Shown here in pieces: positions 1-64,000 of a stretch of 64,000 nucleotides of DNA. The notes under the pieces are model-generated. The model did not search any database and was not told the DNA's origin. It saw only the letters and a list, made by a program, of their open reading frames with translations. This stretch comes from Candidatus Hodarchaeota archaeon (GTDB taxonomy: Archaea > Asgardarchaeota > Heimdallarchaeia > Hodarchaeales > Hodarchaeaceae), in the NCBI GenBank assembly GCA_016840035.1, contig JAEOTC010000068.1, positions 1-64,000 on the forward strand. The letters run 5' to 3'. The position numbers and the translations under genes are program-made. Positions within the stretch are counted from its first letter, which is position 1; each line of letters starts with the position of its first letter.

Positions 1-28
1 ATAAATTTAGTAGATATACCATTCTTCT

Positions 29-1645
29 CTATTTTTTCAATTTTTTACCCATATAGGATCCCATCTGAGTAAATCCTTGTTTTCGATAATAATCACGGAC
101 ACCAAGAGCTGAAGTTACAAGTATTCTTTGATAACCTCTTTCAAGAGCAATCTCTTCTGCTTTTCTGATCAATTTTACCCCTAAACCACGATGTTGCCAT
201 TCAGAATCTTGAGGAATTTGCCCTAATCCCACTAATTGGCCATAGACATGAAGTTCCCTAATTATTACCGCATCTTGATCTTTGATCTCTGGTCTGAAAG
301 CTGCTTCAGAAGGTTCTCGAAGTCTTAGAAAACCAAATAAGGTCTTCTTATCCGTCGTGTTATATGATATGAAATGTTCGACTCCATCGGATGATGGATA
401 TTCATATACATCCAAAGTTTTTTGCTTTTCTACCCATGTCTGGTTTTTTCGAAGTATTTGGTGACCAACTTCTCGACATCGAATACAAGAGCATTCTTCT
501 CCTCTTTCTTTTAGCAGTTTTTCGGCTAACTCTCTGAGATTTCCGTATCGTACTCCATCTGTGATGAGATATGCAGGAATATCACGTTGCACACGTTGTA
601 TGCGAACGAATTCAGGTGTCACTGCTTTGACTTTCGAAATTACATCTACAACACTATCAGAATCATACGGAATGTATTCTTTCTTTTCCCAAAGGTCAAA
701 TAATTTTGTATTCTGAAGAACTAACGTGGGGTATATCTTTATAGCATCAGGGATATATCGAGGATCTGTGTACAATGTTCCAAACATCTTTATGTCTTCT
801 TCGGGTGTTTGGAACAGATTTGGCATCATATGTAGAGTTACCTTCAATCCTCCATCTCGAGCAAAACGAATTGCTTTCTCAACATCTTCAATTGTATGAT
901 GACGTTGTACAAACTCTAGAACCTTCTTTGATAAGGTTTGTACACCAATCTCAACCCAAGTGCCCCCTAACTCTAGAATTCTATTTATATGAGTTTTTCT
1001 TGAATAATCAGGACGAGTTTCAAATGTTATCCCAACGTTACGTCTTTGACTTATTTCTGAATTATTTTTTGCTATTTGTAGTGTTCCAGAAGTTTTGTTA
1101 CTAATTCCGTCAAGGCATTCTTTAATAAAATGTTCTTGATATTGTTCTGGATTTGCTAGAAACGTACCACCCATGATAACCAAATGAACTTTATCCAGCG
1201 GATGACCTATTGCCTTCAATTGGTTTAATCTTGCAATAACCTGTCTTTTTGGCTCAAATTTATTCTCGATACCCCGCATTGCAGCTGGCTCTCTTCCAGT
1301 ATAGGATTTTGGGGCTCCTGGTACATCTGGACAATAAATACACTTACCTGGACAGGGTGAAGGCTTAGTCATTAGTGCCACTACAGCGATTCCACTGATT
1401 GTCCTGACTTTTCTAACCCTCAAGAAAAGTCGTAGGGTTTCCTTATCGGACTCTGTTATCAGATCAGTTGATTCAATGTATTCTAAAAGTTCGGAATTAC
1501 GAACAAAACGATTTAAACTATACTTCTTAGCAGCTTTCCTCTTCAGGCTTTCAAGTTTGGATTTCTTCATTCCAGACTCCGATAAAAGAGTATTTACAAT
1601 TGTCTCTAGTGCTTTTGTTAATGGATCTGTTAATTCTTGAGTCAT
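29..1645 (-). CDS. elp3: tRNA uridine(34) acetyltransferase Elp3 (radical SAM + GNAT)
   Basis: RTISGIAVVA..CPGKCIYCP, SYTGREPAAMR, GGTF, ETRPD, RVQRDIP, C-terminal RELHVYG/QHRGLG GNAT motifs. Confidence 0.95.
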   Translation of the reverse strand: MTQELTDPLTKALETIVNTLLSESGMKKSKLESLKRKAAKKYSLNRFVRNSELLEYIESTDLITESDKETLRLFLRVRKVRTISGIAVVALMTKPSPCPGKCIYCPDVPGAPKSYTGREPAAMRGIENKFEPKRQVIARLNQLKAIGHPLDKVHLVIMGGTFLANPEQYQEHFIKECLDGISNKTSGTLQIAKNNSEISQRRNVGITFETRPDYSRKTHINRILELGGTWVEIGVQTLSKKVLEFVQRHHTIEDVEKAIRFARDGGLKVTLHMMPNLFQTPEEDIKMFGTLYTDPRYIPDAIKIYPTLVLQNTKLFDLWEKKEYIPYDSDSVVDVISKVKAVTPEFVRIQRVQRDIPAYLITDGVRYGNLRELAEKLLKERGEECSCIRCREVGHQILRKNQTWVEKQKTLDVYEYPSSDGVEHFISYNTTDKKTLFGFLRLREPSEAAFRPEIKDQDAVIIRELHVYGQLVGLGQIPQDSEWQHRGLGVKLIRKAEEIALERGYQRILVTSALGVRDYYRKQGFTQMGSYMGKKLKK

Positions 1646-1665
1646 TAGCTAGATTTCCAAATATT

Positions 1666-2703
1666 TTATGGTGAGAAAGCTGCTAATGAGAGTAATATCG
1701 CTGTTACTAAAATTATTGCATGTACTAGTAATATTACTTGTACATTCCTTTTCTCTGAAATTTTAAAATAATAGGGAATAATCCAATATACTGTATACGG
1801 GCAAGGTGCAATGATATTATTGTTAGTATCAACAGATGCAATCTTTGTTGTTTGTTGAGTTTTTAAATATATAAAAAACATCATAAAATTGATAAAATGT
1901 AATCCAAATGCACCTAAAGCTATACGATCCATATTTCCTATGATCAACGCGACTATTATACCAGTTCCTAACGTTAATGTTCCAGTATCTCCTATCAATA
2001 ATTTTGCTGGGTACCAATTGAAACGTAGTAATACGATGAATCCTCCTAACAAAGTAGAGGTAAACATTGCCACAACTGGATCATCGACAATGAACGAAAC
2101 TAAGAGGATACCAAATAGAGAGATAACTCCATTTCCTACCTCCAACCCATTAAATCCTGCAAGCATATTAAATGAATTAAATGCAAAATTTATCGCCAAT
2201 GGTATAATGACAAGACTATATAAATTCAATCCTCCAAAAGTGAGATCAATATCTCCGAACATACCTAAGTTAATACTACTATTCCCTACTTTTAACGCCA
2301 TTAAAGGTAATGCCGGTAAAAACCCCAACAGTATTTTATCCCTCCATTTAATTTTAAAAACATCATCTAGGAAGCCTATTAAGCCAGCAATTACAACGCT
2401 CATTAAACCTGCCAGTAAGGGTACAAAGGATTGTTCTTCTGTCGTTCCAGTGAAAGGATAAATTTGTAATTCGGTCATATAGGCCCATCCAAAAATTAAC
2501 AAGAGAATTGTGAAAATAAATGCAATTAAAGGCGCTAAACCTCCAGCTTCTGCAATTATTGGAGTATTCTTTTTATGAGCATCAACAGTAGTGATGCCTC
2601 GCTTAAGAGAAACCTCTTTTACCCATGGAACTAGAAATCTTGTTATCATTGCCGAAATTAAGAATGCAAAGATTGTAGTAGGAATAATTACTGCTGATAA
2701 CAT
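1666..2703 (-). CDS. aglH: UDP-GlcNAc:dolichol-phosphate GlcNAc-1-phosphate transferase (AglH/Alg7, MraY-like family)
   Basis: Multi-TM; EAGG, GFLDD, NSFNMLAGFNGLE, FNWYPAKLLIGDTG motifs. Confidence 0.85.
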   Translation of the reverse strand: MLSAVIIPTTIFAFLISAMITRFLVPWVKEVSLKRGITTVDAHKKNTPIIAEAGGLAPLIAFIFTILLLIFGWAYMTELQIYPFTGTTEEQSFVPLLAGLMSVVIAGLIGFLDDVFKIKWRDKILLGFLPALPLMALKVGNSSINLGMFGDIDLTFGGLNLYSLVIIPLAINFAFNSFNMLAGFNGLEVGNGVISLFGILLVSFIVDDPVVAMFTSTLLGGFIVLLRFNWYPAKLLIGDTGTLTLGTGIIVALIIGNMDRIALGAFGLHFINFMMFFIYLKTQQTTKIASVDTNNNIIAPCPYTVYWIIPYYFKISEKRNVQVILLVHAIILVTAILLSLAAFSP

Positions 2704-2836
2704 AATCTAACCCTTCTTAGTAGTATTAATGCTTCATGCTTCCGAAGAGAAGTATTGATTAAAAGATTATAACCTGTAGTTTTGAGAGAATCTTCATTCA
2801 TAATTGACTTAAAAACGACCTATTGGGGCTTAAACC

Positions 2837-3877
2837 GTGAAATGTATCATACCTGCAGCAGGTAAAGGAACACGTCTCCAACCACATACTCAGAATAAAC
2901 CTAAGGCATTATTAAAAATAGGTAATAAACCAATAATTACTCACATATTAGATAAGATTTTAGAAGCTAATATTACTGATTTCATTATTGTAGTGGGTTA
3001 TGAAAAAGAAAAATTAATTGATTATCTTCTTGGATATTATTCTGATAGGTGTAACTTCACGTTTGTAGAACAAGAAGAGAGGAGGGGCCTTGGACACGCA
3101 ATTTATATGGCTGGTAAGCATCTCGAGGGAGAATCAACATTGATTACCCTCGGAGACGCTTTGTATGAGAACTCATATCTCTCAATGATAACTGAGTTTC
3201 GGAAACACGAAAACTGGGATGGAGTAATAACCGTTAGAGAGGTATCCAATCCACAATCATATGGCGTTGTTGTCACTGAAGCGAACTCACAAATCATTAC
3301 GCAATTGGTTGAGAAACCGAAAACCCCAGTATCTAATAAAGCAATTACAGGAGTATATTTGATACGAAACACAAAAATTCTCCAAAAATATTTATCCGAT
3401 ATTGTTGATACTAATGCTACTGGGGCTGGAGGAGAAATACAGTTAACTGATGCCTTACAAATGATGGTTGAGGGTAATTATACTTTAGGAATAATTGAAT
3501 CTGGTGCATGGTATGATTGTGGAAACAAAGAAGCTTTATTGGAAGGAAATCACTACGTTCTATCCTTACTCCAAGAATCAGAAATCAAATGTGAAATCAA
3601 AGATAGCATAATTGTGCATCCTGTGGCTGTGGAAACTGGGTGTGTTATTAGTAAATCCATAATCGGACCAAATGTAAGTATTGCACAAGATACTACTGTT
3701 ACAAAAGGGATCATCTCTTCTTCAGTTATAGGTTCAAATTCTAGTATCGTGAATGTGAATATTGAAAATTCCCTCATTGGAGATGAAGTTTCCATAAGTG
3801 GAAGAATGAATGATGTCAATCTTGGAGATGGGACTAAAATACAACTTTCATCAGGAATGGGCACGAATGACACGTAA
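2837..3877 (+). CDS. Sugar-1-phosphate nucleotidyltransferase (glucose-1-P thymidylyltransferase-like) with C-terminal left-handed beta-helix
   Basis: PAAGKGTRLQP..KPK, GLGHA, VEKP, GEIQLTDA, WYDCG; hexapeptide repeats at the C-terminus. Confidence 0.9.
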   Translation: MKCIIPAAGKGTRLQPHTQNKPKALLKIGNKPIITHILDKILEANITDFIIVVGYEKEKLIDYLLGYYSDRCNFTFVEQEERRGLGHAIYMAGKHLEGESTLITLGDALYENSYLSMITEFRKHENWDGVITVREVSNPQSYGVVVTEANSQIITQLVEKPKTPVSNKAITGVYLIRNTKILQKYLSDIVDTNATGAGGEIQLTDALQMMVEGNYTLGIIESGAWYDCGNKEALLEGNHYVLSLLQESEIKCEIKDSIIVHPVAVETGCVISKSIIGPNVSIAQDTTVTKGIISSSVIGSNSSIVNVNIENSLIGDEVSISGRMNDVNLGDGTKIQLSSGMGTNDT

Positions 3878-4166
3878 ATCAGTAAATGACTTTCAGAATT
3901 TAATGAAAGATCTCTACCTCGAGCGTGATAGACAACGGGGAATAGAAAAAACTTTATTATGGTTGCAGACTGAGCAAGGCGAACTTATCGATGCATATCT
4001 AAAGAATGATACTTCAACGATTATAGAGGAGGTCGCAGATATATTTGCATGGCTGTGTTCCGTATGTAATTTGTTTGAAATTAATCTCGAATCTGCTGTA
4101 TGGGAAAAGTATCCAAACAAGTGTCCTAAATGCTTGAAGTCTCCCTGCCTTTGCCCAAAAAGATAA
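3867..4166 (+). CDS. MazG-like nucleotide pyrophosphohydrolase
   Basis: WLQTEQGEL, EEVADIFAWL, C-terminal KYPNKCPKC..PC.C; start moved to ATG 3867, overlapping the upstream gene end. Confidence 0.85.
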   Translation: MTRKSVNDFQNLMKDLYLERDRQRGIEKTLLWLQTEQGELIDAYLKNDTSTIIEEVADIFAWLCSVCNLFEINLESAVWEKYPNKCPKCLKSPCLCPKR

Positions 4167-4187
4167 TGGAATTCATTATTCTAATTT

Positions 4188-4907
4188 TTATTTTTCAAAT
4201 TCTGCTTTTTTTCTATCATATTCAATACGAGTCATAACTTGTTTTGCAGGAGCACCCATAACAACTGCATCGTCATGTACGTTTTTTGTAACGATAGATC
4301 CTGCGGCAACGACTGAATTCTCACCTATGATAATTCCAGGAAGAATAACAGCTGCTATACCGATTACAGCCCCATTTTTTACATCAGTTCCAATCAAACG
4401 GCTACTCTCGGGGTAGAGATCATTTGCAAAGCGCACACCAGGACCAAGAAATACGTCATTTCCTATGTTAATTTTGGGGGGTATAAAGTTATTAGATTGA
4501 ATTCGTGCATTTCTCCCTATAATAACACCACCATCAATAATTGTTCCGCTACCAATAATGCTTCCGCTTCCAATTTTAGTATTCTCTCTTATTACTACGT
4601 TGGTTCCAGTCTCAACATGGTCTCCTAGCTCTGTACTCTCATAGATTGTTGTAAAAGGTCTGATATGATTTCTATTGCCGATAATTGACCCTGAAGATTT
4701 CTCATCAAAAAAAACCTCAAGCTTATTAGAATTCTGTGTTTTTGTCATGATATCCTTGGATTTCGATCGAATTGGATAACCAATTATAACTGAGGAGTCT
4801 ATTATTGATTCATTCCCAATCATAGTTGGTCCGTAAATATAACATACACTCGAAATGAATGGTGTGGAAATTTTTGCAGTCTTTGAAATAAAACTGGAAT
4901 CTTTCAT
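4188..4907 (-). CDS. Hexapeptide-repeat (left-handed beta-helix) acetyltransferase, sugar N-acetyltransferase-like
   Basis: Repeated [IV]G..[AS].I hexapeptides, FANDLYP, VAAGSIVTKNV..GAPAK. Confidence 0.85.
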   Translation of the reverse strand: MKDSSFISKTAKISTPFISSVCYIYGPTMIGNESIIDSSVIIGYPIRSKSKDIMTKTQNSNKLEVFFDEKSSGSIIGNRNHIRPFTTIYESTELGDHVETGTNVVIRENTKIGSGSIIGSGTIIDGGVIIGRNARIQSNNFIPPKINIGNDVFLGPGVRFANDLYPESSRLIGTDVKNGAVIGIAAVILPGIIIGENSVVAAGSIVTKNVHDDAVVMGAPAKQVMTRIEYDRKKAEFEK

Positions 4908-4939
4908 AAGTTACATCTCTGATATATTTATATACTCTT

Positions 4940-5188
4940 CTAGTCTTGTTTTAAAGGTTCAGCGATAGTAGATACTTCCTTTGCTGGGAGTGTCTCGGGA
5001 GGTAGGAAGAAATAAGTGATAAAGGTTAATATGAATATAAACAATAAGATAAGCAAAGGAAAAAGCCCATCAAATGGTATGAATGGAATTAGAGGGCCTA
5101 AAATAATAACCATGAATCCAATTATTATGGATGAGAGAAAGGCTACTAAAATTCCTCGGAGGATATTAGCTAATGAGAATTTTGTCAT
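4940..5188 (-). CDS. Small two-TM membrane protein, unknown function
   Basis: Two hydrophobic segments; fits tightly between co-oriented nadC and the acetyltransferase. Confidence 0.65.
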   Translation of the reverse strand: MTKFSLANILRGILVAFLSSIIIGFMVIILGPLIPFIPFDGLFPLLILLFIFILTFITYFFLPPETLPAKEVSTIAEPLKQD

Positions 5189-5214
5189 TTAGTTCACCGA
5201 TATTTGAAATTTTC

Positions 5215-6084
5215 TTATATTTGGATTTTTAATGAGAAATCTAAAGATTTTACGGAATGAGTTAAAGCACCCATCGAAATCACATCTATTCCTCTAATCA
5301 AATATTGCTTGATATTATCAGGAGATATTCCCCCGCTGATTTCTATTAGTGGTTTCCTTCCTGATATTTTTTCATCTAGGATGGAAATTGCTTGTCGAAT
5401 ATTTTCTGGGGTGAAATTATCAAGCATTATAATATCGGGGTCTAAATCAAGAATAGTCTCAAATTCCTCAAGAGTTTCCACCTCAATATCTATTTTTTTA
5501 CTGAATGAAGACATTTTTTGATACTTTCTTAAAATTTCATCAATTGATTTCCCATCAAATAATGCTAAATGATTTTCTTTAATTAAAACTTCATCAGAAA
5601 GACTCCATCGATGTGGATCTCCCCCACCTACTTTTACGGCATATTTTTCGAAATATCTAAATCCAGGGGTTGTCTTACGAGTTGAAGCAATCCTTATCGG
5701 TAATTTTGAGTCCGAAATCAAGTTTGCAATGATCTTGGTCTGTGTTGTAATACCTGATAACCGCATAATTATATTAAGTACGGTTCGTTCGACCATCAGT
5801 ATCGTTTTACTACTTCCCTTGACACTAAGTACAATTTCATCTTTACATATTGGATCTCCGTCATTTTTGTACGTTTTTACTTTTAATCCAACAGCTTCCA
5901 ATAGAATACGTGAGAATTCTATACCACAAACATAACCTTGGTCTTTCACCTTTAGATTTGCGTGAACTAATTTTTCAGGGATAATTTCTGCAGTAATATC
6001 CCCAAATTCAAGATCCTCTTCGAGATACTGTAGTAATTTTTTTTCTACAAGCTTAAAAGGTAAAGATGCCATTATTTTCACCAA
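5215..6084 (-). CDS. nadC: Nicotinate-nucleotide diphosphorylase (quinolinate phosphoribosyltransferase)
   Basis: EDLEFGDIT, STRKTTPG, HRWSLSD..LIKENH, IMLDN, EISGGI. Confidence 0.95.
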   Translation of the reverse strand: MVKIMASLPFKLVEKKLLQYLEEDLEFGDITAEIIPEKLVHANLKVKDQGYVCGIEFSRILLEAVGLKVKTYKNDGDPICKDEIVLSVKGSSKTILMVERTVLNIIMRLSGITTQTKIIANLISDSKLPIRIASTRKTTPGFRYFEKYAVKVGGGDPHRWSLSDEVLIKENHLALFDGKSIDEILRKYQKMSSFSKKIDIEVETLEEFETILDLDPDIIMLDNFTPENIRQAISILDEKISGRKPLIEISGGISPDNIKQYLIRGIDVISMGALTHSVKSLDFSLKIQI

Positions 6085-6426
6085 TATTGTACAAACAGGT
6101 TTAATAAATATAGTAATAGGTTATATGAGATACATTTTTTGAAAGATCACTTTTAATTAGAATAACTCCAAAAAGAGCATTTAACAAAAGTGTTATGAAT
6201 TTTTTATGTCTCCTCACAGCGACCTAGCCCATTTCTTACTGGTATAAAAGTTTTTTAATTCTCTCACATAAGAATTGTTGAAGAAATATCAATTAGAATA
6301 AGCGCAAATATGTCCATAGACATTGATTAAAGCCATATTAAAGGAAATAAAGTCGAATAATTAAATTATCACAGATTTTCTATGAAATTATGGGAGATTA
6401 CATATTAAAAAGGTCGTTGAGTTATT

Positions 6427-7113
6427 TTGAAAGTTTCTTGCTTAGTTTCTGGTGGGAAGGATTCTGTATTTGCCCTATGGTGTGCCCTCCATCAGTATGA
6501 AGTCATTTCTATAATAAATATTGAGACCGATGACTCTGATAGCTTGCTTTTTCATATACCAAATACTCAGTATGTATCCTTAATTGCAGAAATATTGAAT
6601 ATTCCTCTTCTCAATGCGAAAACTCGAAGCTCAGATGTGAATGAGGAGATATCAGTACTAGTTCAAACATTCAAAGAGTCCGGAGCAGAAGCTATCATTA
6701 CTGGTGGAATAAGATCAGAATTTCAAAGATATAAATTCAATATTGCTGCTCAAAAAGCCAATATAAAATGTTTCAATCCTCTATGGAGGCTTGATCCAAG
6801 TACTCTAATGAGCGAATTACTAACGAGTCATTTCTATGTTATTCTCGTATCTGTATCAGCAATGGGATTCGGAAAAGATCTTCTAGGAGCGAAACTTACA
6901 TTAAAGAAATTAAATGAATTAACAAAATCAGGAAAAGTTTCAGAATTAGCGATAACTGGAGAAGGGGGAGAATATGAGTCTTTTGTATTAGATGCACCTT
7001 TTTTTCATTCAAAGATTGCAGTCAAAGAAGCACAGATCCATTGGGATGAATATCGAGAGGAAGGTAGATACGAGATTTTAAAAGCCGTGTTAGAACCAAA
7101 AAGACCTGTTTGA
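6427..7113 (+). CDS. dph6: Diphthine--ammonia ligase (PP-loop ATPase)
   Basis: SGGKDS PP-loop, PLW, GEGGEYESFVLDAPFF. Confidence 0.9.
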   Translation: MKVSCLVSGGKDSVFALWCALHQYEVISIINIETDDSDSLLFHIPNTQYVSLIAEILNIPLLNAKTRSSDVNEEISVLVQTFKESGAEAIITGGIRSEFQRYKFNIAAQKANIKCFNPLWRLDPSTLMSELLTSHFYVILVSVSAMGFGKDLLGAKLTLKKLNELTKSGKVSELAITGEGGEYESFVLDAPFFHSKIAVKEAQIHWDEYREEGRYEILKAVLEPKRPV

Positions 7114-7116
7114 TAA

Positions 7117-7980
7117 CTATATTGGCTGATAAGTTACTGAGAGAGTTTCAATTGCTAGGAGTTTACTGGTTTCGTTATCTAACAATGAAACAAATATTAA
7201 ATACGGCTCACCCGGTACTGTTAACTCAGAGGAGTTCACTTGGAAGACTTGATCGAAGAAATTGGACGTCTCATATTTTCCTAAGACGAAAATGTACTGA
7301 CTAGTATTAACATCGTTCACTAAGAAATATAAACCACTCGAGGAGGCGGTTGAAAATTCTAATCTTAAATCTAAAGCCAAGCTTCCATTATTAATAACAG
7401 AAAAGTTCATGATCAATCCTGATTGACTGAAAGTTGTTATTGGTGTCCGCGAAACAAGAGAAACAGGGCCATATGTGTCACCGACTTTGAAAATATCAGA
7501 ACGAATAGTTTTTCCAGATCTTGAGTTAACTTTCCCTTGGGGATAAATTGTCACCTCAATATAGATTGTGTCATTTTCGGGTGTTAATTCACTCTGATCA
7601 ACGGTGTTATCACACGATAGCTCAATGGTTTCAGAACCTAAACCTGGTAAAATAATACTTGATTGATCCATTGACCACCCTGAAATTAAAGTACGATCGA
7701 TACTAAATAATGAAAATGACTCTTCCGTAATTTCAATGTTGGTTCTTTCTGTATTCTGAAGAGTGATATCAAATTTATCGATTTTGATATCGTTATCTGT
7801 TGTTTCAAAAGAAGAAAAGCCCAGGACTTCTATACCCAAAGGATCAGGAGTGTTAATTGTACCAAACATCACTATGGCGACTCCTAATCCTGCAACTACT
7901 ACAAGGCCAATTAAAAGAACAGTGGCAATTACAGGACTAATACCTCTTTTTTTTCTTCTAGATTTAAACAATTTCTTCAT
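7117..7980 (-). CDS. Archaeal type IV pilin/archaellin-like protein (class III signal peptide)
   Basis: N-terminus RRKKRG|ISPVIATVLLIGLVVVAG, then beta-rich polar domains. Confidence 0.85.
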   Translation of the reverse strand: MKKLFKSRRKKRGISPVIATVLLIGLVVVAGLGVAIVMFGTINTPDPLGIEVLGFSSFETTDNDIKIDKFDITLQNTERTNIEITEESFSLFSIDRTLISGWSMDQSSIILPGLGSETIELSCDNTVDQSELTPENDTIYIEVTIYPQGKVNSRSGKTIRSDIFKVGDTYGPVSLVSRTPITTFSQSGLIMNFSVINNGSLALDLRLEFSTASSSGLYFLVNDVNTSQYIFVLGKYETSNFFDQVFQVNSSELTVPGEPYLIFVSLLDNETSKLLAIETLSVTYQPI

Positions 7981-8252
7981 TTTCCAATTCTCACTGCTCT
8001 TTTTTTTGTTTCTTAAATGAAAACTTAATTGATTATAGTATTACTCGATTGAAATCTGTTCACATGAAACTCGTTCTTATTGTGGATTTGGCCTAAGTCT
8101 TCTCTTTTGTATCTTTCCGAACAAGTGATAAAACTTGAAGCGTAAAGGAAATTCCCAATTATCTCTGATATGAATTTTTCGTCATTAAATGTTGAATAAG
8201 ATTAAAGTTAATCCTCTTTTCACTTTAATGGTAAAATAAATAAACCGGAACA

Positions 8253-8332
8253 TCAACAGAGGTACCAGCAAAATGCTTTTCTGCTAAGCCGGACGGTAAT
8301 CAGCTTCATCGCAACGGGAAGGCCTCTGCTGA
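8253..8332 (-). ncRNA. Putative structured RNA element (unclassified)
   Basis: GC-elevated intergenic island. Minus strand forms a 10-bp outer stem TCAGCAGAGG/CCTCTGTTGA and an inner hairpin TAGCAGAA-AAGCA-TTTTGCTG; G-U pairs favour the minus strand. Confidence 0.4.
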
Positions 8333-8377
8333 CCGATACATTAGCAGTCTCTACTGAAAAGATCCTTTAGTCTTGTT

Positions 8378-10216
8378 TTACCACCTAGAAAACCCTATTC
8401 CACAAGTTTCTGATATCAACAACAAGAATAAAGCAATTTCCTCCATTTCCTGGTTTGATTCTGAAGCAACAAACGCAACACCTTCTCCATGATATAATGG
8501 TTGCATTATCATGGATATAATTGCATCTAGTGCTTTTCCAAGGGTCCACAAAGCTTCTGTTTCTACCTGTTCACGGATTTCTTTCTCATAGATGAAGGTT
8601 TTAAATTTTGAAGGAATTTTTTCTCTTACAAAATCACGGTTAGGTGGGATAATCAAAATTGAACCTTCTCTAGGAATGTTGAATCTTGACGATAACGTCT
8701 TAATATTCAGTTCTACTTGTGTGAGATATTCTACAATACTTAACCATAGTGTACCTCTTACTGCAACCTTATCATGCTCTATGGGAGCTTCTAAAGAGAC
8801 TGAACTATGATTAATCTCAACTTTTCCTTTTACTTTGGTAGCAATGTCCTTGAGTGACTCAGCTATGCCTTCAAGTCTTGGACCATAAGTAGAAATTTGA
8901 CATACTACTTGGTCGAGCTTATGGAATAGACTTACCGTAATATTCGACTCGCTGGAGGGAATTACTTCTGCTGGTGTTAGATCAAGTGCCATTGGAGATG
9001 TATCTAAAACTACAGGGATATCAGCAAAGTTATATTGAAGGCCACTTTCTCTGGTTTTTTGTAATTGAGCAGTAATTTTGGAGCTTATTTCACTTACGGG
9101 GATTGAGGGCTTGATAACGGGTTTTTCTACAATCGTTTTTGTTGGAATTGCATCTGGCTCTGCAGATAGTTGGATATCGGGTCTAATTGTTGTTTTTTCA
9201 ACTGGTGGTGCACTCAATGCCGAAGTTGGTGTTTGCAATTCCTCCTTTTCTACCACTAATTCTTGTAACTCTGGTATATCTGCTGTCTCAATTTCTCTTG
9301 CCGGGGGACTGAGTTCTCGCATTTTATACATTACTGGAGCGGACATTGTCACTACAATATCTTTTCCGGGTTGTATCACAGTCGATAACAAGACGTTGTT
9401 TCTGATATAGTTATCCTCACTAGGAGGAAACATTGCCATAGATTGGGCAATCTCTCGTGCATCATTATTGTCAATAAACTTTCTCATTTTCGCAGTATTG
9501 GAATTCTCCCCAAAAATTCTACTAAGAACATCATAAACATGTTCTCCAGCATTTGCAGAAAAATACTGTTTGAGAGGTGACTCTAAACCGAAAATCAATA
9601 TGTTATCATTATCCTCAACCCCAGGTATAGGAGTAAATGATAGAACTCGTGAAGTTTTGGAAGCCTCAATAATGGATAAGAGGTCGCTTGTATCATTTGG
9701 ATTGATAAACATCAATCTAGAAACTACACTCTCCACTCCATACCGAAGATCATGAGCAAAAGCAGTTAGTAATACTAATGCAGAGAGCATTCCATCGCCT
9801 GTTCGTGGAATAACATATATAGAATCCGCAGGAGATGTTAAAAGTTGATAAAAGGTGTCCAAATGCCTGTTCTGAGCATCTAGTACATTTCCATCAAGAA
9901 ATTGTTCAATTAAATTCAATACAATTCCCATGGTAGGGACGACTTGACGGGCATTTTTTGCGATAGGGATCAAGACTAGTGCGACAAGATCGTCAGATCT
10001 TTTTACTTGAGGAAATAGGAATATCATCCGATGATTCTGAAATCTGATAAAGTGAATTCTTTCTCCTCCCATAATCTTCTGCGAAAAGAGAGTTAGAACT
10101 TGGGTAACAGTTGCACTAATTTTTGAGTGCTCAGTTAAACGCCCTTTACCTGAGCTAAAAATTACTCTATTTTGATGAACGACAAGGAGATCGGTAGAAT
10201 CCATTTGTATATCCAT
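8378..10216 (-). CDS. Multidomain protein with N-terminal longin-like domain, possible DENN-like core, Pro-rich linker and unknown C-terminal domain
   Basis: 612-aa ORF; LFSQKIMGGERIHFIRFQNHRMIFL..LVALVLI is a longin-like helix-strand pattern; domain calls are inference. Confidence 0.55.
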   Translation of the reverse strand: MDIQMDSTDLLVVHQNRVIFSSGKGRLTEHSKISATVTQVLTLFSQKIMGGERIHFIRFQNHRMIFLFPQVKRSDDLVALVLIPIAKNARQVVPTMGIVLNLIEQFLDGNVLDAQNRHLDTFYQLLTSPADSIYVIPRTGDGMLSALVLLTAFAHDLRYGVESVVSRLMFINPNDTSDLLSIIEASKTSRVLSFTPIPGVEDNDNILIFGLESPLKQYFSANAGEHVYDVLSRIFGENSNTAKMRKFIDNNDAREIAQSMAMFPPSEDNYIRNNVLLSTVIQPGKDIVVTMSAPVMYKMRELSPPAREIETADIPELQELVVEKEELQTPTSALSAPPVEKTTIRPDIQLSAEPDAIPTKTIVEKPVIKPSIPVSEISSKITAQLQKTRESGLQYNFADIPVVLDTSPMALDLTPAEVIPSSESNITVSLFHKLDQVVCQISTYGPRLEGIAESLKDIATKVKGKVEINHSSVSLEAPIEHDKVAVRGTLWLSIVEYLTQVELNIKTLSSRFNIPREGSILIIPPNRDFVREKIPSKFKTFIYEKEIREQVETEALWTLGKALDAIISMIMQPLYHGEGVAFVASESNQEMEEIALFLLLISETCGIGFSRW

Positions 10217-10258
10217 GTTAATTCATTGGAATAATCTATGAGTTAGCTTATTAAGGTT

Positions 10259-10888
10259 TCATGATCTAAAATCATCGAACTTATAATCACCCTCTCGTAC
10301 AAGTTTTGGATTGTTAGGGCAGGTAATATCAATGATTGTCGAGGGTGATCTTTTTGGTAATATACCTTGGTCAATCCACAAATCAACCTCCGATTTTGAT
10401 AAGTTCCTGAATACCTCTGAAAAATCTACGCTTGGTTCGTGACCTGAGGTGTTTGCGGATGTACCAATAATTGGAAAATCAATTCTTTCAATAATACTAA
10501 GTAATAAATTATGTGTTGGAACCCGAAAGGCTAGAGTATTATTTCTTGATGGATTTAGATATGGAGAAAAGTTTTTCAGACCCGACTCTTTTAAAAACGC
10601 AATAAAAGTAATTGATACAGGCCACTTTTCTTTTAGCTTTGTGATTATATCATCAGATGCTTCAATGTAACGTGATACCATTTCTAAGGTCATTAAGACA
10701 CTTAATGGTTTTTCTAGTGGTCTTCTTTTTATCTTAAAAATTTTTTTTACGTTTATGTTATTTTCTATTGTTGCTACAGTGCCTAATCCATAGACAGTAT
10801 CGGTAGGATATACAGTAACCGCTCCTCTCCTCATAATTTCCACAGCTTTATCCATTATCTCTGGATCTGAGGCATTAAGCTTTTTCAA
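10259..10888 (-). CDS. tsaC: L-threonylcarbamoyl-AMP synthase (TsaC/YrdC, single domain)
   Basis: PTDTVYGL, KIKRRP..KPL, FRVP, GTSANTSG, STIID. Confidence 0.92.
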   Translation of the reverse strand: MKKLNASDPEIMDKAVEIMRRGAVTVYPTDTVYGLGTVATIENNINVKKIFKIKRRPLEKPLSVLMTLEMVSRYIEASDDIITKLKEKWPVSITFIAFLKESGLKNFSPYLNPSRNNTLAFRVPTHNLLLSIIERIDFPIIGTSANTSGHEPSVDFSEVFRNLSKSEVDLWIDQGILPKRSPSTIIDITCPNNPKLVREGDYKFDDFRS

Positions 10889-10963
10889 ATGAACTCCTCT
10901 CTCATTGAACTATTCTGAGGAAGAAAAAATTGTTTTCCGGGATTTCAAATGGAGTGGTTAAAG

Positions 10964-11728
10964 TCATTGTTGTTGTTTCATCATGTGAATAATGATCTCT
11001 CTAACAAGGCTTTCTACTGGTTTTATCACACGATTTACACTTGTAGGTCGATATTCTTTTTTCAATCGGCCATTCTCATTAACAATTTTACTTCGATCAC
11101 TACTTGATAAGAGCTGCTTTAAATCGTCACGAGCATTTAGACATGAGACCTCAATAATTCTAACTGCTGCATCTCTTAAACTTGCTACTGCACCAGATTC
11201 ACTTAACAGTTTTCCTACCTCAAAAGATGATATACGTTGGTCAGCAGGAAGATCCATCTTGTTTAGCATAATGTGGTATGGTAGTGATCCATTCGCAAGT
11301 TTATCCCCAGCTAAATCATTTATCTCTTTGAGTGCGAATTTATTTTCCTCCCATCTTGATTTTTCTGAATCAACTACACAAATCAATCCGTGGGCTCCTC
11401 GTAAAACAACTTTTCGTTGTCCAGAGTGACGTTCCTGTCCTGGTACGGTGAATAAGTGATATTTCAAAATAGGGAGGCCTGCACTTGTCTTCCCAATTCC
11501 AAAAATTCCCTGATCGAAGAACAAAGTCCGACCTGTTGGGTCTTCTAACTTTAAAAACTTATACACATTCTCTGGGTCTTCAAGACTTTTTAGAACTTTT
11601 GTTATTGTTAAAGCTGTAGTTTTCCCTGCTAAAGTTGGTCCCCAAAATACTATTTTTACTACTGGGACTCCTTGATGATCTCTTTTTATTGTTTCAAAGG
11701 AAGGTTGAGCCTGCATGATAAACACCAT
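10964..11728 (-). CDS. MglA-like small GTPase
   Basis: KIVFWGPTLAGKTT, GRTLFFD, HLFTVPGQ, NKMD are MglA-type G1-G4 signatures. Confidence 0.85.
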   Translation of the reverse strand: MVFIMQAQPSFETIKRDHQGVPVVKIVFWGPTLAGKTTALTITKVLKSLEDPENVYKFLKLEDPTGRTLFFDQGIFGIGKTSAGLPILKYHLFTVPGQERHSGQRKVVLRGAHGLICVVDSEKSRWEENKFALKEINDLAGDKLANGSLPYHIMLNKMDLPADQRISSFEVGKLLSESGAVASLRDAAVRIIEVSCLNARDDLKQLLSSSDRSKIVNENGRLKKEYRPTSVNRVIKPVESLVREIIIHMMKQQQ

Positions 11729-11770
11729 GTAACTAGTGGAGATGAAGGTTTATACAAGAGATATTTCGAA

Positions 11771-12295
11771 TTATTTTGATATTACTTGTTTCGCTAATTT
11801 TACGAAAATTTCTTCAATTTCTGAACCACCCTCTTTCGCTGAGGTTTCGTAATAAGCTAAATTTAATTCATCAGCGACTTTTCGGGCTTCTTTCTCTGAT
11901 ATTGCTCTGTTATCTACAAGATCCTTTTTGTTTCCAGCTAATGCAATGGGAACTTCTGTTTGAATGTATTTCTTAAATTCATTCAACCAATTAGGTATGG
12001 CAGTAAATGATTTCTCATCATTAAGAGCAAACATAATTAAGCATGCGGAAGCACCACGATAATAGCTCGGTCTTAGTTTCCCAAAAAACTCTTGTCCTGC
12101 AGTGTCTACAAGTATCAGTTTAACCTGTATATCATCGAGAGGGATTTTCTTTGTAGTAATATCAACTCCTAATGTGGGTAAATAGTTGGTATCAAATTTA
12201 TTTTCTGCAAAACGTCGGATGAGGGAGGTTTTCCCAACATTTCCAGACCCAATTGCACAAATCTTGAGTAAGTATTCATTATTACCGTTTGTCAT
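11771..12295 (-). CDS. Rab-like small GTPase (Ras superfamily)
   Basis: GSGNVGKT, PTLGVD, DTAGQE, YYRGA, NKKD, ETSAK; no C-terminal Cys. Confidence 0.93.
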   Translation of the reverse strand: MTNGNNEYLLKICAIGSGNVGKTSLIRRFAENKFDTNYLPTLGVDITTKKIPLDDIQVKLILVDTAGQEFFGKLRPSYYRGASACLIMFALNDEKSFTAIPNWLNEFKKYIQTEVPIALAGNKKDLVDNRAISEKEARKVADELNLAYYETSAKEGGSEIEEIFVKLAKQVISK

Positions 12296-12320
12296 GTATT
12301 AAAAGCCTCTGGTATTACCG

Positions 12321-13280
12321 TTATAAGCCCATTTTTGAAAGATCTTGTAATGACTGTCGCATATCATCGATAAATTCATCACGTTCAGAACGTGTTTTTT
12401 CCCTCAACATGTCAATGAAGAGAACCTGCCCATCTTCGATAAAGAGGCGTACCTCATAATGTGCAGCAGGGAATATTCCTGCAGGTAAATCATCCATTGG
12501 TTCGAGTTTAACAACATCCTTTGAAAATAGATGTAAGTGCTCCTTAATAGCTGAAAAAACAGTATTCCCAATAATAACTATTTCTCTCTCTAGGTGAGAA
12601 GGTACCTCCATATCTTTTAATTTTTCAGTGACCACACTTAGAGGGGTCGAGGATGTAGCATCAACTTGACGTGTAACAACAACCTCCGTTTCCTTAACAA
12701 CCCTTGGTTTTGAAGAGGGCGCGGATGTGGGAGTACTAATTGGTTTGGGTGTAGGAGTCGTGGATTGTGTAGCTGTCATTGCGGGTGCTGGAGACGGTTG
12801 ACGACTTGGCGTGGGTTTTGACGTTGAAATTGGTGCTTTAGAAGGAGCTGGGGCTGGACGAGGTTTTGGTGTCGTCGCAGGAGCTGGTCGTGGAGTGGAA
12901 ACTGCAGCTTGGGCAGGAGCGGTACTTGGTCGTGAAACCACCTCAGTTGTTGGTTGGTCTCTACCTGGAGAACTCGGTTCTTGGGGTACTTCTCCAAAAA
13001 TAGCAAGAAATTCTTTACCCTCTATACCAGGATCGAGACTATCAATCCTGTAAACCATTCCATATTGTTCTTGACGCATCTGTTGTGCAGCTTTTGCTGA
13101 AATGAATTTTCTTCTAACGGGTGCCTCTTCTCCCTTCCATATGAAAATTTTTCTTACTCCTTCATCCACAATGATATACACTGCATTATTCTGTAGTCCT
13201 CCGAGGGATGACACATCACACGGAGTTAAAGTCCCATCGTCGTTTACTGTAAACTTCTTTACAAGGTTAGAGTTGCTCAC
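12321..13280 (-). CDS. Gelsolin-domain protein (single gelsolin domain + Pro/Thr/Ser linker + C-terminal domain; 1DGelX-like)
   Basis: AVYIIVDEG.RKIFIWKG..APVRRKFISAKAA is a gelsolin-repeat pattern; long PAP/TP-rich linker. Confidence 0.8.
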   Translation of the reverse strand: MSNSNLVKKFTVNDDGTLTPCDVSSLGGLQNNAVYIIVDEGVRKIFIWKGEEAPVRRKFISAKAAQQMRQEQYGMVYRIDSLDPGIEGKEFLAIFGEVPQEPSSPGRDQPTTEVVSRPSTAPAQAAVSTPRPAPATTPKPRPAPAPSKAPISTSKPTPSRQPSPAPAMTATQSTTPTPKPISTPTSAPSSKPRVVKETEVVVTRQVDATSSTPLSVVTEKLKDMEVPSHLEREIVIIGNTVFSAIKEHLHLFSKDVVKLEPMDDLPAGIFPAAHYEVRLFIEDGQVLFIDMLREKTRSERDEFIDDMRQSLQDLSKMGL

Positions 13281-13496
13281 AAGTTATCAACACACAGTTC
13301 TAAGTGCAAAATCATGAGTGTTTGATGATTTTCACGGTTATTCTATATCTAGAACCTATCAATACTACTTTTTAAAATCCACTCAATATATTGACTCAAT
13401 AAAGCTTTGAAAATTCATTCATAAATTTCTTTCTTTTTATCCTTCAACGTTTTCTAGATATATTTTTCGTTTAGTCTGGGTTTGGAACTTACTTGT

Positions 13497-14318
13497 ATGA
13501 AAATGAAGATAGACAATTGGATTGAAAGGGGATTAAGTTCATTAAGCGCTGATGAAATATTTGACGGCATGCAATTACTAGAAGGAGCAATGCAACGAGT
13601 ATTTAGAAGTAACAAACCTAAAATAGCATTAAGAATAATTAAAGGTACGAATGAAATATTAATCGGAAAAGGATTAAATGAGATATTTTGTAAATTCATA
13701 CTAGATATCATTCCACTTTTCAGGAAGAAATTAGGTGATATGGATTGGTTTATGTTAATTCCTGATATCTTATCAATATTGAGAAAACAGAGTATGTCAA
13801 TGTGCACATCAAACTTTCTTAACAGATTAATTCTAGAGTCAAAACCCGTACAAGAAGATTTTCTGGAATCTTTTGTGTCAAGCATTGCCCAAAAACAGTA
13901 TACAAAGGAAGTAGTTGTAGATTTAAATTATTATCATGCAGGAGTATTAGTTTTTAAAAAGGACTATGTAAAATGTTTTACTGTTTTAAAGGCATGGTAC
14001 AAATTAACACCGTCTAGTCCACAGGTGTTAACTTATCTAACATTAGCAGAATTAAATGCATATGAAGTAGAGGGATGTGGTAAGTACTTGAGTGAGGCTA
14101 AATCTCTTCCAGATAAATCATCATACATTGAACTTTCTTCTCATATTTTCAAATCAGTTGACCTAGGAAATTATGATCTATATTTATCAATGATAGAAGA
14201 ATTCACCGACCTGGTGAATGTGAAAAAAGACGCACTGCTTAAAGGATTGTGCGATGGCATTGCTGATTTTCTGAAACCAAAGAATAGTGCGGGTCTTTTT
14301 TCATTATTTGGAGGATAA
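13497..14318 (+). CDS. Alpha-solenoid/TPR-like protein, Get4/TRC35-like candidate
   Basis: All-helical amphipathic pattern; see finding; ATG 13497 preferred to TTG 13482. Confidence 0.55.
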   Translation: MKMKIDNWIERGLSSLSADEIFDGMQLLEGAMQRVFRSNKPKIALRIIKGTNEILIGKGLNEIFCKFILDIIPLFRKKLGDMDWFMLIPDILSILRKQSMSMCTSNFLNRLILESKPVQEDFLESFVSSIAQKQYTKEVVVDLNYYHAGVLVFKKDYVKCFTVLKAWYKLTPSSPQVLTYLTLAELNAYEVEGCGKYLSEAKSLPDKSSYIELSSHIFKSVDLGNYDLYLSMIEEFTDLVNVKKDALLKGLCDGIADFLKPKNSAGLFSLFGG

Positions 14319-14837
14319 AATTGCTTCTCTTATTTTTTCTACTGCTTCCTTTCCTGTTTCAGCTTTAATAACTTGATTTCGAATAGGAGGATGATTCAAA
14401 GAGCCTCGTTCACTAATTTCTTTACTCCAACCTTCTATAGAGGCAATGCATACAATCGGTTTATTATAGAGAGCAGCATAGGATAATTCTGATAATGTAC
14501 CAACTCCCCCTCCACATGCAATAACACCATCACTTGATAGTGAAACAATCGGATTCCGTCCCCAATGTAAGTATGTAGAGATTTTTACAGTTAAATAGGG
14601 AGAAACTTCGGCACTATCAGCTCCCTCAGGGAGAATACCTATTGAAATCCCATTAGCATCATGAACTCCCCTTACAGCTGCTTCCATCACTCCTCCTCTT
14701 CCACCACAAATTAGAATGGAATCAGATCTGGCTACTCCCTTGCCTATTTCATAAGCAATATTAAATTGTTTCTCTGATCGAATTTTTGAGTCTCCGATTA
14801 TGCCTATCTGTAACCTTCTTTTACTCATAATAACCAC
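14304..14837 (-). CDS. LOG/SLOG family protein (TIGR00725-like)
   Basis: CGGRGGVMEA, GILP, RN, GGGVGTLSE. Confidence 0.88.
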   Translation of the reverse strand: MVIMSKRRLQIGIIGDSKIRSEKQFNIAYEIGKGVARSDSILICGGRGGVMEAAVRGVHDANGISIGILPEGADSAEVSPYLTVKISTYLHWGRNPIVSLSSDGVIACGGGVGTLSELSYAALYNKPIVCIASIEGWSKEISERGSLNHPPIRNQVIKAETGKEAVEKIREAILSSK

Positions 14838-14841
14838 TATT

Positions 14842-15390
14842 TCATGTATAGTTCTTTTTTCCCTCTATAGATGGTTTTATTTTCTTTTTAGAATTCAAAA
14901 AATTTAATTCTAAGGAATTTGGAATGAGTTTTTCTAGAAAGATAGCTAATGATCCTACTTCAGAGTGTGGTTGGTTGGTAATTGCAATATTCCAATCTGC
15001 ATAATGAAATACTTTCGCAGGCACTTTTTTCCCCCCTACAATTATCATTAAGTGGTCTAGCCTCTCGTCTGAGTTTTGTATTGAGTTGAATCTCTGATCC
15101 AACTGAAATTTAGTTATATTTTCTCCGTACATTGTTAGATGAATTATTAATCCATGTTTCTGCTTCCATTCCTCAACAAAATCGATCCACTCATCATAAG
15201 GGATAAATACAATTGAGAATGAACCACCCCATTCTGAGACAACTTTCGATACAGATCGAATAATATTTTCATCGGTTTCCCCAGCAATTGTTATTCCTTT
15301 CGCCCCTAAAGCCCTGGCAACCAAAGCAAGGTGAGATGTAATTCTTTTATCACGATTTTTACGATGACCAATTCGAAATACTGTTACCAA
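14842..15390 (-). CDS. trm56: tRNA (cytidine(56)-2'-O)-methyltransferase
   Basis: RIGHR..RDKRITSH, WGG, HLTMYG, VGGKKVP, NQPHSEV. Confidence 0.95.
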   Translation of the reverse strand: MVTVFRIGHRKNRDKRITSHLALVARALGAKGITIAGETDENIIRSVSKVVSEWGGSFSIVFIPYDEWIDFVEEWKQKHGLIIHLTMYGENITKFQLDQRFNSIQNSDERLDHLMIIVGGKKVPAKVFHYADWNIAITNQPHSEVGSLAIFLEKLIPNSLELNFLNSKKKIKPSIEGKKNYT

Positions 15391-15413
15391 GTAGTACTCA
15401 CTTTTTTACAGAT

Positions 15414-15971
15414 TCATTTCTTCAGGTGGTTCCGAATCGTATGAGCAAGAGTATTGAATGATTCGTCTACATTTTCACCTGTTTTAGCGGAAGTTTCTAA
15501 ATATGGAACCTCAAAATTCAAATCGTATTTCCCCTTAAGCTCCTCAATATAAGCTTGAGCTTCATCTGGGGTAATAGGATCATCTACTTCATCACGAAGG
15601 TCTACTTTGTTTCCTAGGAGAGTAATTGGCATCACTCCTCTTCCCGAGTTCCGATAAAGCTCTTCTATCCATGAGGTTAAATTTGTAAAAGAGTCTCGTC
15701 TAGTAATATCAAAAACTAAAAGTCCTCCATGCGATCCCTTATAATAGAGCTCTCGAACACTGTTGAAACGCGGTTGTCCTGCTAAATCCCAAATTTGGAA
15801 CTTAACATTCTTTTTCCCTTCCTCTGTAGAAATTTGGGTTTTTTTAACCGCGAAATCCGCGCCAATCGTCATCACATAACCACTCGAGAATTGTTTCCCA
15901 AGATAACGTTCACGTAGCGCTGTTTTTCCGACTGCACCATCGCCTAATAGACATATTTTCATCAATAACAA
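15414..15971 (-). CDS. Rab-like small GTPase (Ras superfamily)
   Basis: GDGAVGKT, TIGADF, FQIWDLAGQ, LVFDIT, GNKVD, ETSAKTG; no C-terminal Cys. Confidence 0.93.
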   Translation of the reverse strand: MLLMKICLLGDGAVGKTALRERYLGKQFSSGYVMTIGADFAVKKTQISTEEGKKNVKFQIWDLAGQPRFNSVRELYYKGSHGGLLVFDITRRDSFTNLTSWIEELYRNSGRGVMPITLLGNKVDLRDEVDDPITPDEAQAYIEELKGKYDLNFEVPYLETSAKTGENVDESFNTLAHTIRNHLKK

Positions 15972-16656
15972 CGTTTAGGCCCCTATCTTTGAAACAATAG
16001 ATTATTCCTGAAAAGTCATTGGTTACGAGATAAAGAACTAGGTGTATTTAGGCTATAAATACCCATTTTTTTAAAGAATTCGTTATCCAATATGAGTTGA
16101 TTTCATTTTGGAAGCGCATAAAACTGAATTATATTCTCTCACTTCACTTATGATTGTTGTTTTGTAGATTATTTGATAAAATAAGAATAGAGTTAAACAC
16201 ATTTAAATGTAGAAATTCTATTTCATTGCAAAATAGGTCGTTTTAACCTAAATCAAAAGTAAATTGACAGAATAATCAGTCAATTGGTAATTATATAATT
16301 TCGCTAATAGAATTAAGGTGGAATGCTTGGTAGAGCATTAAAATCTCAATTGAGAGATTTTTAAAACATATTTACCATTACTGAGGGAGTTTAGGTAAAT
16401 TCCAATCAAGATTGGAAAAATCTCCCTTAAAGAACTGGACAAAACTTGAAGTTATGGAACTTTGTACTTGTTGAATACAAAATTAAAAAAAGACTGAGAA
16501 TATTTCATATTTACTTCAACTCAAAGGATCATGGCCTTAAATTTCTCACAAAGAGTGACGATCTTTCTCGAATGAAATAATATTATCTCCAATTTAGAAA
16601 GATTAGGATTAATGGTTCTTATAAAATAGAGAGATTGTAATAGATAGGTAATAATA

Positions 16657-18951
16657 ATGGTTGGCCTGAAAATTTCATCCCCTGAACTAAAAGATGTTAT
16701 CGACATTCTCGGATTATCCGACGATGAGCAAGGTGTTATATATATTAACCTACTGTCGTTAGGAATGGCAACTCTAGGCCAGCTGAGTCTAGTTTCTGGA
16801 ATTGATTTCATACAGACACAGGAAGCATTAAACGTACTGATTGGAAGTAATTTAGTTAAGCGTATACCAGGAAAAGTAGGACGCTATATTGCACTTCAAC
16901 CCTTCTTAAAGGCATTTTTTCTCGCATACGACCCCATTACTCTTTACAATGTGAGGAAAGAATCAAAGGAAGGATTCACGAAAGGACAAGAAGATCTTTT
17001 TCAGAAATTTCAAAATACACAGGAAAGATATCGTGAACAAACATCGAGTTTAGTTCAACAATTCAGTGAGAATTTAAATCCAATTACCGAGGGATTCTCC
17101 TCAATTTCCACAGAACATAGAAATCTTGTATCATCAATTCATGAAACTCTAGATTCAGACACTCAAATGATTAGAGAAGAAATTCAAGCTATTATCAGAC
17201 ATGCGTTAGATTTGTACAATCAACTCAATGAAGAGAACCTTAATGAGATTGAAAAATTTCCTACGATTTTTAACGACAACCTTCCACTAATAAAGAACCA
17301 ATTGCTGAACGTTCAGAAAAAGATATCTTTTAGATTCGAAAAATTACGAATAGGACAGATTGAGAAAGTTGATGAGGCAAATAAATCATTCGGGGAAAAA
17401 ATAATTCTCCATATGAATGAAAATCAACGTATTTTAGAAAATTTCAATAAAATTCTAGCTAAAAACCGTGAAAATATAGAGGAGATTACATTTGAGACAA
17501 AAAATGAGCTAGAATCAATAAAAAACGATGCAGCTACTACACAACCTAAATTTAGCGAAATTCAACGTACATATCTTGAGATCGAGGACAATCTGAAATC
17601 TCTCTTTTCTGCTATTCCTCTGAAGTTGAATAATATCGAAAATGTCATTACTGACCTAACATCAGAAATTAAAAATCGAAAAATGTTTAGAGGAAAAGAA
17701 GAGTTCATAGAACAGCTTAAGATAATCCAAGATGAAAAAATGGAAATTTCTCAGCTCATATCGACTTCAAATGTCAAATCTGACCTATTAAATAAGCTTA
17801 ATCAAGATTTGACTGAAATTGAAAACAAACTAGTTCATGCAGCAGATATAGGGGTAGCTTCGGCAATTAATGTTTTTGAAGAAAGAAGAAAATTACTTAG
17901 GGATCAATTAAATGATATAGAAAAAGATTTCAATTTAAATATTGGCAAAGAGGTAAATGATTCCTTTTTAACAATAAAACAAGGAATCAGTGATCAAATA
18001 ATGACCCTTAAGCGAGATTCAGATGACCTGTTTAGGACATTGTTGCAGGATTTAGCAGAAGAGTCAGAAGGTGTTGCACGCTTATTTTCCGAGGATATTT
18101 TAAATTCCATAAATGAGTTCAAACAGAAAGTAAAATTAACATTGGAAGGAAAGAAGTCAAGAACTATTGAAGAGAGCGAACTAACAAAGAAAATCACTAG
18201 CATTGGTGAATTAAGTAATAGAGTGAAAACAGATCTTAATAATACAACCAAAGGTATAATAGATCTAGATGAATCATTAAATTCTTATTTTTCGGGATTA
18301 ACCACGTTCACAAATAGTTATGCAGAAGAACAATTCAATACATCCGTCCTCAACCTAGAAGAAACAGGAAAATTGATTGATGAATTTATAAAAAGAACTG
18401 AACAACAGCTTGAAGATGAAGTGTCTGCCTTAATCTTCTCTATCAAAGAAATGAAGCAAAAATTAGATAAAATTACGATTGTAATGAGTTCTGTGGAATT
18501 AGATGAACTAGACCCGTCTTTATTGGATACTGATCTCATTATTGGAGAACCAGTCATTATCATGCTCCTTCGTGATTTAACAGTAAGAACGAAATCATCT
18601 CTTACTATCCTTATGCCTCGTCCTGAACTACAAACATTAATTACTGCATCCAAGCTACCGTTCAAAACTCGTGTGACTATTATTGGGGATTTTGTTAAAG
18701 TACCAAAAACTACTCTTAAGAAAGTATTATCTTCATCCAATATTCGCTTAAAGCAGCTTGATGGTATTGAATTTTGGGGATGTATCAGAGATGCAGAAGA
18801 ATTATTGATCTGCCCTGAACCTACGAATCCAGAAAAGGAAGAATTGGTCGGAGTGATTACAACAAATGGACATCTAGTCGATCTATTTACACAAGAAATA
18901 ATAACTTATACTACTAGAAGCAGAGAAATTTTACCCTCTCACTTAGAATAG
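16657..18951 (+). CDS. TrmB-like HTH protein with long central coiled coil and C-terminal alpha/beta effector-type domain
   Basis: N-terminal LGLSDDE..IYINLL..G.AT...LS...GI wHTH; about 500 aa heptad-rich region; C-terminal WGCIRDAEELLI resembles the TrmB/PLD-like domain. Confidence 0.7.
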   Translation: MVGLKISSPELKDVIDILGLSDDEQGVIYINLLSLGMATLGQLSLVSGIDFIQTQEALNVLIGSNLVKRIPGKVGRYIALQPFLKAFFLAYDPITLYNVRKESKEGFTKGQEDLFQKFQNTQERYREQTSSLVQQFSENLNPITEGFSSISTEHRNLVSSIHETLDSDTQMIREEIQAIIRHALDLYNQLNEENLNEIEKFPTIFNDNLPLIKNQLLNVQKKISFRFEKLRIGQIEKVDEANKSFGEKIILHMNENQRILENFNKILAKNRENIEEITFETKNELESIKNDAATTQPKFSEIQRTYLEIEDNLKSLFSAIPLKLNNIENVITDLTSEIKNRKMFRGKEEFIEQLKIIQDEKMEISQLISTSNVKSDLLNKLNQDLTEIENKLVHAADIGVASAINVFEERRKLLRDQLNDIEKDFNLNIGKEVNDSFLTIKQGISDQIMTLKRDSDDLFRTLLQDLAEESEGVARLFSEDILNSINEFKQKVKLTLEGKKSRTIEESELTKKITSIGELSNRVKTDLNNTTKGIIDLDESLNSYFSGLTTFTNSYAEEQFNTSVLNLEETGKLIDEFIKRTEQQLEDEVSALIFSIKEMKQKLDKITIVMSSVELDELDPSLLDTDLIIGEPVIIMLLRDLTVRTKSSLTILMPRPELQTLITASKLPFKTRVTIIGDFVKVPKTTLKKVLSSSNIRLKQLDGIEFWGCIRDAEELLICPEPTNPEKEELVGVITTNGHLVDLFTQEIITYTTRSREILPSHLE

Positions 18952-18977
18952 TGAAATTAAGAAAAATCTCTCATTAA

Positions 18978-19742
18978 TCATCCTTTTGCCCTTTTTAAAG
19001 CAGATACGATGAAATCATCATCCTCTGCGACTCTGTCAGTCGACAAAATGGAAATTTCTCCACTTTGAACCATAAAATCCACTCGTCCTCTAGCAAATTC
19101 GACGGTAAATGAATCCTTCTGCCTTGTGAGATAAATATCACCAAGTTCACTTAAAGCAATAACAAAATTTCCTGCTAAGCTATCAATCGGTAGATCCATC
19201 CTCACTGAGTCATTAAGCACTTTAGATACTGTAGGTTCAAGAGTGGTAGTAATTGTTTCATCTGGAGTTTCCATCTCCTTTACAACCTGAGAAATTTGTG
19301 AATGTTGTTGCTCGTTAGGATCGTGAATAAGAAAAGAGGGAATGTAATCATCTTCCATTTCGGATGGGAGTTTAGGCCGAAGTTCTTGCTTTTTGAGTTC
19401 TCTCTCTCTTGGAGAAACCTCTCCAAGTGTATATTTATGCCCCTCTTGCAGTAAAACTTCCGGAATTACATCAGTTTTATTAATTTCAACTTTAAATCCT
19501 CCTCCTATTCTTAAGCTTGAACTAGGCAAAGAAAAACCGCTTTTTGCAATGGATTGAACTCTTCGTTCAATGATCTTCTTTGTAATTAGGGAAAGCTCAC
19601 TAGGTATGGAAACAGTAATTGTTTCTGTTCCCTCATCGATTTTAAGAACTGCTTCATCATCAGTAGGACGATTTTTTTTGTCTAGAAGAACAAAACCATC
19701 TGTTGTCCAGACACAGGTGACGACTATGTCCTTGGCGGTCAT
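18978..19742 (-). CDS. Hypothetical protein, divergent paralog of the gelsolin-domain protein at 12321-13280
   Basis: Similarity at both termini to the 12321-13280 product (see finding). Confidence 0.55.
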   Translation of the reverse strand: MTAKDIVVTCVWTTDGFVLLDKKNRPTDDEAVLKIDEGTETITVSIPSELSLITKKIIERRVQSIAKSGFSLPSSSLRIGGGFKVEINKTDVIPEVLLQEGHKYTLGEVSPRERELKKQELRPKLPSEMEDDYIPSFLIHDPNEQQHSQISQVVKEMETPDETITTTLEPTVSKVLNDSVRMDLPIDSLAGNFVIALSELGDIYLTRQKDSFTVEFARGRVDFMVQSGEISILSTDRVAEDDDFIVSALKRAKG

Positions 19743-19753
19743 AATACTTCCTC

Positions 19754-20602
19754 CTAATCTTCGTCTTCATCCCTGAGAATTTTTAGAGCTTCACGAAGAG
19801 AAAGTGATAACATATCATCTTCTTCATCGCTCTTTTCCCCACTATCCTCTTTAGCAAGTAACATATCACTTAGTGAGGAGGAAGGTTCGGTAGGAGCTGA
19901 TGTTTCAAGTCCACTGGCTTGTAATGCTTCATCCAATGCAGATAGTTTATCAGGAGTTTCAATTACTGGAACTGATGTAGGAGTTGGTTCAGGTTGAATA
20001 GGTCTTGGTGCTGGGATTGGATCGGGCATGACAGGTTGGGGTGTTGGTATTTCCGGGATGACTGGTTCTGGTTCAGGTTGTGGGATAACAGGAGTTCGTG
20101 GTTCAGGAGTTGGAGTAGAGGTCGGTGTGGATATTGGTTGAGAACCCTCGAGAAAGTCCTCTAAAGGATTAGCTGGTTCGGGTACTGGTTGAACTGGTTG
20201 GACTGGCTGGATAGGCTGAACTGGTGTGTCGCCTACAAAGTCTTCCAACGGATTAGCGACAGTTTGAATACCAATCTTTGCTTCAAGATTCCCTTTTGTC
20301 CCTGTAAGGAATGCAAGATATTTCGGGATATCATTTAATTCGACCCATTTCTTCACAGATAATTTGGCCATATCTCTAACTCCTTCCCAATATTTAGGTG
20401 GTTGTCCCTCTTGATCCACAGGAATAGAAATTCCTAGTCTTTGACCGAGAGCTGAACTAATTTTAGATTCGGCTTTAGTTTGAATCTGTGTTAAAAAATC
20501 ATTCATATTATGTGTTTGTTGCGACGTATGAAGGTGACTTGCAATTTGAAGAACTAGATCTAAGGATTCTATAGCGGCCTCAATATATATTTTGTCGATC
20601 AT
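19754..20602 (-). CDS. Proline-rich protein (helical N-domain, PxQ repeats, acidic C-terminal helix)
   Basis: 282-aa ORF; ANPLEDF x2, PVQPIQPVQPVQP, C-terminal SLREALKILRDEDED. Confidence 0.75.
   Translation of the reverse strand: MIDKIYIEAAIESLDLVLQIASHLHTSQQTHNMNDFLTQIQTKAESKISSALGQRLGISIPVDQEGQPPKYWEGVRDMAKLSVKKWVELNDIPKYLAFLTGTKGNLEAKIGIQTVANPLEDFVGDTPVQPIQPVQPVQPVPEPANPLEDFLEGSQPISTPTSTPTPEPRTPVIPQPEPEPVIPEIPTPQPVMPDPIPAPRPIQPEPTPTSVPVIETPDKLSALDEALQASGLETSAPTEPSSSLSDMLLAKEDSGEKSDEEDDMLSLSLREALKILRDEDED
20184..20224. repeat. Degenerate 9-bp tandem repeat (coding PVQ/PIQ)
   Basis: actggttga actggttgg actggctgg ataggctga actgg. Confidence 0.7.
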
Positions 20603-20816
20603 TTTAATTCATTTTCCTTATGTAATTTGCAATTTTGGTAATTCTTTTGCTAATCCATACATAATTATTTCAAATCATTTAATATATGAAATTCCCATTT
20701 AAAAAACTAATTTTTCCCGTTGTAAATTTAAAATCGTAAATTTCCCTATATTTTACAAAAGCTTTTGTTACAGTAATCTCTTTCAGCTTTTTATGTAATA
20801 ACCATCGAAATATATT

Positions 20817-21524
20817 CTAATGGTCATCTACATATTCCTTAGCTTCTGTAAAATCCCGTGCATCGATTCTATCAGGGAGATCATTACCCCAAGAGCACCG
20901 AAGGTCAATTTGGATATCAGTTTGCACACCATAGATAGGGATTGTGCCGAGATTTCTCATGCGTGAGATTAAAGCAATTGTTACAACATCTCCGACTTCA
21001 ACATTATATTCTTCTGCCACTTCCATGGTGTAGTCAAATGCAGCTTCAAGGTTTTCCCCAGTTGAGATGATATCTTCTACAAATAGAATTGAAACATTCT
21101 CATCCATGTAATCAGCAAATTTCTCCTCAAATGCGGGATCACGATACTCCTCAAATATACTTTCATCTTCAAAATCTCGGGCTTCAGTCTGGGGTTTGAA
21201 GTATGTCCAAACAAAATCATCAATTTTGTTTTCTATTAAATCTATTAACTGATATCCCCCTCGTGAAACGAAGATGACTAACCATCTTTTCTTCTCAAAT
21301 TTAGGATATAGGAGTTTCCAATCTTGTTCAGCCCAATTCGCTAAGTCAGTAAATGGTAAGATCTGAGCACCTTCATCTGGAGGATAAGGACCTGAATCGT
21401 AGATGTACAGTATCAGAGCTTTTTCCAACCCCTCCAAAATTTCTTTGTAAGCCTTTTTTGCTGCAGGGTCTTTCTTAAGAATATCTGGGATTTCAACTTC
21501 CTTTTTACTGAGGAAAAAAACCAA
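20817..21524 (-). CDS. Type I phosphoribosyltransferase-family protein (acidic)
   Basis: VIFVSRGG and PRPP-binding loop ILFVEDIISTGENL. Confidence 0.75.
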   Translation of the reverse strand: MVFFLSKKEVEIPDILKKDPAAKKAYKEILEGLEKALILYIYDSGPYPPDEGAQILPFTDLANWAEQDWKLLYPKFEKKRWLVIFVSRGGYQLIDLIENKIDDFVWTYFKPQTEARDFEDESIFEEYRDPAFEEKFADYMDENVSILFVEDIISTGENLEAAFDYTMEVAEEYNVEVGDVVTIALISRMRNLGTIPIYGVQTDIQIDLRCSWGNDLPDRIDARDFTEAKEYVDDH

Positions 21525-22091
21525 ACCTAAGCCTCCGAATTTTCGCTTTCTCTCTTCGATTAGTGTTTTGATTGAGGAATCGTTTATATTTAATGTCCGA
21601 ATTTCATTAGAAACGTTGTTTCAATCAAGTAACGAAAGATTAGTCTAATTCTTTTAAAGCTGTGCAAATCACAAATGATAATTTTCTCTTTATTGAAAAG
21701 GAATAAAAACTGGGGAGGATGGCGTCTAATTCTGATTAAAAACCTGAATAGCTAAAAAACCGTCTTCTCATGATTGTAGAAAAAAATTGTTGATCTAAAA
21801 TTGGACTCGTAAACCGACTTCGTTCCCCACTTCTAGAATATTCTCCATACATATTTTTAGAACAGAAAATTTCTTTAATGAGAAATCTAGTGGATTAGTA
21901 AGTAGAAAGTCTAATTTTAAATATATTAATAGAAATGGTATTGAAAAGAAACACATACAAAATTCAGAAGCATTAATAATATGGTTTTTCTATATTTTAG
22001 CTAGCATCAAATTTAGTGACTTTTTACGAAAATTAATTCAATGATAATACAATCTACAAATTTACAAACCCAGAGTGGAGTACAAAAAAAA

Positions 22092-23444
22092 ATGTCTTTT
22101 GTAAATGAACTTTTTGAACGTCTAAGTAAATCTAATAGTGCTAACGAAGTCCAAACAGCGCTAGCATCACTTACAAATATTCAAGATCCAATTCAAAGAA
22201 CCAAAGCAGCACGGGAAACACTTCAACTTATCCAATCTTATGGAAAGGAGTTGGATGAAAAGGGGCAGTTCAAAAATGCAGCATATCAGTATTACTCGGG
22301 CTCTCAAGTTGTTAAGAACTTCTTAAATGATCCTAGTCTCGAGTATCAATGGTTAGTCGCATCTGCAAAAGCGTTAGCCAATGCCTCTCAGGAACATATC
22401 ACATGGGATGATCTGATTGGTGGTGCGGCATGTATGACCATTTCATCATTATTGCGGATAATAACAGGAGATTGGGATGTAAATAGTCATCTTGATGAGT
22501 TCATCAAAGCCAATGATTTTTCGGTTAATCAGGCGGCAACGGCGTGTCTTTATATACCCTACAACTTAGTTACTGCCATAAATAAGACAAATCCCAATCC
22601 ACAATTGTTACAGCAAGCATCAGATTTTACTGAACAGTACTTAATGACTTCAAAACCCGCAGCTATGTTTTCAGAGGGAATAAAGCGAGCACTTGAATTA
22701 ACACGTCAGATGTTAATGGAAAATACAAAATTTCCCTCAGTTAAAGCAATGTTTGAGTATCACACAGACATTATCTTTGCAGAGAATTTCCCATTCTCTA
22801 TAAAGCTCGAAAATATTGGTGAAGGAGTTGCTTTCAATATTTCTACTTCTATTAATATTCCATCAAACCTTACTATCGTATCGGGTCAAAACAGAATTTA
22901 TAAAGAACAGCTTCAACCAGGGGAGCTTTCAGAGGAGCAGTTTACACTTGTATGTCCATCAGGAGAAGGAAATGAAGAAATTTCAATTGAAATTCCTGTA
23001 TTTGCAGAATTTGCTGATATTCTTGGAAATAAGAATTCTCTTTCCCTTGGGACGGCAATCTTTCCAATTAGAGCAATAAAAAAAGGTGATAAATTAACCG
23101 AGAAGCTGAATCAGATCCAGACCAATCTTCAAAAATATGTCACCCCATTCGAATCTTCGGAACATCTTGAGGTGAAACCAATAATAGATAGCATGAAGTC
23201 GATCATTGAAAATCTTATTACATCAACAGAAAACAGAATTACCAATGGAGATTTTAAAAGCGCGGAAGCAGAATTGGGACAGTTAAATCAAATTCAAGTA
23301 TTCTTTGACCCTCTTACTAGCTTTCTAGCTGACTATCAGAATCATAGTCTTGATACAGTGAATAATCTAAAGAAGATTCACGAACAGAGTAAGGATTTGG
23401 TGAATTCAATAAAACAAATTGAGAATCGCCTTCAAACTGGTTAA
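22092..23444 (+). CDS. Hypothetical protein: TPR-like solenoid + Ig/CARDB-like domain + helical C-terminus
   Basis: GKELDEKGQFKNAAYQY TPR-like; IKLENIGEG.A.N...LQPGE Ig-like; ATG 22092 preferred. Confidence 0.65.
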   Translation: MSFVNELFERLSKSNSANEVQTALASLTNIQDPIQRTKAARETLQLIQSYGKELDEKGQFKNAAYQYYSGSQVVKNFLNDPSLEYQWLVASAKALANASQEHITWDDLIGGAACMTISSLLRIITGDWDVNSHLDEFIKANDFSVNQAATACLYIPYNLVTAINKTNPNPQLLQQASDFTEQYLMTSKPAAMFSEGIKRALELTRQMLMENTKFPSVKAMFEYHTDIIFAENFPFSIKLENIGEGVAFNISTSINIPSNLTIVSGQNRIYKEQLQPGELSEEQFTLVCPSGEGNEEISIEIPVFAEFADILGNKNSLSLGTAIFPIRAIKKGDKLTEKLNQIQTNLQKYVTPFESSEHLEVKPIIDSMKSIIENLITSTENRITNGDFKSAEAELGQLNQIQVFFDPLTSFLADYQNHSLDTVNNLKKIHEQSKDLVNSIKQIENRLQTG

Positions 23445-23448
23445 AAAT

Positions 23449-24714
23449 TTAATATAGAAATCCTCTAACGAAACTCAGGAGTAAATGAGGAGAGATTTTT
23501 AATCCATTACCTAGTATTTTGGGATTTAGGCTGTAACGTATTAAACCCTCACCATGCAGGTCAATACTCGTTGTTTCCAAATATGTACCAATTTGAGTAT
23601 CTTTAGCAATTTGGATAACATCATTCCAGATATTATCGGGCAAATAAGACATCGATCTTCGAAGATACTTCATAATGCTTAGATCTGGTTCAAAATATGA
23701 CCGCCATTGATTTTGATATTCTCTACAACCCTGGAAGGCTGTTAAATCTCCTGAAAGTATCTTGCTAGCATACTTTCCAGCCAATCTTCCACAAAATCCT
23801 CCGATGTTCACTCCCCCTCCCGTTGTTGCTTTAGTTTGCCCTGCTGCATCTCCAACAACCATGAATTGGTGTGAATAAGTTTTTTTTATCGGTCCAGACG
23901 CAGGTACAAACCCACCATAGGAATTAACTAACTTTGCTTTCTTAGTTCGAATTTTCATTAATGCATGCTTTTGTAAAAATTTTTTTAAATAAGAACGAGT
24001 CTTTCCTGAGTGTATTGGACTAATAGCAACTCCAATTCGGGCCGATTCTTCATTTAACGGAATAAACCAACCAAAAAATCCTGGGGCAATATCAGTTCCA
24101 AAGTATAATTCTGAACAATCCGATTCAAAATCAACAACATTAGATAAATCAAACTGAATAGCAGGAAAAAGCCATTTGTTGTTTGTTCCTTGTAGCCCAA
24201 TAGATCTTACTAATCGAGCTCTAGAGCCCTCAGCAGATATAAGAATGTCACATGAAAATGTCTTCAGTTTTTTTCCGTGCTTAATCAACAATTTCCATTT
24301 GTTTTGATGAAAAGATATTTGTTTTACCGAATGGCCCATGAAATATGTTGATCCTAGGTTTTCAGAGCACGTTGCTAAATATTTGTCGAAATTAGGACGA
24401 TTTAGAACAACAAGTGAATCACGTTTTCGGTTAATTTGGAAATAGGTGTTATTTGGGGCATAGAAACGCGCCTTTTTAACCTCGTTTTCCACAAGATTCT
24501 TTCGAATAAAACTTTGTTTTAATCCTAAATCAAGTAATCCATCTAATGCGATCAATCCAGAGCAGTGAGATGGCTTTCCAATTTGATTGTGTTCTTCAAA
24601 AATAGCTATTGATGATTCTGAAGTTTCACTTGTTGCTTGTTGACCAGCTAAAGATCCTGAAGGCCCTGCTCCAATTATGGCAATCTCAAAGTTCGTCTGT
24701 TCCCTTATAACCAT
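23449..24714 (-). CDS. Geranylgeranyl reductase family flavoprotein (digeranylgeranylglycerophospholipid reductase-like)
   Basis: IIGAGPSG, HCSGL, R..FD, PGFFGWFIP, VGDAAGQ.KATTGGG. Confidence 0.88.
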   Translation of the reverse strand: MVIREQTNFEIAIIGAGPSGSLAGQQATSETSESSIAIFEEHNQIGKPSHCSGLIALDGLLDLGLKQSFIRKNLVENEVKKARFYAPNNTYFQINRKRDSLVVLNRPNFDKYLATCSENLGSTYFMGHSVKQISFHQNKWKLLIKHGKKLKTFSCDILISAEGSRARLVRSIGLQGTNNKWLFPAIQFDLSNVVDFESDCSELYFGTDIAPGFFGWFIPLNEESARIGVAISPIHSGKTRSYLKKFLQKHALMKIRTKKAKLVNSYGGFVPASGPIKKTYSHQFMVVGDAAGQTKATTGGGVNIGGFCGRLAGKYASKILSGDLTAFQGCREYQNQWRSYFEPDLSIMKYLRRSMSYLPDNIWNDVIQIAKDTQIGTYLETTSIDLHGEGLIRYSLNPKILGNGLKISPHLLLSFVRGFLY

Positions 24715-24787
24715 TTGAGGACAACCATAGAAAACAAAAAGAAAGGAGATAGGAGATAATCAGTTTGGGTTATTATCTCCTAATACT

Positions 24788-27700
24788 CTAAAAAAGGTTT
24801 TTGATCCTTCTTTCAATTACAAAAGGAGTTAGACGGACTCTATCTGAAGTGTAGTTAATAGATTTTCCTGATAATTCTCCAATTGAGAATAGTGGATCCA
24901 TAATCATGGCTCCCGCTCCACCAGCAAGTGTAGTGTATGCAAAGTTCACTATTCTGCTATTGTAGATTGAATCGCCATAATAGAAGATACCTCTTGTCCT
25001 ATCTTGATTCCATCGTGAATCATAATCACGCTCTGTGTAATACCAAACTGTCCAAGTGCCAGCAACGAGTTCTTCTGCCCCTAATTGTTCCGTCACGAAT
25101 TCAACAGGCCCATAAGTATTACCTCCAATTTGCATATAGACATGAATGACTACTGAATCTGTAGGATCAAGATTATAGTTGGAGGCCAGAACCCAAGTTC
25201 CAGATTGTAAACCACTGCCATCTGCAGTTCTAAATACCTGTGCAGCATTACCGACACTGATCTGAGTCATGGTTGTATCTGCTTCTCTTACCCAGACTTG
25301 AATGTACCAATACACAGTTTGTGAACCAGACCAGCGATCCCCTCTCTCATTAAGAGTCTGGAAACCAGTTGATTGAGTAGCTCCCAGCTGTTGATCAGAT
25401 CGCATAAATCTATCTTCAGTTACTGTTTGAAACGTTGTAATTGGGGTACTAAACTCTACTATCGGGTTATCAGTATCATCAGAGTATCCTGATGAAGTAC
25501 CTGCTGCAAAAGTATATCCAAGGTTCACCGTAACATTCATATCATTAAGATTGAAATATCCTCCACTACTATTGGCATATGTTAACGTTAGAGTAGTTGT
25601 TTTACCAATATCAATACCAATGGTATTATCTAGGGCAGCTTGATAGCCACTGACTCCTTCAGAAGGACTTGATGTATTTATCCATCGTGGATCAATTCCT
25701 GTAATATCTGTACCATTAGCATCTATTTGGATTAATCTTGGACTTCCTATATATACACCTTTAGTATTGTCAGAGAGACTGGTAGTTATGTTAGTAATAA
25801 TAGCATTAGCCTCTGTATCCCCAGTGAACAGACTATGTATGTCAAATGACAGAATATGCGAAGAGCTTCCCCAAACACTCACTGAATCAGAAACATATTG
25901 GAAAGAAGGTTCATTTGCAGCTGAAACATCAACATTTCTGACAATTGTATTAATCTGTCCAGCATCATCAATAGCTTCAACACGAATTGACACAGTTGTT
26001 AGTTGTGAAAAGTTGCCTCCACTGATAATTTCTTCCCAAACACCCGTTTCACCTATTGATGAATCACCAACTGTATGAGTCATATCATAAGGAGAACTCC
26101 AACTTGCAACACCAATTTTATAACTTAATCTAACTGTACCTGTTTCAGAAATGAATCTCTCTGTACTGAATGACGGATCATTATCATCAACAACCACTCG
26201 TACGGACACATCTTGACCGGGACCAGTGGGGGAAGATATTGTAGGATTAAAACTCACACTCGGTGCATATCGATCAAGAATAGTTATATGATAAGGAGAG
26301 CTTGCTGACCCATCATTTGTGTTGCCAGAGGGATCTGTTGCATTAATATAATAATCTATACCATCTATTGTGACATTTGTAACTGGAATCGAAAATGTCC
26401 ATGTATCTTCCGATTGCGAGACAAAATTTTCAACCTGCCATTGGTCAGGGATAAGTAATCCAGTATCATTTCCTTCTCGCCAAACAAGATTTACTTGATC
26501 AACTGTATCCTCATCTTCCACTGTGACTGATAGAGAAATAACTGGGGGTTGATCGGAATTGTATTGTAATTCAGTTACTGGAGTATGCGCAGTAATATCA
26601 GGCATTGTAGTATCTAAGACACCTGCATCATTCGTACCAGAAATTGCCAGGTTATCGTCATCATCAATTGCTGCAAGATAGTAAGTGAGATTATTTTCAA
26701 GTGCATCAGAATTTACAAATCCAGCTGGTATGTTACCGTGCCATACGTCTCCTGCAGATTCCGCCATTGCAATTGAAGAATATTCTAAGCTTGAATCATT
26801 TAATTTGTAATAGATGAAAGCGGCTGAGACACTGGATACATCAGATCCCGAATCTGTAATCGTAGCTGATACTTGGAACGATTGACCCACTTCTGCAAGA
26901 TCATCTCCGTTTTTAGTACTTGATCCAGCAACATCACTAATAATTGGCTCGACATAATCATTATCGATAATGAAGTTAAGATTGGTAGAATGAGTGGCAG
27001 ATAAACCAGCATAGTCATAAACGGTCATACGTACTGAATACTGACCATTATCTCGTCCCTCCGCAGTATCATTAACTGTATTCCATTGCCATCTCCAAGC
27101 CGGACTCGATATTGTCTTTGTAAGGTTAAGAGTGCCAAATTCATCAAAAATTTCATATGTAACATTCTTTATTTCAGAATAATCAAATACTGATTGTGGA
27201 CCGAGTTGGAAGGTCCGTCGAATCTTTCCATTCGTTCCTATTGTGGAAGGGGGAGTAATTTCGGGCCGATCTTTAGGTATATCCATTTCTTCTTCGTTGA
27301 CAACCGTTTCACGTGTGGTGTCAAGAATAGTCCCATCATCGGCTGTTACCGTCATTCTGTAAAAAATTCTATCATCATAATTCTCTACTGGTATTTGAAA
27401 TCTGATGGTGAATTCTTCATCAAATGTCATTGGGTCCATAACATAAGGATTACTTATGGAAACATCTTGAAGACTTACTGCATCTGTAATCTGAGTCCAA
27501 GGGCCTGCAGATGTAGCTCCATAGTAAATTGCTAATTCTGTTAATTCAATTTCTCCAGTTCCTCCGTTTTTTAGGAAAACTGATCCTTTTCCATATCCTA
27601 CTCCTTCATCCAAGGTTTTTGTGTATGAATCATCATAGACGACAAAAGCATCAATTAATTCTAAATCACTCTTCGCTTCCATTAAGGGTAGTACAACAAT

Positions 27701-27805
27701 AAAAATTGCCGCCACAGCAGCAACTGCAAGGCCAATTAATAGAATAACAGCTATAACTGGTGAGATAGCTCGTTTCTTTCGATTATAATAACCATCAATT
27801 ATCAA
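24788..27805 (-). CDS. Giant pilin-like surface protein (class III signal peptide + Ig-like repeats)
   Basis: RKKRA|ISPVIAVILLIGLAVAAV; repeated D..P.I / YY..A.D beta-sandwich units; 1005 aa. Confidence 0.82.
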   Translation of the reverse strand: MIIDGYYNRKKRAISPVIAVILLIGLAVAAVAAIFIVVLPLMEAKSDLELIDAFVVYDDSYTKTLDEGVGYGKGSVFLKNGGTGEIELTELAIYYGATSAGPWTQITDAVSLQDVSISNPYVMDPMTFDEEFTIRFQIPVENYDDRIFYRMTVTADDGTILDTTRETVVNEEEMDIPKDRPEITPPSTIGTNGKIRRTFQLGPQSVFDYSEIKNVTYEIFDEFGTLNLTKTISSPAWRWQWNTVNDTAEGRDNGQYSVRMTVYDYAGLSATHSTNLNFIIDNDYVEPIISDVAGSSTKNGDDLAEVGQSFQVSATITDSGSDVSSVSAAFIYYKLNDSSLEYSSIAMAESAGDVWHGNIPAGFVNSDALENNLTYYLAAIDDDDNLAISGTNDAGVLDTTMPDITAHTPVTELQYNSDQPPVISLSVTVEDEDTVDQVNLVWREGNDTGLLIPDQWQVENFVSQSEDTWTFSIPVTNVTIDGIDYYINATDPSGNTNDGSASSPYHITILDRYAPSVSFNPTISSPTGPGQDVSVRVVVDDNDPSFSTERFISETGTVRLSYKIGVASWSSPYDMTHTVGDSSIGETGVWEEIISGGNFSQLTTVSIRVEAIDDAGQINTIVRNVDVSAANEPSFQYVSDSVSVWGSSSHILSFDIHSLFTGDTEANAIITNITTSLSDNTKGVYIGSPRLIQIDANGTDITGIDPRWINTSSPSEGVSGYQAALDNTIGIDIGKTTTLTLTYANSSGGYFNLNDMNVTVNLGYTFAAGTSSGYSDDTDNPIVEFSTPITTFQTVTEDRFMRSDQQLGATQSTGFQTLNERGDRWSGSQTVYWYIQVWVREADTTMTQISVGNAAQVFRTADGSGLQSGTWVLASNYNLDPTDSVVIHVYMQIGGNTYGPVEFVTEQLGAEELVAGTWTVWYYTERDYDSRWNQDRTRGIFYYGDSIYNSRIVNFAYTTLAGGAGAMIMDPLFSIGELSGKSINYTSDRVRLTPFVIERRIKNLF

Positions 27806-28087
27806 TAATGAGTCTCTCCATTAGATTAATCATAAAGTGCAAAACTATAATTTCTGCTTATTTCTTATAAGTTTCCATAAGAATAAATTTGAATTAAATA
27901 ATTGATAGTTAAACGCTATAAAAGAATTTTGAAACCCATTTTTGCTGGGAGACCTCTCACGGATTAGATTTTAGTTCTAGGGCTTTTTCAATTCAAAAAG
28001 TATCACAAGTGGTGAAAAGAAAAAGCAATTTGAAATAGTTATTCCAATCTTCCTTCCCTCGTTGGTATATTTAATTAACTTCTGAGA

Positions 28088-29773
28088 ATGATCATCTTGT
28101 CTTCAAACTTTAGCAATCTTCTTGAATTATATCGTTTAGCCGCCACTGGCAATCCGAATGAACTTACTCAAGAGTTCTGGGGAGATATTCCCTCAACATA
28201 TTTAGAATTAAGGAAAAAGACGGTAATTCGTCAACAAAATTTGAAGTTTACTGAATTTCTAGATAATGTAGAGGAATTTCGTAGAATTGCCCTTGATCAT
28301 AACCGTAAACTTGGAACCTTAACATCTTCTGTCAAAGAGTCCTTAGATAATCTTGGGTCAGGGATGATTGATGTAGGCCATCAACCATTAATCTTTGGCG
28401 GGTCCTCATTTCTTATGAATAAAGTCTCTCTAGCAGAATGGATTGGGAAATTTCTTGGACTCAGTACTCTCTTTTATATTGGTGATCACGATTCTATCCA
28501 GAATGAATTAACTGTTACACGTTTTCCCCAAGCAAATTCTTCCTCTGGTTTACTCATTACTCCCCTATCATGGAATGTGCCTGATAATACTCCTATGCAT
28601 ACTGTACCAATACCTTCGGAAAAGTGGCGAATGGATAGCAAGATAAAGATTCAAGAAAATCTGCGGTTGCTTATGAAGTATGCTAAAATATTACCTCATA
28701 ATAGGATTTTAATGTTAGAACGGTTTGAATCATGGTTTGATATTATAAATGATTCTGCACTCGCTGCAGAAGATTTCTCATTTTGGAGTCAAAAAATTTG
28801 GAGTACTCTTTTAGTAGTAAGAAATAATCTACAAATCTTCTTAACCCCCTCTAGCAATGAAAGATATAGAAAATTAATCAGACCTGCATTCGAATATTTA
28901 TTAACAGAGGAGAATAGAAGAAAATATATTGATACTCTAAATTTAATATATGAAAAAATCATTAAGATGAACCTTTCTCCTGGTTTACCCCTCCGAGAAA
29001 GTGATTACGTTCCTTTCTTTTTGGAATGCTTGAAATGTAAAACTAAGACAAGGGTAGAACTAAAAGTTTCCCAGGTAGGTTCGCTTGAGGGACAGTGTTC
29101 ATCGTGTAATGAGAATTATTCATTTTCTTACAATTCAAATCACCCAGACCTTACTGAAATTGAAACAAATCTTACTCCGCGTTCTGATTCTCGTGCGATG
29201 GTGAATAACATCACTTTTCCAATACTTGTTCATGTAGGTGGTGGGGGAGAAACACAGTACTATTCAGCTGTAATTCCTGCCATGAGAAGACTAAATATTG
29301 AACCACCCATTCTGATCAGGTCAAATAGATTATATTATTCTACACCCTGGGGACATAAATCAGCTTCTGATTCAGATAATTTACAGCGAAGGGAGAGAAT
29401 ATTCGATATATTCAAATCTTATAATGAAGGAGATAACATTTCTGTAAAACAAAAGGCTTTAGAAGCAATGAGAGTTCATTTGGAAGATGAATTTCAAGAG
29501 AATAATAAGATTTTAGAAGATTCCAATCGTGAATTAAGAGAAAATCAATTTGATAAAAACTTACGAAGAAAAATACGAAATTTGGAACTTATGCTGTCTC
29601 ATAATTATGGTCGTTTCACTCAAGGCAAGAATATTCAAGAAGTATCTTGGAATTGGTTAGATCTTGCAATATTAACTGGTATTCAAAATCTAAGTAACAC
29701 TTTTCAACGACAAATAAGTGAAAAGTCGTATCCTGGATTTACTTGGTATGTTAACACGGGAAAATTTACTTGA
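28088..29773 (+). CDS. bshC: BshC-like (bacillithiol cysteine-adding enzyme family) protein
   Basis: VGHQPLIFGG, GDHD, TPRSDSR, HVGGGGETQYY, PILIR follow the BshC motif order (GQQ..F.G, EDHD, SPNV.LR, GGPGE..Y, PR). Confidence 0.7.
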   Translation: MIILSSNFSNLLELYRLAATGNPNELTQEFWGDIPSTYLELRKKTVIRQQNLKFTEFLDNVEEFRRIALDHNRKLGTLTSSVKESLDNLGSGMIDVGHQPLIFGGSSFLMNKVSLAEWIGKFLGLSTLFYIGDHDSIQNELTVTRFPQANSSSGLLITPLSWNVPDNTPMHTVPIPSEKWRMDSKIKIQENLRLLMKYAKILPHNRILMLERFESWFDIINDSALAAEDFSFWSQKIWSTLLVVRNNLQIFLTPSSNERYRKLIRPAFEYLLTEENRRKYIDTLNLIYEKIIKMNLSPGLPLRESDYVPFFLECLKCKTKTRVELKVSQVGSLEGQCSSCNENYSFSYNSNHPDLTEIETNLTPRSDSRAMVNNITFPILVHVGGGGETQYYSAVIPAMRRLNIEPPILIRSNRLYYSTPWGHKSASDSDNLQRRERIFDIFKSYNEGDNISVKQKALEAMRVHLEDEFQENNKILEDSNRELRENQFDKNLRRKIRNLELMLSHNYGRFTQGKNIQEVSWNWLDLAILTGIQNLSNTFQRQISEKSYPGFTWYVNTGKFT

Positions 29774-29817
29774 ACACTCTTTATCCATTAGAGATCTTAT
29801 ACAAAGAGGACCAATTC

Positions 29818-31074
29818 TTATACTTCTTTCTGTAAAAGCTTTCCTAGAATTTCCATCCCTTCTAAGATCATCTGCGATGAGACAAAAGAGAAGCTGATTC
29901 GCATCCCATTGGTTTTAATTCTATTACCGTGTAGTTTTGAGTCTCCTGCATTGACAGAATATCCCTTAATCGGGTAAAAAGCGGCTCCTGGAACATATAA
30001 AACATTATTTGGAATAGCTTTTTCCTCCATGAACTTTCTCGAATCGAATGATTCTTTTTCCATCTGAAACCAGAAGAAAAATCCTCCTGTTGGGGTAGAG
30101 CTAAATCCATTTGATGGAAAATGCGCATCCATCATTTTTTTCATTGAATCTCTTCGCTTTTTATAAATTTTCAAATTGTCTCCGAGTACATTGTCAATAT
30201 GATACTTGTAGTATATCTCGAGCATTTTCTGAGTAAACGAAGGAGTACAAAGATCAAGATAACCTTTATCCTTAATAACCGGAGTCATGATCTCTTTTGG
30301 AAGGATAGAATAGCCAAGTCTAAGAACAGCAGCTTCTTTACTGCTTGTACGAAGATAGGCAACCCATTTATTTTCTGGATCATATTTTTTTATCGGAGGG
30401 GGGATTTTTCCAAATTGTATTTCTCTATATGCTGCGTCTTCAATTAGAAGGATCTCATGTTCCACAGCAAGATCAAAAAGAGCTTTTCGCCGCTTCTCTG
30501 GTAAAGTTGTACCTTTCGGATTGTCAGAATCGGAAACAACATAGATTGCTTTTGGTAACCGATTTAACTCTTTTTTACACACTTTAATTGCTTTTTCTAC
30601 ATGTTCAGGGATTACTCCATCCATATCAGAAGGAACGGTTAGAACACTTCCCCCAAGTTTAGTAACTGGGACAACAAATCCGAGGTAAGATGGTCTTGCC
30701 ATTACAATTACATCTTTAGGACGAAGAAGAGTATCAAGGAGAGCATATAACATCTGTTGAGAACCAGTTGTAATTAGAATGTCATCAGGACCCCGAGGTA
30801 TATTTATTCCATCAATTCTCTTCATTCTCTCTCCAAGAACTTCTTTCAGAGATCGTAGTCCACTTGTTGGTCCATAATTTAAAATATCAATACCAGTTGT
30901 GTCAAGATTATCTGCAATCTGACGTAATATTGCTTTGAACGCATCAATAGGTAAACTTCCAGGTTTACCACCACCGAAGTAATATTTTACATTATAGAGA
31001 AGGAGTCTACGGATTTCACTTTCAGGGACGATATCTGTCCATTCAGCTAAATTCTCATAATAAGGGGGAACCAT
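29818..31074 (-). CDS. PLP-dependent aminotransferase class I/II (LysN/Aro8-like)
   Basis: FGGGKP, NYGPTSG, ITTGSQQ, NPKG, IEDAAY, TSSK, LRLG, YVPG. Confidence 0.9.
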   Translation of the reverse strand: MVPPYYENLAEWTDIVPESEIRRLLLYNVKYYFGGGKPGSLPIDAFKAILRQIADNLDTTGIDILNYGPTSGLRSLKEVLGERMKRIDGINIPRGPDDILITTGSQQMLYALLDTLLRPKDVIVMARPSYLGFVVPVTKLGGSVLTVPSDMDGVIPEHVEKAIKVCKKELNRLPKAIYVVSDSDNPKGTTLPEKRRKALFDLAVEHEILLIEDAAYREIQFGKIPPPIKKYDPENKWVAYLRTSSKEAAVLRLGYSILPKEIMTPVIKDKGYLDLCTPSFTQKMLEIYYKYHIDNVLGDNLKIYKKRRDSMKKMMDAHFPSNGFSSTPTGGFFFWFQMEKESFDSRKFMEEKAIPNNVLYVPGAAFYPIKGYSVNAGDSKLHGNRIKTNGMRISFSFVSSQMILEGMEILGKLLQKEV

Positions 31075-31695
31075 ATAGATGTACTTCCTATTTACAGATA
31101 AGAACGCTTATTATCCTATTTTTCCTAGACATGTATCTTGGTTCTCCAAGAATACAACACTTTTTTGAGATGTTTGACGTAGAATTAGATAATCTAACAT
31201 GGATGGAGGATCATTATTATCTAAAATTTATAACCTTATCGAACATAGGGGTCGAGTTGAGATGGGAAATTCTCCTTTTCTGTGTAATTTCAGTGAATTA
31301 CATCCTAGAAGAAGATAGAAAAACTCATTCACGTTGAAGAAGAGAAGTTTAAGCAATTCTGTTAAAATTAAATCGGGAAAGATGGTATGATTTGAAAAGA
31401 CGAATCAATTTGAAGCCACACAAATTTACTTTTTCTTAAAATCGCAGAATGATAACGCTCCCCTTATATGAAAATTGATGCTTTTTTACTAATCTCTCAT
31501 GGTTTAGTAGAAAAACTCGTCATTAATTTAATTCGAGTATCTATTGATGATCAAACCAGCAATAAGAATTTAAAATATATTTGAGATCGAAGTGCATTGA
31601 ACTCTACTAAGTTATTTGATCAACTGAATAACAAGCAATCATGAGGAGAAATTCACTCATTGTAGGTGAGATTCTTATCCTAGATTGGATGGTTT

Positions 31696-33618
31696 TTGAT
31701 AATAATGGAAAAAACGATAGAAAAGCTACTAAAACAAGCGATTCAACAGCAAATGGAGATTGAACCAGACATTGGTGAGCTAATTCACTATTCAATAGAA
31801 ATCCCTCCTACTTTTGATTTCGGGGAACGATCCACAAATATCGCGTTCAAATTAGCTAAAATCTTAAAGAAATCTCCAATGAAAATAGCAGAGGAATTAT
31901 CAAATGAAATTAACCAAAATATAGATAATAAATCGCTTATTGTAAAAACAGAATCAGTAAAAGGATATATTAATTTCTTTATCAATTTTAAACCCTTCTT
32001 TCGCCAATTATACACTCGAATTAAAAAAGAGGGAGAGAAGTATGGAGAGAACACTGATGGGAATGGAAAAAGAATTATTGTTGAACATACTTCAATTAAT
32101 CCTGTTAAGCCTCTTCATATCGGTAATTTAAGAAACGCACTTCTTGGTGATTGTGTTGCTAGAATATATAAGCGTAACGGATGGGAGGTTGAAGTTCAAA
32201 ATCTTATTGATGATTTTGGCCGTCAAGTAGCCACCTTAATTTGGGGAATTCTCAAAGGTCATCATCTCGAAGTTGTTCGTGAAATCGATGACAAATATGA
32301 TGTTTGGTTGGGAAAAGTTTATTCTCACTGCAATAAAATTCTCGATGAAGAGGATATGTGGGATGAAGTAGACAATGTAATGATAGAAATGCGTCATAAT
32401 CCTGAAATGTACAGGTTTATGAGGAACATTTGTCAAACGTGTGTAGATAGCAATTTAGAAACTGCATGGAGATTTGGAGTTACATATAATTATTTAGTTT
32501 GGGAGTCCGATATTTCACGTTCTGGAATATGGGAGGAAACACTTCCATTATTAGAAAAAAGCCCATTTTTTCATTGGGAAAAGGAAGGACCAGATGCAGG
32601 TTGTTTTGTTGCCAATCTTGGAGTTTTAGATGAATTCAAAGACAAAAAAAATCCCAGCAAAGTATTCGTTCGCTCAAATGGAATCCCTACATACGTGGCC
32701 CATGATGTTGCTCTCCAATTATGGAAATTTGGGTTAGCAAAGGCTAATCTTACAAGTAGGAGTCTGATGAAACAAAGAAATGAGGCTGAAGAGTTAAGAG
32801 ATTTATGGACTAGTACAGATTATGTTGTTTCAGGGGAGAAGGATAAGAAATTTGGAAAAACTGACCGAGTGTGTAACGTAATAGGGGTGGAACAGAATTT
32901 TCTGCAAGAAATTGTACGTTACTCGCTGAAACTCCTCTCATTAGAAAATGAGTTTGAAAATTCATATCATCTGTCGTATAAACATGTATCTGCTCCTCAT
33001 GCACGATTTTCAGGGAGAACTGGAAATTGGCTTCAAGAAAGAGCATGGGCTGATGCTGTATTTGAAGATACATATGCTGTAGCCTTCAAAGCTATTACCA
33101 AAAAAAGGCCAGATTTAGATGAGAATCCAATTAAGAGAGAAAAGATTGTAAATAGTATTACATCCGCAGCAATACGATATTGGTTAATTAAATTCTCGAA
33201 GGAAACTGAGATAAAATTTCGTATTGAAGATGCTACATCTCTTGAAGGGGACACAGGCCCCTTTTTGATGTATTCAACCGTCCGAGCTTCAAAGATTATG
33301 TCAAAACTTCCAAAAATCAAGTCTTCTTCATATCATGGTACTTTTAAGATTACCAAAAATGAAAAGAATCTCATCTTACAGCTATACCGTTGTCCAGAGA
33401 TAGTTCGAAGCTCTGCAGAGTCATTTCAACCGTTAATAATAGCAAAATATGCCTATGATCTTGCTTCATCTTTCAATCGATTTTATGAAACTTCTCGAGT
33501 TATTAATGCAGAATCTACGAGCTTGAAACATTTTCGTGGCTCCCTAGTTCAAATTTTTCTCATCACCATGCAAAATTTACTCCATATCTTAGGAATACCA
33601 ATTGTAGATGAAATGTGA
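31696..33618 (+). CDS. argS: Arginine--tRNA ligase
   Basis: EHTSINPVKPLHIGN.RN, FSGRTG, GDTGPFLMY..VR, FNRFYE. Confidence 0.96.
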   Translation: MIIMEKTIEKLLKQAIQQQMEIEPDIGELIHYSIEIPPTFDFGERSTNIAFKLAKILKKSPMKIAEELSNEINQNIDNKSLIVKTESVKGYINFFINFKPFFRQLYTRIKKEGEKYGENTDGNGKRIIVEHTSINPVKPLHIGNLRNALLGDCVARIYKRNGWEVEVQNLIDDFGRQVATLIWGILKGHHLEVVREIDDKYDVWLGKVYSHCNKILDEEDMWDEVDNVMIEMRHNPEMYRFMRNICQTCVDSNLETAWRFGVTYNYLVWESDISRSGIWEETLPLLEKSPFFHWEKEGPDAGCFVANLGVLDEFKDKKNPSKVFVRSNGIPTYVAHDVALQLWKFGLAKANLTSRSLMKQRNEAEELRDLWTSTDYVVSGEKDKKFGKTDRVCNVIGVEQNFLQEIVRYSLKLLSLENEFENSYHLSYKHVSAPHARFSGRTGNWLQERAWADAVFEDTYAVAFKAITKKRPDLDENPIKREKIVNSITSAAIRYWLIKFSKETEIKFRIEDATSLEGDTGPFLMYSTVRASKIMSKLPKIKSSSYHGTFKITKNEKNLILQLYRCPEIVRSSAESFQPLIIAKYAYDLASSFNRFYETSRVINAESTSLKHFRGSLVQIFLITMQNLLHILGIPIVDEM

Positions 33619-33641
33619 TCTTATTAAAAGGAGAAAAGACA

Positions 33642-34694
33642 ATGATAGAAATAAGAAAATCCTCCATTATTCTATATGGTGCAACTCTTCTCGTTTTACT
33701 TATCATAGTGGTTTTCATTAACCCAACGAATCTTATCAATAGTTTTTTCCAAATAGGATTCTGGGGCGCTGTTCTATTAAGTCTTCTTTATGCTTTTGAC
33801 TTAATTGTGCGTACATATAGATGGAAATTGCTTTTAATAGCACAAGGAGTTCATTTACCTCTGTCTTCATTAATTATGCCCGTTTGTTCAGCATTGGCAA
33901 TTAATCTTTTTACAATTGCTCGTGCAGGGGAAACTGTTAGAATTGTGTCATTAAAACGGAATAATGATGTAAAATACTCCGATTCAATATCCTCCATTGT
34001 TATTGAGCAGGTTTTAAGCATAATAGGATTACTTATTGTTGTAACGGCAAGTTTATTTCTAATAAATTTCTCTTCTCAAGCAGAAGAGAGTTCCAAACTA
34101 ATAAATCAGTTAATTCTTCTACTTTTCGTCGTTTCAGGAGGAGGGCTTTTACTTATTATTATAATTCTTGTGAAACCAAATTTTGTGTACAGGATACTTG
34201 ATTTCTTTCCCGAATTTCTTAGAGATAAATTAACTTCAGCATTTGAGGCCTTTACTCGTGGTCTTACCGATTTACGAACTCAACCATCCCTCCTTATCCA
34301 AGCAATTATCACTTCATCTGCAATTTGGGCAATCGAAGGTGTGATGCTTTACATTATTGCTTTATCAGTTTTTCCAACCTTTAATCTGATTGATCTTCCT
34401 TGGGTAATTGCCGCATCATGTGTTGGTAACATAACTTTCATAATTCCTATTCTTCCAGGAGCTATGGGGGAATATGAGGTTGTAATTGGCTTAGTCCTGA
34501 TAAATTCACCTCATTTTGTTGGAATTAACGTAACTGATGCTGCTGCTCCAGCGTTTATAGATCGTATTGTAAAATCACTATTCCTTGGAATAGTAGGAGG
34601 ATATGCAACTTTACAGCTTGGTGGTACAGAGCTCTTAAAATATAGAAAAAAATATACAGAACTCGAAAGATATAAGGAAATAGAACAGACCTAG
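33642..34694 (+). CDS. Lysylphosphatidylglycerol-synthase TM domain / flippase-like membrane protein
   Basis: RTYRW, ARAGE..R, IPILPGAMGEYE; multi-TM. Confidence 0.8.
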   Translation: MIEIRKSSIILYGATLLVLLIIVVFINPTNLINSFFQIGFWGAVLLSLLYAFDLIVRTYRWKLLLIAQGVHLPLSSLIMPVCSALAINLFTIARAGETVRIVSLKRNNDVKYSDSISSIVIEQVLSIIGLLIVVTASLFLINFSSQAEESSKLINQLILLLFVVSGGGLLLIIIILVKPNFVYRILDFFPEFLRDKLTSAFEAFTRGLTDLRTQPSLLIQAIITSSAIWAIEGVMLYIIALSVFPTFNLIDLPWVIAASCVGNITFIIPILPGAMGEYEVVIGLVLINSPHFVGINVTDAAAPAFIDRIVKSLFLGIVGGYATLQLGGTELLKYRKKYTELERYKEIEQT

Positions 34695-34802
34695 ATAATA
34701 CAAAATTCAGAATTCAAAATATTGACTAACCATGATTTATTTGAAGAAATTCAATTTGATATACTGGATGAATAAACACTGAGCCCAATTCAAGAAATAA
34801 AT

Positions 34803-35867
34803 GTGTCAAGAAGAGTTGCTTTTGGAGTAAATGCAATTGAAAGATTAGCGACAATTTTTGAGGATTTAGGTATAAATAAATTACATATATTCAGTGGATG
34901 TACTAAAACAAAGGAAATTACCGAGAAATTAGTGATACCACAGATTTCTGAGGGTATTGAATTTGATTTTACACCTTTACCACATAACGCTGACCTATCT
35001 TATTTAAAAAAAATTGCGAATAGAATCGACCCTTTACAGACTTATCTCATTGCAGTTGGAGGAGGCACAGTAATAGACTTCGTTAAACTACTTGCTAACA
35101 TGTCAAATACAGAATACATTGCTGTTCCTACAAACGCAAGCCATGATGGCTTCTCTAGCCCTTATATTAACTTTTTATTAAGAACTCAAGTTGATCAATT
35201 CTTCAAAAAAGAACTTTCACAAATATACAAACCCATTTCACCATTAGCAATAGTAGGAGACACTACAATGATTAGTAAAGCTCCTAGAGATTCTTTAAAG
35301 GCCGGTGTTGGAGATATATTATCTAAATGGGTTGCAGTTGAGGATTGGAAGCTAGCGAACAGGTTAAAAGGCGAAGATTACGATATCTATGCCGCATCAT
35401 TTTCAGAAATGACTGCTACCATGGTAGAGGAACGAATAAATGCGTTGGGGAAGAATTTTTTTGGCGAAAAGGGTGTTAGAGCATTAATTAAAGCTCTAGG
35501 AAGTAGTGGAGTTGCGATGTGTATTGCAGGATCCTCCCGTCCCGCAAGCGGATCAGAGCACCTCGTAAGTCACGCATTGGATATGCTATCTTCTGAGTAC
35601 GATTTCCATGTATTACATGGTCATCAAACTGGGATCAGCTCGATTTTGATGATGTATTTACACGGAGGAGATTGGAAACGCATTCAAGAATCACTAAAGA
35701 AAGTTTCTGCTCCCTTAACATTACGTGAATTAGGGATAGATAGGGATATAATGTTATTAGCGTTACAAAAAGCGCAAAACATACGTCCTGAAAGATATAC
35801 GGTTCTCTCGGAAGGCTTAACAAAATCTGCTGCTGAAAATGCCATCGAGATGACCGGAATTGATTAA
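34803..35867 (+). CDS. egsA: sn-glycerol-1-phosphate dehydrogenase
   Basis: GGGTVID, PTNASHDG, GSSRPASGSEH, HG, RPERYT. Confidence 0.93.
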   Translation: MSRRVAFGVNAIERLATIFEDLGINKLHIFSGCTKTKEITEKLVIPQISEGIEFDFTPLPHNADLSYLKKIANRIDPLQTYLIAVGGGTVIDFVKLLANMSNTEYIAVPTNASHDGFSSPYINFLLRTQVDQFFKKELSQIYKPISPLAIVGDTTMISKAPRDSLKAGVGDILSKWVAVEDWKLANRLKGEDYDIYAASFSEMTATMVEERINALGKNFFGEKGVRALIKALGSSGVAMCIAGSSRPASGSEHLVSHALDMLSSEYDFHVLHGHQTGISSILMMYLHGGDWKRIQESLKKVSAPLTLRELGIDRDIMLLALQKAQNIRPERYTVLSEGLTKSAAENAIEMTGID

Positions 35868-35869
35868 AT

Positions 35870-36649
35870 TTGACTATTCATATTTCGGGGATAGATGAAA
35901 CAGGAAGAGGAAGTGTAGTAGGACCTTTAATCATTGTAGGCTTGTCAATTGAAAAACAACAAAGCATTATTCTCAAAGATATGGGTGTTAAGGATTCGAA
36001 GTTGTTCTCTGGATTAACAGGAAGGAAAAAAAGAAGTAAACTCGCAGAAAAGATACAGCAAATCGCGCAAGAAGTTATAGTAGTGGAAGTTCCCTCTTCA
36101 GAAATTGACATTGTATTGGGAAATAGACCTAAAGATAATTTAAATTTATTAGAACTAAGAAATTTTAGTAAGCTTCTACTAGAGTTGAATGCTGAAGAAA
36201 TCTTTATTGATACGATATCTTCACCTCAATACTCTCTAACACAGATAAAGACAATAATTCACTCTAATGACTCGAGGTATCACTTCAAACGGATTGATTC
36301 AGATAAAGACAAAATTGAATCGGTTTTAAGAAGGGGAAAATCATCAAAGAGGATTATAATTGAGAAAAAAGCCGATTCTAAACACATGGTCGTTGCAGCA
36401 GCTTCATGTGTCGCTAAACACTTGAGGGATGAAAGGTTACGCGATATTGAGAAGGTTTGGGGCCTTCCAGACCTAATTCTTGGTCAGGGATATCCTAATA
36501 TAAAAGATCATAATTTAATTCGATTCCTTCAAGAATATAAAACCGAAATTCGAAAGAAAACGTTCCCCTTTATTAGGTATCAATGGGATTGGGAATGTTT
36601 ACAACAAATTTTAAAACAACCGAGAAAAAAACTAGATCGATTTCTTTAA
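35870..36649 (+). CDS. rnhB: Ribonuclease HII
   Basis: GIDETGRG..GP, VKDSK, KAD, AASCVAK..RD, GQGYP. Confidence 0.92.
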   Translation: MTIHISGIDETGRGSVVGPLIIVGLSIEKQQSIILKDMGVKDSKLFSGLTGRKKRSKLAEKIQQIAQEVIVVEVPSSEIDIVLGNRPKDNLNLLELRNFSKLLLELNAEEIFIDTISSPQYSLTQIKTIIHSNDSRYHFKRIDSDKDKIESVLRRGKSSKRIIIEKKADSKHMVVAAASCVAKHLRDERLRDIEKVWGLPDLILGQGYPNIKDHNLIRFLQEYKTEIRKKTFPFIRYQWDWECLQQILKQPRKKLDRFL

Positions 36650-36705
36650 CAAAAATTGAAACTAATCCTATTAATTTATATAATTAATAATTTGGATGGA
36701 TAGAA

Positions 36706-38082
36706 ATGATTGAAAGTATCTTTCGTACCTATGATATTCGTGGGAAATTCCCTAAGGAAATATCATTGGAAACAGTGGTAAAAATTGGAAAAGCCTTCGG
36801 AACAAAGTTCGGAATGAATAAAAACGTAATTATTGGAGGCGATGTTCGCCTTTCTACACCGATCATTAAAACTGCACTTTCGATGGGTTTATTAGAGGTT
36901 GGGTGCAACGTGAAAGATATCGGAATTTGTACTACTCCCACAATATACTATTTATCCGTAGAAAATTCTTCTGTGGACTTCGGGATAATGATAACAGCAA
37001 GTCATAATCCCATCAACTATAATGGAATAAAGGTTTGTGACGAAAATGGTGTTTCTTTTCATATCAGAAATTTCTTTAGTGAAATAAAAGACATAATAAT
37101 CCAGAATGGTTATAGGGTGACTAATCCTTTTGCTTTTGGACAGACTTCAATTTTAGATCAAGTAAGCTCGGATCAGTATTGGAAATATCAGAATACCCAT
37201 TTTTCTCCAAGTAAACCTGTAAAAATCGTTGTAGATATTGGAAATGGGACTTGTTACCCAATTCTTCAACTTCTAAAGAAAAATGAGATGCAGGTTAACG
37301 CATTGCATTCAGAACCTGATGGCAATTTCCCTGTTATGATCCCTGATCCTGCTAAACCAAAGTGCTTGAAATATATAATTGAGACCATAAATCAAACTTC
37401 TTACGATATAGGTATCGGTTATGATGCAGATGGAGATCGCGTGGGATTCGTCGATGAAAAAGGTACCATAGTTAAACCTGATCAGATAATAATGCTATTT
37501 GGAAGGAGTTTATTGGAAAGTGTACCAGGTGGGAAAATTTTAATTGATATTAAAACTTCAAAAGCTACCTACGAATATTTAAAAGAACTAGGTGCAAAGG
37601 TAGAATATACACGTGTTGGTCATTCTTGGATTCATGAAAAACTTGTAAAAGAAGGTGCAATTTTTGCTGGAGAGTTGAGTGGTCACTATTATTTCGGAGA
37701 GGAGTACTTTGGCTTCGATGATGCAATTTATTCCTCGTTAAAAATGATTGAAATTGTTTCTTCCTTGGAAAATTCATTCTCTGAAGAAATCGTCCGTCTA
37801 CCTATGTTTCATACATCAGATGAAGTTAGAATACCCTGTGGTGATGATATTAAGACTAGTGTAGTTAAGAAAGTCAAAGAACGATTATTAAAAGAAGCTC
37901 AGAAGTGCATCACCATTGATGGTGTACGTGCTGAATTTGACGATGGTTGGGTATTAGCTCGAGAGAGTGGAACTGAACCAGTCATATCTGTTCGTGCAGA
38001 GGCTGATACGAAGCAAAAACTTGAGTATTACTCAAAATATATTGAGGAAATTGTTTCCTCTGAAATCGATAAATTTACCTAA
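36706..38082 (+). CDS. Phosphomannomutase/phosphoglucomutase
   Basis: FRTYDIRG, TASHNP, DADGDR, GELSGH, RESGTEP. Confidence 0.93.
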   Translation: MIESIFRTYDIRGKFPKEISLETVVKIGKAFGTKFGMNKNVIIGGDVRLSTPIIKTALSMGLLEVGCNVKDIGICTTPTIYYLSVENSSVDFGIMITASHNPINYNGIKVCDENGVSFHIRNFFSEIKDIIIQNGYRVTNPFAFGQTSILDQVSSDQYWKYQNTHFSPSKPVKIVVDIGNGTCYPILQLLKKNEMQVNALHSEPDGNFPVMIPDPAKPKCLKYIIETINQTSYDIGIGYDADGDRVGFVDEKGTIVKPDQIIMLFGRSLLESVPGGKILIDIKTSKATYEYLKELGAKVEYTRVGHSWIHEKLVKEGAIFAGELSGHYYFGEEYFGFDDAIYSSLKMIEIVSSLENSFSEEIVRLPMFHTSDEVRIPCGDDIKTSVVKKVKERLLKEAQKCITIDGVRAEFDDGWVLARESGTEPVISVRAEADTKQKLEYYSKYIEEIVSSEIDKFT

Positions 38083-38150
38083 AAATTCTTTTAGGAAAAG
38101 AGACTATTTTGGGAATATATCTTTTTTACGAATTAAAAGAGGTTAATAAA

Positions 38151-38330
38151 TTGTATGACCTATTAATTGGCTCTTTGCTCATCATTATCGGATTATTAAT
38201 AGCAGTAGGTTTGGGAGGCACAATGAGTGATGCAACGGCTGCATTTTACTACATTATTGGATTCCTTATTGCTTTCGCAGGTTTAGGTTTGTTATTGAAA
38301 TATCGAAAATCCACTCAAGGAAGAGAATAA
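38151..38330 (+). CDS. Small two-TM membrane protein
   Basis: Two hydrophobic helices and a basic tail; GAGG upstream of TTG 38151. Confidence 0.6.
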   Translation: MYDLLIGSLLIIIGLLIAVGLGGTMSDATAAFYYIIGFLIAFAGLGLLLKYRKSTQGRE

Positions 38331-38350
38331 GAAATATTACCATCGGAGAG

Positions 38351-40957
38351 CTACTTAGGAATTTCTAACTTATCTATTAAGAGAGTAATTTTATTTTCAC
38401 TTTTTTTCTCATTTATAGCTTTCATTATCCTCTGGATTCCCTCAAGCTCATGGATTATTCCATTCAAAAACGAAAGAATATCCCCTGGATAAACGAGAAG
38501 TTCAAAATAAGAAAAACTCCTCGAAATCTGTACTATATTTTTTCCCTCAAGTCGTTTGTTAACAATATATCTGCCAATCTGCTCTGATCCATGTTGACAA
38601 AATGGATTTTCTGGGCATGCACAGGTGAAGAAATTCTGAGTCCATTTTGCAAAGGTTGACAAACACCATTTATTTAGCTCTGTTGCCTCCTTTCCTTTAA
38701 GAGTAGCGCTCATCACATCTAAAACAGGACTATTGATCAAGCGTGTAGAGAACCTCATATGATATGTTTTCTCAAGATAAGAATGAAGCTTCTTTGACAA
38801 ATAGACATTCTGAGGTTGGTTCATTTCTAGGGCAATTGATAGAAAATGTTCTTTTCTTCTAATTAATGAAACAATGTTGATTATTTTTTCGGGGGAAAAG
38901 AAAGAAAGAGTCCCAGCCTTTCCTAGAGGAGTAACTTCCAAATATCGTTGTTTATCCTCGAAAACTATAGAAATCAACGATTTCCGAATTAGGTTGTTCG
39001 TAATTTGCATGAAATTATGATTTGCAGTTCCTATCATATTCTCATATATCTTTTTAACCTCAGAAGGCAGTATCCTAGGCTTAATTGAGCATAATGATAT
39101 TATTTGCTCTGCACAAGCGTTTTCATCGTAATCAGGGGAAATTGGGGTAAGATCCGAATTTACTAACTCCAATGCAATTTCAACTTCAGATTTGGAATCC
39201 ATTGTAGAAACAGACTCCCCTAAACAGAGAAAAACAGCATATCCACGATCGTGTTTTCCCAGTCTTCCTGCTCTTCCAATCATCTGTGTGAAAGTATTCG
39301 GATCCAGTATTTGATTCCCCATCAACATTGATTCAAATATGACTTGAGAAGCAGGAAAATCTACACCTGCTCCTAATGCATATGTTGCAACAATTGCTGT
39401 ACATTTTCCTGAAGAGAAATCAGTCTCGATTTGTTTCCGAAGTGTATAAGACAGACCTGAGTGGTAAGCTTGAGCATTTTTTAAACCAGATTCACGTAAA
39501 TATTCTGATATTTCATTTGTTTTTCTTCTTGAATTTGTAAAAACGATCGTTTGCCCTTTATAACCGAATCTTGATTTTCTTTTTAGCTCTGTTTGAATTA
39601 AAATGGTTATTTGTCGAAGTTTTTCATGTGTACTTCTGGATATTAATAAATGTTGTTCTAACGGAATTGGTCTATGATCTACCGTTACTAATTTTAATGA
39701 AAGATCATTTGCAAATTGGATAGGATTTCCAATAGTTGCAGAAAGGCCTATAATTTGAACGTTCTTTGAATAAGACCGAATTTTTGCCTGTAAGCAATCT
39801 AACATTGGTCCCCTATCTGGATCGGCTAATGTTTGAATTTCATCAATTACGATACAACCAATGTCATTGAAATTAATTTGTCCTCCACGAATTAAGAGGT
39901 CTAATCCTTCATACGTTGCAATAACAATATCTGATTTATGAATGGAAAATCGAGTTTGATAAAACGTTTTTTTTTCTTTTATAGTGTTAAATATGCGAGA
40001 TCTTCCAGTACGAATTCCTACTTGATACTTGTCCCCATAGCTTTTCTTAAACTCCTCATATTTTGTATTCGCTAAAGCGACCAGAGGTACAACAAAGATG
40101 AATTTCTTTTTCTTTTTTACTGTTGAAATTCCAGCAATTTCTCCTATTAGAGTTTTTCCCGCGCTGGTATTCGCAATAATTAGTATATCCCTATTTCTGA
40201 GTAATCCATTCTTTAAAGCTTCGTTTTGAATAGGAAGTAGGTCCTTTATTCCCCTTTTTAGGAAATTTTTCTTTAAGTCATTATCAATTTGAGAACTTTT
40301 TACTGATTGTGGATCAGAAGCTGGACTTCGTGTATCTGCTCTCTTTATTAATGTTAGATCACTCAGATTCGCATTTCCTTGCGTTAATGTCTCCGTGACT
40401 GGATGTATGTCATGAAAGCGATCCAAAATTGACACTGCATATTTTCTAAATCCAGGATTACCTAGTAAGTTAATTTTTTTCGATTCTAATTCTTTCTCTA
40501 ATTCTTGTAGTGCACAATTTTTGCATATTTCGCGATCATATGCTTTGTAGTTTCCTTTAGGTTTTAACAATGATATTTTTTCTGTAAACAAGCAGAAAGG
40601 GCAGAAATTTCGTTCAGAAAATTTAACTGAAAGATTAAAATCATTGCTAAACTGAATTAATCCATCTTTTTCCTTTTTAGGAAGATCTTTGGTTAGAAAA
40701 ACATATTTTGATTTTGAAAGAATCTCTTGAATAGTATTTTCAGGAGGGGATGCTTTCCATTTACCATGTTCCTCCCAAAAAATTTGCTGTGGACGCCATA
40801 GTTTCTCTCTTTTGTAATAATATTTAATTTTTCCTTTAAGGCGAGGTTTCCTTTGAATGAGCTTACCTTTTGAAAATCCTAAGATCTGGAGGGTATTTTC
40901 TTGCTTGGATGGAGCGAATATGACTGTATAAAATAATGAATTCGGAAACATGTTCAT
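38351..40957 (-). CDS. Archaea-specific Ski2-like DExH helicase (ASH-Ski2/DUF5814)
   Basis: TSAGKT, DEIQ, LSAT, QMIGRAGR; N-terminal CPFC..CKNC and C-terminal C.C..NPFC.H Zn sites. Confidence 0.88.
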   Translation of the reverse strand: MNMFPNSLFYTVIFAPSKQENTLQILGFSKGKLIQRKPRLKGKIKYYYKREKLWRPQQIFWEEHGKWKASPPENTIQEILSKSKYVFLTKDLPKKEKDGLIQFSNDFNLSVKFSERNFCPFCLFTEKISLLKPKGNYKAYDREICKNCALQELEKELESKKINLLGNPGFRKYAVSILDRFHDIHPVTETLTQGNANLSDLTLIKRADTRSPASDPQSVKSSQIDNDLKKNFLKRGIKDLLPIQNEALKNGLLRNRDILIIANTSAGKTLIGEIAGISTVKKKKKFIFVVPLVALANTKYEEFKKSYGDKYQVGIRTGRSRIFNTIKEKKTFYQTRFSIHKSDIVIATYEGLDLLIRGGQINFNDIGCIVIDEIQTLADPDRGPMLDCLQAKIRSYSKNVQIIGLSATIGNPIQFANDLSLKLVTVDHRPIPLEQHLLISRSTHEKLRQITILIQTELKRKSRFGYKGQTIVFTNSRRKTNEISEYLRESGLKNAQAYHSGLSYTLRKQIETDFSSGKCTAIVATYALGAGVDFPASQVIFESMLMGNQILDPNTFTQMIGRAGRLGKHDRGYAVFLCLGESVSTMDSKSEVEIALELVNSDLTPISPDYDENACAEQIISLCSIKPRILPSEVKKIYENMIGTANHNFMQITNNLIRKSLISIVFEDKQRYLEVTPLGKAGTLSFFSPEKIINIVSLIRRKEHFLSIALEMNQPQNVYLSKKLHSYLEKTYHMRFSTRLINSPVLDVMSATLKGKEATELNKWCLSTFAKWTQNFFTCACPENPFCQHGSEQIGRYIVNKRLEGKNIVQISRSFSYFELLVYPGDILSFLNGIIHELEGIQRIMKAINEKKSENKITLLIDKLEIPK

Positions 40958-41050
40958 TAGAATGAGTATTGTTGCTAGTAAAAAAGCAAAGTGTTAAAAA
41001 ATATGAGTTCTTCCTTATGTTCAAAGATACATCAGAATGAGGAGATAAAC

Positions 41051-41524
41051 TTGCCAATTTGTTCTAAATGTGGATCTTATTATAGCGAAGCTTCATGCAC
41101 ATTCTGTACGCCTGATGATTCCCCTAAATCCCCTGTATCAACAGTAAATGTCGAAGAAAAGAGTTCAGTGAGATTGATAGACCCACTTGAGTTGCTTGAT
41201 TCAATCGAAAAAACTGAAGCTGAATTTAACGAATTAAATGAAGTTAAAACCGCGGAACTAAAGGAATTAGAAACTGAGGTCTCTACACTTCAAGAGAGAG
41301 AGAAAGAGATATTATTAGAAATAGAACCCCTGAACTCACAAATTTCACAACTTGAATCTTCTCTTAAGGAGAAAGAGGAAGAAATCGTTACTCTAACTGG
41401 TAATAGTCAGAGTCTGCTAGAAGAAACAAATGCACTTAAAGCAAGAATTCTTAGTCTTGAGACTAATAAGGTTGCATTGAATGAAGAAGTTAATGAGTTA
41501 AAAAACACCCTTGGAGTGGAATAG
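41051..41524 (+). CDS. Zn-ribbon + coiled-coil protein (paralog 1)
   Basis: PICSKCGSYY..SCTFC then heptads; GGAG upstream of TTG 41051. Confidence 0.75.
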   Translation: MPICSKCGSYYSEASCTFCTPDDSPKSPVSTVNVEEKSSVRLIDPLELLDSIEKTEAEFNELNEVKTAELKELETEVSTLQEREKEILLEIEPLNSQISQLESSLKEKEEEIVTLTGNSQSLLEETNALKARILSLETNKVALNEEVNELKNTLGVE

Positions 41525-41526
41525 AA

Positions 41527-42015
41527 GTGCCCAAATGTCTGAAATGTGGTTCATATTATATTCGTGCGCCGTGTCCTGTTTGTTCCCCACCTGGAGTGGG
41601 ACAACTAATTGAAGATTCAAAGGAAGCTAAAGGAAAATCAGTTGAGGAACTCCAGACAGAGCTAGAAACTCTTTCCGCAAAATTCAAGAGTCAAGAAACC
41701 GAATACGATCAGAAAATAAGAGATGTGAAGACGCAAATACACTCATTAGAGGATCAGAATCAAAGCCACGAAGTTAGTAAAATCAATTTGAATGAGAAGA
41801 TTTCAAATTTACAAAAAGAAATCGAAATGAAAGGAGTAAAAGTGGAGGAAGTTAAGAAAAATATTGAAAACCTATACTCTGAAAAATCAACGGCTTCAGG
41901 AAAAATTGCTACATTGGAAACAGAAATAGTAAACGTAAAATCGACAATTCAGTCCTTAAACGAGAGAATTCAAGAAAAAAAGAAACTGGACGAAGAGCAA
42001 ATAGGTACCGAGTAG
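41527..42015 (+). CDS. Zn-ribbon + coiled-coil protein (paralog 2)
   Basis: PKCLKCGSYY..PCPVC then heptads. Confidence 0.75.
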   Translation: MPKCLKCGSYYIRAPCPVCSPPGVGQLIEDSKEAKGKSVEELQTELETLSAKFKSQETEYDQKIRDVKTQIHSLEDQNQSHEVSKINLNEKISNLQKEIEMKGVKVEEVKKNIENLYSEKSTASGKIATLETEIVNVKSTIQSLNERIQEKKKLDEEQIGTE

Positions 42016-42098
42016 AGAATAGCTTTGAATTATAAGCTCTAAGGCAAGAGATAATTTTCTTTCTACAGAGAGAACTAATGATGGTAATGGGAAGATAG

Positions 42099-42485
42099 AT
42101 GGAAAAGCTAGCTCAATTCGAGAGATCTTTTGCCTCTTATGACATAACTACAATCATCTATTCAAAAAAAAATGGATTGGTTGTTGATATCCTAACTCCG
42201 AATGAACATTTGGGTGGTGTTGGAGTCGGAATTCCGTATACACGAAAAAATGGCGCTAAATCAGCAAATTTTCATTGTATTGCGTTTCCAGCTCATCGTG
42301 ATTCCGAACTAGCTGGACGATTAGCCCAGACCATGGCTAAATACACAGAACTACCTGTAATAGTTCTTCTTGGGATTCACATTCCTGACATCACAGAAGC
42401 AGAAATTACTGATCTAACAGAATTTTTCTTAGGTTGGTTCAAAGAAATTGGTTCTAATTTGAATGAGAATTTCTCCTCAAATTGA
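42099..42485 (+). CDS. LpdD/PAC4-like small protein
   Basis: HLGGVGVG, HRD..LA, V.LGIHIP.IT..EI pattern. Confidence 0.65.
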   Translation: MEKLAQFERSFASYDITTIIYSKKNGLVVDILTPNEHLGGVGVGIPYTRKNGAKSANFHCIAFPAHRDSELAGRLAQTMAKYTELPVIVLLGIHIPDITEAEITDLTEFFLGWFKEIGSNLNENFSSN

Positions 42486-45400
42486 AATACAGCAGGGTAA
42501 CGAAAGTAACCGTCATAATCAGTATTAACGCTTCATGAAGCTCAATGATAGGATCGGGAGTAAGAGTAGATACAATCTTAAATCCAGGATCCAAATCACC
42601 AATTTTTAGATTCGGGGAAATACCAGTTGAGGTATATACAGAGATTGTATAGGTATTAGGAGTTAAACTTGCAGGAGGAATTGATAACACATAGATATGG
42701 GTATTGTTCTCCTTAATTGCTGATGTGATACTCGGAAGAGATTGATTAAGTCTTCCAATCTTTCCTTTAATATCTAATATGCCGTAAAGATTGATATTTG
42801 GGACTGGAATATTGGAGAACTCTGAATTAACTACCTCAAAGGAGATTGAGATAACAGAGGCGGTATCAATTGCATAGACTGGCAATCCATCCGAATTGTT
42901 GAGGCTATAATATTCTACATTAGTAATGGCATAATTTCCAGAGAGAGTAAGATTGAAGCTCATTTGTTTTAAAGGATCAGATGGATCTCGTAAATCGACA
43001 TATGAGTTGTTCCATTTGGTTTTAATCTTAAATCGTGTTCTAAAAGTTGTTTCAGGAAGGTTCGGATTAATAGATGCACTCATGTAGACAGATTCATTTA
43101 CTTGTCTAATTTTAAAGAGTTGTATAAATTTTAAATCCTCAGATACATTCACAAGTCCTCCAATTATATCTATATTTGCATCAGTAATATTGTAGATTCC
43201 TGAAGGTGTGGAGATCCCTACTACGGTAGTAGTATTGAGAGTTTCACCGTAATATATAGTATAGCCCTCTGACACAGAGATATCTTTTCGTTGATCTGTT
43301 TCAATAGTTGTCTGGTATAAGACTGGAGTTCCTCCTATCTGAATTTGAGAAAGTGTACTGTTCGAAATCTTGTCAATCTGATAGGAGGAGGAAGTATTCC
43401 AGCTTAATTTTACAGTCAGATTATAATGACCTGTAAGATACTGGATTGGACAGATTTCATTGATACTTGTATAAGTATTTCCAGATACATAAGATAAGTT
43501 AACATTGAAGGTTTCTGTCTGAGTTTCATTGCTGATAAAAAGCAGTGATGCGTTCGCATTGGATGTGAAAAAACCATTTGTATATTCCAGTGAAACATTA
43601 AGATTCATCGGTAAACCTGGATAGTATATAGGTAATTTAGATATATTTACTAGTCTTACATTACCAGATACATCTAAAAGAAAATTTGTCTCTAAAACTG
43701 TGAAAGAATTATTGAATCTTAATTCTAAGTCCCATGTGCCTAGAAGTGAATCATTTGCAAAGGGAATTTCAAATTTAAAGGAGGTAGTTGTTTGGTTCAA
43801 CGGTTCATAAACGAGTAAAATGCTAGTTTCACTATTTGGTGAAGTAATATTTGCAGATAAGCTTCCTGTGGTAATATTCAATGTTTCATAAGTGATTACA
43901 GATCTATTTTGATAGTACACTGTTGCATTCAATGTTACACCTGGTTTAATCAATGTAGTGCCAAAATCATACCTTGGTGCATAACCTACCATAACAGTAG
44001 AGTTCTTTAGATAGACCGGAGAACGAATAACAGGTAAATTTCGAATAGAAAGATGATTAACAACTTTGTGAGACCCCAAAGTCCAGTTGAAAACTCCATT
44101 ACTATCATTTTCTATATCGACCGTGTATTTAGCACTAGACTCTCTCGTGAATACTTCATTATTTTCTGAATAGGAGGGATGTGTTATTTCCCAATTATCT
44201 ATCGTTGTTGTTAAACTTAGGGAACCATGAGATTTGAAATCAAAAAGCTTCATCCCTAGATCGAATGATGAAATCTCTCCTTGAATAAGATAGTTGGATT
44301 GATTAATTCTCTGGTTTGATTGATAATATCCTGTTGTTAAATCAAGATCGATTGACTCAAATACTGAAAGGGATAGTAGATATACTAACGAAGCATAATA
44401 AGTGTCATGAATGTTTATACGATTATTGCTATTTGGATCTGAATATGTGACGTTATTTGGCCCAAATCCACCAATATCCAATGTTTCAGATGTAATATAC
44501 GTTCTATTTTCTCGTTTCAAGAATTGAGAAGAATTGACGAAATTTAATGCCTCTGTATGGTCAATGTCATCTGTTAAGTTAAGTAAATGACTAATTGCAT
44601 AAACTATACCCGTTTCTTTTATTGTAGCATCTTCGTCGAAACCATACCCTCCTTTGGTCATCCCTGAATCTTTAAGTAACGTGGGTAACCAAGATTGTAT
44701 CGGGATTTGGTAATCAATCAAGGTTTCTGGTAAAACAATTCCCAATATCTTTGAAAAATTTTCAAGAACTTCAATTGCTTTAAGAGCATACCAAGTTTCT
44801 TCTATCGGAGTCTGAAAGCTTGTATTATCATGAAAATATGTAGTATCAATCAAAAAACTGTTAATAAAATTAAAAATATTCAATGAATAATTTGTCATAA
44901 AGTCTAGAATGGTTTGATTTACTACAGGTGTGATTGCGGGGGCTTTCACTTCGTGAATGACATTGTAAATCAGATTTAAAATCGATAATGCCTGAGATGT
45001 TGTTTTTAGACTTGGCTTTTGGTTTTTCTCAAAGAATCCATATTCGTCTAAGTTAAATGCATTCAAGATTGTGTAATTCATAATATCAGGTGTAATCGGA
45101 TTTAATTGAAGTGTCAATTCGTCCATTAACCAAAGAGTATTAACAACTCCGAATGTTCCTTCAATAGACGGATTGGAAACAATAGGACTAAGTCGATATC
45201 CTCCTGATCCACTCTCATCTTTTAAATCAATAGTTAGTTTGTTAGCTATAGCTACTTCATAATCTTGCCATTTTGAGAAAAATTGATAATAATCTAAACC
45301 GAAAATTCGTAATACTGCCAAAGCTTCATAGGTAGCGATAGATGTTGAGAACCCGTCGACTGACTCAAAGAAGATTGCTTCAGTAGTATCGTAGAGACTG

Positions 45401-45648
45401 TTAATATAATCTGCTAATGATTCCACATCAAATGAATAGTTGCCAATAAAATTTTTTTCAGCTAACACACTATACGAAATCTCTGAGGGAAATGATTCTT
45501 CTAATTTTTCGTTTGATGTTTGTTGGTATTCGTTCAATGAAGCGGTGGGACTGGATAGAATAGTTAAAGGACCGATCATTAAAATAATGATAAATGCTCC
45601 TTCTACCATTTTCCGATATCTATTAAATTTGATTCTACGGATATGCAT
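42454..45648 (-). CDS. Secreted, C-terminally anchored glycoprotein with prenyltransferase/squalene-cyclase-like alpha/alpha repeats and Ig-like domains
   Basis: Signal peptide, repeats GG[YF]..T..[TY]YA, many N-x-S/T sequons, C-terminal TM + RR; ATG 45648 preferred. Confidence 0.75.
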   Translation of the reverse strand: MHIRRIKFNRYRKMVEGAFIIILMIGPLTILSSPTASLNEYQQTSNEKLEESFPSEISYSVLAEKNFIGNYSFDVESLADYINSLYDTTEAIFFESVDGFSTSIATYEALAVLRIFGLDYYQFFSKWQDYEVAIANKLTIDLKDESGSGGYRLSPIVSNPSIEGTFGVVNTLWLMDELTLQLNPITPDIMNYTILNAFNLDEYGFFEKNQKPSLKTTSQALSILNLIYNVIHEVKAPAITPVVNQTILDFMTNYSLNIFNFINSFLIDTTYFHDNTSFQTPIEETWYALKAIEVLENFSKILGIVLPETLIDYQIPIQSWLPTLLKDSGMTKGGYGFDEDATIKETGIVYAISHLLNLTDDIDHTEALNFVNSSQFLKRENRTYITSETLDIGGFGPNNVTYSDPNSNNRINIHDTYYASLVYLLSLSVFESIDLDLTTGYYQSNQRINQSNYLIQGEISSFDLGMKLFDFKSHGSLSLTTTIDNWEITHPSYSENNEVFTRESSAKYTVDIENDSNGVFNWTLGSHKVVNHLSIRNLPVIRSPVYLKNSTVMVGYAPRYDFGTTLIKPGVTLNATVYYQNRSVITYETLNITTGSLSANITSPNSETSILLVYEPLNQTTTSFKFEIPFANDSLLGTWDLELRFNNSFTVLETNFLLDVSGNVRLVNISKLPIYYPGLPMNLNVSLEYTNGFFTSNANASLLFISNETQTETFNVNLSYVSGNTYTSINEICPIQYLTGHYNLTVKLSWNTSSSYQIDKISNSTLSQIQIGGTPVLYQTTIETDQRKDISVSEGYTIYYGETLNTTTVVGISTPSGIYNITDANIDIIGGLVNVSEDLKFIQLFKIRQVNESVYMSASINPNLPETTFRTRFKIKTKWNNSYVDLRDPSDPLKQMSFNLTLSGNYAITNVEYYSLNNSDGLPVYAIDTASVISISFEVVNSEFSNIPVPNINLYGILDIKGKIGRLNQSLPSITSAIKENNTHIYVLSIPPASLTPNTYTISVYTSTGISPNLKIGDLDPGFKIVSTLTPDPIIELHEALILIMTVTFVTLLYFNLRRNSHSN

Positions 45649-45847
45649 TTCTCTTTCACGCCGAGTAATGACTTGAATACTGAAACTTAGACAGAAGGAG
45701 AAGGATTTCTTTGAAAATATTATCCTTTCGGAAAATACGTTTACATGACTCAATATTTTCAAAAGAAGCCATTAAAGCGAAAATTCTAAATGAGAATTCT
45801 CACCTCGTTTGAATGACGAATTACGCATATTTAGGTTGAAATTTACG

Positions 45848-46237
45848 ATGGGTAGAAATCTAGAGGATCAAATGCGATTATCAATGAGAGGGATATTGTC
45901 GAAACAAATGATAGCAGGAGGAGAAAAAAACAGGGTTATTGCATCATTTGTAAGTGATGATAATGGCTTTCCTTTAACGGGAATGAAAAAATCTGGAGAT
46001 TCCATTATTGATATGGATTCGAAAGAATTTGAGCAAATATCTGCATTAATTCCTCAAATTTGGGGTGCAACTGATGGCTCTACTAGAGATTTAGAATTAT
46101 TAAGTTTGAAAGATAGTTCAATAAATCACATAACAGTGGGTTTTAAAGATGAAAACGATTCCACTCCAAACTTCGAGTTATTGATTGCACGTCTAGATGA
46201 ATTATACATATCTTCCCTCTTTAAATCAAGAAAATAG
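45848..46237 (+). CDS. Roadblock/LC7 (MglB/LAMTOR-like) domain protein
   Basis: RVIASFVSDDNGFPL...EQISALI roadblock pattern. Confidence 0.65.
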   Translation: MGRNLEDQMRLSMRGILSKQMIAGGEKNRVIASFVSDDNGFPLTGMKKSGDSIIDMDSKEFEQISALIPQIWGATDGSTRDLELLSLKDSSINHITVGFKDENDSTPNFELLIARLDELYISSLFKSRK

Positions 46238-46245
46238 GTGTCTAC

Positions 46246-47496
46246 ATGTCAAAAGCAGAAGTAGCGGCTAAAATTGTAGAAATTCAAAAACACAAGAAAA
46301 AAACCATAAACGTTGCATTCGATAAAAGTCAGAAAATAAGGAGTGCAATTAAAAAACATAGAAAGAAAATTCTTGAGGATACGCAAAAGCTAATTACAGA
46401 AACAGATCCTCAACTCACAGAGGAGGGGGTTCAAAAAATCACGAAAAAGGGGAAAATTTATTTTAGATCTCTCAAAGCATTTAATCCCTTCCTTCATTTC
46501 ATTGATTCGGAATTATCGAAACTAAAGATTCCAAAAGTGAAGAAAAAATTAACATCTTCAGAACTAAATCAGTTTGTAAGAAATCTATCAAGAATGGTGA
46601 ATGACATCAATAAGGAAAAAGCACAGGTAGATGCGGTTATGGGGCTTGATTTCATGCTGAAAAAGCGAGGAATTTATGCTGCCTTCTCAAAAATAACTTC
46701 TGAGCTGAATAATATTCGTGATTTACAAAAAGAAGAGTATTCCGTTGTCAAAGCAATTGAAGATTTGGAATCGATTATTCGAGACATAGAAAATATACAG
46801 GAGAAAACTGAACAGCTAGAGGGGGAGAAATCTGACCTGGAGGCAGAGCTTAAATTAGTTGAAGAAGCCCTTAGTAAAAAAGAAGAAATAAGAACAGCTC
46901 TAGTTACAAATCCATTAATTAGTAATTCTCGACAACGGGGAATCAGGATGACTGAACTCGAAATCGAAATGGGTACGCATTTGAACTCCTTTAAGAAAAT
47001 TTTTAAGAAATATGCTCGTGAGGTACAAAGAGGAAGCATTTCAGGAGAATTTGGTCTTGTAAATACTGCTTTGAGTTATCAAGAAAATCCAGTCCAGAAG
47101 TTCCTAGAAGAACCAGACAACAACCCCGAAATTTCTGCACTAATGGAAGAGCTCATCACAGTCGGAGAAAAAAATTTACACCTTAAACAAAAGAATATTA
47201 GTAATCTGAGTAAGGCCTTAAAAAAGATTCAAGAAGGAAAGTTGAATATTCAAAAGAATGAATGGCATGACTTGAAGCAGAAAAAAAACCGAGATGATGA
47301 ATCTGCTGACTTTAAAAAAATAAATGGGGAGCTTATTGAGTGTGAGGATGAGATAAATAGTATAGAGGAAAAAATATCGGGAATAAACGAGACTGTTTCT
47401 CTGAAGTTACGCGAACTCGCAAACCTTTCGGAATCTTTAGAAAGTAGACAAAATCGCTCTCTGGAGATTACTGAAGAAGTTATGAATCAACCATAA
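46246..47496 (+). CDS. Lys/Glu-rich coiled-coil protein, unknown function
   Basis: 416-aa ORF with heptad-rich helices; 8 bp after the roadblock gene. Confidence 0.75.
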   Translation: MSKAEVAAKIVEIQKHKKKTINVAFDKSQKIRSAIKKHRKKILEDTQKLITETDPQLTEEGVQKITKKGKIYFRSLKAFNPFLHFIDSELSKLKIPKVKKKLTSSELNQFVRNLSRMVNDINKEKAQVDAVMGLDFMLKKRGIYAAFSKITSELNNIRDLQKEEYSVVKAIEDLESIIRDIENIQEKTEQLEGEKSDLEAELKLVEEALSKKEEIRTALVTNPLISNSRQRGIRMTELEIEMGTHLNSFKKIFKKYAREVQRGSISGEFGLVNTALSYQENPVQKFLEEPDNNPEISALMEELITVGEKNLHLKQKNISNLSKALKKIQEGKLNIQKNEWHDLKQKKNRDDESADFKKINGELIECEDEINSIEEKISGINETVSLKLRELANLSESLESRQNRSLEITEEVMNQP

Positions 47497-47574
47497 CCTA
47501 AATTGAGTAATCTTCTCCCTCATATATTTGGTTTTTATTTGCGTTTTTTCTCCTTACTCAATTCTCAAGTAGGT

Positions 47575-49959
47575 TTATAATCCTATATAGCTGTTTTGTT
47601 CTCCTCTATTGAATAATTTTAAAGAGAGAATGTTTCCGATTCCCATCTCACTTCTGAGGTTGAAGAAGTAAAATGGATAATTGAAAACTAGGGCATCGAT
47701 TTTATTGGGTGTTAAGCTCTTTGAGGTGCGTCCCTCTTGAAATTCAATTAAATCATCATTAATAGACAGGATTTTTGCTGGCGAACCGATATCAAAATCT
47801 TCTTTGTCATAGAGCGTAAACGACTCATTTAGCTGCTGTAACCTTGAAAAGAAATGTCGTTCAATCTCCCAAGAACGAGTCTTTATCATCTGAATCTGTG
47901 GGGGTAAGTCAATAATGAGATCGCTACCTTTTAATTCATATTCAACGTGTTTTTCATCAGTCATCAAAAATGTCGAAGTTTGAAAACTATCAAGAAGATT
48001 TGCTTCTTTTAAGATCCAGGGTTGTACACTTCCTTTTTTATATAAAAACCAGTAGCTAGAATTCTCAAAAGCTGTTAAGTTTAGGCCAATTGACTTAGAA
48101 GTGACTTTCTTACTGTTTAAGGCGAAGATATACTTTTTAAACTTTCCATTTTTAATATCGACTCCTTTAAGAACAACTCTCTTCCCAGATTTTAGAAAAT
48201 ACTCTTGATTGGGATCAGCGAGAACGAAATCAAAATCACTTTTGTTAATATTGATTCTAGAACTAGATTCATCAGAAAATTCCACTTCAAACTCAATGGG
48301 TGATACAATATTCTCAGTTATCTTATAACCAACAATCTTTCCCCAGAATGCCTCGTGCTTCTTTAATTTTGGTTTAGCTAAGACAAAATGATTTAGGTAT
48401 TTTTTTGCAGATTCTTCTTCATATGTAATTTCTAAGTAGTCGTCAATTGATCCAAAGTCTCGTATATACTTCGTTGACAAGAGTCGAGCCATTTCTGAAT
48501 GAGATTCCTGTAATTTCTTAATGGATCGCCCTCTGAATCCAGGAAGTAATAAAGTCCAAATCATAAGACCTGCTCTAATCGCTCCAATGGAATGATCAAC
48601 CTGCATGGCTATTCTAATCGATGTAAGGGGATGTGAAGCTATCAAATTCATAAAGCAAGTCATTCGACTTGGTGATAAATTATGATACAAGTAGTAAGCC
48701 TGATCGCCCATAAATCGGATATTCTCATCTCTTGATCGTTTTTTCCCAGTCATCAACTGTGTGTTAAAACCGATTTCCCCTGCGATACCATAATAAAATC
48801 CTTCGAGACGATATAAGGACTCTGCTAATTCAATTCCATAACCCTTTTCTCGCGTTATTCTGTCAGCTTGTCCCTCTAGCATCTTTACAAATGTCAACAA
48901 GAAGGCAAAAAGACCAATGTTTAGTAACCAGAATGATAAGAAATCCCATGTTTGTTCTCCTAGAAAGACATATTCCCAATAAGTTGATGGTGCCTTGATA
49001 ATGAGCTTAAAGATTAGTTCAAATGCTGTGATACCCAATAATATCAATGTATGCTTTCTTTGGACGTGAGCAAGTTCATGTGCAGTTATCCCTCGGATTT
49101 CTGCATCTGTGAATTGGTCCAAATCGGAGGCAATATAAGCGATCCGCTGATCAAACCATGGGCCGAAGGCAAAAGCATTTAATATTGGTGCCTGAACAAT
49201 CCCAATACTGCGTATCGGTGTATCTATTTTTGATTGTACCTCTGTCACAATCTTCTGTACTCTTTCATCATTTAATGGCTTGATTCCGTATAGGAAAGTC
49301 AATAGGTAACCTGAAATTAAGTAAATAAAACAATTAACCAGGAAGATTGCTGGGTACTTTACAATATCTGGAAGATCCAATTGGGTAAGTACGAGAATTG
49401 CTACCAAGTATAAGACAACATATGTCATCTGGGGACTAATAAAGCGCGTTACTACAATGAATTTCCTACCAAAGAGAAGAAATGCTGTAAAAACCATGAC
49501 CCAGATAATTAAATTATATCCAATTCCTATAAAGAATTGCTGAATCTCAATTGCACTACTAAATCCGATTGAAACAAGAAAATTTTTAATTGATACACCT
49601 AAAGTTGGTAAACCTTTTGTTGTTATAAATCCGATAGCAACCATGATAAAGAAGAATCCGTAGCTTACCGTAAAGGTCGCCATCATTCGTACCCATATTG
49701 GATTCTCACGAACTTCAAAAGTACCAATGACCATTAAACCCATGATACCAGCTAACCCTGATAATAACATATCTCCTGTAAGAGCAAATAATCCAGTCCC
49801 TAGAAATCCAATTGCGGATAATTCCATGATATCGGGATAAGATCGATATTTCATGTATTTCCGTAATTCTAAAAGGAAAACTATGAGAAGTACAACTGAA
49901 ATAACACCAAATATAATTCGTTCTGTTGAAAAAGAGTCTAATAGACTCATTAGATCCAT
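47575..49959 (-). CDS. M48 (HtpX/Ste24-type) membrane zinc metalloprotease with extended N-terminal TM region and C-terminal soluble domain
   Basis: NAFAFG, HELAH, EGQAD, SHPLTSIRI; ATG 49959 preferred. Confidence 0.85.
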   Translation of the reverse strand: MDLMSLLDSFSTERIIFGVISVVLLIVFLLELRKYMKYRSYPDIMELSAIGFLGTGLFALTGDMLLSGLAGIMGLMVIGTFEVRENPIWVRMMATFTVSYGFFFIMVAIGFITTKGLPTLGVSIKNFLVSIGFSSAIEIQQFFIGIGYNLIIWVMVFTAFLLFGRKFIVVTRFISPQMTYVVLYLVAILVLTQLDLPDIVKYPAIFLVNCFIYLISGYLLTFLYGIKPLNDERVQKIVTEVQSKIDTPIRSIGIVQAPILNAFAFGPWFDQRIAYIASDLDQFTDAEIRGITAHELAHVQRKHTLILLGITAFELIFKLIIKAPSTYWEYVFLGEQTWDFLSFWLLNIGLFAFLLTFVKMLEGQADRITREKGYGIELAESLYRLEGFYYGIAGEIGFNTQLMTGKKRSRDENIRFMGDQAYYLYHNLSPSRMTCFMNLIASHPLTSIRIAMQVDHSIGAIRAGLMIWTLLLPGFRGRSIKKLQESHSEMARLLSTKYIRDFGSIDDYLEITYEEESAKKYLNHFVLAKPKLKKHEAFWGKIVGYKITENIVSPIEFEVEFSDESSSRININKSDFDFVLADPNQEYFLKSGKRVVLKGVDIKNGKFKKYIFALNSKKVTSKSIGLNLTAFENSSYWFLYKKGSVQPWILKEANLLDSFQTSTFLMTDEKHVEYELKGSDLIIDLPPQIQMIKTRSWEIERHFFSRLQQLNESFTLYDKEDFDIGSPAKILSINDDLIEFQEGRTSKSLTPNKIDALVFNYPFYFFNLRSEMGIGNILSLKLFNRGEQNSYIGL

Positions 49960-50155
49960 TTGTGATAACACTATCGCTTTCACCTTAGTAGAAAAGCCCA
50001 GCAGGGAGTTTGGATGTAAATATGCCATTAATCCTACAATATAAATGCCTACTGAACAGTTCTTCACACTACAACCTTGACACGAAATTATAAATAATGT
50101 CATTTTTCTCCTTGAATGCAGTTAGATATTCAAAAAGTTGCTGTGTGATGTATAA

Positions 50156-51037
50156 GTGAAAGGTTCCTCCAAACCTGAATGGATTCGAGCGAAGCTTCCA
50201 ACGGAGACGAAATTTAAAGAAGTAAATAAGCTAATCGACGGTCAAGGGCTTCATACTGTTTGTAAAGAAGCGTTTTGTCCGAATAGAACAGAATGCTGGG
50301 AATCTGGAACCGCAACATTCTTGTTAATGGGTTCTTATTGCACCAGAGCCTGTAAATTTTGTGATGTGGAAACAAGAAATCCTCACCAATTTCTAGATGA
50401 AGAAGAACCAAGGAAATTGGCTGAAGCGGTTAACGAACTTAATCTCAAATTCACTGTTCTTACATCTGTTACAAGGGATGATCTCCCAGATGGGGGTGCT
50501 GAACATCTTGCGAAGTGTATTAGGATGATAAAGCGGAAAAATCCTACAACATTAGTGGAAATTCTTATACCAGATTTTAAGGGGAATATTCTTTCATTAA
50601 AGAAAATAATCGAGGCTAAACCAGAAGTAATAGGCCATAATATTGAAACCACAGAAATTTTGACACCAAAAATACGCGATCGAAGAGCAAAATATCAACA
50701 ATCATTATTTGTCCTGAAGACAATTAAAGAAATAGACTCCACAATTTTAACAAAATCTTCATTAATGTTAGGCTTTGGAGAAACTGATGAACAAATTTTC
50801 TCTTCACTCAATGACCTAAAACGAGCCAATGTGGATATAGTTACTTTAGGTCAATACCTTCAACCTTCCAGAAAAGCTCTTCCAGTTCAAGAGTATGTGG
50901 AACCAAGTGAGTTTGTATATTGGGAAAAAATCGCTCAAAAAATCGGATTTTCGGCCGTTGTATCTGGACCTCTAGTAAGAAGTTCCTATCAAGCAGGAAT
51001 ACAATATTCTAAAGTCAAACAACTCTCGAAGGAATGA
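50156..51037 (+). CDS. lipA: Lipoyl synthase
   Basis: CKEAFCPNRTEC, CTRACKFC, HNIET, GQYLQP, RSSY. Confidence 0.96.
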   Translation: MKGSSKPEWIRAKLPTETKFKEVNKLIDGQGLHTVCKEAFCPNRTECWESGTATFLLMGSYCTRACKFCDVETRNPHQFLDEEEPRKLAEAVNELNLKFTVLTSVTRDDLPDGGAEHLAKCIRMIKRKNPTTLVEILIPDFKGNILSLKKIIEAKPEVIGHNIETTEILTPKIRDRRAKYQQSLFVLKTIKEIDSTILTKSSLMLGFGETDEQIFSSLNDLKRANVDIVTLGQYLQPSRKALPVQEYVEPSEFVYWEKIAQKIGFSAVVSGPLVRSSYQAGIQYSKVKQLSKE

Positions 51038-51364
51038 ATCAAAACGAGATCGAAAAATACTATGAATACAATATGAAAGATTTTTGAGCTCTTTCATTAA
51101 TTGGAATAGACTAAGACTGTTTCTGCGGATTCACTAGTAAAACCTTCCTTAAATCGAATATTCTAACTAGATATAAAAAGTCGCATCTCGATTTTCATAT
51201 CGACATTTAAAAGAAAGATATGTCTGGAATCTGAAAATGGGAATATTACGAAAACTATTCAGAGTATTTGTCATGCTTGTACAAGATTAAATAGAATTAA
51301 AATGATCGGAACATTTCTCTAGATAGGCATTAAAATCTAAAATTGGGTGTTGGTTCGATTAGGA

Positions 51365-52366
51365 ATGAGTCAGGGAAATCATGTTAACCATCAAAAATGT
51401 CCAGAGTGCGGAGCAGTCGATAATATAGTTTCTGATCCTAGATCGGGTCAATGGATTTGTGCGTGTTGTGGGGTTGTGGTAGACTCTTTAATGTTTGATC
51501 AAGGTCCTGAATGGAGAGCTTATGATTACCAAGAGGAACAGGATCGTTCTAGAGGAGGCTCACCATTATCACTACTTCAACCTGATTTTGGAATAAAAAC
51601 TCAGATTAGTAAATCAAGAAAAGACGGGAAAGGGAGAAAACTATCATCAAATAAGAGATTAGCGTACAATCGATTAACAAATGTCGATAATCATGCCCAT
51701 GAAAGCGAGATTCGAAACTTAAGAATAGCTCTGAGAGAACTTAAAAGACTAAGAAGCCAGATGGAGTTACCAGAAAGAACAGCTCAAATGGCAAGTTCAT
51801 ATTATAGGCAATGTCTTAAGAAAAATTTGATTCGTGGCCGTTCGATTGATGGAATGATAGCAGCAAGTCTCTATCTTGCTTGTCGAAAAACTAAAATTCC
51901 CCTCACACTTAAGGATGTCTCCATCAATGCAAATGTATCTGCAAAAGAGCTAGGTCGATGTGTTAGGACAATTATCCAACACCTAAGAACAAAACCTGAC
52001 TCTGGAAGACACGAAGCTCTAATTCATCGCTTGGGAGAAGAATTATCACTTTCCATGCCCACCCGTATGATTGCGGTGAAAATTGCTGTAAAAACACGAG
52101 AATGTGGGATAACAGTAGGTAAAAACCCAATGTCGATCGCTGCAGCGTGCCTCTATATTGCTGGTGTTAAAACAGGGGAACGCCGAACTCAACAACAGAT
52201 TGCTCGTGCGGCTAAAACGACTCCAGTTACTATTAGAAATCGGTTCAAAGAAATTGTACGAATTCTAGGAATGGATGATATTGAAGTGAAACGTGGAGCT
52301 GCTGCAATTCCTGTTTTTATTGAAGATCCGCGGGCGTTGTTAAGCTCGACTCAAAATGCGTTTTAA
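51365..52366 (+). CDS. tfb: Transcription initiation factor IIB
   Basis: CPECG..CACCG Zn ribbon, DQGPEWRAY, two cyclin repeats, TIRNRFKE. Confidence 0.95.
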   Translation: MSQGNHVNHQKCPECGAVDNIVSDPRSGQWICACCGVVVDSLMFDQGPEWRAYDYQEEQDRSRGGSPLSLLQPDFGIKTQISKSRKDGKGRKLSSNKRLAYNRLTNVDNHAHESEIRNLRIALRELKRLRSQMELPERTAQMASSYYRQCLKKNLIRGRSIDGMIAASLYLACRKTKIPLTLKDVSINANVSAKELGRCVRTIIQHLRTKPDSGRHEALIHRLGEELSLSMPTRMIAVKIAVKTRECGITVGKNPMSIAAACLYIAGVKTGERRTQQQIARAAKTTPVTIRNRFKEIVRILGMDDIEVKRGAAAIPVFIEDPRALLSSTQNAF

Positions 52367-52423
52367 AATATCCCTCTACTCTTTTTCTCTCGGTAAATCA
52401 AGTACTGTTCTCAATTCAGTATT

Positions 52424-53695
52424 TTATGTTGAAATCCTGTTCGTTGTTTTTGTCTTATGTTCGAAAATTAAAAATCCAAGTACTAATCCAATCGTGTGAA
52501 ATACGAGAAGAAAAATCCCCATTAAAGCATTATCTGAAGCTAAAAGTAGCAGATATGCATTTAAAAACTCAAAAACAAGAATGAGTATCGTATTCCGAAT
52601 AAGGGGGTTTCTATATTCCGTGATGTTAAGGTGAATGTTTAAATTCAAATTTTTATTCCCTTTAATGATAATTCCAGCCAATCGTCCAAGAATAATTATT
52701 GATATTATTATAAGAAGGAGGAAAGCAATTATTAGTAAAATATCCAGAAATTTCATTATTTCTGGGGTAGAAATTCCCAATTGGGCTAAAAGCGAAAATA
52801 TATTCCACAGAGAATGGAGAAGAAAAGAAAAGAATAATCCATATCTGTAATATATGAGTGCAAGGATAATTCCAAGGAAGAATACCACAAAAAGATGCTC
52901 AATAGTATACCTGAGCGACCCATTCTGTAAATCTGCTGGTAAGTGATTAAGACTAAAGATAACACTACTCAGAAATACAACTGGATATTTCGAGGGAATC
53001 CTCTCTTCTAGAAATGAAATCACATGTTGACGGAATACGATTTCTTCAAATAAGGGGCCAATAATTATCACTAGAAGAGAAAATAAGAGTTTTATAAGAT
53101 TATTTGCGAAATAATCATCATATGGAGTTGAATATGCTGGTGGAACAGAGAAGAAATCAAGGAAATGTTCAAGAAGCGTGAGAAAGATCTCTAAAAGCCC
53201 TAGTGAAGTAAGAAAGATAATCCCCGTCAATAATACTATCCTTTGTTTATTTTTCACAGGCCTAATCTTCTTAACAGTAAATGGAACTATTTTAACCAAA
53301 AGAATAACGAAGACTAAATCTGATATAATTGTAATAATGAGGGTGAGTAAATTTAATAATTCGGCATCACTAGATATCTTGAAAGGTAAGAAAAGAATAA
53401 TGACAATACTCGTGATAGATTGAATAATAAAGTAAGAAGAAAAGATGAATATTATCAATAAGCTTGAATCGAATGGAAGAAGACGTGTAATAAACCAAGG
53501 TGTTGAATTATGTGGTGAAAGTTGTGCATCAAATGCATGAGGAGTGTGACAAGTTGGACATGCTAATAAATCATAATTATACCTATTATTACAATTCTCA
53601 CAGGAAATAGTCCTTTCTATCTTCCCCCCACAAAAGATACAATAATTTTTATAAGGAATTTCATTACCACAATGAGGACATAAAACCTTAGACAT
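52424..53695 (-). CDS. CPBP (Abi/Rce1-type) intramembrane protease with N-terminal double zinc ribbon
   Basis: Four CxxC at the N-terminus; EEIVFR, FSLNH, HSLWN. Confidence 0.87.
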   Translation of the reverse strand: MSKVLCPHCGNEIPYKNYCIFCGGKIERTISCENCNNRYNYDLLACPTCHTPHAFDAQLSPHNSTPWFITRLLPFDSSLLIIFIFSSYFIIQSITSIVIILFLPFKISSDAELLNLLTLIITIISDLVFVILLVKIVPFTVKKIRPVKNKQRIVLLTGIIFLTSLGLLEIFLTLLEHFLDFFSVPPAYSTPYDDYFANNLIKLLFSLLVIIIGPLFEEIVFRQHVISFLEERIPSKYPVVFLSSVIFSLNHLPADLQNGSLRYTIEHLFVVFFLGIILALIYYRYGLFFSFLLHSLWNIFSLLAQLGISTPEIMKFLDILLIIAFLLLIIISIIILGRLAGIIIKGNKNLNLNIHLNITEYRNPLIRNTILILVFEFLNAYLLLLASDNALMGIFLLVFHTIGLVLGFLIFEHKTKTTNRIST

Positions 53696-53848
53696 AGAAG
53701 GATCAACTAATGTTATATAAAGAGAGTTCCGCTATAAAGGTATTGGTTTAGGAAACGTATTAAATATAACGCTTAAAATTGAGATCGAAAGGTTCATTCT
53801 TCTACACGTCCGAAGACTTCGTATTACTTAAACGAAGAGGGTATTTCA

Positions 53849-54856
53849 GTGCTACAACAATTTATTGACGAAGAAATAATGGAAAATTTGTCTAATCAGC
53901 TCAATTCAGCAATTGAGGGACTTGAAAGTCCGACGAAAGATCGGATTCGAGAATTCATTCTTTCTACAAAGGGTAAACAATTGCGTCCTGCTCTTATCGC
54001 AGTTACTACAAAACTTCTATCTCAAAATACAGATTCAGAGGAATCACGATTAGCTCGGGCTTATAGATTTGCTGTTGTGATTGAACTATTACATAACATG
54101 ACTCTGATTCATGATGATTTAATCGATAATGCTCCCATACGTCGTGGAAAAGATGCTTTTCATATCCGGCATGGCGCTGATCGGGCTTTACATGATGGCG
54201 ATGTACTTCATGCCTATGCCTTAACCTTAATCAAAGATGATCCTGCAGGTCTTAAGCTAGTTGTTGATTATGCATATCAGGTTGGTTTAGGTAATGCAAT
54301 AGAACTTGAAGATAGGCTTGATCAGAATTTTGAATTTGATATGTCGCGTATCATAAAAATCATGGAATACAAAACTGCTGTAGTATTCGCTGGATGCGTA
54401 AGATTGGGGTGTTTAGCTGCAAACCGGGAAGACCTTTTTACTGAAGAATTGAACAAAGCTATATGTGCAGCTGGAATTGCATTTCAGATTCAAGATGATT
54501 ATTTAGATATCCTCGGCAATCCTGAGGAATTTGGGAAGATACAATTCTGGGACATTCAGGAATCAAAACGAAACCTTTTCCTATATTTCTCGATGAAAAC
54601 GCCCTCCTCCTCAAAGATCAAAGAAATTTTTAACAAAGATATCGGAAAGAAGAGCGAGGAAGATATTAAAATCGTTTTAGAAGCGTTTGGTAAAATTCAA
54701 GATAAGGTAAAGGAAGTACGCGACCAATATGCAAAAATTGCCATCGATGGTTTAAAAGCGATTCAGACCAACATCAATGAAGATGATTATCAAGCTGAAG
54801 AATTAATAGAGTTCTTATTAATCCTAACGAAATATCTAATTGAACGCAGTAAATAA
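53849..54856 (+). CDS. Polyprenyl diphosphate synthase (GGPP synthase-like)
   Basis: GKQLRP, HDDLID..RRG, YKTA, FQIQDDYLD. Confidence 0.9.
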   Translation: MLQQFIDEEIMENLSNQLNSAIEGLESPTKDRIREFILSTKGKQLRPALIAVTTKLLSQNTDSEESRLARAYRFAVVIELLHNMTLIHDDLIDNAPIRRGKDAFHIRHGADRALHDGDVLHAYALTLIKDDPAGLKLVVDYAYQVGLGNAIELEDRLDQNFEFDMSRIIKIMEYKTAVVFAGCVRLGCLAANREDLFTEELNKAICAAGIAFQIQDDYLDILGNPEEFGKIQFWDIQESKRNLFLYFSMKTPSSSKIKEIFNKDIGKKSEEDIKIVLEAFGKIQDKVKEVRDQYAKIAIDGLKAIQTNINEDDYQAEELIEFLLILTKYLIERSK

Positions 54857-54882
54857 CCGCGAATATTTATCCAACAAACGGA

Positions 54883-55740
54883 TTGGCTCAAATGAGCAAA
54901 CATAAGGATATTCATAAGTATACAATAGAATTTACGGAAAATTTCTGGATAAATTTGTTAGAAGTTGCTGGACATGGAAACGTAAAACAATTTATTATCC
55001 AAGCTCTTAAAGTAGCGTTAGAAGCTAGAACAATAAAATCATTAATCCTCTGTGGAGGAAAAGGAACGGGATTTCGACCTTTATCTGTTGCAACTCCCGC
55101 TGTTATGCTTCCAATTGGATATAAACCGATTCTCGAATATTCTATTGATCTTTTAAGGAAACATGCACTAACTGAAGTATTTCTGTCCGTTGGTTACAGA
55201 AAAGACCACATACAACACCTTTTTTCGGAGAAAGAGTTCCCAGGTGTTAATATTGGGTTCATTTCGGAGGAAGATCCATTAGATACTGCAGGTGCAGTAC
55301 TAAATGCAAAAAAACAATTCAAATCTACATTTTTAGTTATGAATGGAGATCTAATTACAAATATTGATTTGAACAAACTACTCGAATTTCACCGTAGTGT
55401 GGTAAAAAAGGGGGGGATAGCTACTATGTTCGTGTTAGAACAGGAAAACAGTCAAGTGGAAATTGATTCCGATAGTAATCAGATAACAACATTTGTTAAT
55501 AGTAGGAAGAAGGGTTTTAATTTTGTGAATGCAGGTGTATATATATTTGAGCCTGAACTTTTTCCTTATATCGATAAAGAAGTCTCCTCACTAGAGAAAG
55601 ACATTTTTCCAGTATTAAGTAATGAAGGATTGATATATGGTTATCTTCCTGAAACGCAAGTTTATTGGAAACATATCAATTCACCAGAAAAATACCAAGA
55701 GGGATGGGCTGATTTTCTTTCTGGAAAACTAGATTTTTAA
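54883..55740 (+). CDS. Nucleotidyltransferase-family protein with N-terminal RHH-like extension; catalytic motifs degenerate
   Basis: LCGGKGTGFRPL..TPAVML, PLDTAGA, MNGDL, NAGVYIF. Confidence 0.8.
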   Translation: MAQMSKHKDIHKYTIEFTENFWINLLEVAGHGNVKQFIIQALKVALEARTIKSLILCGGKGTGFRPLSVATPAVMLPIGYKPILEYSIDLLRKHALTEVFLSVGYRKDHIQHLFSEKEFPGVNIGFISEEDPLDTAGAVLNAKKQFKSTFLVMNGDLITNIDLNKLLEFHRSVVKKGGIATMFVLEQENSQVEIDSDSNQITTFVNSRKKGFNFVNAGVYIFEPELFPYIDKEVSSLEKDIFPVLSNEGLIYGYLPETQVYWKHINSPEKYQEGWADFLSGKLDF

Positions 55741-55791
55741 CTTTACATCGAGTTACTCTCCCAAACCAGTATTATTCAGGGAAATTGCTCA

Positions 55792-57318
55792 ATGCTAATA
55801 TTAAGAAGGGTTACTTTTGTTTTAGACTTTCTAGCATATACTGTACTTGTTTTTATACCCTTTTATGTGATGATATGCGTTATCGAAATTTTTAATACAT
55901 CAAACATCTCTATAATTCTCTTTAATATGTTATTACTAATTATAGAAGTAATAGGATTAACATTTTCATATTATCTTATTAGTATGATTTCAGGATCGAT
56001 TTTCTTTAGAACCTCAGGACGAACGTTTGAGAAGAACGCGAAAGAGGAGCCTTTTTTCAGTGTTATTGTGCCTTCACACGGAACTCCTTATTCAATCCTA
56101 GAACAGACTCTCATTGGGGTTCTTAACTTTGATTATGGAAATTATGAGTTGATAGTTAGCGATAATGGAAAGCTCCCAGATGTGACAAAAAAACTCAGAA
56201 AGTTCTGCGTCCAAAATAATATTGACTATTATCACAAAAAAGATGAGAGGGGATTTAAAGCTGGGAATATTAATGCAGTATTCACCTATACGAAGGGAGA
56301 TTATATTGTTATTCTTGATTCAGATCATATCCCAGTTTCGAACCTGCTCCGAAAATTTGTATCAGTAATAAAAGATCCTAATATTGGTTTCGTCCAAGCA
56401 AAGGTTTCTTATCGAAATGTAAATCGAATGTATCAAAAAGCAAACTCATTTTTATATTCTCAATTCTATGAAGTTATCGAAGCAGCGAAAGATAGACACG
56501 GTATGGTACTATTCAACGGTACAACAGGATGTTTTCGAAGATCGGTATTAGAAGAGATAGGAGGATTTGCTGAAGATACTCTGATTGAAGATATCGATAC
56601 TTCAATGCAAATAATTGCGCGTGGGTATGAAGGCCGATTCATTAATTTTATTGGATCTTATGGACTCGTTCCAGCATCAGCTAAAGCTCAAATCTCCCAA
56701 CTATGGAGATGGACTCATGGAGCATGTAACATCCTTCGGATCAGATTAAATCTAATACTCTCGACTCCACACATTGGATTTTTGAAGAAATTTGAATTGA
56801 TATTGAATGCTATGGCTTTTTTTTCGGGAATAAGTATAGTGTTCTTCTTTAGCTTACTGGCTCTCATGATTTATCTTGATGTCCCAATTCTCCGACCCTC
56901 TTTCTTTTTGATGAACGCTTTGTATTTGATGCCACTTCTTGTTAGCACTTCTTTTTCAATAATTACAATACTTACTATTATATGGGAAGACAAAAAAGAC
57001 CATTTTGTAATTAGAATGCTCCATCTAATTCCTTATTACCTATTTTCTTTGGGTTCATTTCTTTTTCTTATATCTGGAGTAATTGAGGGATTATTACTTT
57101 ATAATACTCCCAAGAGCGAATCTAGTGTCTGGGATAGGCAGTTTAATATCCTGAGAAATTCACTTCTGGCTATATTGTATACAGGACTGATAGTGTTGCT
57201 TACACTATACTCCCTACCCAATGAATTCTCATTCTTCATTCTTGGAGGAACTATTTCCTGGGTGTTTGCACCTATAATGTTAATTTGGGAGGAATTTTTT
57301 CCCCCAGATAAGGAATAA
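55792..57318 (+). CDS. GT2 processive glycosyltransferase (cellulose synthase-like)
   Basis: D, KAGNIN, DSD, IEDID, QLWRW (QxxRW); N- and C-terminal TMs. Confidence 0.9.
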   Translation: MLILRRVTFVLDFLAYTVLVFIPFYVMICVIEIFNTSNISIILFNMLLLIIEVIGLTFSYYLISMISGSIFFRTSGRTFEKNAKEEPFFSVIVPSHGTPYSILEQTLIGVLNFDYGNYELIVSDNGKLPDVTKKLRKFCVQNNIDYYHKKDERGFKAGNINAVFTYTKGDYIVILDSDHIPVSNLLRKFVSVIKDPNIGFVQAKVSYRNVNRMYQKANSFLYSQFYEVIEAAKDRHGMVLFNGTTGCFRRSVLEEIGGFAEDTLIEDIDTSMQIIARGYEGRFINFIGSYGLVPASAKAQISQLWRWTHGACNILRIRLNLILSTPHIGFLKKFELILNAMAFFSGISIVFFFSLLALMIYLDVPILRPSFFLMNALYLMPLLVSTSFSIITILTIIWEDKKDHFVIRMLHLIPYYLFSLGSFLFLISGVIEGLLLYNTPKSESSVWDRQFNILRNSLLAILYTGLIVLLTLYSLPNEFSFFILGGTISWVFAPIMLIWEEFFPPDKE

Positions 57319-57327
57319 AACAAATTT

Positions 57328-57930
57328 TTACTCGGTCAAAAATCTATACCGACTTGCACCAATGAAATGAGCAATTCTAATCGCTTCAGGTATAGTTCCA
57401 ACCGCAGTACATTTTTTTATGAGTTGGTAAGCATTTGTTAATGTTATACCAGCCATTTGTAAGTATAAACGCGGTTTTATTTGGACTTCTTGTGGCTCTC
57501 CTGCCCTTTTCATTGAATCCCAACGGACTTGACTATCGCTGAAAACTTTCTCAAGTGCAGAATGGATTTTTTCAAAATTTGGAAATCTCCTAAGGACAAC
57601 AATGACTGGTATCTGTGTCATTTTCCAAAGAAGGTGTATGTCAATGACTCCAAAGCCTGCAATAGTGATTCCCTGAAGTAGAATGGCTCTGATTTGGTCT
57701 TTATGTGAGCTGTCTAAGATCATATCTGACAGAACATTTGTCGCCTGTGGATCGTCTCTTTCAAGCTCATTTTGAATGATACCATCTACATAAGCCGCCC
57801 CTTTCATTACAACTCCAAAGACAGGTATTTTTTCATTATTTGTCGAGAAACGGTCAAATCCCCCGTCATCAATTCCGATGATAGGGGTTTTTGACTTAAT
57901 GCTTCGCCATTGTCTGATGGATTCAAACAC
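57328..57930 (-). CDS. DUF99/UPF0215 endonuclease V-like protein
   Basis: IIGIDDG, GITIAGF.VID, PEAIRIAH. Confidence 0.85.
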   Translation of the reverse strand: MFESIRQWRSIKSKTPIIGIDDGGFDRFSTNNEKIPVFGVVMKGAAYVDGIIQNELERDDPQATNVLSDMILDSSHKDQIRAILLQGITIAGFGVIDIHLLWKMTQIPVIVVLRRFPNFEKIHSALEKVFSDSQVRWDSMKRAGEPQEVQIKPRLYLQMAGITLTNAYQLIKKCTAVGTIPEAIRIAHFIGASRYRFLTE

Positions 57931-57962
57931 TTTTTCCCGTGCAACCTCAATTCAAAATATAT

Positions 57963-58148
57963 TCAATATGAATCTCGAGATTGGGCAATAAATGCGTTTC
58001 CACGAAGACTCCAAAGCTCATCTTTCAGCATGTCACGGATAGCAAATCTTATGGCTTCACTTCGATTTGGATATCTACCCGTCCTTACTAGCTCATCAAG
58101 GCCACTAACCTGATCGTTTGGTAGATGCACTGTGATTAATTTCATCAT
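57963..58148 (-). CDS. Ribbon-helix-helix transcription regulator (CopG/CdrS-like)
   Basis: LITVHLP...LDELV..GRYPNRSEAIR.AIRD. Confidence 0.88.
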   Translation of the reverse strand: MMKLITVHLPNDQVSGLDELVRTGRYPNRSEAIRFAIRDMLKDELWSLRGNAFIAQSRDSY

Positions 58149-58210
58149 TATTCATTCAACCTCTTTCAATGTTATACACTTAATCAGGTCTTTTCGCTTT
58201 AAAAGAGACA

Positions 58211-58281
58211 TAATTCTGGGGTAATATCCCCGTCATTCGCAGGTAGTACAGCGAGCTGGTACACGATTTTGTCCAGAATTA
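58211..58281. promoter_or_regulatory. Inverted-repeat/multi-stem element upstream of the RHH gene
   Basis: Perfect 9-bp inverted repeat TAATTCTGG/CCAGAATTA enclosing GGGG-TAATAT-CCCC and GTACAGCGAGCTGGTAC hairpins. Confidence 0.35.
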
Positions 58282-58748
58282 TTGGGATTCAAAGATTAAT
58301 CTCATTCGATTCCTGTTATGAATCAAATTTGATCGAATTACCCTTATTTCCACATGAAAGACTACGTTTAAGAATAAATCTATTTTAGATAAATCGAATG
58401 TCGAAGTAATCTATTTATTATACTTCTGTTGCTGTTTAATTTGTTTTAAAAGGATTTGAATCAATCTTTCACTTAATCATAAATTGCTTTAGTTCTACAA
58501 CCGTATCGACTCATTAGTACTTTCCCGAATGCTTTTATGAGAGGTGCACCAATTCCTAGTACATCGTTAATCGTGAAGAATCTGAAGGGATATCGAATAA
58601 TTTTCATGTTTTTAAATTAAAAACTCAATTCCTCTAGTGGTGATGAAATACAGCTTCTTATGGAAAGTTCACTGGTTCATTTACTCCTAGAATAATTATT
58701 CGTGCCCCAGATTTTAATTTGACTTAGTTGTTTACAATGTGATATTCT

Positions 58749-61700
58749 ATGACTCTAGTTTCTAACGTCCAAAAAGATGAAATAGATAGAAAAGCACCGT
58801 TCCTAACCCCTAACGCCATGACTGTCTTAGAAAAACGATATTTGCTTCAAAATGATAGAGGGGAAATCATAGAAACTCCCATACAGCTATTTTCACGTGT
58901 AGCAAAATCAATTGCCGCTAATGAGTCACGATATGGGCTTGATTCCTCTGAAATAGAGAAAAAGTTCTATGATATGATGGTTAACTTTGAATTTTTACCT
59001 AATAGTCCTACACTAATGAATGCAGGGACAAAAATTAATCAATTATCTGCATGTTTTGTATTGCCTGTAGAAGATGATATGACATCTATTTTTCAAGCAA
59101 TAAAAAATGCTGCAGTAATTCATAAGTCAGGCGGAGGTTGTGTTGCAAAGGGAACACGAGTTTTCACTTCATTTTGTGGTGTCGAAAAAATCGATACAAT
59201 TTACAATCATTTTTCAAAAAAAATTGACCCAATTTTTGAGGAGAATGCTGAGATAATTGATATATCAAATAAACAAGTGACAACTTTATCATTTGATCCA
59301 CAAAGCGGTGAGATCATTTCAAAACCCATTTCAAAACTATGGAAATATAGAATCGATGCTAAATCAACTGTTAAGATAACTACAGAAGGGAAAAATTACA
59401 TTTCAACTAGCAATTGGCATCCCTTTTTTGTCTGGAATGGAAGAGAGATTAGTGAAAAAAGAGCTGATGAGTTAAAAATAGGAGAATATTTGATAACCCC
59501 TAATAAAAGTGGGATCAAGAATTGGCCCTATAAAGCTTATCAAGTAATAAATGGGATCAAGTTAGATGAGAAATTTGCTTATCTAATCGGATTGTTTCAG
59601 ACAGATGGATCGTTAAATCGTTTTAAGAATACCGTGACAGGGTGGGAGGGGCTTCGTCTTCGTTTTTTCTCTACTGATAATAAACTGCTTGAAGAATATA
59701 ATACAATTCTAGAACAGATTACTGGTAATAAATACTCTATTCAGACTGATAAGAGAACTCTGCAGGGAAGTCGTATCCCTTTAAAATCTATAACTTGTTA
59801 TGATTCAAAATTAAATGGAGCGATTGAAATAGCTAATAGAGGATTGGTTGGGAGTAAATCAAAGAGAGTACGCATACCAGAGCAAATTTTTAAATCACCC
59901 ATTACCGTAATTTATGCATATATTGCAGCTGTTTTAGATGGGGATGGTCATGTCACCAAAAAAGAGAAAAAGATCCAATTTTCAACTGGTAGTAAAGAAT
60001 TTAGTGAAGATCTAAGATCATTACTATCAGCGTTGGGAATTAAATCAAGATTTCGTGAGAGATTGGAGACAAGAATTAAACGACAGAGCCTTACTTATGA
60101 AATAACTATTAGCGGGATAGGGAATTTTCATTCGATATCTGAGAAAATACTCAAATATCTTATTGTAGATGAAAAAAGAGAACGGATTGAATCGTATCTG
60201 AAGAGACAGCATTCTTCCGAATCATGCCCGATCTCTTTTGTGATAATTGAACCATTTCTTAATAAAGCGGGGATTGAAACAGTTAATACAGAAATTTGGA
60301 GAAAATCTATTCAAATAGGGAAGAATAAATTCTTTTTAGGACGATGGAAAGAAAAGAATAGGATTAATGTAGTGAAAGTTGTAGAGTTAATAAAGGAACT
60401 TCTCATCGGATATAAAGATTCATTCAATGAAACGGAAATTAAATTTTTATACAAATTAACCAGAATACTTCCCTCACTTACCTCTATTATTGATATTTCT
60501 TCTGGAGAGGAGGTAGAATTCTACGATTTTACAGTTAAAGATACAAATAATTACCTCGCAGGAAATGGATTATTCTACATTGTTCATAATACAGGATTCG
60601 CTTTTTCTCGACTCAGACCTACTAATGACAAAGTTCAAACAACTGGAGGAGTGGCATCTGGGCCAATTTCTTTTATGACCGTTTTTAACTCTGCAACTGA
60701 AATAATTAAGCAAGGAGGAAGAAGGCGTGGAGCAAACATGGGTGTATTGCGAGTCGATCATCCTGATATACTTGAGTTCATTGAATGTAAACAGGATCTA
60801 GAGACTTTAAATAATTTTAATATTTCAGTAGGATTAACGGAAGACTTTATGCAAGCTGTTTTATCAAATTCCGATTACCCTCTCATAAATCCTAGAAATA
60901 ACGAGACTACTGGTAAATTAAATGCCCGAACTGTCTTTGACAGAATCGTCCAAATGGCACATAATTCTGGTGAACCAGGAATATTATTTTTAGATCGAAT
61001 CAATGCCGCAAATCCTACTCCTAAAATCAGTAAAATCGAAGCAACCAATCCTTGCCTTACTGGCAACACGTTAATAGCTACAGCCGATGGAAGGACTTCA
61101 GTTCCCATAAAAATTCTTGCTGAAGAATCAAAAGACGTTCCTGTATTTACTGAAGATAATCAGGGGAAAATTGCCATTAGATATATGAGAAGACCGAGAT
61201 TAACAAGAAAAAATGTACCTGTGTACAAAATAACACTAGATTCAGGAGAGAATATTAAAACCACTGCTAACCATCGGTTTTATTTGAGAGATGGCACTCA
61301 GAAGAGAACGGATGAATTAAATCCCGGAGATAGTTTGCATGTTTTGACTAAAGTGTATCAGTACCAAAGAGGTAAATATTCTGTTAATCCTCATAAGAAA
61401 TATGTACGAATGTACAACCGAGGGCATTCAGATAAATCAGAACATACAGTTCTAGCCAAATTTTTCCATAATAATGATATAGAAATACCTGAAGGTTATG
61501 TTGTTCATCATATTGATTTTAATTCTGAAAATAATCATCCTTCAAATCTAGAAATCATGACTTCAGAGGAACATAATTCATTACACAACTTATCTAAAAA
61601 AGGAAATAGAAATCCAATTTTTAAAATAAAATCAGATCCAGATAAATGGGAAGAATACAAGGCAAAAAATCCGTTTTATCACCCTACTGGAGAGAACAAT

Positions 61701-63911
61701 CCAAGATACGGTGTGAAAGTAACAGAAGAAACAAAGAAGAGAATCGGAAAATCACGGAAGAAGTCATACGAAGATAATCCAGTACAAATCCAAGTTCTTT
61801 CCGAAATCGCACGAAAGAATTGGAATGATCCTGATTATGTTGATAAAACGCAAAAAGGTTTTCTACGAAAAGCACAAGTAAAATTGAAAGAATGTCAGCA
61901 ACAAACAGATCTGAAATGCTCTTTAAATGGAAACAGCGTTATGGTTGAGAAGACCTGTGAGTATTGTGGGAAAAACTTTCATATTAGCTTCAGTAAGAGA
62001 GAGATTAGTTCGTGTAGAAAAGAGTGTTTTATGGATTTCTTCAATGAGAATGAGGAAATGATTCAGAAACGGACACGAGGAGTAAGACGTACCTACCAGA
62101 TACAATCTAAGGAAAAACGTGAAAACCAGCTACAGTGTTTTATTGATTTAAAGAGAAAATTAAACCGTGATCCCTTGAAAAAGGAATGGGAGAACCAATG
62201 CAAAAAATCTTCAATACCCTATAGATTAGGAACAGAATTCGGCTTTAAAACTTATACTGAACTCAAAAATTCAGCCCTCATGTACAATCATACAGTTCTC
62301 GCTGTAGAATTATGTGGGGATGAGGATGTATACAATGGGACAGTTGATGATTTTCATAATTTTTTCATAGGTGGGTTTAAAGAAGAAAAAACAGGAAAAG
62401 AAAGAATAAAATTCGTCAAAACTCAGAACTGCGGTGAGCAACCCTTATTACCATATGAATCGTGCAATTTGGGCTCAATAAACCTTGGAAAGATGGTTAA
62501 AACTGATTCCACTCAGACTTATGGATATAGCATAGATTTTGAGAGGTTAGAACAGATTACTCGACTTTCAGTGAAATTTTTAGACAATGTGATTGATCTT
62601 TCCACTTTTCCACTACCAGAAATAGAAGAAATGACAAAATCTAACCGTAAAATTGGACTTGGAGTGATGGGTTTCGCAGATCTACTAATCAAATTAGGAA
62701 TCTCCTATGATTCACTGGAGGGTCTCGGAATCGCGAAAAAAGTGATGAAATTTATTCATCAAACTGCACTTCAAGCATCACAAGATTTGGCAAAAGAAAG
62801 AGGTTCATTTCCAAATTTTCCAGAAAGTACGTTGGCCGATCACTACACGATGATGAGGAATGCAACATTAACTACTTTAGCGCCTACAGGGACTATTTCA
62901 ATTATTGCGGGATGTTCCAGTGGAATAGAACCTTTATTCATGTTAACCTATGAAAGACGAGTTCTTGATGATGATATTCTGGTTGAAGGATATCCATTTT
63001 TTGTGGAGAAAGCAAAACGATTGGGCTTTTACTCACAGGACCTGATGAAACAGGTGGCATTGACTGGTTCAATCTCAGAAATTGAAGAAATACCCGAGGA
63101 TATCAAAAAAGTCTTCGTCACGGCACATGATATAACGCCCGAGGCCCATGTGAGAATGCAGGCTGTTTTTCAAGGATCTGGTGTAGATAATGCTGTCTCG
63201 AAGACAATTAATTTTCCTCACGAGGCCTCTTTAGAAGATATACAACAAGCCTACCTCCTTGCATATGAATTGGGGTGTAAGGGCATAACCGTTTATCGTT
63301 CAGGTTCCCGCGCTTATGATGTACTGTCAAAGAAAGGAACGAATGAAGAATCCAGTGTTGTTGCTGAACCAATTAAAATTAAAAAACCGCGACAAAGACC
63401 CAATGTCACTCAAGGAATTACTGAACGAATAAGAGTTGGTTGTGGGACAAATTTATTTATTACAATCAACGAAGATGAAGAAGGTCTAACAGAACTGTTT
63501 TTATCCTTGGGTAAATCAGGAGGATGTGTAGCTTCTCATATTGAGGCGATGGGAAGGCTCATTTCATTGACACTACGTAGTAGAATTGATCCTGAAGAAA
63601 TTATTTTACAATTAAAAGCGATCAGATGTCCTTCACCGACTTTCGGACCAGAAGGACCAGTCCTTTCATGTGCTGATGCAGTTGCTAAATCCGTCGAAAG
63701 GTTTATCGAACAATATAGTCAAAATGGGAACGAAAAAAATTCTGTCAATGAGGGACAAAAAGATGTTAAAGAGTATGGTGACCCAGAAACGCTTTATTTA
63801 ACTCATACAACATCAGGATTACGACCAGAATGTCCAGAGTGTGGTAATATTGTGGAACATAGTGAAGGGTGCATTCTTTGTCGGGTTTGTGGATATTCCA
63901 AGTGTGGATAA
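58749..63911 (+). CDS. nrdJ: Adenosylcobalamin-dependent (class II) ribonucleotide reductase with two inteins and C-terminal TSCPD/Zn-ribbon
   Basis: PNSPTLMNAG, LSACF, QGGRRRGANM, TNP|CGEQPL..ESCNLGS, APTGTIS; about 777 aa after splicing. Confidence 0.95.
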   Translation: MTLVSNVQKDEIDRKAPFLTPNAMTVLEKRYLLQNDRGEIIETPIQLFSRVAKSIAANESRYGLDSSEIEKKFYDMMVNFEFLPNSPTLMNAGTKINQLSACFVLPVEDDMTSIFQAIKNAAVIHKSGGGCVAKGTRVFTSFCGVEKIDTIYNHFSKKIDPIFEENAEIIDISNKQVTTLSFDPQSGEIISKPISKLWKYRIDAKSTVKITTEGKNYISTSNWHPFFVWNGREISEKRADELKIGEYLITPNKSGIKNWPYKAYQVINGIKLDEKFAYLIGLFQTDGSLNRFKNTVTGWEGLRLRFFSTDNKLLEEYNTILEQITGNKYSIQTDKRTLQGSRIPLKSITCYDSKLNGAIEIANRGLVGSKSKRVRIPEQIFKSPITVIYAYIAAVLDGDGHVTKKEKKIQFSTGSKEFSEDLRSLLSALGIKSRFRERLETRIKRQSLTYEITISGIGNFHSISEKILKYLIVDEKRERIESYLKRQHSSESCPISFVIIEPFLNKAGIETVNTEIWRKSIQIGKNKFFLGRWKEKNRINVVKVVELIKELLIGYKDSFNETEIKFLYKLTRILPSLTSIIDISSGEEVEFYDFTVKDTNNYLAGNGLFYIVHNTGFAFSRLRPTNDKVQTTGGVASGPISFMTVFNSATEIIKQGGRRRGANMGVLRVDHPDILEFIECKQDLETLNNFNISVGLTEDFMQAVLSNSDYPLINPRNNETTGKLNARTVFDRIVQMAHNSGEPGILFLDRINAANPTPKISKIEATNPCLTGNTLIATADGRTSVPIKILAEESKDVPVFTEDNQGKIAIRYMRRPRLTRKNVPVYKITLDSGENIKTTANHRFYLRDGTQKRTDELNPGDSLHVLTKVYQYQRGKYSVNPHKKYVRMYNRGHSDKSEHTVLAKFFHNNDIEIPEGYVVHHIDFNSENNHPSNLEIMTSEEHNSLHNLSKKGNRNPIFKIKSDPDKWEEYKAKNPFYHPTGENNPRYGVKVTEETKKRIGKSRKKSYEDNPVQIQVLSEIARKNWNDPDYVDKTQKGFLRKAQVKLKECQQQTDLKCSLNGNSVMVEKTCEYCGKNFHISFSKREISSCRKECFMDFFNENEEMIQKRTRGVRRTYQIQSKEKRENQLQCFIDLKRKLNRDPLKKEWENQCKKSSIPYRLGTEFGFKTYTELKNSALMYNHTVLAVELCGDEDVYNGTVDDFHNFFIGGFKEEKTGKERIKFVKTQNCGEQPLLPYESCNLGSINLGKMVKTDSTQTYGYSIDFERLEQITRLSVKFLDNVIDLSTFPLPEIEEMTKSNRKIGLGVMGFADLLIKLGISYDSLEGLGIAKKVMKFIHQTALQASQDLAKERGSFPNFPESTLADHYTMMRNATLTTLAPTGTISIIAGCSSGIEPLFMLTYERRVLDDDILVEGYPFFVEKAKRLGFYSQDLMKQVALTGSISEIEEIPEDIKKVFVTAHDITPEAHVRMQAVFQGSGVDNAVSKTINFPHEASLEDIQQAYLLAYELGCKGITVYRSGSRAYDVLSKKGTNEESSVVAEPIKIKKPRQRPNVTQGITERIRVGCGTNLFITINEDEEGLTELFLSLGKSGGCVASHIEAMGRLISLTLRSRIDPEEIILQLKAIRCPSPTFGPEGPVLSCADAVAKSVERFIEQYSQNGNEKNSVNEGQKDVKEYGDPETLYLTHTTSGLRPECPECGNIVEHSEGCILCRVCGYSKCG
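59139..60590 (+). mobile_element. Intein 1 (484 aa) with LAGLIDADG homing endonuclease
   Basis: SGGG|CVAKGT ... IVHN|TG; HPF block B; LIGLFQTDG and IAAVLDGDG. Confidence 0.92.
61053..62429 (+). mobile_element. Intein 2 (459 aa) with HNH endonuclease, inserted at the catalytic Cys
   Basis: TNP|CLTGNT ... TANH ... VVHHIDFNSENNHPSNL ... VYNGTV..HNF ... TQN|CGEQ. Confidence 0.9.
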
Positions 63912-64000
63912 GTTGTTAAAACTCAGGATCCTCTAATGTAATGTCATAAAGGCTTTTATCGTCAAATTGCATGCTTTTTCTTCTGGTGATGCTTTATTTT

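Follow-up and report, generated by a model that had tools for sequence, protein, structure and literature searches.

A gelsolin gene packed with two small GTPase genes within a conserved Hodarchaeales gene run that is probably not one machine

Introduction

A gelsolin gene followed at close range by genes for a Rab-like and an MglA-type small GTPase is the best-supported unit of a longer gene run in Hodarchaeales, and that run is real and vertically conserved but probably not one machine. It lies in the window analyzed here, a stretch of 64,000 nt from Candidatus Hodarchaeota archaeon (contig JAEOTC010000068.1 of assembly GCA_016840035.1, positions 1 to 64,000 of the forward strand). The same locus yields two new objects: a covarying RNA that matches no Rfam family, and an orphan protein, p612, that appears from its modeled folds to fuse a longin-type domain to an inactivated DHH/DHHA1 pair.

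Small GTPases of eukaryotes direct actin via dedicated effectors. Asgard genomes are rich in GTPases, gelsolins, and roadblock/longin proteins, and pairings among these are hard to assign. Gene layout seldom helps in matching Asgard GTPases with their regulators (Tran et al. 2024, PMC10933270), and we found no description of the present cluster in the literature searched. A gelX gene packed with two GTPase genes is in this setting a lead on archaeal actin control.

Results

Five co-oriented genes on the minus strand encode, in order, GelX, the Rab-like GTPase, the MglA-type GTPase, TsaC, and p612, with a structured RNA and an archaeal type IV pilin beyond them on the same strand. Taking predicted open reading frame starts, the gaps are 25, 42, 75, and 42 nt, followed by 397 nt ahead of the pilin. 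The coordinates agree with a preliminary description of the locus, made from the sequence, which had reported five minus-strand genes 25 to 75 nt apart; the run is operon-like, as it had suggested, and matches to Pfam, NCBIfam, and PDB entries establish the gene identities that it had proposed, with the exception of a DENN assignment discussed below.

Junctions are tightest at the gelsolin end of the run. Across relatives, the median gap is 22 nt between gelX and the Rab-like gene (n = 13 loci) and 39 nt between the Rab-like and MglA-type genes, compared with medians of 76 nt (MglA-type to TsaC), 55 nt (TsaC to p612), and 386 nt (p612 to pilin) at later junctions (13 to 16 loci each). All five genes keep their order at each same-genus locus whose contig is long enough, down to a p612 identity of 50%, and also in a relative with 41% p612 identity. 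The second Hodarchaeales family (f2) is represented by two genomes only; in one of them (G022) gelX, the Rab-like gene, and the MglA-type gene stand 29 and 149 nt apart, and in the other (G023) gelX precedes the Rab-like gene on a 3.9-kb contig. Surroundings of the triad are altered in this family: G022 carries a subtilase gene and a small open reading frame in the position of TsaC and has no Get4-like gene within ~1.5 kb upstream. With the tightest junctions and retention in both families sampled, gelX > Rab-like > MglA-type is the best-supported unit, and the proposed conserved linkage of a gelsolin with two classes of small GTPase holds. The broader expectation that gene order would be conserved in relatives stands for these three genes but not for the tie to p612 or for the pilin, both of which vary. 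One genome, G016, seemed to lack the triad beside p612; it was discarded as evidence, as its TsaC gene is interrupted by a scaffold gap of 100 N.

Synteny of this kind comes mostly from one genus and therefore largely reflects shared ancestry. Unrelated genes are commonly mixed in archaeal operons. The run could be an inherited neighborhood devoid of functional coupling, its short gaps a product of a compact archaeal genome, a reading that we judge somewhat unlikely. It is helped by the presence of TsaC inside the run, one of several tRNA and translation enzymes encoded nearby (with Trm56 and a Dph6-like protein), and by the wider neighborhood (a second Ras GTPase, Trm56, SLOG, Get4-like, Dph6-like, and QPRTase genes), which is equally conserved in the genus, so that within-genus synteny does not discriminate; Asgard GTPase genes also generally lie outside operons of their regulators (Tran et al., PMC10933270). 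It is harder to reconcile with a triad that persists in the second family though its surroundings differ, or with GelX homologues that adjoin Roadblock/LC7 genes in f7 (L105, L106), f5 (L108, L110), and f4 (L112), three further families of the class, a recurrence difficult to explain without a link between GelX and GTPase systems. Outside Hodarchaeales, BLAST placed a Ras-family open reading frame beside GelX at 0 of 14 GelX loci in families f3 to f7, and MglA-like genes too had no Ras-family neighbors and stood beside genes for urocanase, a NERD-like protein with a coiled-coil protein, HAD, and GHMP kinase.

The gelX gene (12321..13280, minus strand) encodes an N-terminal gelsolin domain at about residues 6 to 97 and, at the C terminus, a conserved domain X of ~110 aa, the two joined by a Pro/Thr/Ser-rich linker of ~110 aa. 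Pfam Gelsolin (PF00626) falls below threshold (16.5 bits against 21; E = 0.0077), but phmmer matched the solved Asgard gelsolin 2DGel3 (PDB 7c2h) at E = 2e-8, other Asgard gelsolins as well, and adseverin and villin at ~1e-3, making the domain recognizable by sequence as a member of the gelsolin/cofilin superfamily of the Asgard GelX type. Full-length homologues with 27 to 31% identity over residues 5 to 317 occur across the class, and a protein-atlas feature search returned only unnamed archaeal clusters. Thorarchaeota 1DGelX, which binds actin with a Kd of 7.7 uM and severs it independently of calcium (Akil et al. 2020, PMC7444086), likewise has one gelsolin domain, a linker, and a nongelsolin domain X. 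Its domain X is a predicted coiled coil (PMC7444086), however, whereas the present one is rich in beta structure and has a terminal helix, so we do not equate the present GelX with the assayed protein as an orthologue; the published protein also has no described GTPase gene context.

Both GTPases look functional. The Rab-like protein (11771..12295, minus strand; 174 aa, Ras family) matches Pfam Ras at E = 2.6e-51 and its best solved relatives, all Rabs, at E = 1e-37; Rab21, Rab22, Rab5, and Rab1 lead the PDB matches, and the best 60 are all Rab/Ypt. Its C terminus (...AKQVISK) lacks the C-terminal Cys prenylation motif, and for this reason we call it Rab-like. The MglA-type gene (10964..11728, minus strand) probably encodes 250 aa from an ATG start at 11716, and its product matches MglA structures (E = 1e-18) in an alignment that includes RTLFFD and TVPGQ. 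It carries G1 to G5, with TxxGQ substituting for DxxGQ, and a switch I arginine of its own; in alignment A5, GPTLAGKTT (GxxxxGKT), RTLFFD (R63-T64), TVPGQ (G93-Q94), NKMD (NKxD), and SCL show little or no variation, and all G motifs are kept along with R63 and Q94. Identity is 80 to 97% across the genus and 67% in family f2, against genus floors of ~50% for p612 and ~36 to 44% for TsaC.

Similarity to the MglA/MglB switch of Myxococcus and Thermus (PDB 3t12, 6izw, 6hjm) extends to the intrinsic arginine finger in RTLFFD, to TVPGQ, and to a p612 N-terminal domain that superposes on MglB. Several features set the archaeal locus apart. No stand-alone mglB-type Roadblock gene adjoins the MglA-type gene (the assembly has 10 Robl_LC7 matches, 0 of them on contig C2); the nearest roadblock-fold domain is the p612 N terminus, two genes downstream and fused to ~500 other residues; the GTPase runs on for ~60 aa past G5 in a C-terminal extension; and regulation of the archaeal pilus machinery is not homologous.

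TsaC (L-threonylcarbamoyladenylate synthase; 10259..10888, minus strand) scores 138.1 bits against the TIGR00057 equivalog cutoff of 123.2 and matches PF01300 at 5.9e-40. The assembly has no second stand-alone PF01300 gene, and in G022 other genes occupy its position; it is a housekeeping t6A enzyme and a passenger in the run, much as had been suspected.

The last gene of the five, p612 (8378..10216, minus strand), encodes 612 aa as predicted and 608 aa from the database start at 10204. No Pfam or NCBIfam family covers it, its homologues are all "hypothetical" Hodarchaeales proteins, and only 31 clusters among 1.84 billion representatives match it. A p612 profile hit 21/21 genomes of family f1, 2/2 of f2, and 0/59 of other families; it matched nothing in the PDB, and a protein-atlas feature search gave nothing usable. 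AF2 models (C-terminal half at pLDDT 93.5) divide the protein, in 608-aa numbering, into a longin/roadblock fold (1 to 105), a DHH-like domain without catalytic motifs (106 to 305), a disordered linker (306 to 371), a DHHA1-like domain (372 to 496), and a Rossmann domain (513 to 608) that is P-loop-kinase-like but lacks Walker A. Residues 1 to 105 have the beta-beta-alpha-beta-beta-alpha longin/roadblock core and superpose on the longin domains of Mon1/Ccz1 (Z 8.7 to 8.8, rmsd 2.7 to 2.9 A, 93 to 101 residues), on MglB (Z 8.2 to 8.4, rmsd 2.7 to 3.1 A, 87 to 90 residues), and on Asgard roadblocks (Z 6.7 to 7.7), values that are moderate and cover the whole domain.

Beyond this domain, the models resemble DHH/DHHA1 phosphoesterases. 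The DHH-like part matches 8a8k (Z 9.1 to 9.2, 160 to 162 residues) and the DHHA1-like part matches 5ghr (Z 8.3, 110 residues; Foldseek probability 1.0), with the listed ESM Atlas matches all DHHA1. The order of DHH, linker, and DHHA1 is that of archaeal RecJ/GAN/Cdc45 and NrnA/pAp-phosphatase. Unlike those proteins, p612 lacks the catalytic motifs, as read from the sequence: DXD, D, DHH, and D, and the GGGH of DHHA1, are missing from the invariant or near-invariant columns of alignments A1 and A2, and the only conserved motifs of the DHH-like part are PR.G.G and AHD. It also shows no sequence similarity to DHH/DHHA1 proteins (profile against the PDB and 1.84 billion proteins) and has three additional parts: the longin domain, a disordered linker of 65 aa, and the C-terminal Rossmann-like domain. 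The modeled p612 matches a longin/roadblock domain joined to an inactivated RecJ/NrnA-like DHH and DHHA1 pair with a Rossmann-like end. Of the "longin/DENN GEF" in the preliminary description, one longin/roadblock-fold domain survives. The DENN part is not supported: longin Rab GEFs such as Mon1-Ccz1 and Fuzzy-Inturned share the first domain, but p612 has a single longin-type domain followed by an alpha/beta domain that matches DHH, rather than the DENN of DENN/folliculin/SMCR8 modules, and the best 50 matches in Foldseek, VIA, and VIA-wide included none from DENN, folliculin, or SMCR8. A complex prediction with two copies of p612 residues 1 to 305, the MglA-type GTPase, GTP, and Mg scored 0.00; run without controls, it is uninformative either way.

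The association of p612 with GTPase genes is kept only in one family and one genome. Homologues in G023, L091, L092, L094, and L095 have no GTPase or gelsolin neighbors, and distant ones adjoin a Get4-like gene or stand alone. In the window, the gene for this Get4-like helical protein (a putative label; no Pfam family matches it) diverges from gelX on the plus strand (13482..14318). In L092, L094, and L095/L096, its family HMM matches (E = 1e-42 to 1e-77) the same-strand open reading frame that immediately precedes the p612 homologue, and these lineages branch deeply in a quick, midpoint-rooted tree of the p612 family. We propose that the Get4-like gene is the older genomic partner of p612.

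A structured RNA of ~130 nt (8243..8372, minus strand; alignment A4, RNAalifold) begins 5 to 6 nt past the p612 stop and is followed by a T-run; it folds into eight helices round a three-way junction. A single-sequence fold of the intergenic element was not significant (z = -0.44), so comparative analysis was needed. Over 16 orthologous copies, 35 pairs are 97% paired (24 to 54% when slid), and 15 pairs have compensatory changes (4 to 5 when slid), a result reached by 0/500 shuffles; G-U pairs are consistent with the minus strand only. The structured element of the preliminary description is real, its covariation established. Rfam had no match at gathering thresholds across the window, relaxing to E <= 10 on 8150-8420 returned a single spurious IRES match, and a search of the window found no tRNAs. 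The RNA is single copy in the genome. Covariance model R1, whose diversity is low, found it in 20/21 genus genomes, always right after p612 (3 to 5 nt from the stop) and with or without the pilin, and also in L090; outside the genus it found 0/2 in f2 and 0/59 in other families. With filters off, R1 scored 4.3 bits on G022, where two complementary stems can be made out by eye, and we do not claim homology. The RNA is attached to the 3' end of p612, not to the pilin.

DHH/DHHA1 and C-Ala are nucleic acid-binding folds. These folds, the constancy of the RNA in the genus, and the Get4-like gene co-oriented upstream in deep-branching lineages all suit an explanation in which p612 belongs to a separate module, as an RNA- or nucleotide-binding pseudo-nuclease that acts together with its 3' RNA and the Get4-like protein (perhaps in an RNP, perhaps as a chaperone/targeting factor), its proximity to GTPases being secondary. 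We consider this unlikely: the low-diversity model did not detect the RNA beyond the genus, the tree is quick with midpoint rooting only, and a longin/roadblock domain is typically a GTPase platform.

The pilin gene (7117..7980, minus strand) matches the TIGR02537 N-terminal domain at 28.1 bits, above the cutoff of 20, in agreement with the class III-signal pilin first described on this strand. Its class III signal, KKRG/ISPVIATVLLIG, with the N-terminal sequence MKKLFKSRRKKRG/ISPVIATVLLIGLVVVAG, leads into a hydrophobic N-terminal helix, as in type IV pilins. Homologues follow p612 in 10/18 genus loci, in L090, and in G022, the gene is convergent in G023, and it is absent at 8/18 same-genus loci. 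Where present, it lies ~390 nt past p612, behind the RNA and T-run. The pilin is a variable neighbor of p612, probably a separate transcription unit, and its proposed role as a controlled output is not supported.

That role belonged to a larger claim, in which six genes and the RNA formed one polarity/protrusion system with p612 as GEF and the pilus as output, as in Myxococcus. All of the genes are co-oriented, p612 neighbors a homologous pilin in both families of the order, the MglA-type gene has no stand-alone roadblock gene beside it, and the p612 N terminus matches both Mon1/Ccz1 longin and MglB. Yet ~500 of 608 p612 residues resemble an inactivated RecJ/NrnA-type module and the fold matches listed include no DENN-class protein, p612 homologues occur apart from GTPases and gelsolins, and the pilin is absent, distant, or convergent as described above, leaving the single system very improbable.

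Discussion

We favor a narrower model, which stands about even between right and wrong, in which the triad of gelX, the Rab-like gene, and the MglA-type gene is the functional core and the GTPases control actin severing by GelX. The three genes would probably share one transcript. When GTP-bound, either GTPase or both would bind GelX, probably at domain X, and this binding would set the place or timing at which the gelsolin domain binds and severs Lokiactin filaments. Having its own arginine finger and catalytic glutamine, the MglA-type GTPase may, like bacterial MglA, need a roadblock- or longin-type platform for switching off, candidates being the p612 N-terminal domain or one of ~10 Roadblock genes elsewhere in the genome. 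A stricter version, in which GelX acts directly as effector for one or both GTPases and p612 with its own RNA is the cognate GAP/GEF platform, seems doubtful.

The analysis shows gene identities, folds, kept order, and covariation of the RNA; from gene context and predicted folds we infer co-transcription, contacts between the proteins, actin activity of the GelX described here, and the functional links among these genes. Related observations are consistent with the favored triad model: Lokiactin co-precipitates gelsolins and an Arf GTPase, and in a cultured Hodarchaeales strain protrusion dynamics depend on actin (PMC13716822).

The cluster offers a matched set for the bench, one gelsolin and two GTPases, together with the recurring pairing of GelX and Roadblock genes. 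If GelX is such a direct effector, GTPase-switched actin severing would already have been present in the archaeal lineage closest to eukaryotes.

Conservation of the gene order and its variable members

The six co-oriented minus-strand ORFs that the preliminary description placed at 7117-13280 were borne out by the ORF listing of the window: gelX (12321-13280), a Rab-like gene (11771-12295), an MglA-type gene (10964-11728), tsaC (10259-10888), the gene for p612, a 612-aa orphan protein (8378-10216), and a pilin gene (7117-7980). Junctions between the first five measure 25, 42, 75, and 42 nt, with 397 nt ahead of the pilin gene; medians across loci were 22, 39, 76, and 55 nt, with 386 nt up to the pilin. 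The window belongs to contig C2 of an assembly of 4.3 Mb and 87% completeness, and homologues carry the database annotation Hodarchaeales (Asgard, class Heimdallarchaeia). A literature search found no description of this cluster.

The order gelX-Rab-MglA-TsaC-p612 is kept at every sufficiently long same-genus locus, with p612 identity falling to 50%, and in a metagenomic relative with a p612 of just 41% identity. Because the surroundings (second Ras GTPase, Trm56, SLOG protein, Get4-like, Dph6-like, and QPRTase genes) are equally conserved, within-genus synteny carries little weight, and the second Hodarchaeales family is more informative. There, genome G022 keeps gelX-Rab-MglA, followed by a small ORF and a subtilase in place of TsaC, then p612 and a pilin. 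Genome G023 has gelX followed by the Rab-like gene on one short contig; its p612 lies at another locus, beside ribosomal and exosome-type genes and with a convergent pilin. Upstream of the cluster in the window, a second Ras-family GTPase (15414-15971, minus strand; Pfam Ras, 1.4e-45) lies with aTrm56 and a SLOG cluster-4 protein (14304-15971), an arrangement kept in the genus and at L090, a locus from a relative.

Gene 4 encodes TsaC, scoring over the curated equivalog cut-off. The suspicion that it is a passenger held up: it is the assembly's only stand-alone PF01300 gene (the other PF01300 match lies inside an 802-aa ORF), and its absence from the G022 cluster marks it as a housekeeping passenger. 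The archaeal type IV pilin, which has a class III signal, had been cast as the output of the cluster, a role that comparison did not support. A homologue follows p612 at 10 of 18 genus loci, and also at L090 and in G022; at the remaining 8 of 18 it is missing, and a Dph6-like gene stands directly after p612. The link between pilin and GTPases is weak.

p612, its RNA element, and the Get4-like gene

No Pfam or NCBIfam family matched p612, and its profile, searched against 1.84 billion cluster representatives, found only 31 clusters, all of the same family; the same profile detects the family in all 23 genomes of the order and in none of the 59 from the class's other families. In the AlphaFold2 model (pLDDT 79 for the whole; pLDDT 93.5 and pTM 0.91 for the C-terminal half), residues 1-105 are predicted to form a longin/roadblock fold (Mon1/Ccz1, Z 8.7-8.8; MglB, Z 8.2-8.4), 106-305 a DHH-like domain (pAp phosphatase 8a8k, Z 9.1-9.2; RecJ/GAN/Cdc45, Z 8-9), and 372-496 a DHHA1-like domain (GAN 5ghr, Z 8.3; Foldseek probability 1.0), for which six of six ESM Atlas rows were DHHA1 families. 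Residues 306-371 are disordered, with no fold match, and 513-608 are Rossmann-like, resembling the N-terminal part of T4 polynucleotide kinase (Z 8.1) and lacking a Walker A motif. As the catalytic motifs DXD, DHH, and GGGH are absent from conserved columns of p612 alignments, the DHH/DHHA1 module is predicted from sequence to be catalytically dead. Of the "longin/DENN" label previously given to p612, the longin part stands and the DENN part is not supported, no DENN-family, folliculin, or SMCR8 chain appearing among the fold matches listed.

Paralogues of p612 are of two kinds, a stand-alone protein of ~256 aa with the C-terminal half only (DHHA1-like plus Rossmann-like), found in the window's genome (G000) and many congeners, and one of ~570-590 aa in several congeners; examples include G000:C73:1688-2248 (minus strand) and G016:C1:3042011-3043759. 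The longer kind had no Get4-like neighbor at the one locus examined (L039).

Distant p612 lineages fall outside the clades of the two Hodarchaeales families in a quick maximum-likelihood tree (short search, midpoint-rooted), and none of those inspected (L091, L092, L094, and L095/L096) has GTPase or gelsolin neighbors. At L091 the p612 homologue stands alone. At the other three, a Get4-like homologue lies immediately upstream on the same strand (L092:185-1075, L094:2-586, and L095:6946-7848; the window counterpart, at 13482-14318 on the plus strand, is divergent from gelX), which suggests an old partnership, earlier than the GTPase neighbors. The source of L095, GCA_001940645.1, is presumably Heimdallarchaeota LC_3. 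Proteins whose prenyltransferase-type (alpha-toroid) matches range from faint to clear come after distant p612 homologues (L095:10170-13358 and L097:3134-6045), a single 1,062-aa protein in one lineage and proteins of 407 and 419 aa matching its halves in another.

The structured element suspected downstream of p612 is real, as judged by covariation over 16 copies. A GC-rich island, it spans the 130-140 nt that follow the stop codon of p612 (8243-8372 in the window); ~75 nt of it are 100% identical in the closest relatives, where the flanks diverge. RNAalifold gave eight helices and 35 pairs, with 97.1% of cells paired versus 24-54% with slid partners and compensatory changes at 15 pairs versus 4-5 when slid, values reached by 0 of 500 shuffles. 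Many G-U pairs are compatible with the p612 strand only. The element is single copy in the genome and has no Rfam match. Of 21 genomes in the genus, a covariance model located it in 20, every time 3-5 nt past p612. Present with or without the pilin, it belongs to p612 and not to the pilin, either as a 3'-UTR element or as a cotranscribed small RNA.

Only the modeled longin/roadblock domain makes p612 a candidate platform for GTPases; the protein is more deeply associated with the Get4-like gene and with its own RNA. Asgard GTPase genes are generally not in operons with roadblock or longin genes (Tran et al., PMC10933270).

GelX and the small GTPases

The N terminus of the gene 1 product is a gelsolin domain (phmmer to the solved Asgard gelsolin 2DGel3, E 2e-8; Pfam match under threshold). 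Between it and a conserved domain at the C terminus lies a Pro/Thr/Ser linker, which gives the "GelX" arrangement described by Akil et al. 2020 (PMC7444086). Full-length GelX homologues are present across the class, and a Roadblock/LC7 gene immediately adjoins GelX at five loci in three families (L105 and L106 in f7, L108 and L110 in f5, L112 in f4). No Ras-family neighbor of GelX was found at the loci examined in families f3-f5 and f7. In f3, the gene that comes after GelX in the same orientation is an ORF of 93-96 aa weakly matching Urm1 (ubiquitin-related modifier), at L098:3688-3969, L100:4982-5272, and L101:3719-4000, and not a Roadblock gene.

The gene 2 product is a GTPase of the Ras family; among the matches listed, its best solved relatives are all Rabs, and a prenylation Cys is absent from its sequence. 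Gene 3 encodes an MglA-type GTPase (E 1e-18 to MglA structures). Like TVPGQ and the remaining G motifs, its intrinsic Arg (in RTLFFD) is invariant or nearly so across 26 homologues, and orthologues begin at the ATG at 11716. The MglA-type family occurs in 79 of 83 genomes across the class, with two to three paralogues per genome, and at the loci examined its members outside this order have neighbors unrelated to the cluster. One paralogue, ~50% identical, lies just past the window (G000:C2:69411-70067, plus strand) and adjoins a urocanase gene, a pairing also seen in G011. Family f3 has a recurring order of MglA-like GTPase, NERD-like protein of ~230 aa, and coiled-coil protein of ~590 aa with weak crescentin- and Fez1-like matches (L074:5226-8647, L075:7965-11376, and L082:8006-11219).

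GelX is thus recurrently tied to parts of small-GTPase systems, to Roadblock in three families and to the GTPases themselves in Hodarchaeales, and this is the best context evidence for a functional triad. GelX and both GTPases form the best-supported unit of the cluster. Most likely, one or both GTPases would bind GelX in a nucleotide-dependent manner and so control the severing or remodeling of Lokiactin. Such a mechanism is consistent with the severing of actin by Thor 1DGelX (PMC7444086), with the coprecipitation of gelsolins and an Arf GTPase with Lokiactin, and with the actin-dependent protrusion dynamics of Hodarchaeales cells (PMC13716822).

Follow-up and report, generated by a model that had tools for sequence, protein, structure and literature searches.

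Results

The locus and its gene

The window analyzed here is a stretch of 64,000 nucleotides of Hodarchaeales DNA, and the features that we place at the locus are collected in Table 1. An open frame on the forward strand spans positions 13482–14318, and the ATG at 13497 yields a protein of 273 amino acids (hereafter P0001), followed by the stop codon that ends at 14318. Orthologues begin at the second methionine of P0001, and the TTG at 13482 is unlikely to be its start. The gene is real and conserved. It is present in a single copy in all 21 genomes of its family and in one of the two of the sister family, and its 31 homologues share 35–66% identity with P0001. An exhaustive phmmer search of P0001 against 1.8 billion representatives returned 15 matches, every one from its own family. 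The AF2 model of P0001 (pLDDT 91) is all-helical and contains 15 helices.

The P0001 gene is monocistronic, and the A/T-rich ATATATTTTT upstream of it, which sits inside a 216-nt divergent intergenic region, is possibly the TATA box of a short-leader transcript. The convergent arrangement with the SLOG/LOG-like neighbour recurs at three distant orthologous loci, and we regard this neighbour as conserved context that lies outside the system. The conserved neighbours of the P0001 gene as a whole (SLOG, Trm56, small GTPases of the Ras-like and Arf/MglA-like kinds, and a gelsolin-like gene) have no link to GET, and the Get3 gene of the genome lies on a different contig.

Table 1. Positions of the P0001 gene, its parts and flanking features in the window
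Feature	Position	Strand	Basis
A/T-rich ATATATTTTT, possible TATA box	13458..13467	+	30–39 nt 5' of the ATG, read from sequence
CDS of P0001, very probably a Get4-like protein	13497..14318	+	ORF; orthologue in 21/21 family genomes; alternative start at 13503 corresponds to MKIDNW of orthologues
N-terminal half of the α-solenoid, residues 1–135	13497..13901	+	hhalign of N-half with Get4 N-half; PDB hmmsearch
N-terminal segment of the first-pass annotation, residues 14–59, SSLSADEIFDG...GKG paired with GET4 ...SHG	13536..13673	+	identical hhalign register
C-terminal half of the α-solenoid, residues 136–262	13902..14282	+	hhalign of C-half with Get4 C-half; ESM-Atlas retrieval
YLTLAELNAYE(I/V)EGCGKYL motif, residues 180–198	14034..14090	+	invariance across 31 sequences
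Hydrophobic Gly-flanked C-terminal tail ..SAGLFSLFGG	14283..14315	+	kept across subfamilies; disordered in model (pLDDT <50)
SLOG/LOG-like neighbour (PF18306)	14304..14837	-	convergent; 3' ends of the neighbour and the P0001 gene overlap by 15 nt

A bridging family connects P0001 with Get4

The gene had been proposed in the first-pass annotation to encode an archaeal homolog of Get4/TRC35. The peptides on which that proposal relied are indeed found in the translation, at residues 14–59 and, for IFKSVDLGNYDLY...LFSLFGG, at residues 217–273, and the human GET4 strings cited there are correct: the N-terminal string, used within a bait of 74 aa, retrieved database GET4 proteins at 100% identity, and the C-terminal strings occur in the metazoan GET4 consensus. 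The ungapped N-terminal pairing with GET4 has only 6 identities in 46 positions, and P0001 as a single sequence scores at chance against a Get4 profile (p = 0.27), so that the likeness of the two sequences by themselves carries no significance. With the family profile, hhalign recovers exactly the same register beyond chance, pairing residues 14–102 with GET4 35–125. The likeness claimed for the C terminus is also recovered by hhalign, which aligns three C-terminal helices and the tail with GET4 ∼238–312.

Direct searches with P0001 or its close relatives did not detect Get4. Hmmscan of P0001 and all 31 family members against Pfam gave no GET4 and no SNAP match at E ≤ 10, and only scattered weak noise from the TPR clan. 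A whole-genome search with PF04190 missed P0001 and gave a single unrelated match at E = 0.33, and an HMM of metazoan Get4 run against the ORFs of the genome left P0001, as a single sequence, outside the top 25. Compared with the PDB, a profile built from just the Hodarchaeales family gave no Get4 but only designed repeat proteins (E > 0.05), and in hhalign against Get4 it reached p = 0.0026. The link to Get4 therefore rests on bridging sequences.

The bridge is provided by P0164, a protein of 284 aa from a different Asgard class, which the HMM of the Hodarchaeales family (A1) finds at E = 4.6e-8. The two families align over their full length in hhalign (probability 97.5%, E = 6.6e-12, 251 columns). 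Residues 133–260 of P0164 are matched by the Pfam GET4 model PF04190 at a library-wide E of 0.0016 and 18.6 bits, against a gathering cut-off of 30 bits that no archaeal member reached, and GET4 was the sole non-generic family below E = 0.01 in the Pfam-wide hmmscan of P0164, which also yielded TPR_2 matches. GET4 matches two of the five members of the P0164 family. The N terminus of P0164 aligns with metazoan Get4 at p = 4.8e-5, and the P0164-family profile alone, run against the PDB, found TRC35 only at E = 0.19–0.22. The distribution of the Get4-like family is confined to Hodarchaeales and one other Asgard lineage. Five other Asgard families with weak matches to the merged profile (G144, G146, G152, G208 and G343) were rejected as partial and non-collinear, with hhalign probabilities of ≤10%.

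Family-level similarity to Get4 extends over both halves

With all archaeal sequences merged into one profile (A4), a search of 177,635 PDB sequences placed Get4/TRC35 exclusively in the top eight positions (2wpv_A at E = 0.0012 to 7ru9_C at E = 0.019), and the matches include yeast Get4, at residues 22–82, and TRC35. Sec17/SNAP did not appear at E ≤ 10 with the Hodarchaeales, the P0164-family or the merged profile. In hhalign comparisons with a Get4 profile of 12 metazoan sequences, conducted without secondary-structure scoring and giving probabilities of 66–85%, all archaeal sequences together aligned over 252 collinear columns (p = 5.7e-5). The N-half matched the Get4 N-half over 89 columns (probability 84.6%, p = 6.8e-6) and the C-half matched the Get4 C-half (p = 0.0051), whereas the crossed comparisons of halves were not significant (p = 0.76 and 0.15). 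The null for these comparisons consisted of 221 random ORFs drawn from the 2,786 mid-length ORFs of the genome, with a maximum score of 24.6.

Spike-in experiments were conducted in both directions. The archaeal HMM placed seven metazoan Get4 proteins (E = 1.2e-5 to 7e-3) right after P0001 and ahead of the remaining 5,117 ORFs of the genome, TPR proteins included, the best of which reached 0.17. In reverse, 10 of the 12 top matches of the Get4 HMM among the 5,118 ORFs of the genome were family members. Feature retrieval from the ESM-Atlas (7.7 million clusters) with whole P0001 found GET4 in 25 of the 30 top clusters (0.94, 218/256 shared) and SNAP at rank 15 (0.83), and retrieval with residues 136–273 alone again gave GET4 (0.90, 192/256), with SNAP at rank 25 (0.77); the ESM recognition value for P0001 was 2291, slightly below the 2300 mark of the tool.

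Because the PDB-wide, ESM-Atlas and Pfam-wide searches were blind to Get4 and nevertheless put it first, the kinship is probably not a product of choosing Get4 as the comparison. Overall, the results reveal family-level kinship with bona fide Get4 (metazoan-only Get4 profile) over both halves and specifically against other helical-repeat families, and by homology P0001 is very probably a divergent archaeal Get4-like protein, as had been suggested from its sequence. Recent gene transfer from a eukaryote was rejected, because identity to eukaryotic Get4 is only ∼10–15% and the archaeal proteins fall into three deeply divergent subfamilies.

Conserved elements of the protein

In the N-terminal half, W8, G12, F22, D23, G24, Q26, G30, A31 and R34 are invariant in the family alignment. 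In eukaryotes, the N-terminal region of Get4 contacts Get3 at interface 1 of the Get3-Get4/5 complex (PMC12506534), and from the sequence comparison the N-half of P0001 is very probably the counterpart of this region, which docks on the Get3 ATPase domains. Within the Hodarchaeales family no motif is more conserved than residues 180–198, with invariant Y180, T182, L183, A184, E185, N187, E190, G195 and L198 across 31 sequences, and this stretch is a candidate binding patch for a lineage-specific partner.

Residues G266, S269, L270 and F271 of the short C-terminal tail are conserved in the Hodarchaeales family, and equivalents are present in P0169 (GGLFPLF) and in the P0164 family (GFPGFPGMPFGGG), so that all three archaeal subfamilies have a hydrophobic tail. 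Hhalign pairs the tail of the P0001 family with the GLLGNLL..SL tail of GET4. In Get4, residues 299–308 form an amphipathic lid helix that makes a composite lid with helix 8 of Get3 (PMC12506534). The tail of P0001 is short and flanked by Gly, and the model leaves it disordered; by position it may be the counterpart of this amphipathic helix, with a putative role in a lid.

Fold comparisons do not separate Get4 from SNAP

The AF2 model of P0164 (pLDDT 89) also has 15 helices, and neither model contains β-strands or a winged helix by DSSP, nor a β-hairpin. Fungal Get4 has a β-hairpin at the Get5-binding site. TRC35 has been described as an α-solenoid that is built from ∼15 helices and divides into an N- and a C-terminal half (bioRxiv 10.1101/154351). 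Both models fit this architecture, and they also fit the twisted sheet of helical hairpins and the C-terminal bundle of SNAP.

In global fold searches, Sec17/SNAP came first and Get4 slightly below, with every TM-score below 0.5. The best Foldseek matches for P0001 were Sec17 and γ-SNAP (TM 0.44–0.46), with E values of 6e-5 for P0001 to 9e-6 for P0164. In VIA comparisons with 48,161 chains, P0001 gave Sec17 at Z 13.7, γ-SNAP at 11.9 and TRC35/Get4 at 10.7 and 9.1; for P0164 the values were 15.1 (Sec17), 14.0 (γ-SNAP) and 13.8, 12.4 and 12.1 (TRC35/Get4), which puts TRC35 about level with γ-SNAP. The TRC35/Get4 superpositions span 208–267 aligned residues. Because the Sec17/SNAP superpositions have an rmsd of 7–9 Å, their first rank owes more to the curvature of the solenoid than to kinship. 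From the structure library of the ESM-Atlas came bacterial TPR proteins only, at TM ∼0.5 (≤0.51). In the structural comparison with Get4 and α-SNAP that the first-pass annotation had proposed, TRC35/Get4 is thus among the best matches but Sec17/SNAP slightly higher, and since SNAPs score equal to or higher than TRC35/Get4, the fold alone does not discriminate between them.

Get3 and other GET components

The Get3 of the genome is P0170 (282 bits to PF02374), which is of the CxxC type and carries a TRC40-like insert rich in Met and Gly. Get3 is present in 19 of the 21 family genomes, and its CxxC is invariant. We predicted a complex of two Get3 chains, two ATP, Zn and P0001, as the first-pass annotation had proposed. 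The prediction scored 0.52 (0.52, 0.48 and 0.52 in the three runs) against 0.00 for the best of three controls and was classed as weak support. Of 80 solved complexes, 58 pass the mark, as do 2 of 110 mismatched pairs; at scores ≤0.60 it is passed by only 7 of these solved complexes and by both of the passing mismatches. The runs shared at least 45% of contacts, and the pLDDT of the partner was at least 84. Because Get3-Get4 complexes have already been solved, this pass may reflect likeness rather than binding.

In eukaryotes, the C-terminal domain of Get4 binds a Ubl protein, Get5/Ubl4A or else Bag6, which forms the bridge to Sgt2/SGTA. The search for a Get5/Ubl-type partner, also proposed earlier, came back empty. 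Models for Get5_C (PF17183), SGTA_dimer (PF16546) and CHD5/Get1-WRB (PF04420) gave noise only in the 87%-complete genome, where divergent partners could escape. The outcome that would have spoken against the proposal was a best match to generic TPR, PCI or SNAP proteins, without Get4 being preferred and without an interface with Get3 in the prediction; instead, the profiles favour Get4 and the complex passes weakly. A Get3-adaptor role for P0001 appears slightly favoured.

Discussion

In eukaryotes, the adaptor Get4/TRC35 primes Get3, an ATPase, for the uptake of tail-anchored membrane proteins, and Get4 inhibits ATP hydrolysis by Get3. We posit, with a probability of about 0.6, that P0001 belongs to the Get4/TRC35 lineage as a highly divergent archaeal member, a two-half α-solenoid of 15 helices that would act with Get3 as eukaryotic Get4 does. 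The strongly conserved N-terminal face of P0001 would dock on the P0170 dimer in its closed, ATP-bound state, lying across the ATPase domains, its C-terminal half would project to the client-binding chamber of Get3, and the hydrophobic tail (GLFSLFGG) may add to the lid of that chamber. Docking and tail together would keep Get3 competent to receive tail-anchored membrane proteins ahead of their delivery to the membrane insertase, and the upstream hand-off partner (the role of Get5/Sgt2) may be absent or replaced. What P0001 does to Get3, from binding it to altering its ATPase, as well as how the tail works and which clients are served, is inferred from eukaryotic Get4.

Compared with the eukaryotic pre-targeting adaptor Get4/TRC35 of the GET/TRC pathway (PF04190, formerly DUF410; PDB 2WPV, 3LKU, 3LPZ, 4PWX, 5BWK, 6AU8, 7RU9 and 9NS5), P0001 is alike in size, the length having been correctly noted in the first-pass annotation as fitting (273 versus ∼290–330 aa), in its solenoid of N and C halves, in the short hydrophobic element past the last solenoid helix and in the presence of a CxxC-type Get3 with a TRC40-like insert in the same genome. 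It differs in its low identity, in a model that lacks both the Get5 β-hairpin and the acidic C-terminal extension, in the invariant motif YLTLAELNAYEIEGCGKYL of the archaeal family, which is missing from Get4, and in a genome in which no Get5/Ubl4A, Bag6 or Sgt2 was found.

Hodarchaeales have been proposed as the archaea most closely related to eukaryotes. Get3 and Get1-like insertases of the DUF106/Ylp1 lineage are known from archaea, and to our knowledge the pre-targeting module (Get4, Get5/Ubl4A, Bag6 and Sgt2) is regarded as eukaryotic. In the literature that we searched, no paper joined Get4 with Asgard archaea or Hodarchaeales with tail-anchored proteins. Since P0001 and Get4/TRC35 are very probably distantly related, an adaptor step held to be eukaryote-only may predate eukaryotes. 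More tentatively, and at somewhat less than even odds, Hodarchaeales would have a two-tier, eukaryote-like GET pathway in which priming by a Get4-like adaptor readies a CxxC-type Get3 to capture tail-anchored proteins, possibly the SNARE-like proteins of Heimdallarchaeia, such that pre-targeting was already in place in the archaeal ancestor of eukaryotes and Get5, Bag6 and Sgt2 were added later. If true, P0001 would be a new eukaryotic signature protein for membrane-protein biogenesis, the Get3-Get4 partnership would be older than eukaryogenesis, and a minimal, Get5-free system would become available for the study of Get3 priming by an adaptor. Two small, soluble recombinant proteins would allow a direct test.

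The alternative closest to our reading, which we consider unlikely, accepts P0001 as a true distant relative of Get4 but one that does not work with Get3 any longer, or never did, and is instead a helical scaffold peculiar to its lineage, with a conserved N-terminal face and a YLTLAELNAYEIEGCGKYL patch that bind other partners, for example the nearby-encoded small GTPases or cytoskeletal proteins. The motif at residues 180–198, with no counterpart among the conserved Get4 columns, would fit such a scaffold, as would a conserved neighbourhood of Ras-like and Arf/MglA-like GTPases and a gelsolin-like gene rather than Get3, the failure to find Get5 or Sgt2 in the genome and the weak pass of the complex prediction. 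However, the similarity to Get4 is most significant in the N-terminal part, where eukaryotic Get4 contacts Get3 (PMC12506534), the hydrophobic tail is retained in the three archaeal subfamilies, Get3 co-occurs in 19 of 21 genomes and, because their arrangement is divergent or convergent, the P0001 gene has no operon tie to its neighbours. GET4 and SNAP both belong to the Pfam TPR clan, and it might be argued that P0001 is a generic solenoid of that clan without specific kinship to Get4, the signals being shared statistics of TPR-like helix pairs amplified by the choice of Get4 as comparison. The TPR_2 matches in P0164, the bacterial TPR proteins from the ESM-Atlas structure library, the modest hhalign probabilities and an ESM value of 2291 against the 2300 mark are in keeping with this, but it is rendered improbable by searches that were not told of Get4 and yielded it first, by the spike-in, in which Get4 beats every TPR protein of the genome, and by halves that match collinearly and fail when crossed.

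Still less probable, in our judgment, is an α-SNAP/Sec17-like adaptor that would bind helical bundles, such as SNARE-like tail-anchored proteins, and recruit an AAA+ ATPase of the NSF/Cdc48 type. α/γ-SNAP and Sec17 (PF14938; PDB 1QQE, 2IFU and 9CRU) are the NSF adaptors for SNARE disassembly, and they resemble P0001 in length and helix count and give the best global superposition (Z 13.7–15.1 for Sec17). SNAPs carry a short hydrophobic Phe/Gly loop at the N terminus, whereas the hydrophobic element of P0001 is at the opposite, C-terminal end. SNARE-like proteins have been reported in Heimdallarchaeota (bioRxiv 10.1101/810531), which also speaks for this possibility. Against it, the Pfam SNAP model misses P0001 yet matches many long TPR proteins of the same genome, none of the 31 + 5 archaeal members has a SNAP match at E ≤ 10, no Sec17/SNAP chain comes up at E ≤ 10 in the PDB searches, where Get4 fills the top eight positions for the merged profile, and the ESM-Atlas ranks SNAP at 15 and 25, behind GET4. 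For P0164, TRC35 is about tied with γ-SNAP, and the rmsd of the superpositions is 7–9 Å.

Relative to the PCI-type lid subunits (Rpn, CSN, eIF3, Thp1/Csn12 and Rpn12), our models lack the winged-helix β-strands, no Pfam PCI match or other sequence match was found, and these proteins rank below SNAP and Get4. Their helical-repeat part, like HAP40, superposes at Z 8–12.5, and for the C-terminal half there are local alignments with Rpn12, CSN8 and LENG8 at an rmsd of 4–6 Å.

Sequence evidence for a probable archaeal Get4 relative

P0001, the 273-aa protein under study, is probably homologous to Get4 (probability about 0.8), and we class it as a new, divergent archaeal Get4-type protein, not a PF04190 member in the strict sense. 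The window that encodes it is AT-rich (GC ∼0.35) and is rich in genes of eukaryote-like type, among them a gelsolin-like gene and Ras-family GTPases, and the homologues of P0001 are labeled Hodarchaeales/Heimdallarchaeota. The second Met of P0001, at nt 13503, is the start used in orthologues. A 143-aa antisense ORF within the gene is probably spurious because the sense-strand gene is conserved.

Coordinates of the features discussed
Feature	Coordinates	Strand	Basis or source
Open frame of the target	window 13482-14318	+	ORF calling
P0001 CDS, 273 aa	ATG at window 13497	+	translation
Antisense ORF	window 13454-13885	-	
Target/SLOG overlap	window 14304-14318		
Upstream eukaryote-like gene run	window 8378-13280	-	
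764-aa protein	window 16657-18951	+	
P0170 Get3 gene	G000:C112:65271-66215 = L002:1477-2424	+	PF02374 match
P0164 locus	L041:829-1680	-	genome G397
P0169 locus	L057:820-1689	-	genome G079

The first-pass annotation proposed Get4/TRC35 homology from an ungapped pairing of the P0001 N terminus with GET4. All of the peptides that it quoted are found in the P0001 translation, and the GET4 strings that it gave hold up: database GET4 was retrieved at 100% identity by a 74-aa bait that included the N-terminal string, and the C-terminal strings occur in the GET4 consensus. The resemblance itself is true but insignificant alone because it comprises just 6 identities in 46 positions and because the single P0001 sequence scored at chance level against a Get4 profile (hhalign, P 0.27). 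Pfam gave no match to P0001 or any family member, with GET4 (PF04190) and SNAP (PF14938) both missing; an exhaustive phmmer search of 1.8 billion representatives found no match to P0001 beyond its own family; and the Hodarchaeales family profile alone recovered only designed repeat proteins from the PDB.

A bridging family links P0001 to Get4. The family HMM picked up P0164, a 284-aa protein from a genome of another Asgard class, which has four close relatives (P0164-P0168, 278-290 aa, the only 5 such sequences found among 5.8 billion). These proteins end in GFPGFPGMPFGGG, and their second helix pair is TPR_2-like. Because hhalign aligned the Hodarchaeales and P0164 families over 251 columns (probability 97.5%, E 6.6e-12), the two form one superfamily, within which the P0164 family is nearer eukaryotic Get4. 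In its C-terminal half (residues 133-260), P0164 matched positions 131-233 of Pfam GET4 with a library-wide E of 0.0016, short of the 30-bit cut-off, a threshold that no archaeal family member passed, and its N terminus matched the metazoan Get4 alignment with P 4.8e-5.

The profile comparison with Get4 suggested by the first-pass annotation, run by hhalign on the merged family, supported its proposal. Against 12 metazoan Get4 sequences, the Hodarchaeales family alone gave P 0.0026 and all archaeal sequences together P 5.7e-5 over 252 collinear columns, the score rising with the archaeal diversity added; the link thus measured depends on the bridging sequences, and the Get4 profile behind it is shallow and limited to metazoans. 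The N-terminal halves matched each other (probability 84.6%, P 6.8e-6), as did the C-terminal halves (P 0.0051), and the crossed halves gave no significant match (N versus C, P 0.76; C versus N, P 0.15). When the merged archaeal alignment (35 sequences) was searched with hmmsearch against 177,635 distinct PDB sequences, the best eight matches were all Get4/TRC35 (yeast 2wpv_A, E 0.0012, then 9ns5_B, 5bwk_E, 3lku_A, 5bw8_C, 4pwx_E, human 6au8_A, 0.014, and 7ru9_C, 0.019), followed by designed repeats, and no Sec17/SNAP chain appeared at E ≤10. In an ESM Atlas feature search with P0001, given no hint of Get4, GET4 made up 25 of the 30 clusters nearest to the query (0.94, 218/256 features), with SNAP at rank 15 (0.83); the C-terminal half alone again returned GET4 (0.90, 192 features) and ranked SNAP 25th. 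We treat the Atlas result as a lead, not proof, because its recognition value of 2291 is just below the tool's 2300 mark.

As a control, 221 random ORFs of the genome gave hhalign P-values as expected (best score 24.6, P 0.01). Further, when the archaeal HMM was run against the genome's 5,118 ORFs spiked with 10 metazoan Get4 sequences, seven of the latter ranked next after the target (E 1.2e-5 to 7e-3), above all other ORFs (best 0.17), the genome's many TPR proteins included. In the reverse test with a Get4 HMM, 10 of the 12 top matches were archaeal superfamily members. The signal is therefore not explained by generic TPR-like similarity.

Fold comparison with SNAP and Get4

The AlphaFold2 model of P0001, built from the family alignment, has 15 helices and a disordered 10-residue tail (pLDDT 91, pTM 0.88). 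The Foldseek comparison envisaged in the first-pass annotation did place TRC35/Get4 among the matches (E 4e-3 to 7e-3) but ranked Sec17 and alpha/gamma-SNAP above them (E 6e-5, TM 0.44-0.46). Exhaustive structural alignment to 48,161 chains gave Z-scores of 13.7 for Sec17, 11.9 for gamma-SNAP, 11.4 for an eIF3 subunit, 10.8 for Rpn, 10.7 for TRC35, and 9.1 for Get4, with all listed chains at an rmsd near 9 Å. Taken alone, this ranking and the failed direct searches seemed close to refuting the Get4 reading. The model of P0164 (pLDDT 89) narrows this gap: Z was 15.1 for Sec17, 14.0 for gamma-SNAP, 13.8 for TRC35 (252 residues aligned), 12.4 for yeast Get4, and 12.1 for C. thermophilum Get4, and Foldseek TM was 0.43-0.46 for TRC35 and 0.36-0.48 for SNAPs. 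Judged from the models, SNAP and Get4 are effectively tied as the two nearest solved folds, and on the sequence evidence the choice falls to Get4. The Pfam SNAP model scores above cut-off on several long TPR proteins of the genome (508-931 aa; contigs C246, C262, C153, C260, C253, and C135), which probably reflects cross-matching within the TPR clan and not SNAP homology.

Family distribution and conservation

The homologues of P0001 number 30; they are 271-305 aa long and 35-66% identical to it. In a search of 400 Asgard genomes, the family HMM matched all 21 genomes of the window's own family, one copy each, and the merged profile added P0169 from one of the two genomes of a sister family in the same order; the second (85% complete) gave no match. 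P0169 (290 aa, tail SGGLFPLF) represents a third, very divergent subfamily. The distribution is patchy because none of ∼350 Asgard genomes other than those of the Hodarchaeales families and the single bridging lineage has a credible homologue; weak matches in other Asgard genomes were examined and rejected.

Conservation falls mainly in three places: an N-terminal face (W8, G12, F22, D23, G24, Q26, G30, A31, and R34), a central motif, YLTLAELNAYEIEGCGKYL, and a C-terminal pattern, D.LLK.LCDGI..IF....GLFSLFG. The most conserved motif, residues 180-198, is without a Get4 counterpart and so suggests a lineage-specific partner.

Get3 and a possible adaptor role

In reviews, the pre-targeting complex of yeast and mammals is Get4/Get5/Bag6, and archaea come up only for Get3 and Get1-like DUF106 proteins (PMC6593721; PMC5868721); a Heimdallarchaeota SNARE preprint mentions Get3 and no adaptor (bioRxiv 10.1101/810531). 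Our literature search found no paper in which "Get4" occurs together with "Asgard," or "Hodarchaeales" together with "tail-anchored." The target's genome has one clear Get3, P0170 (315 aa, 282 bits to PF02374), and Get3 is present in 19 of the 21 genomes of the window's own family. P0170 looks eukaryote-like because it keeps a CxxC pair (C262 and C265, invariant in 20 Hodarchaeales orthologues), whereas archaeal Get3 homologues without the motif are referred to in a review (PMC6593721). Its Met/Gly-rich insert, ..GGLMGGFKSLFGGG.., ends ..FKSLFGGG, resembling the target's own GLFSLFGG tail.

Yeast Get4/5 touches Get3 via three interfaces: the Get4 N-terminal region across both ATPase domains, the lateral gate, and the amphipathic C-terminal helix of Get4 (299-308), which forms a composite lid with Get3 helix 8 (PMC12506534). 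The archaeal similarity to Get4 peaks in the first of these regions, and a hydrophobic tail, found in all three archaeal subfamilies and aligned with the GET4 tail by hhalign, is retained at the position of the third. A predicted complex that paired the target with two Get3 chains, two ATP, and zinc scored 0.52, 0.48, and 0.52, versus 0.00 for three controls, graded "weak support" by the tool. Of 80 solved complexes, 58 attained the tool's mark, as did 2 of 110 mismatched pairs; only 7 of those 80, and both passing mismatches, attained it with a score no higher than 0.60. The runs share at least 45% of contacts (partner pLDDT at least 84). The Get3 pairing foreseen in the first-pass annotation is thus weakly supported, but the pass may show likeness and not binding because Get3-Get4 complexes are already solved. 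The Get5 partner that it also sought did not emerge: Pfam model searches of the 87%-complete genome found no Get5, Sgt2, or Get1 signature. Fungal Get4 has a beta-hairpin as its Get5-binding element, and this has no equivalent in the archaeal models.

On the basis of the N-terminal similarity, the tail, the genome's Get3, and the complex prediction, we propose that the target would dock on ATP-bound Get3 and might prime it for tail-anchored clients; such an adaptor role has even to slightly better than even odds. That P0001 is a Get4 relative doing a different job is unlikely, although the motif at residues 180-198, with the separate partner it suggests, speaks for it. Generic TPR convergence is improbable given that searches of the PDB, Pfam, and the Atlas, all unbiased, point to Get4 and that the spike-in ranking puts Get4 ahead of the genome's TPR proteins, and a SNAP-like adaptor, despite being the best fold match, is very improbable with sequence support absent.

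Gene neighborhood

The target gene stands alone: it diverges from the gelsolin-like gene and converges on a SLOG/LOG-like gene that its 3' end overlaps by 15 nt; this tail-to-tail overlap recurs in three distant orthologous loci. Because the block target/SLOG/Trm56/Ras-like GTPase is retained in orthologous loci whose proteins are 37-40% identical and the target stands alone, the neighborhood shows a real, conserved gene and gives no functional partner. The divergent upstream run encodes the gelsolin-like protein, whose linker is Pro/Thr-rich, two GTPases (one of the Ras family and one Arf/MglA-like), Sua5/TsaC, and a 612-aa protein without a Pfam match, and its gene order is repeated at two distant orthologous loci. 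Elsewhere in the window, a 764-aa protein begins with a TrmB-like winged helix, after which ∼500 aa are predicted to be coiled-coil-like; two orthologous loci keep it in position, where it measures 760 and 763 aa.
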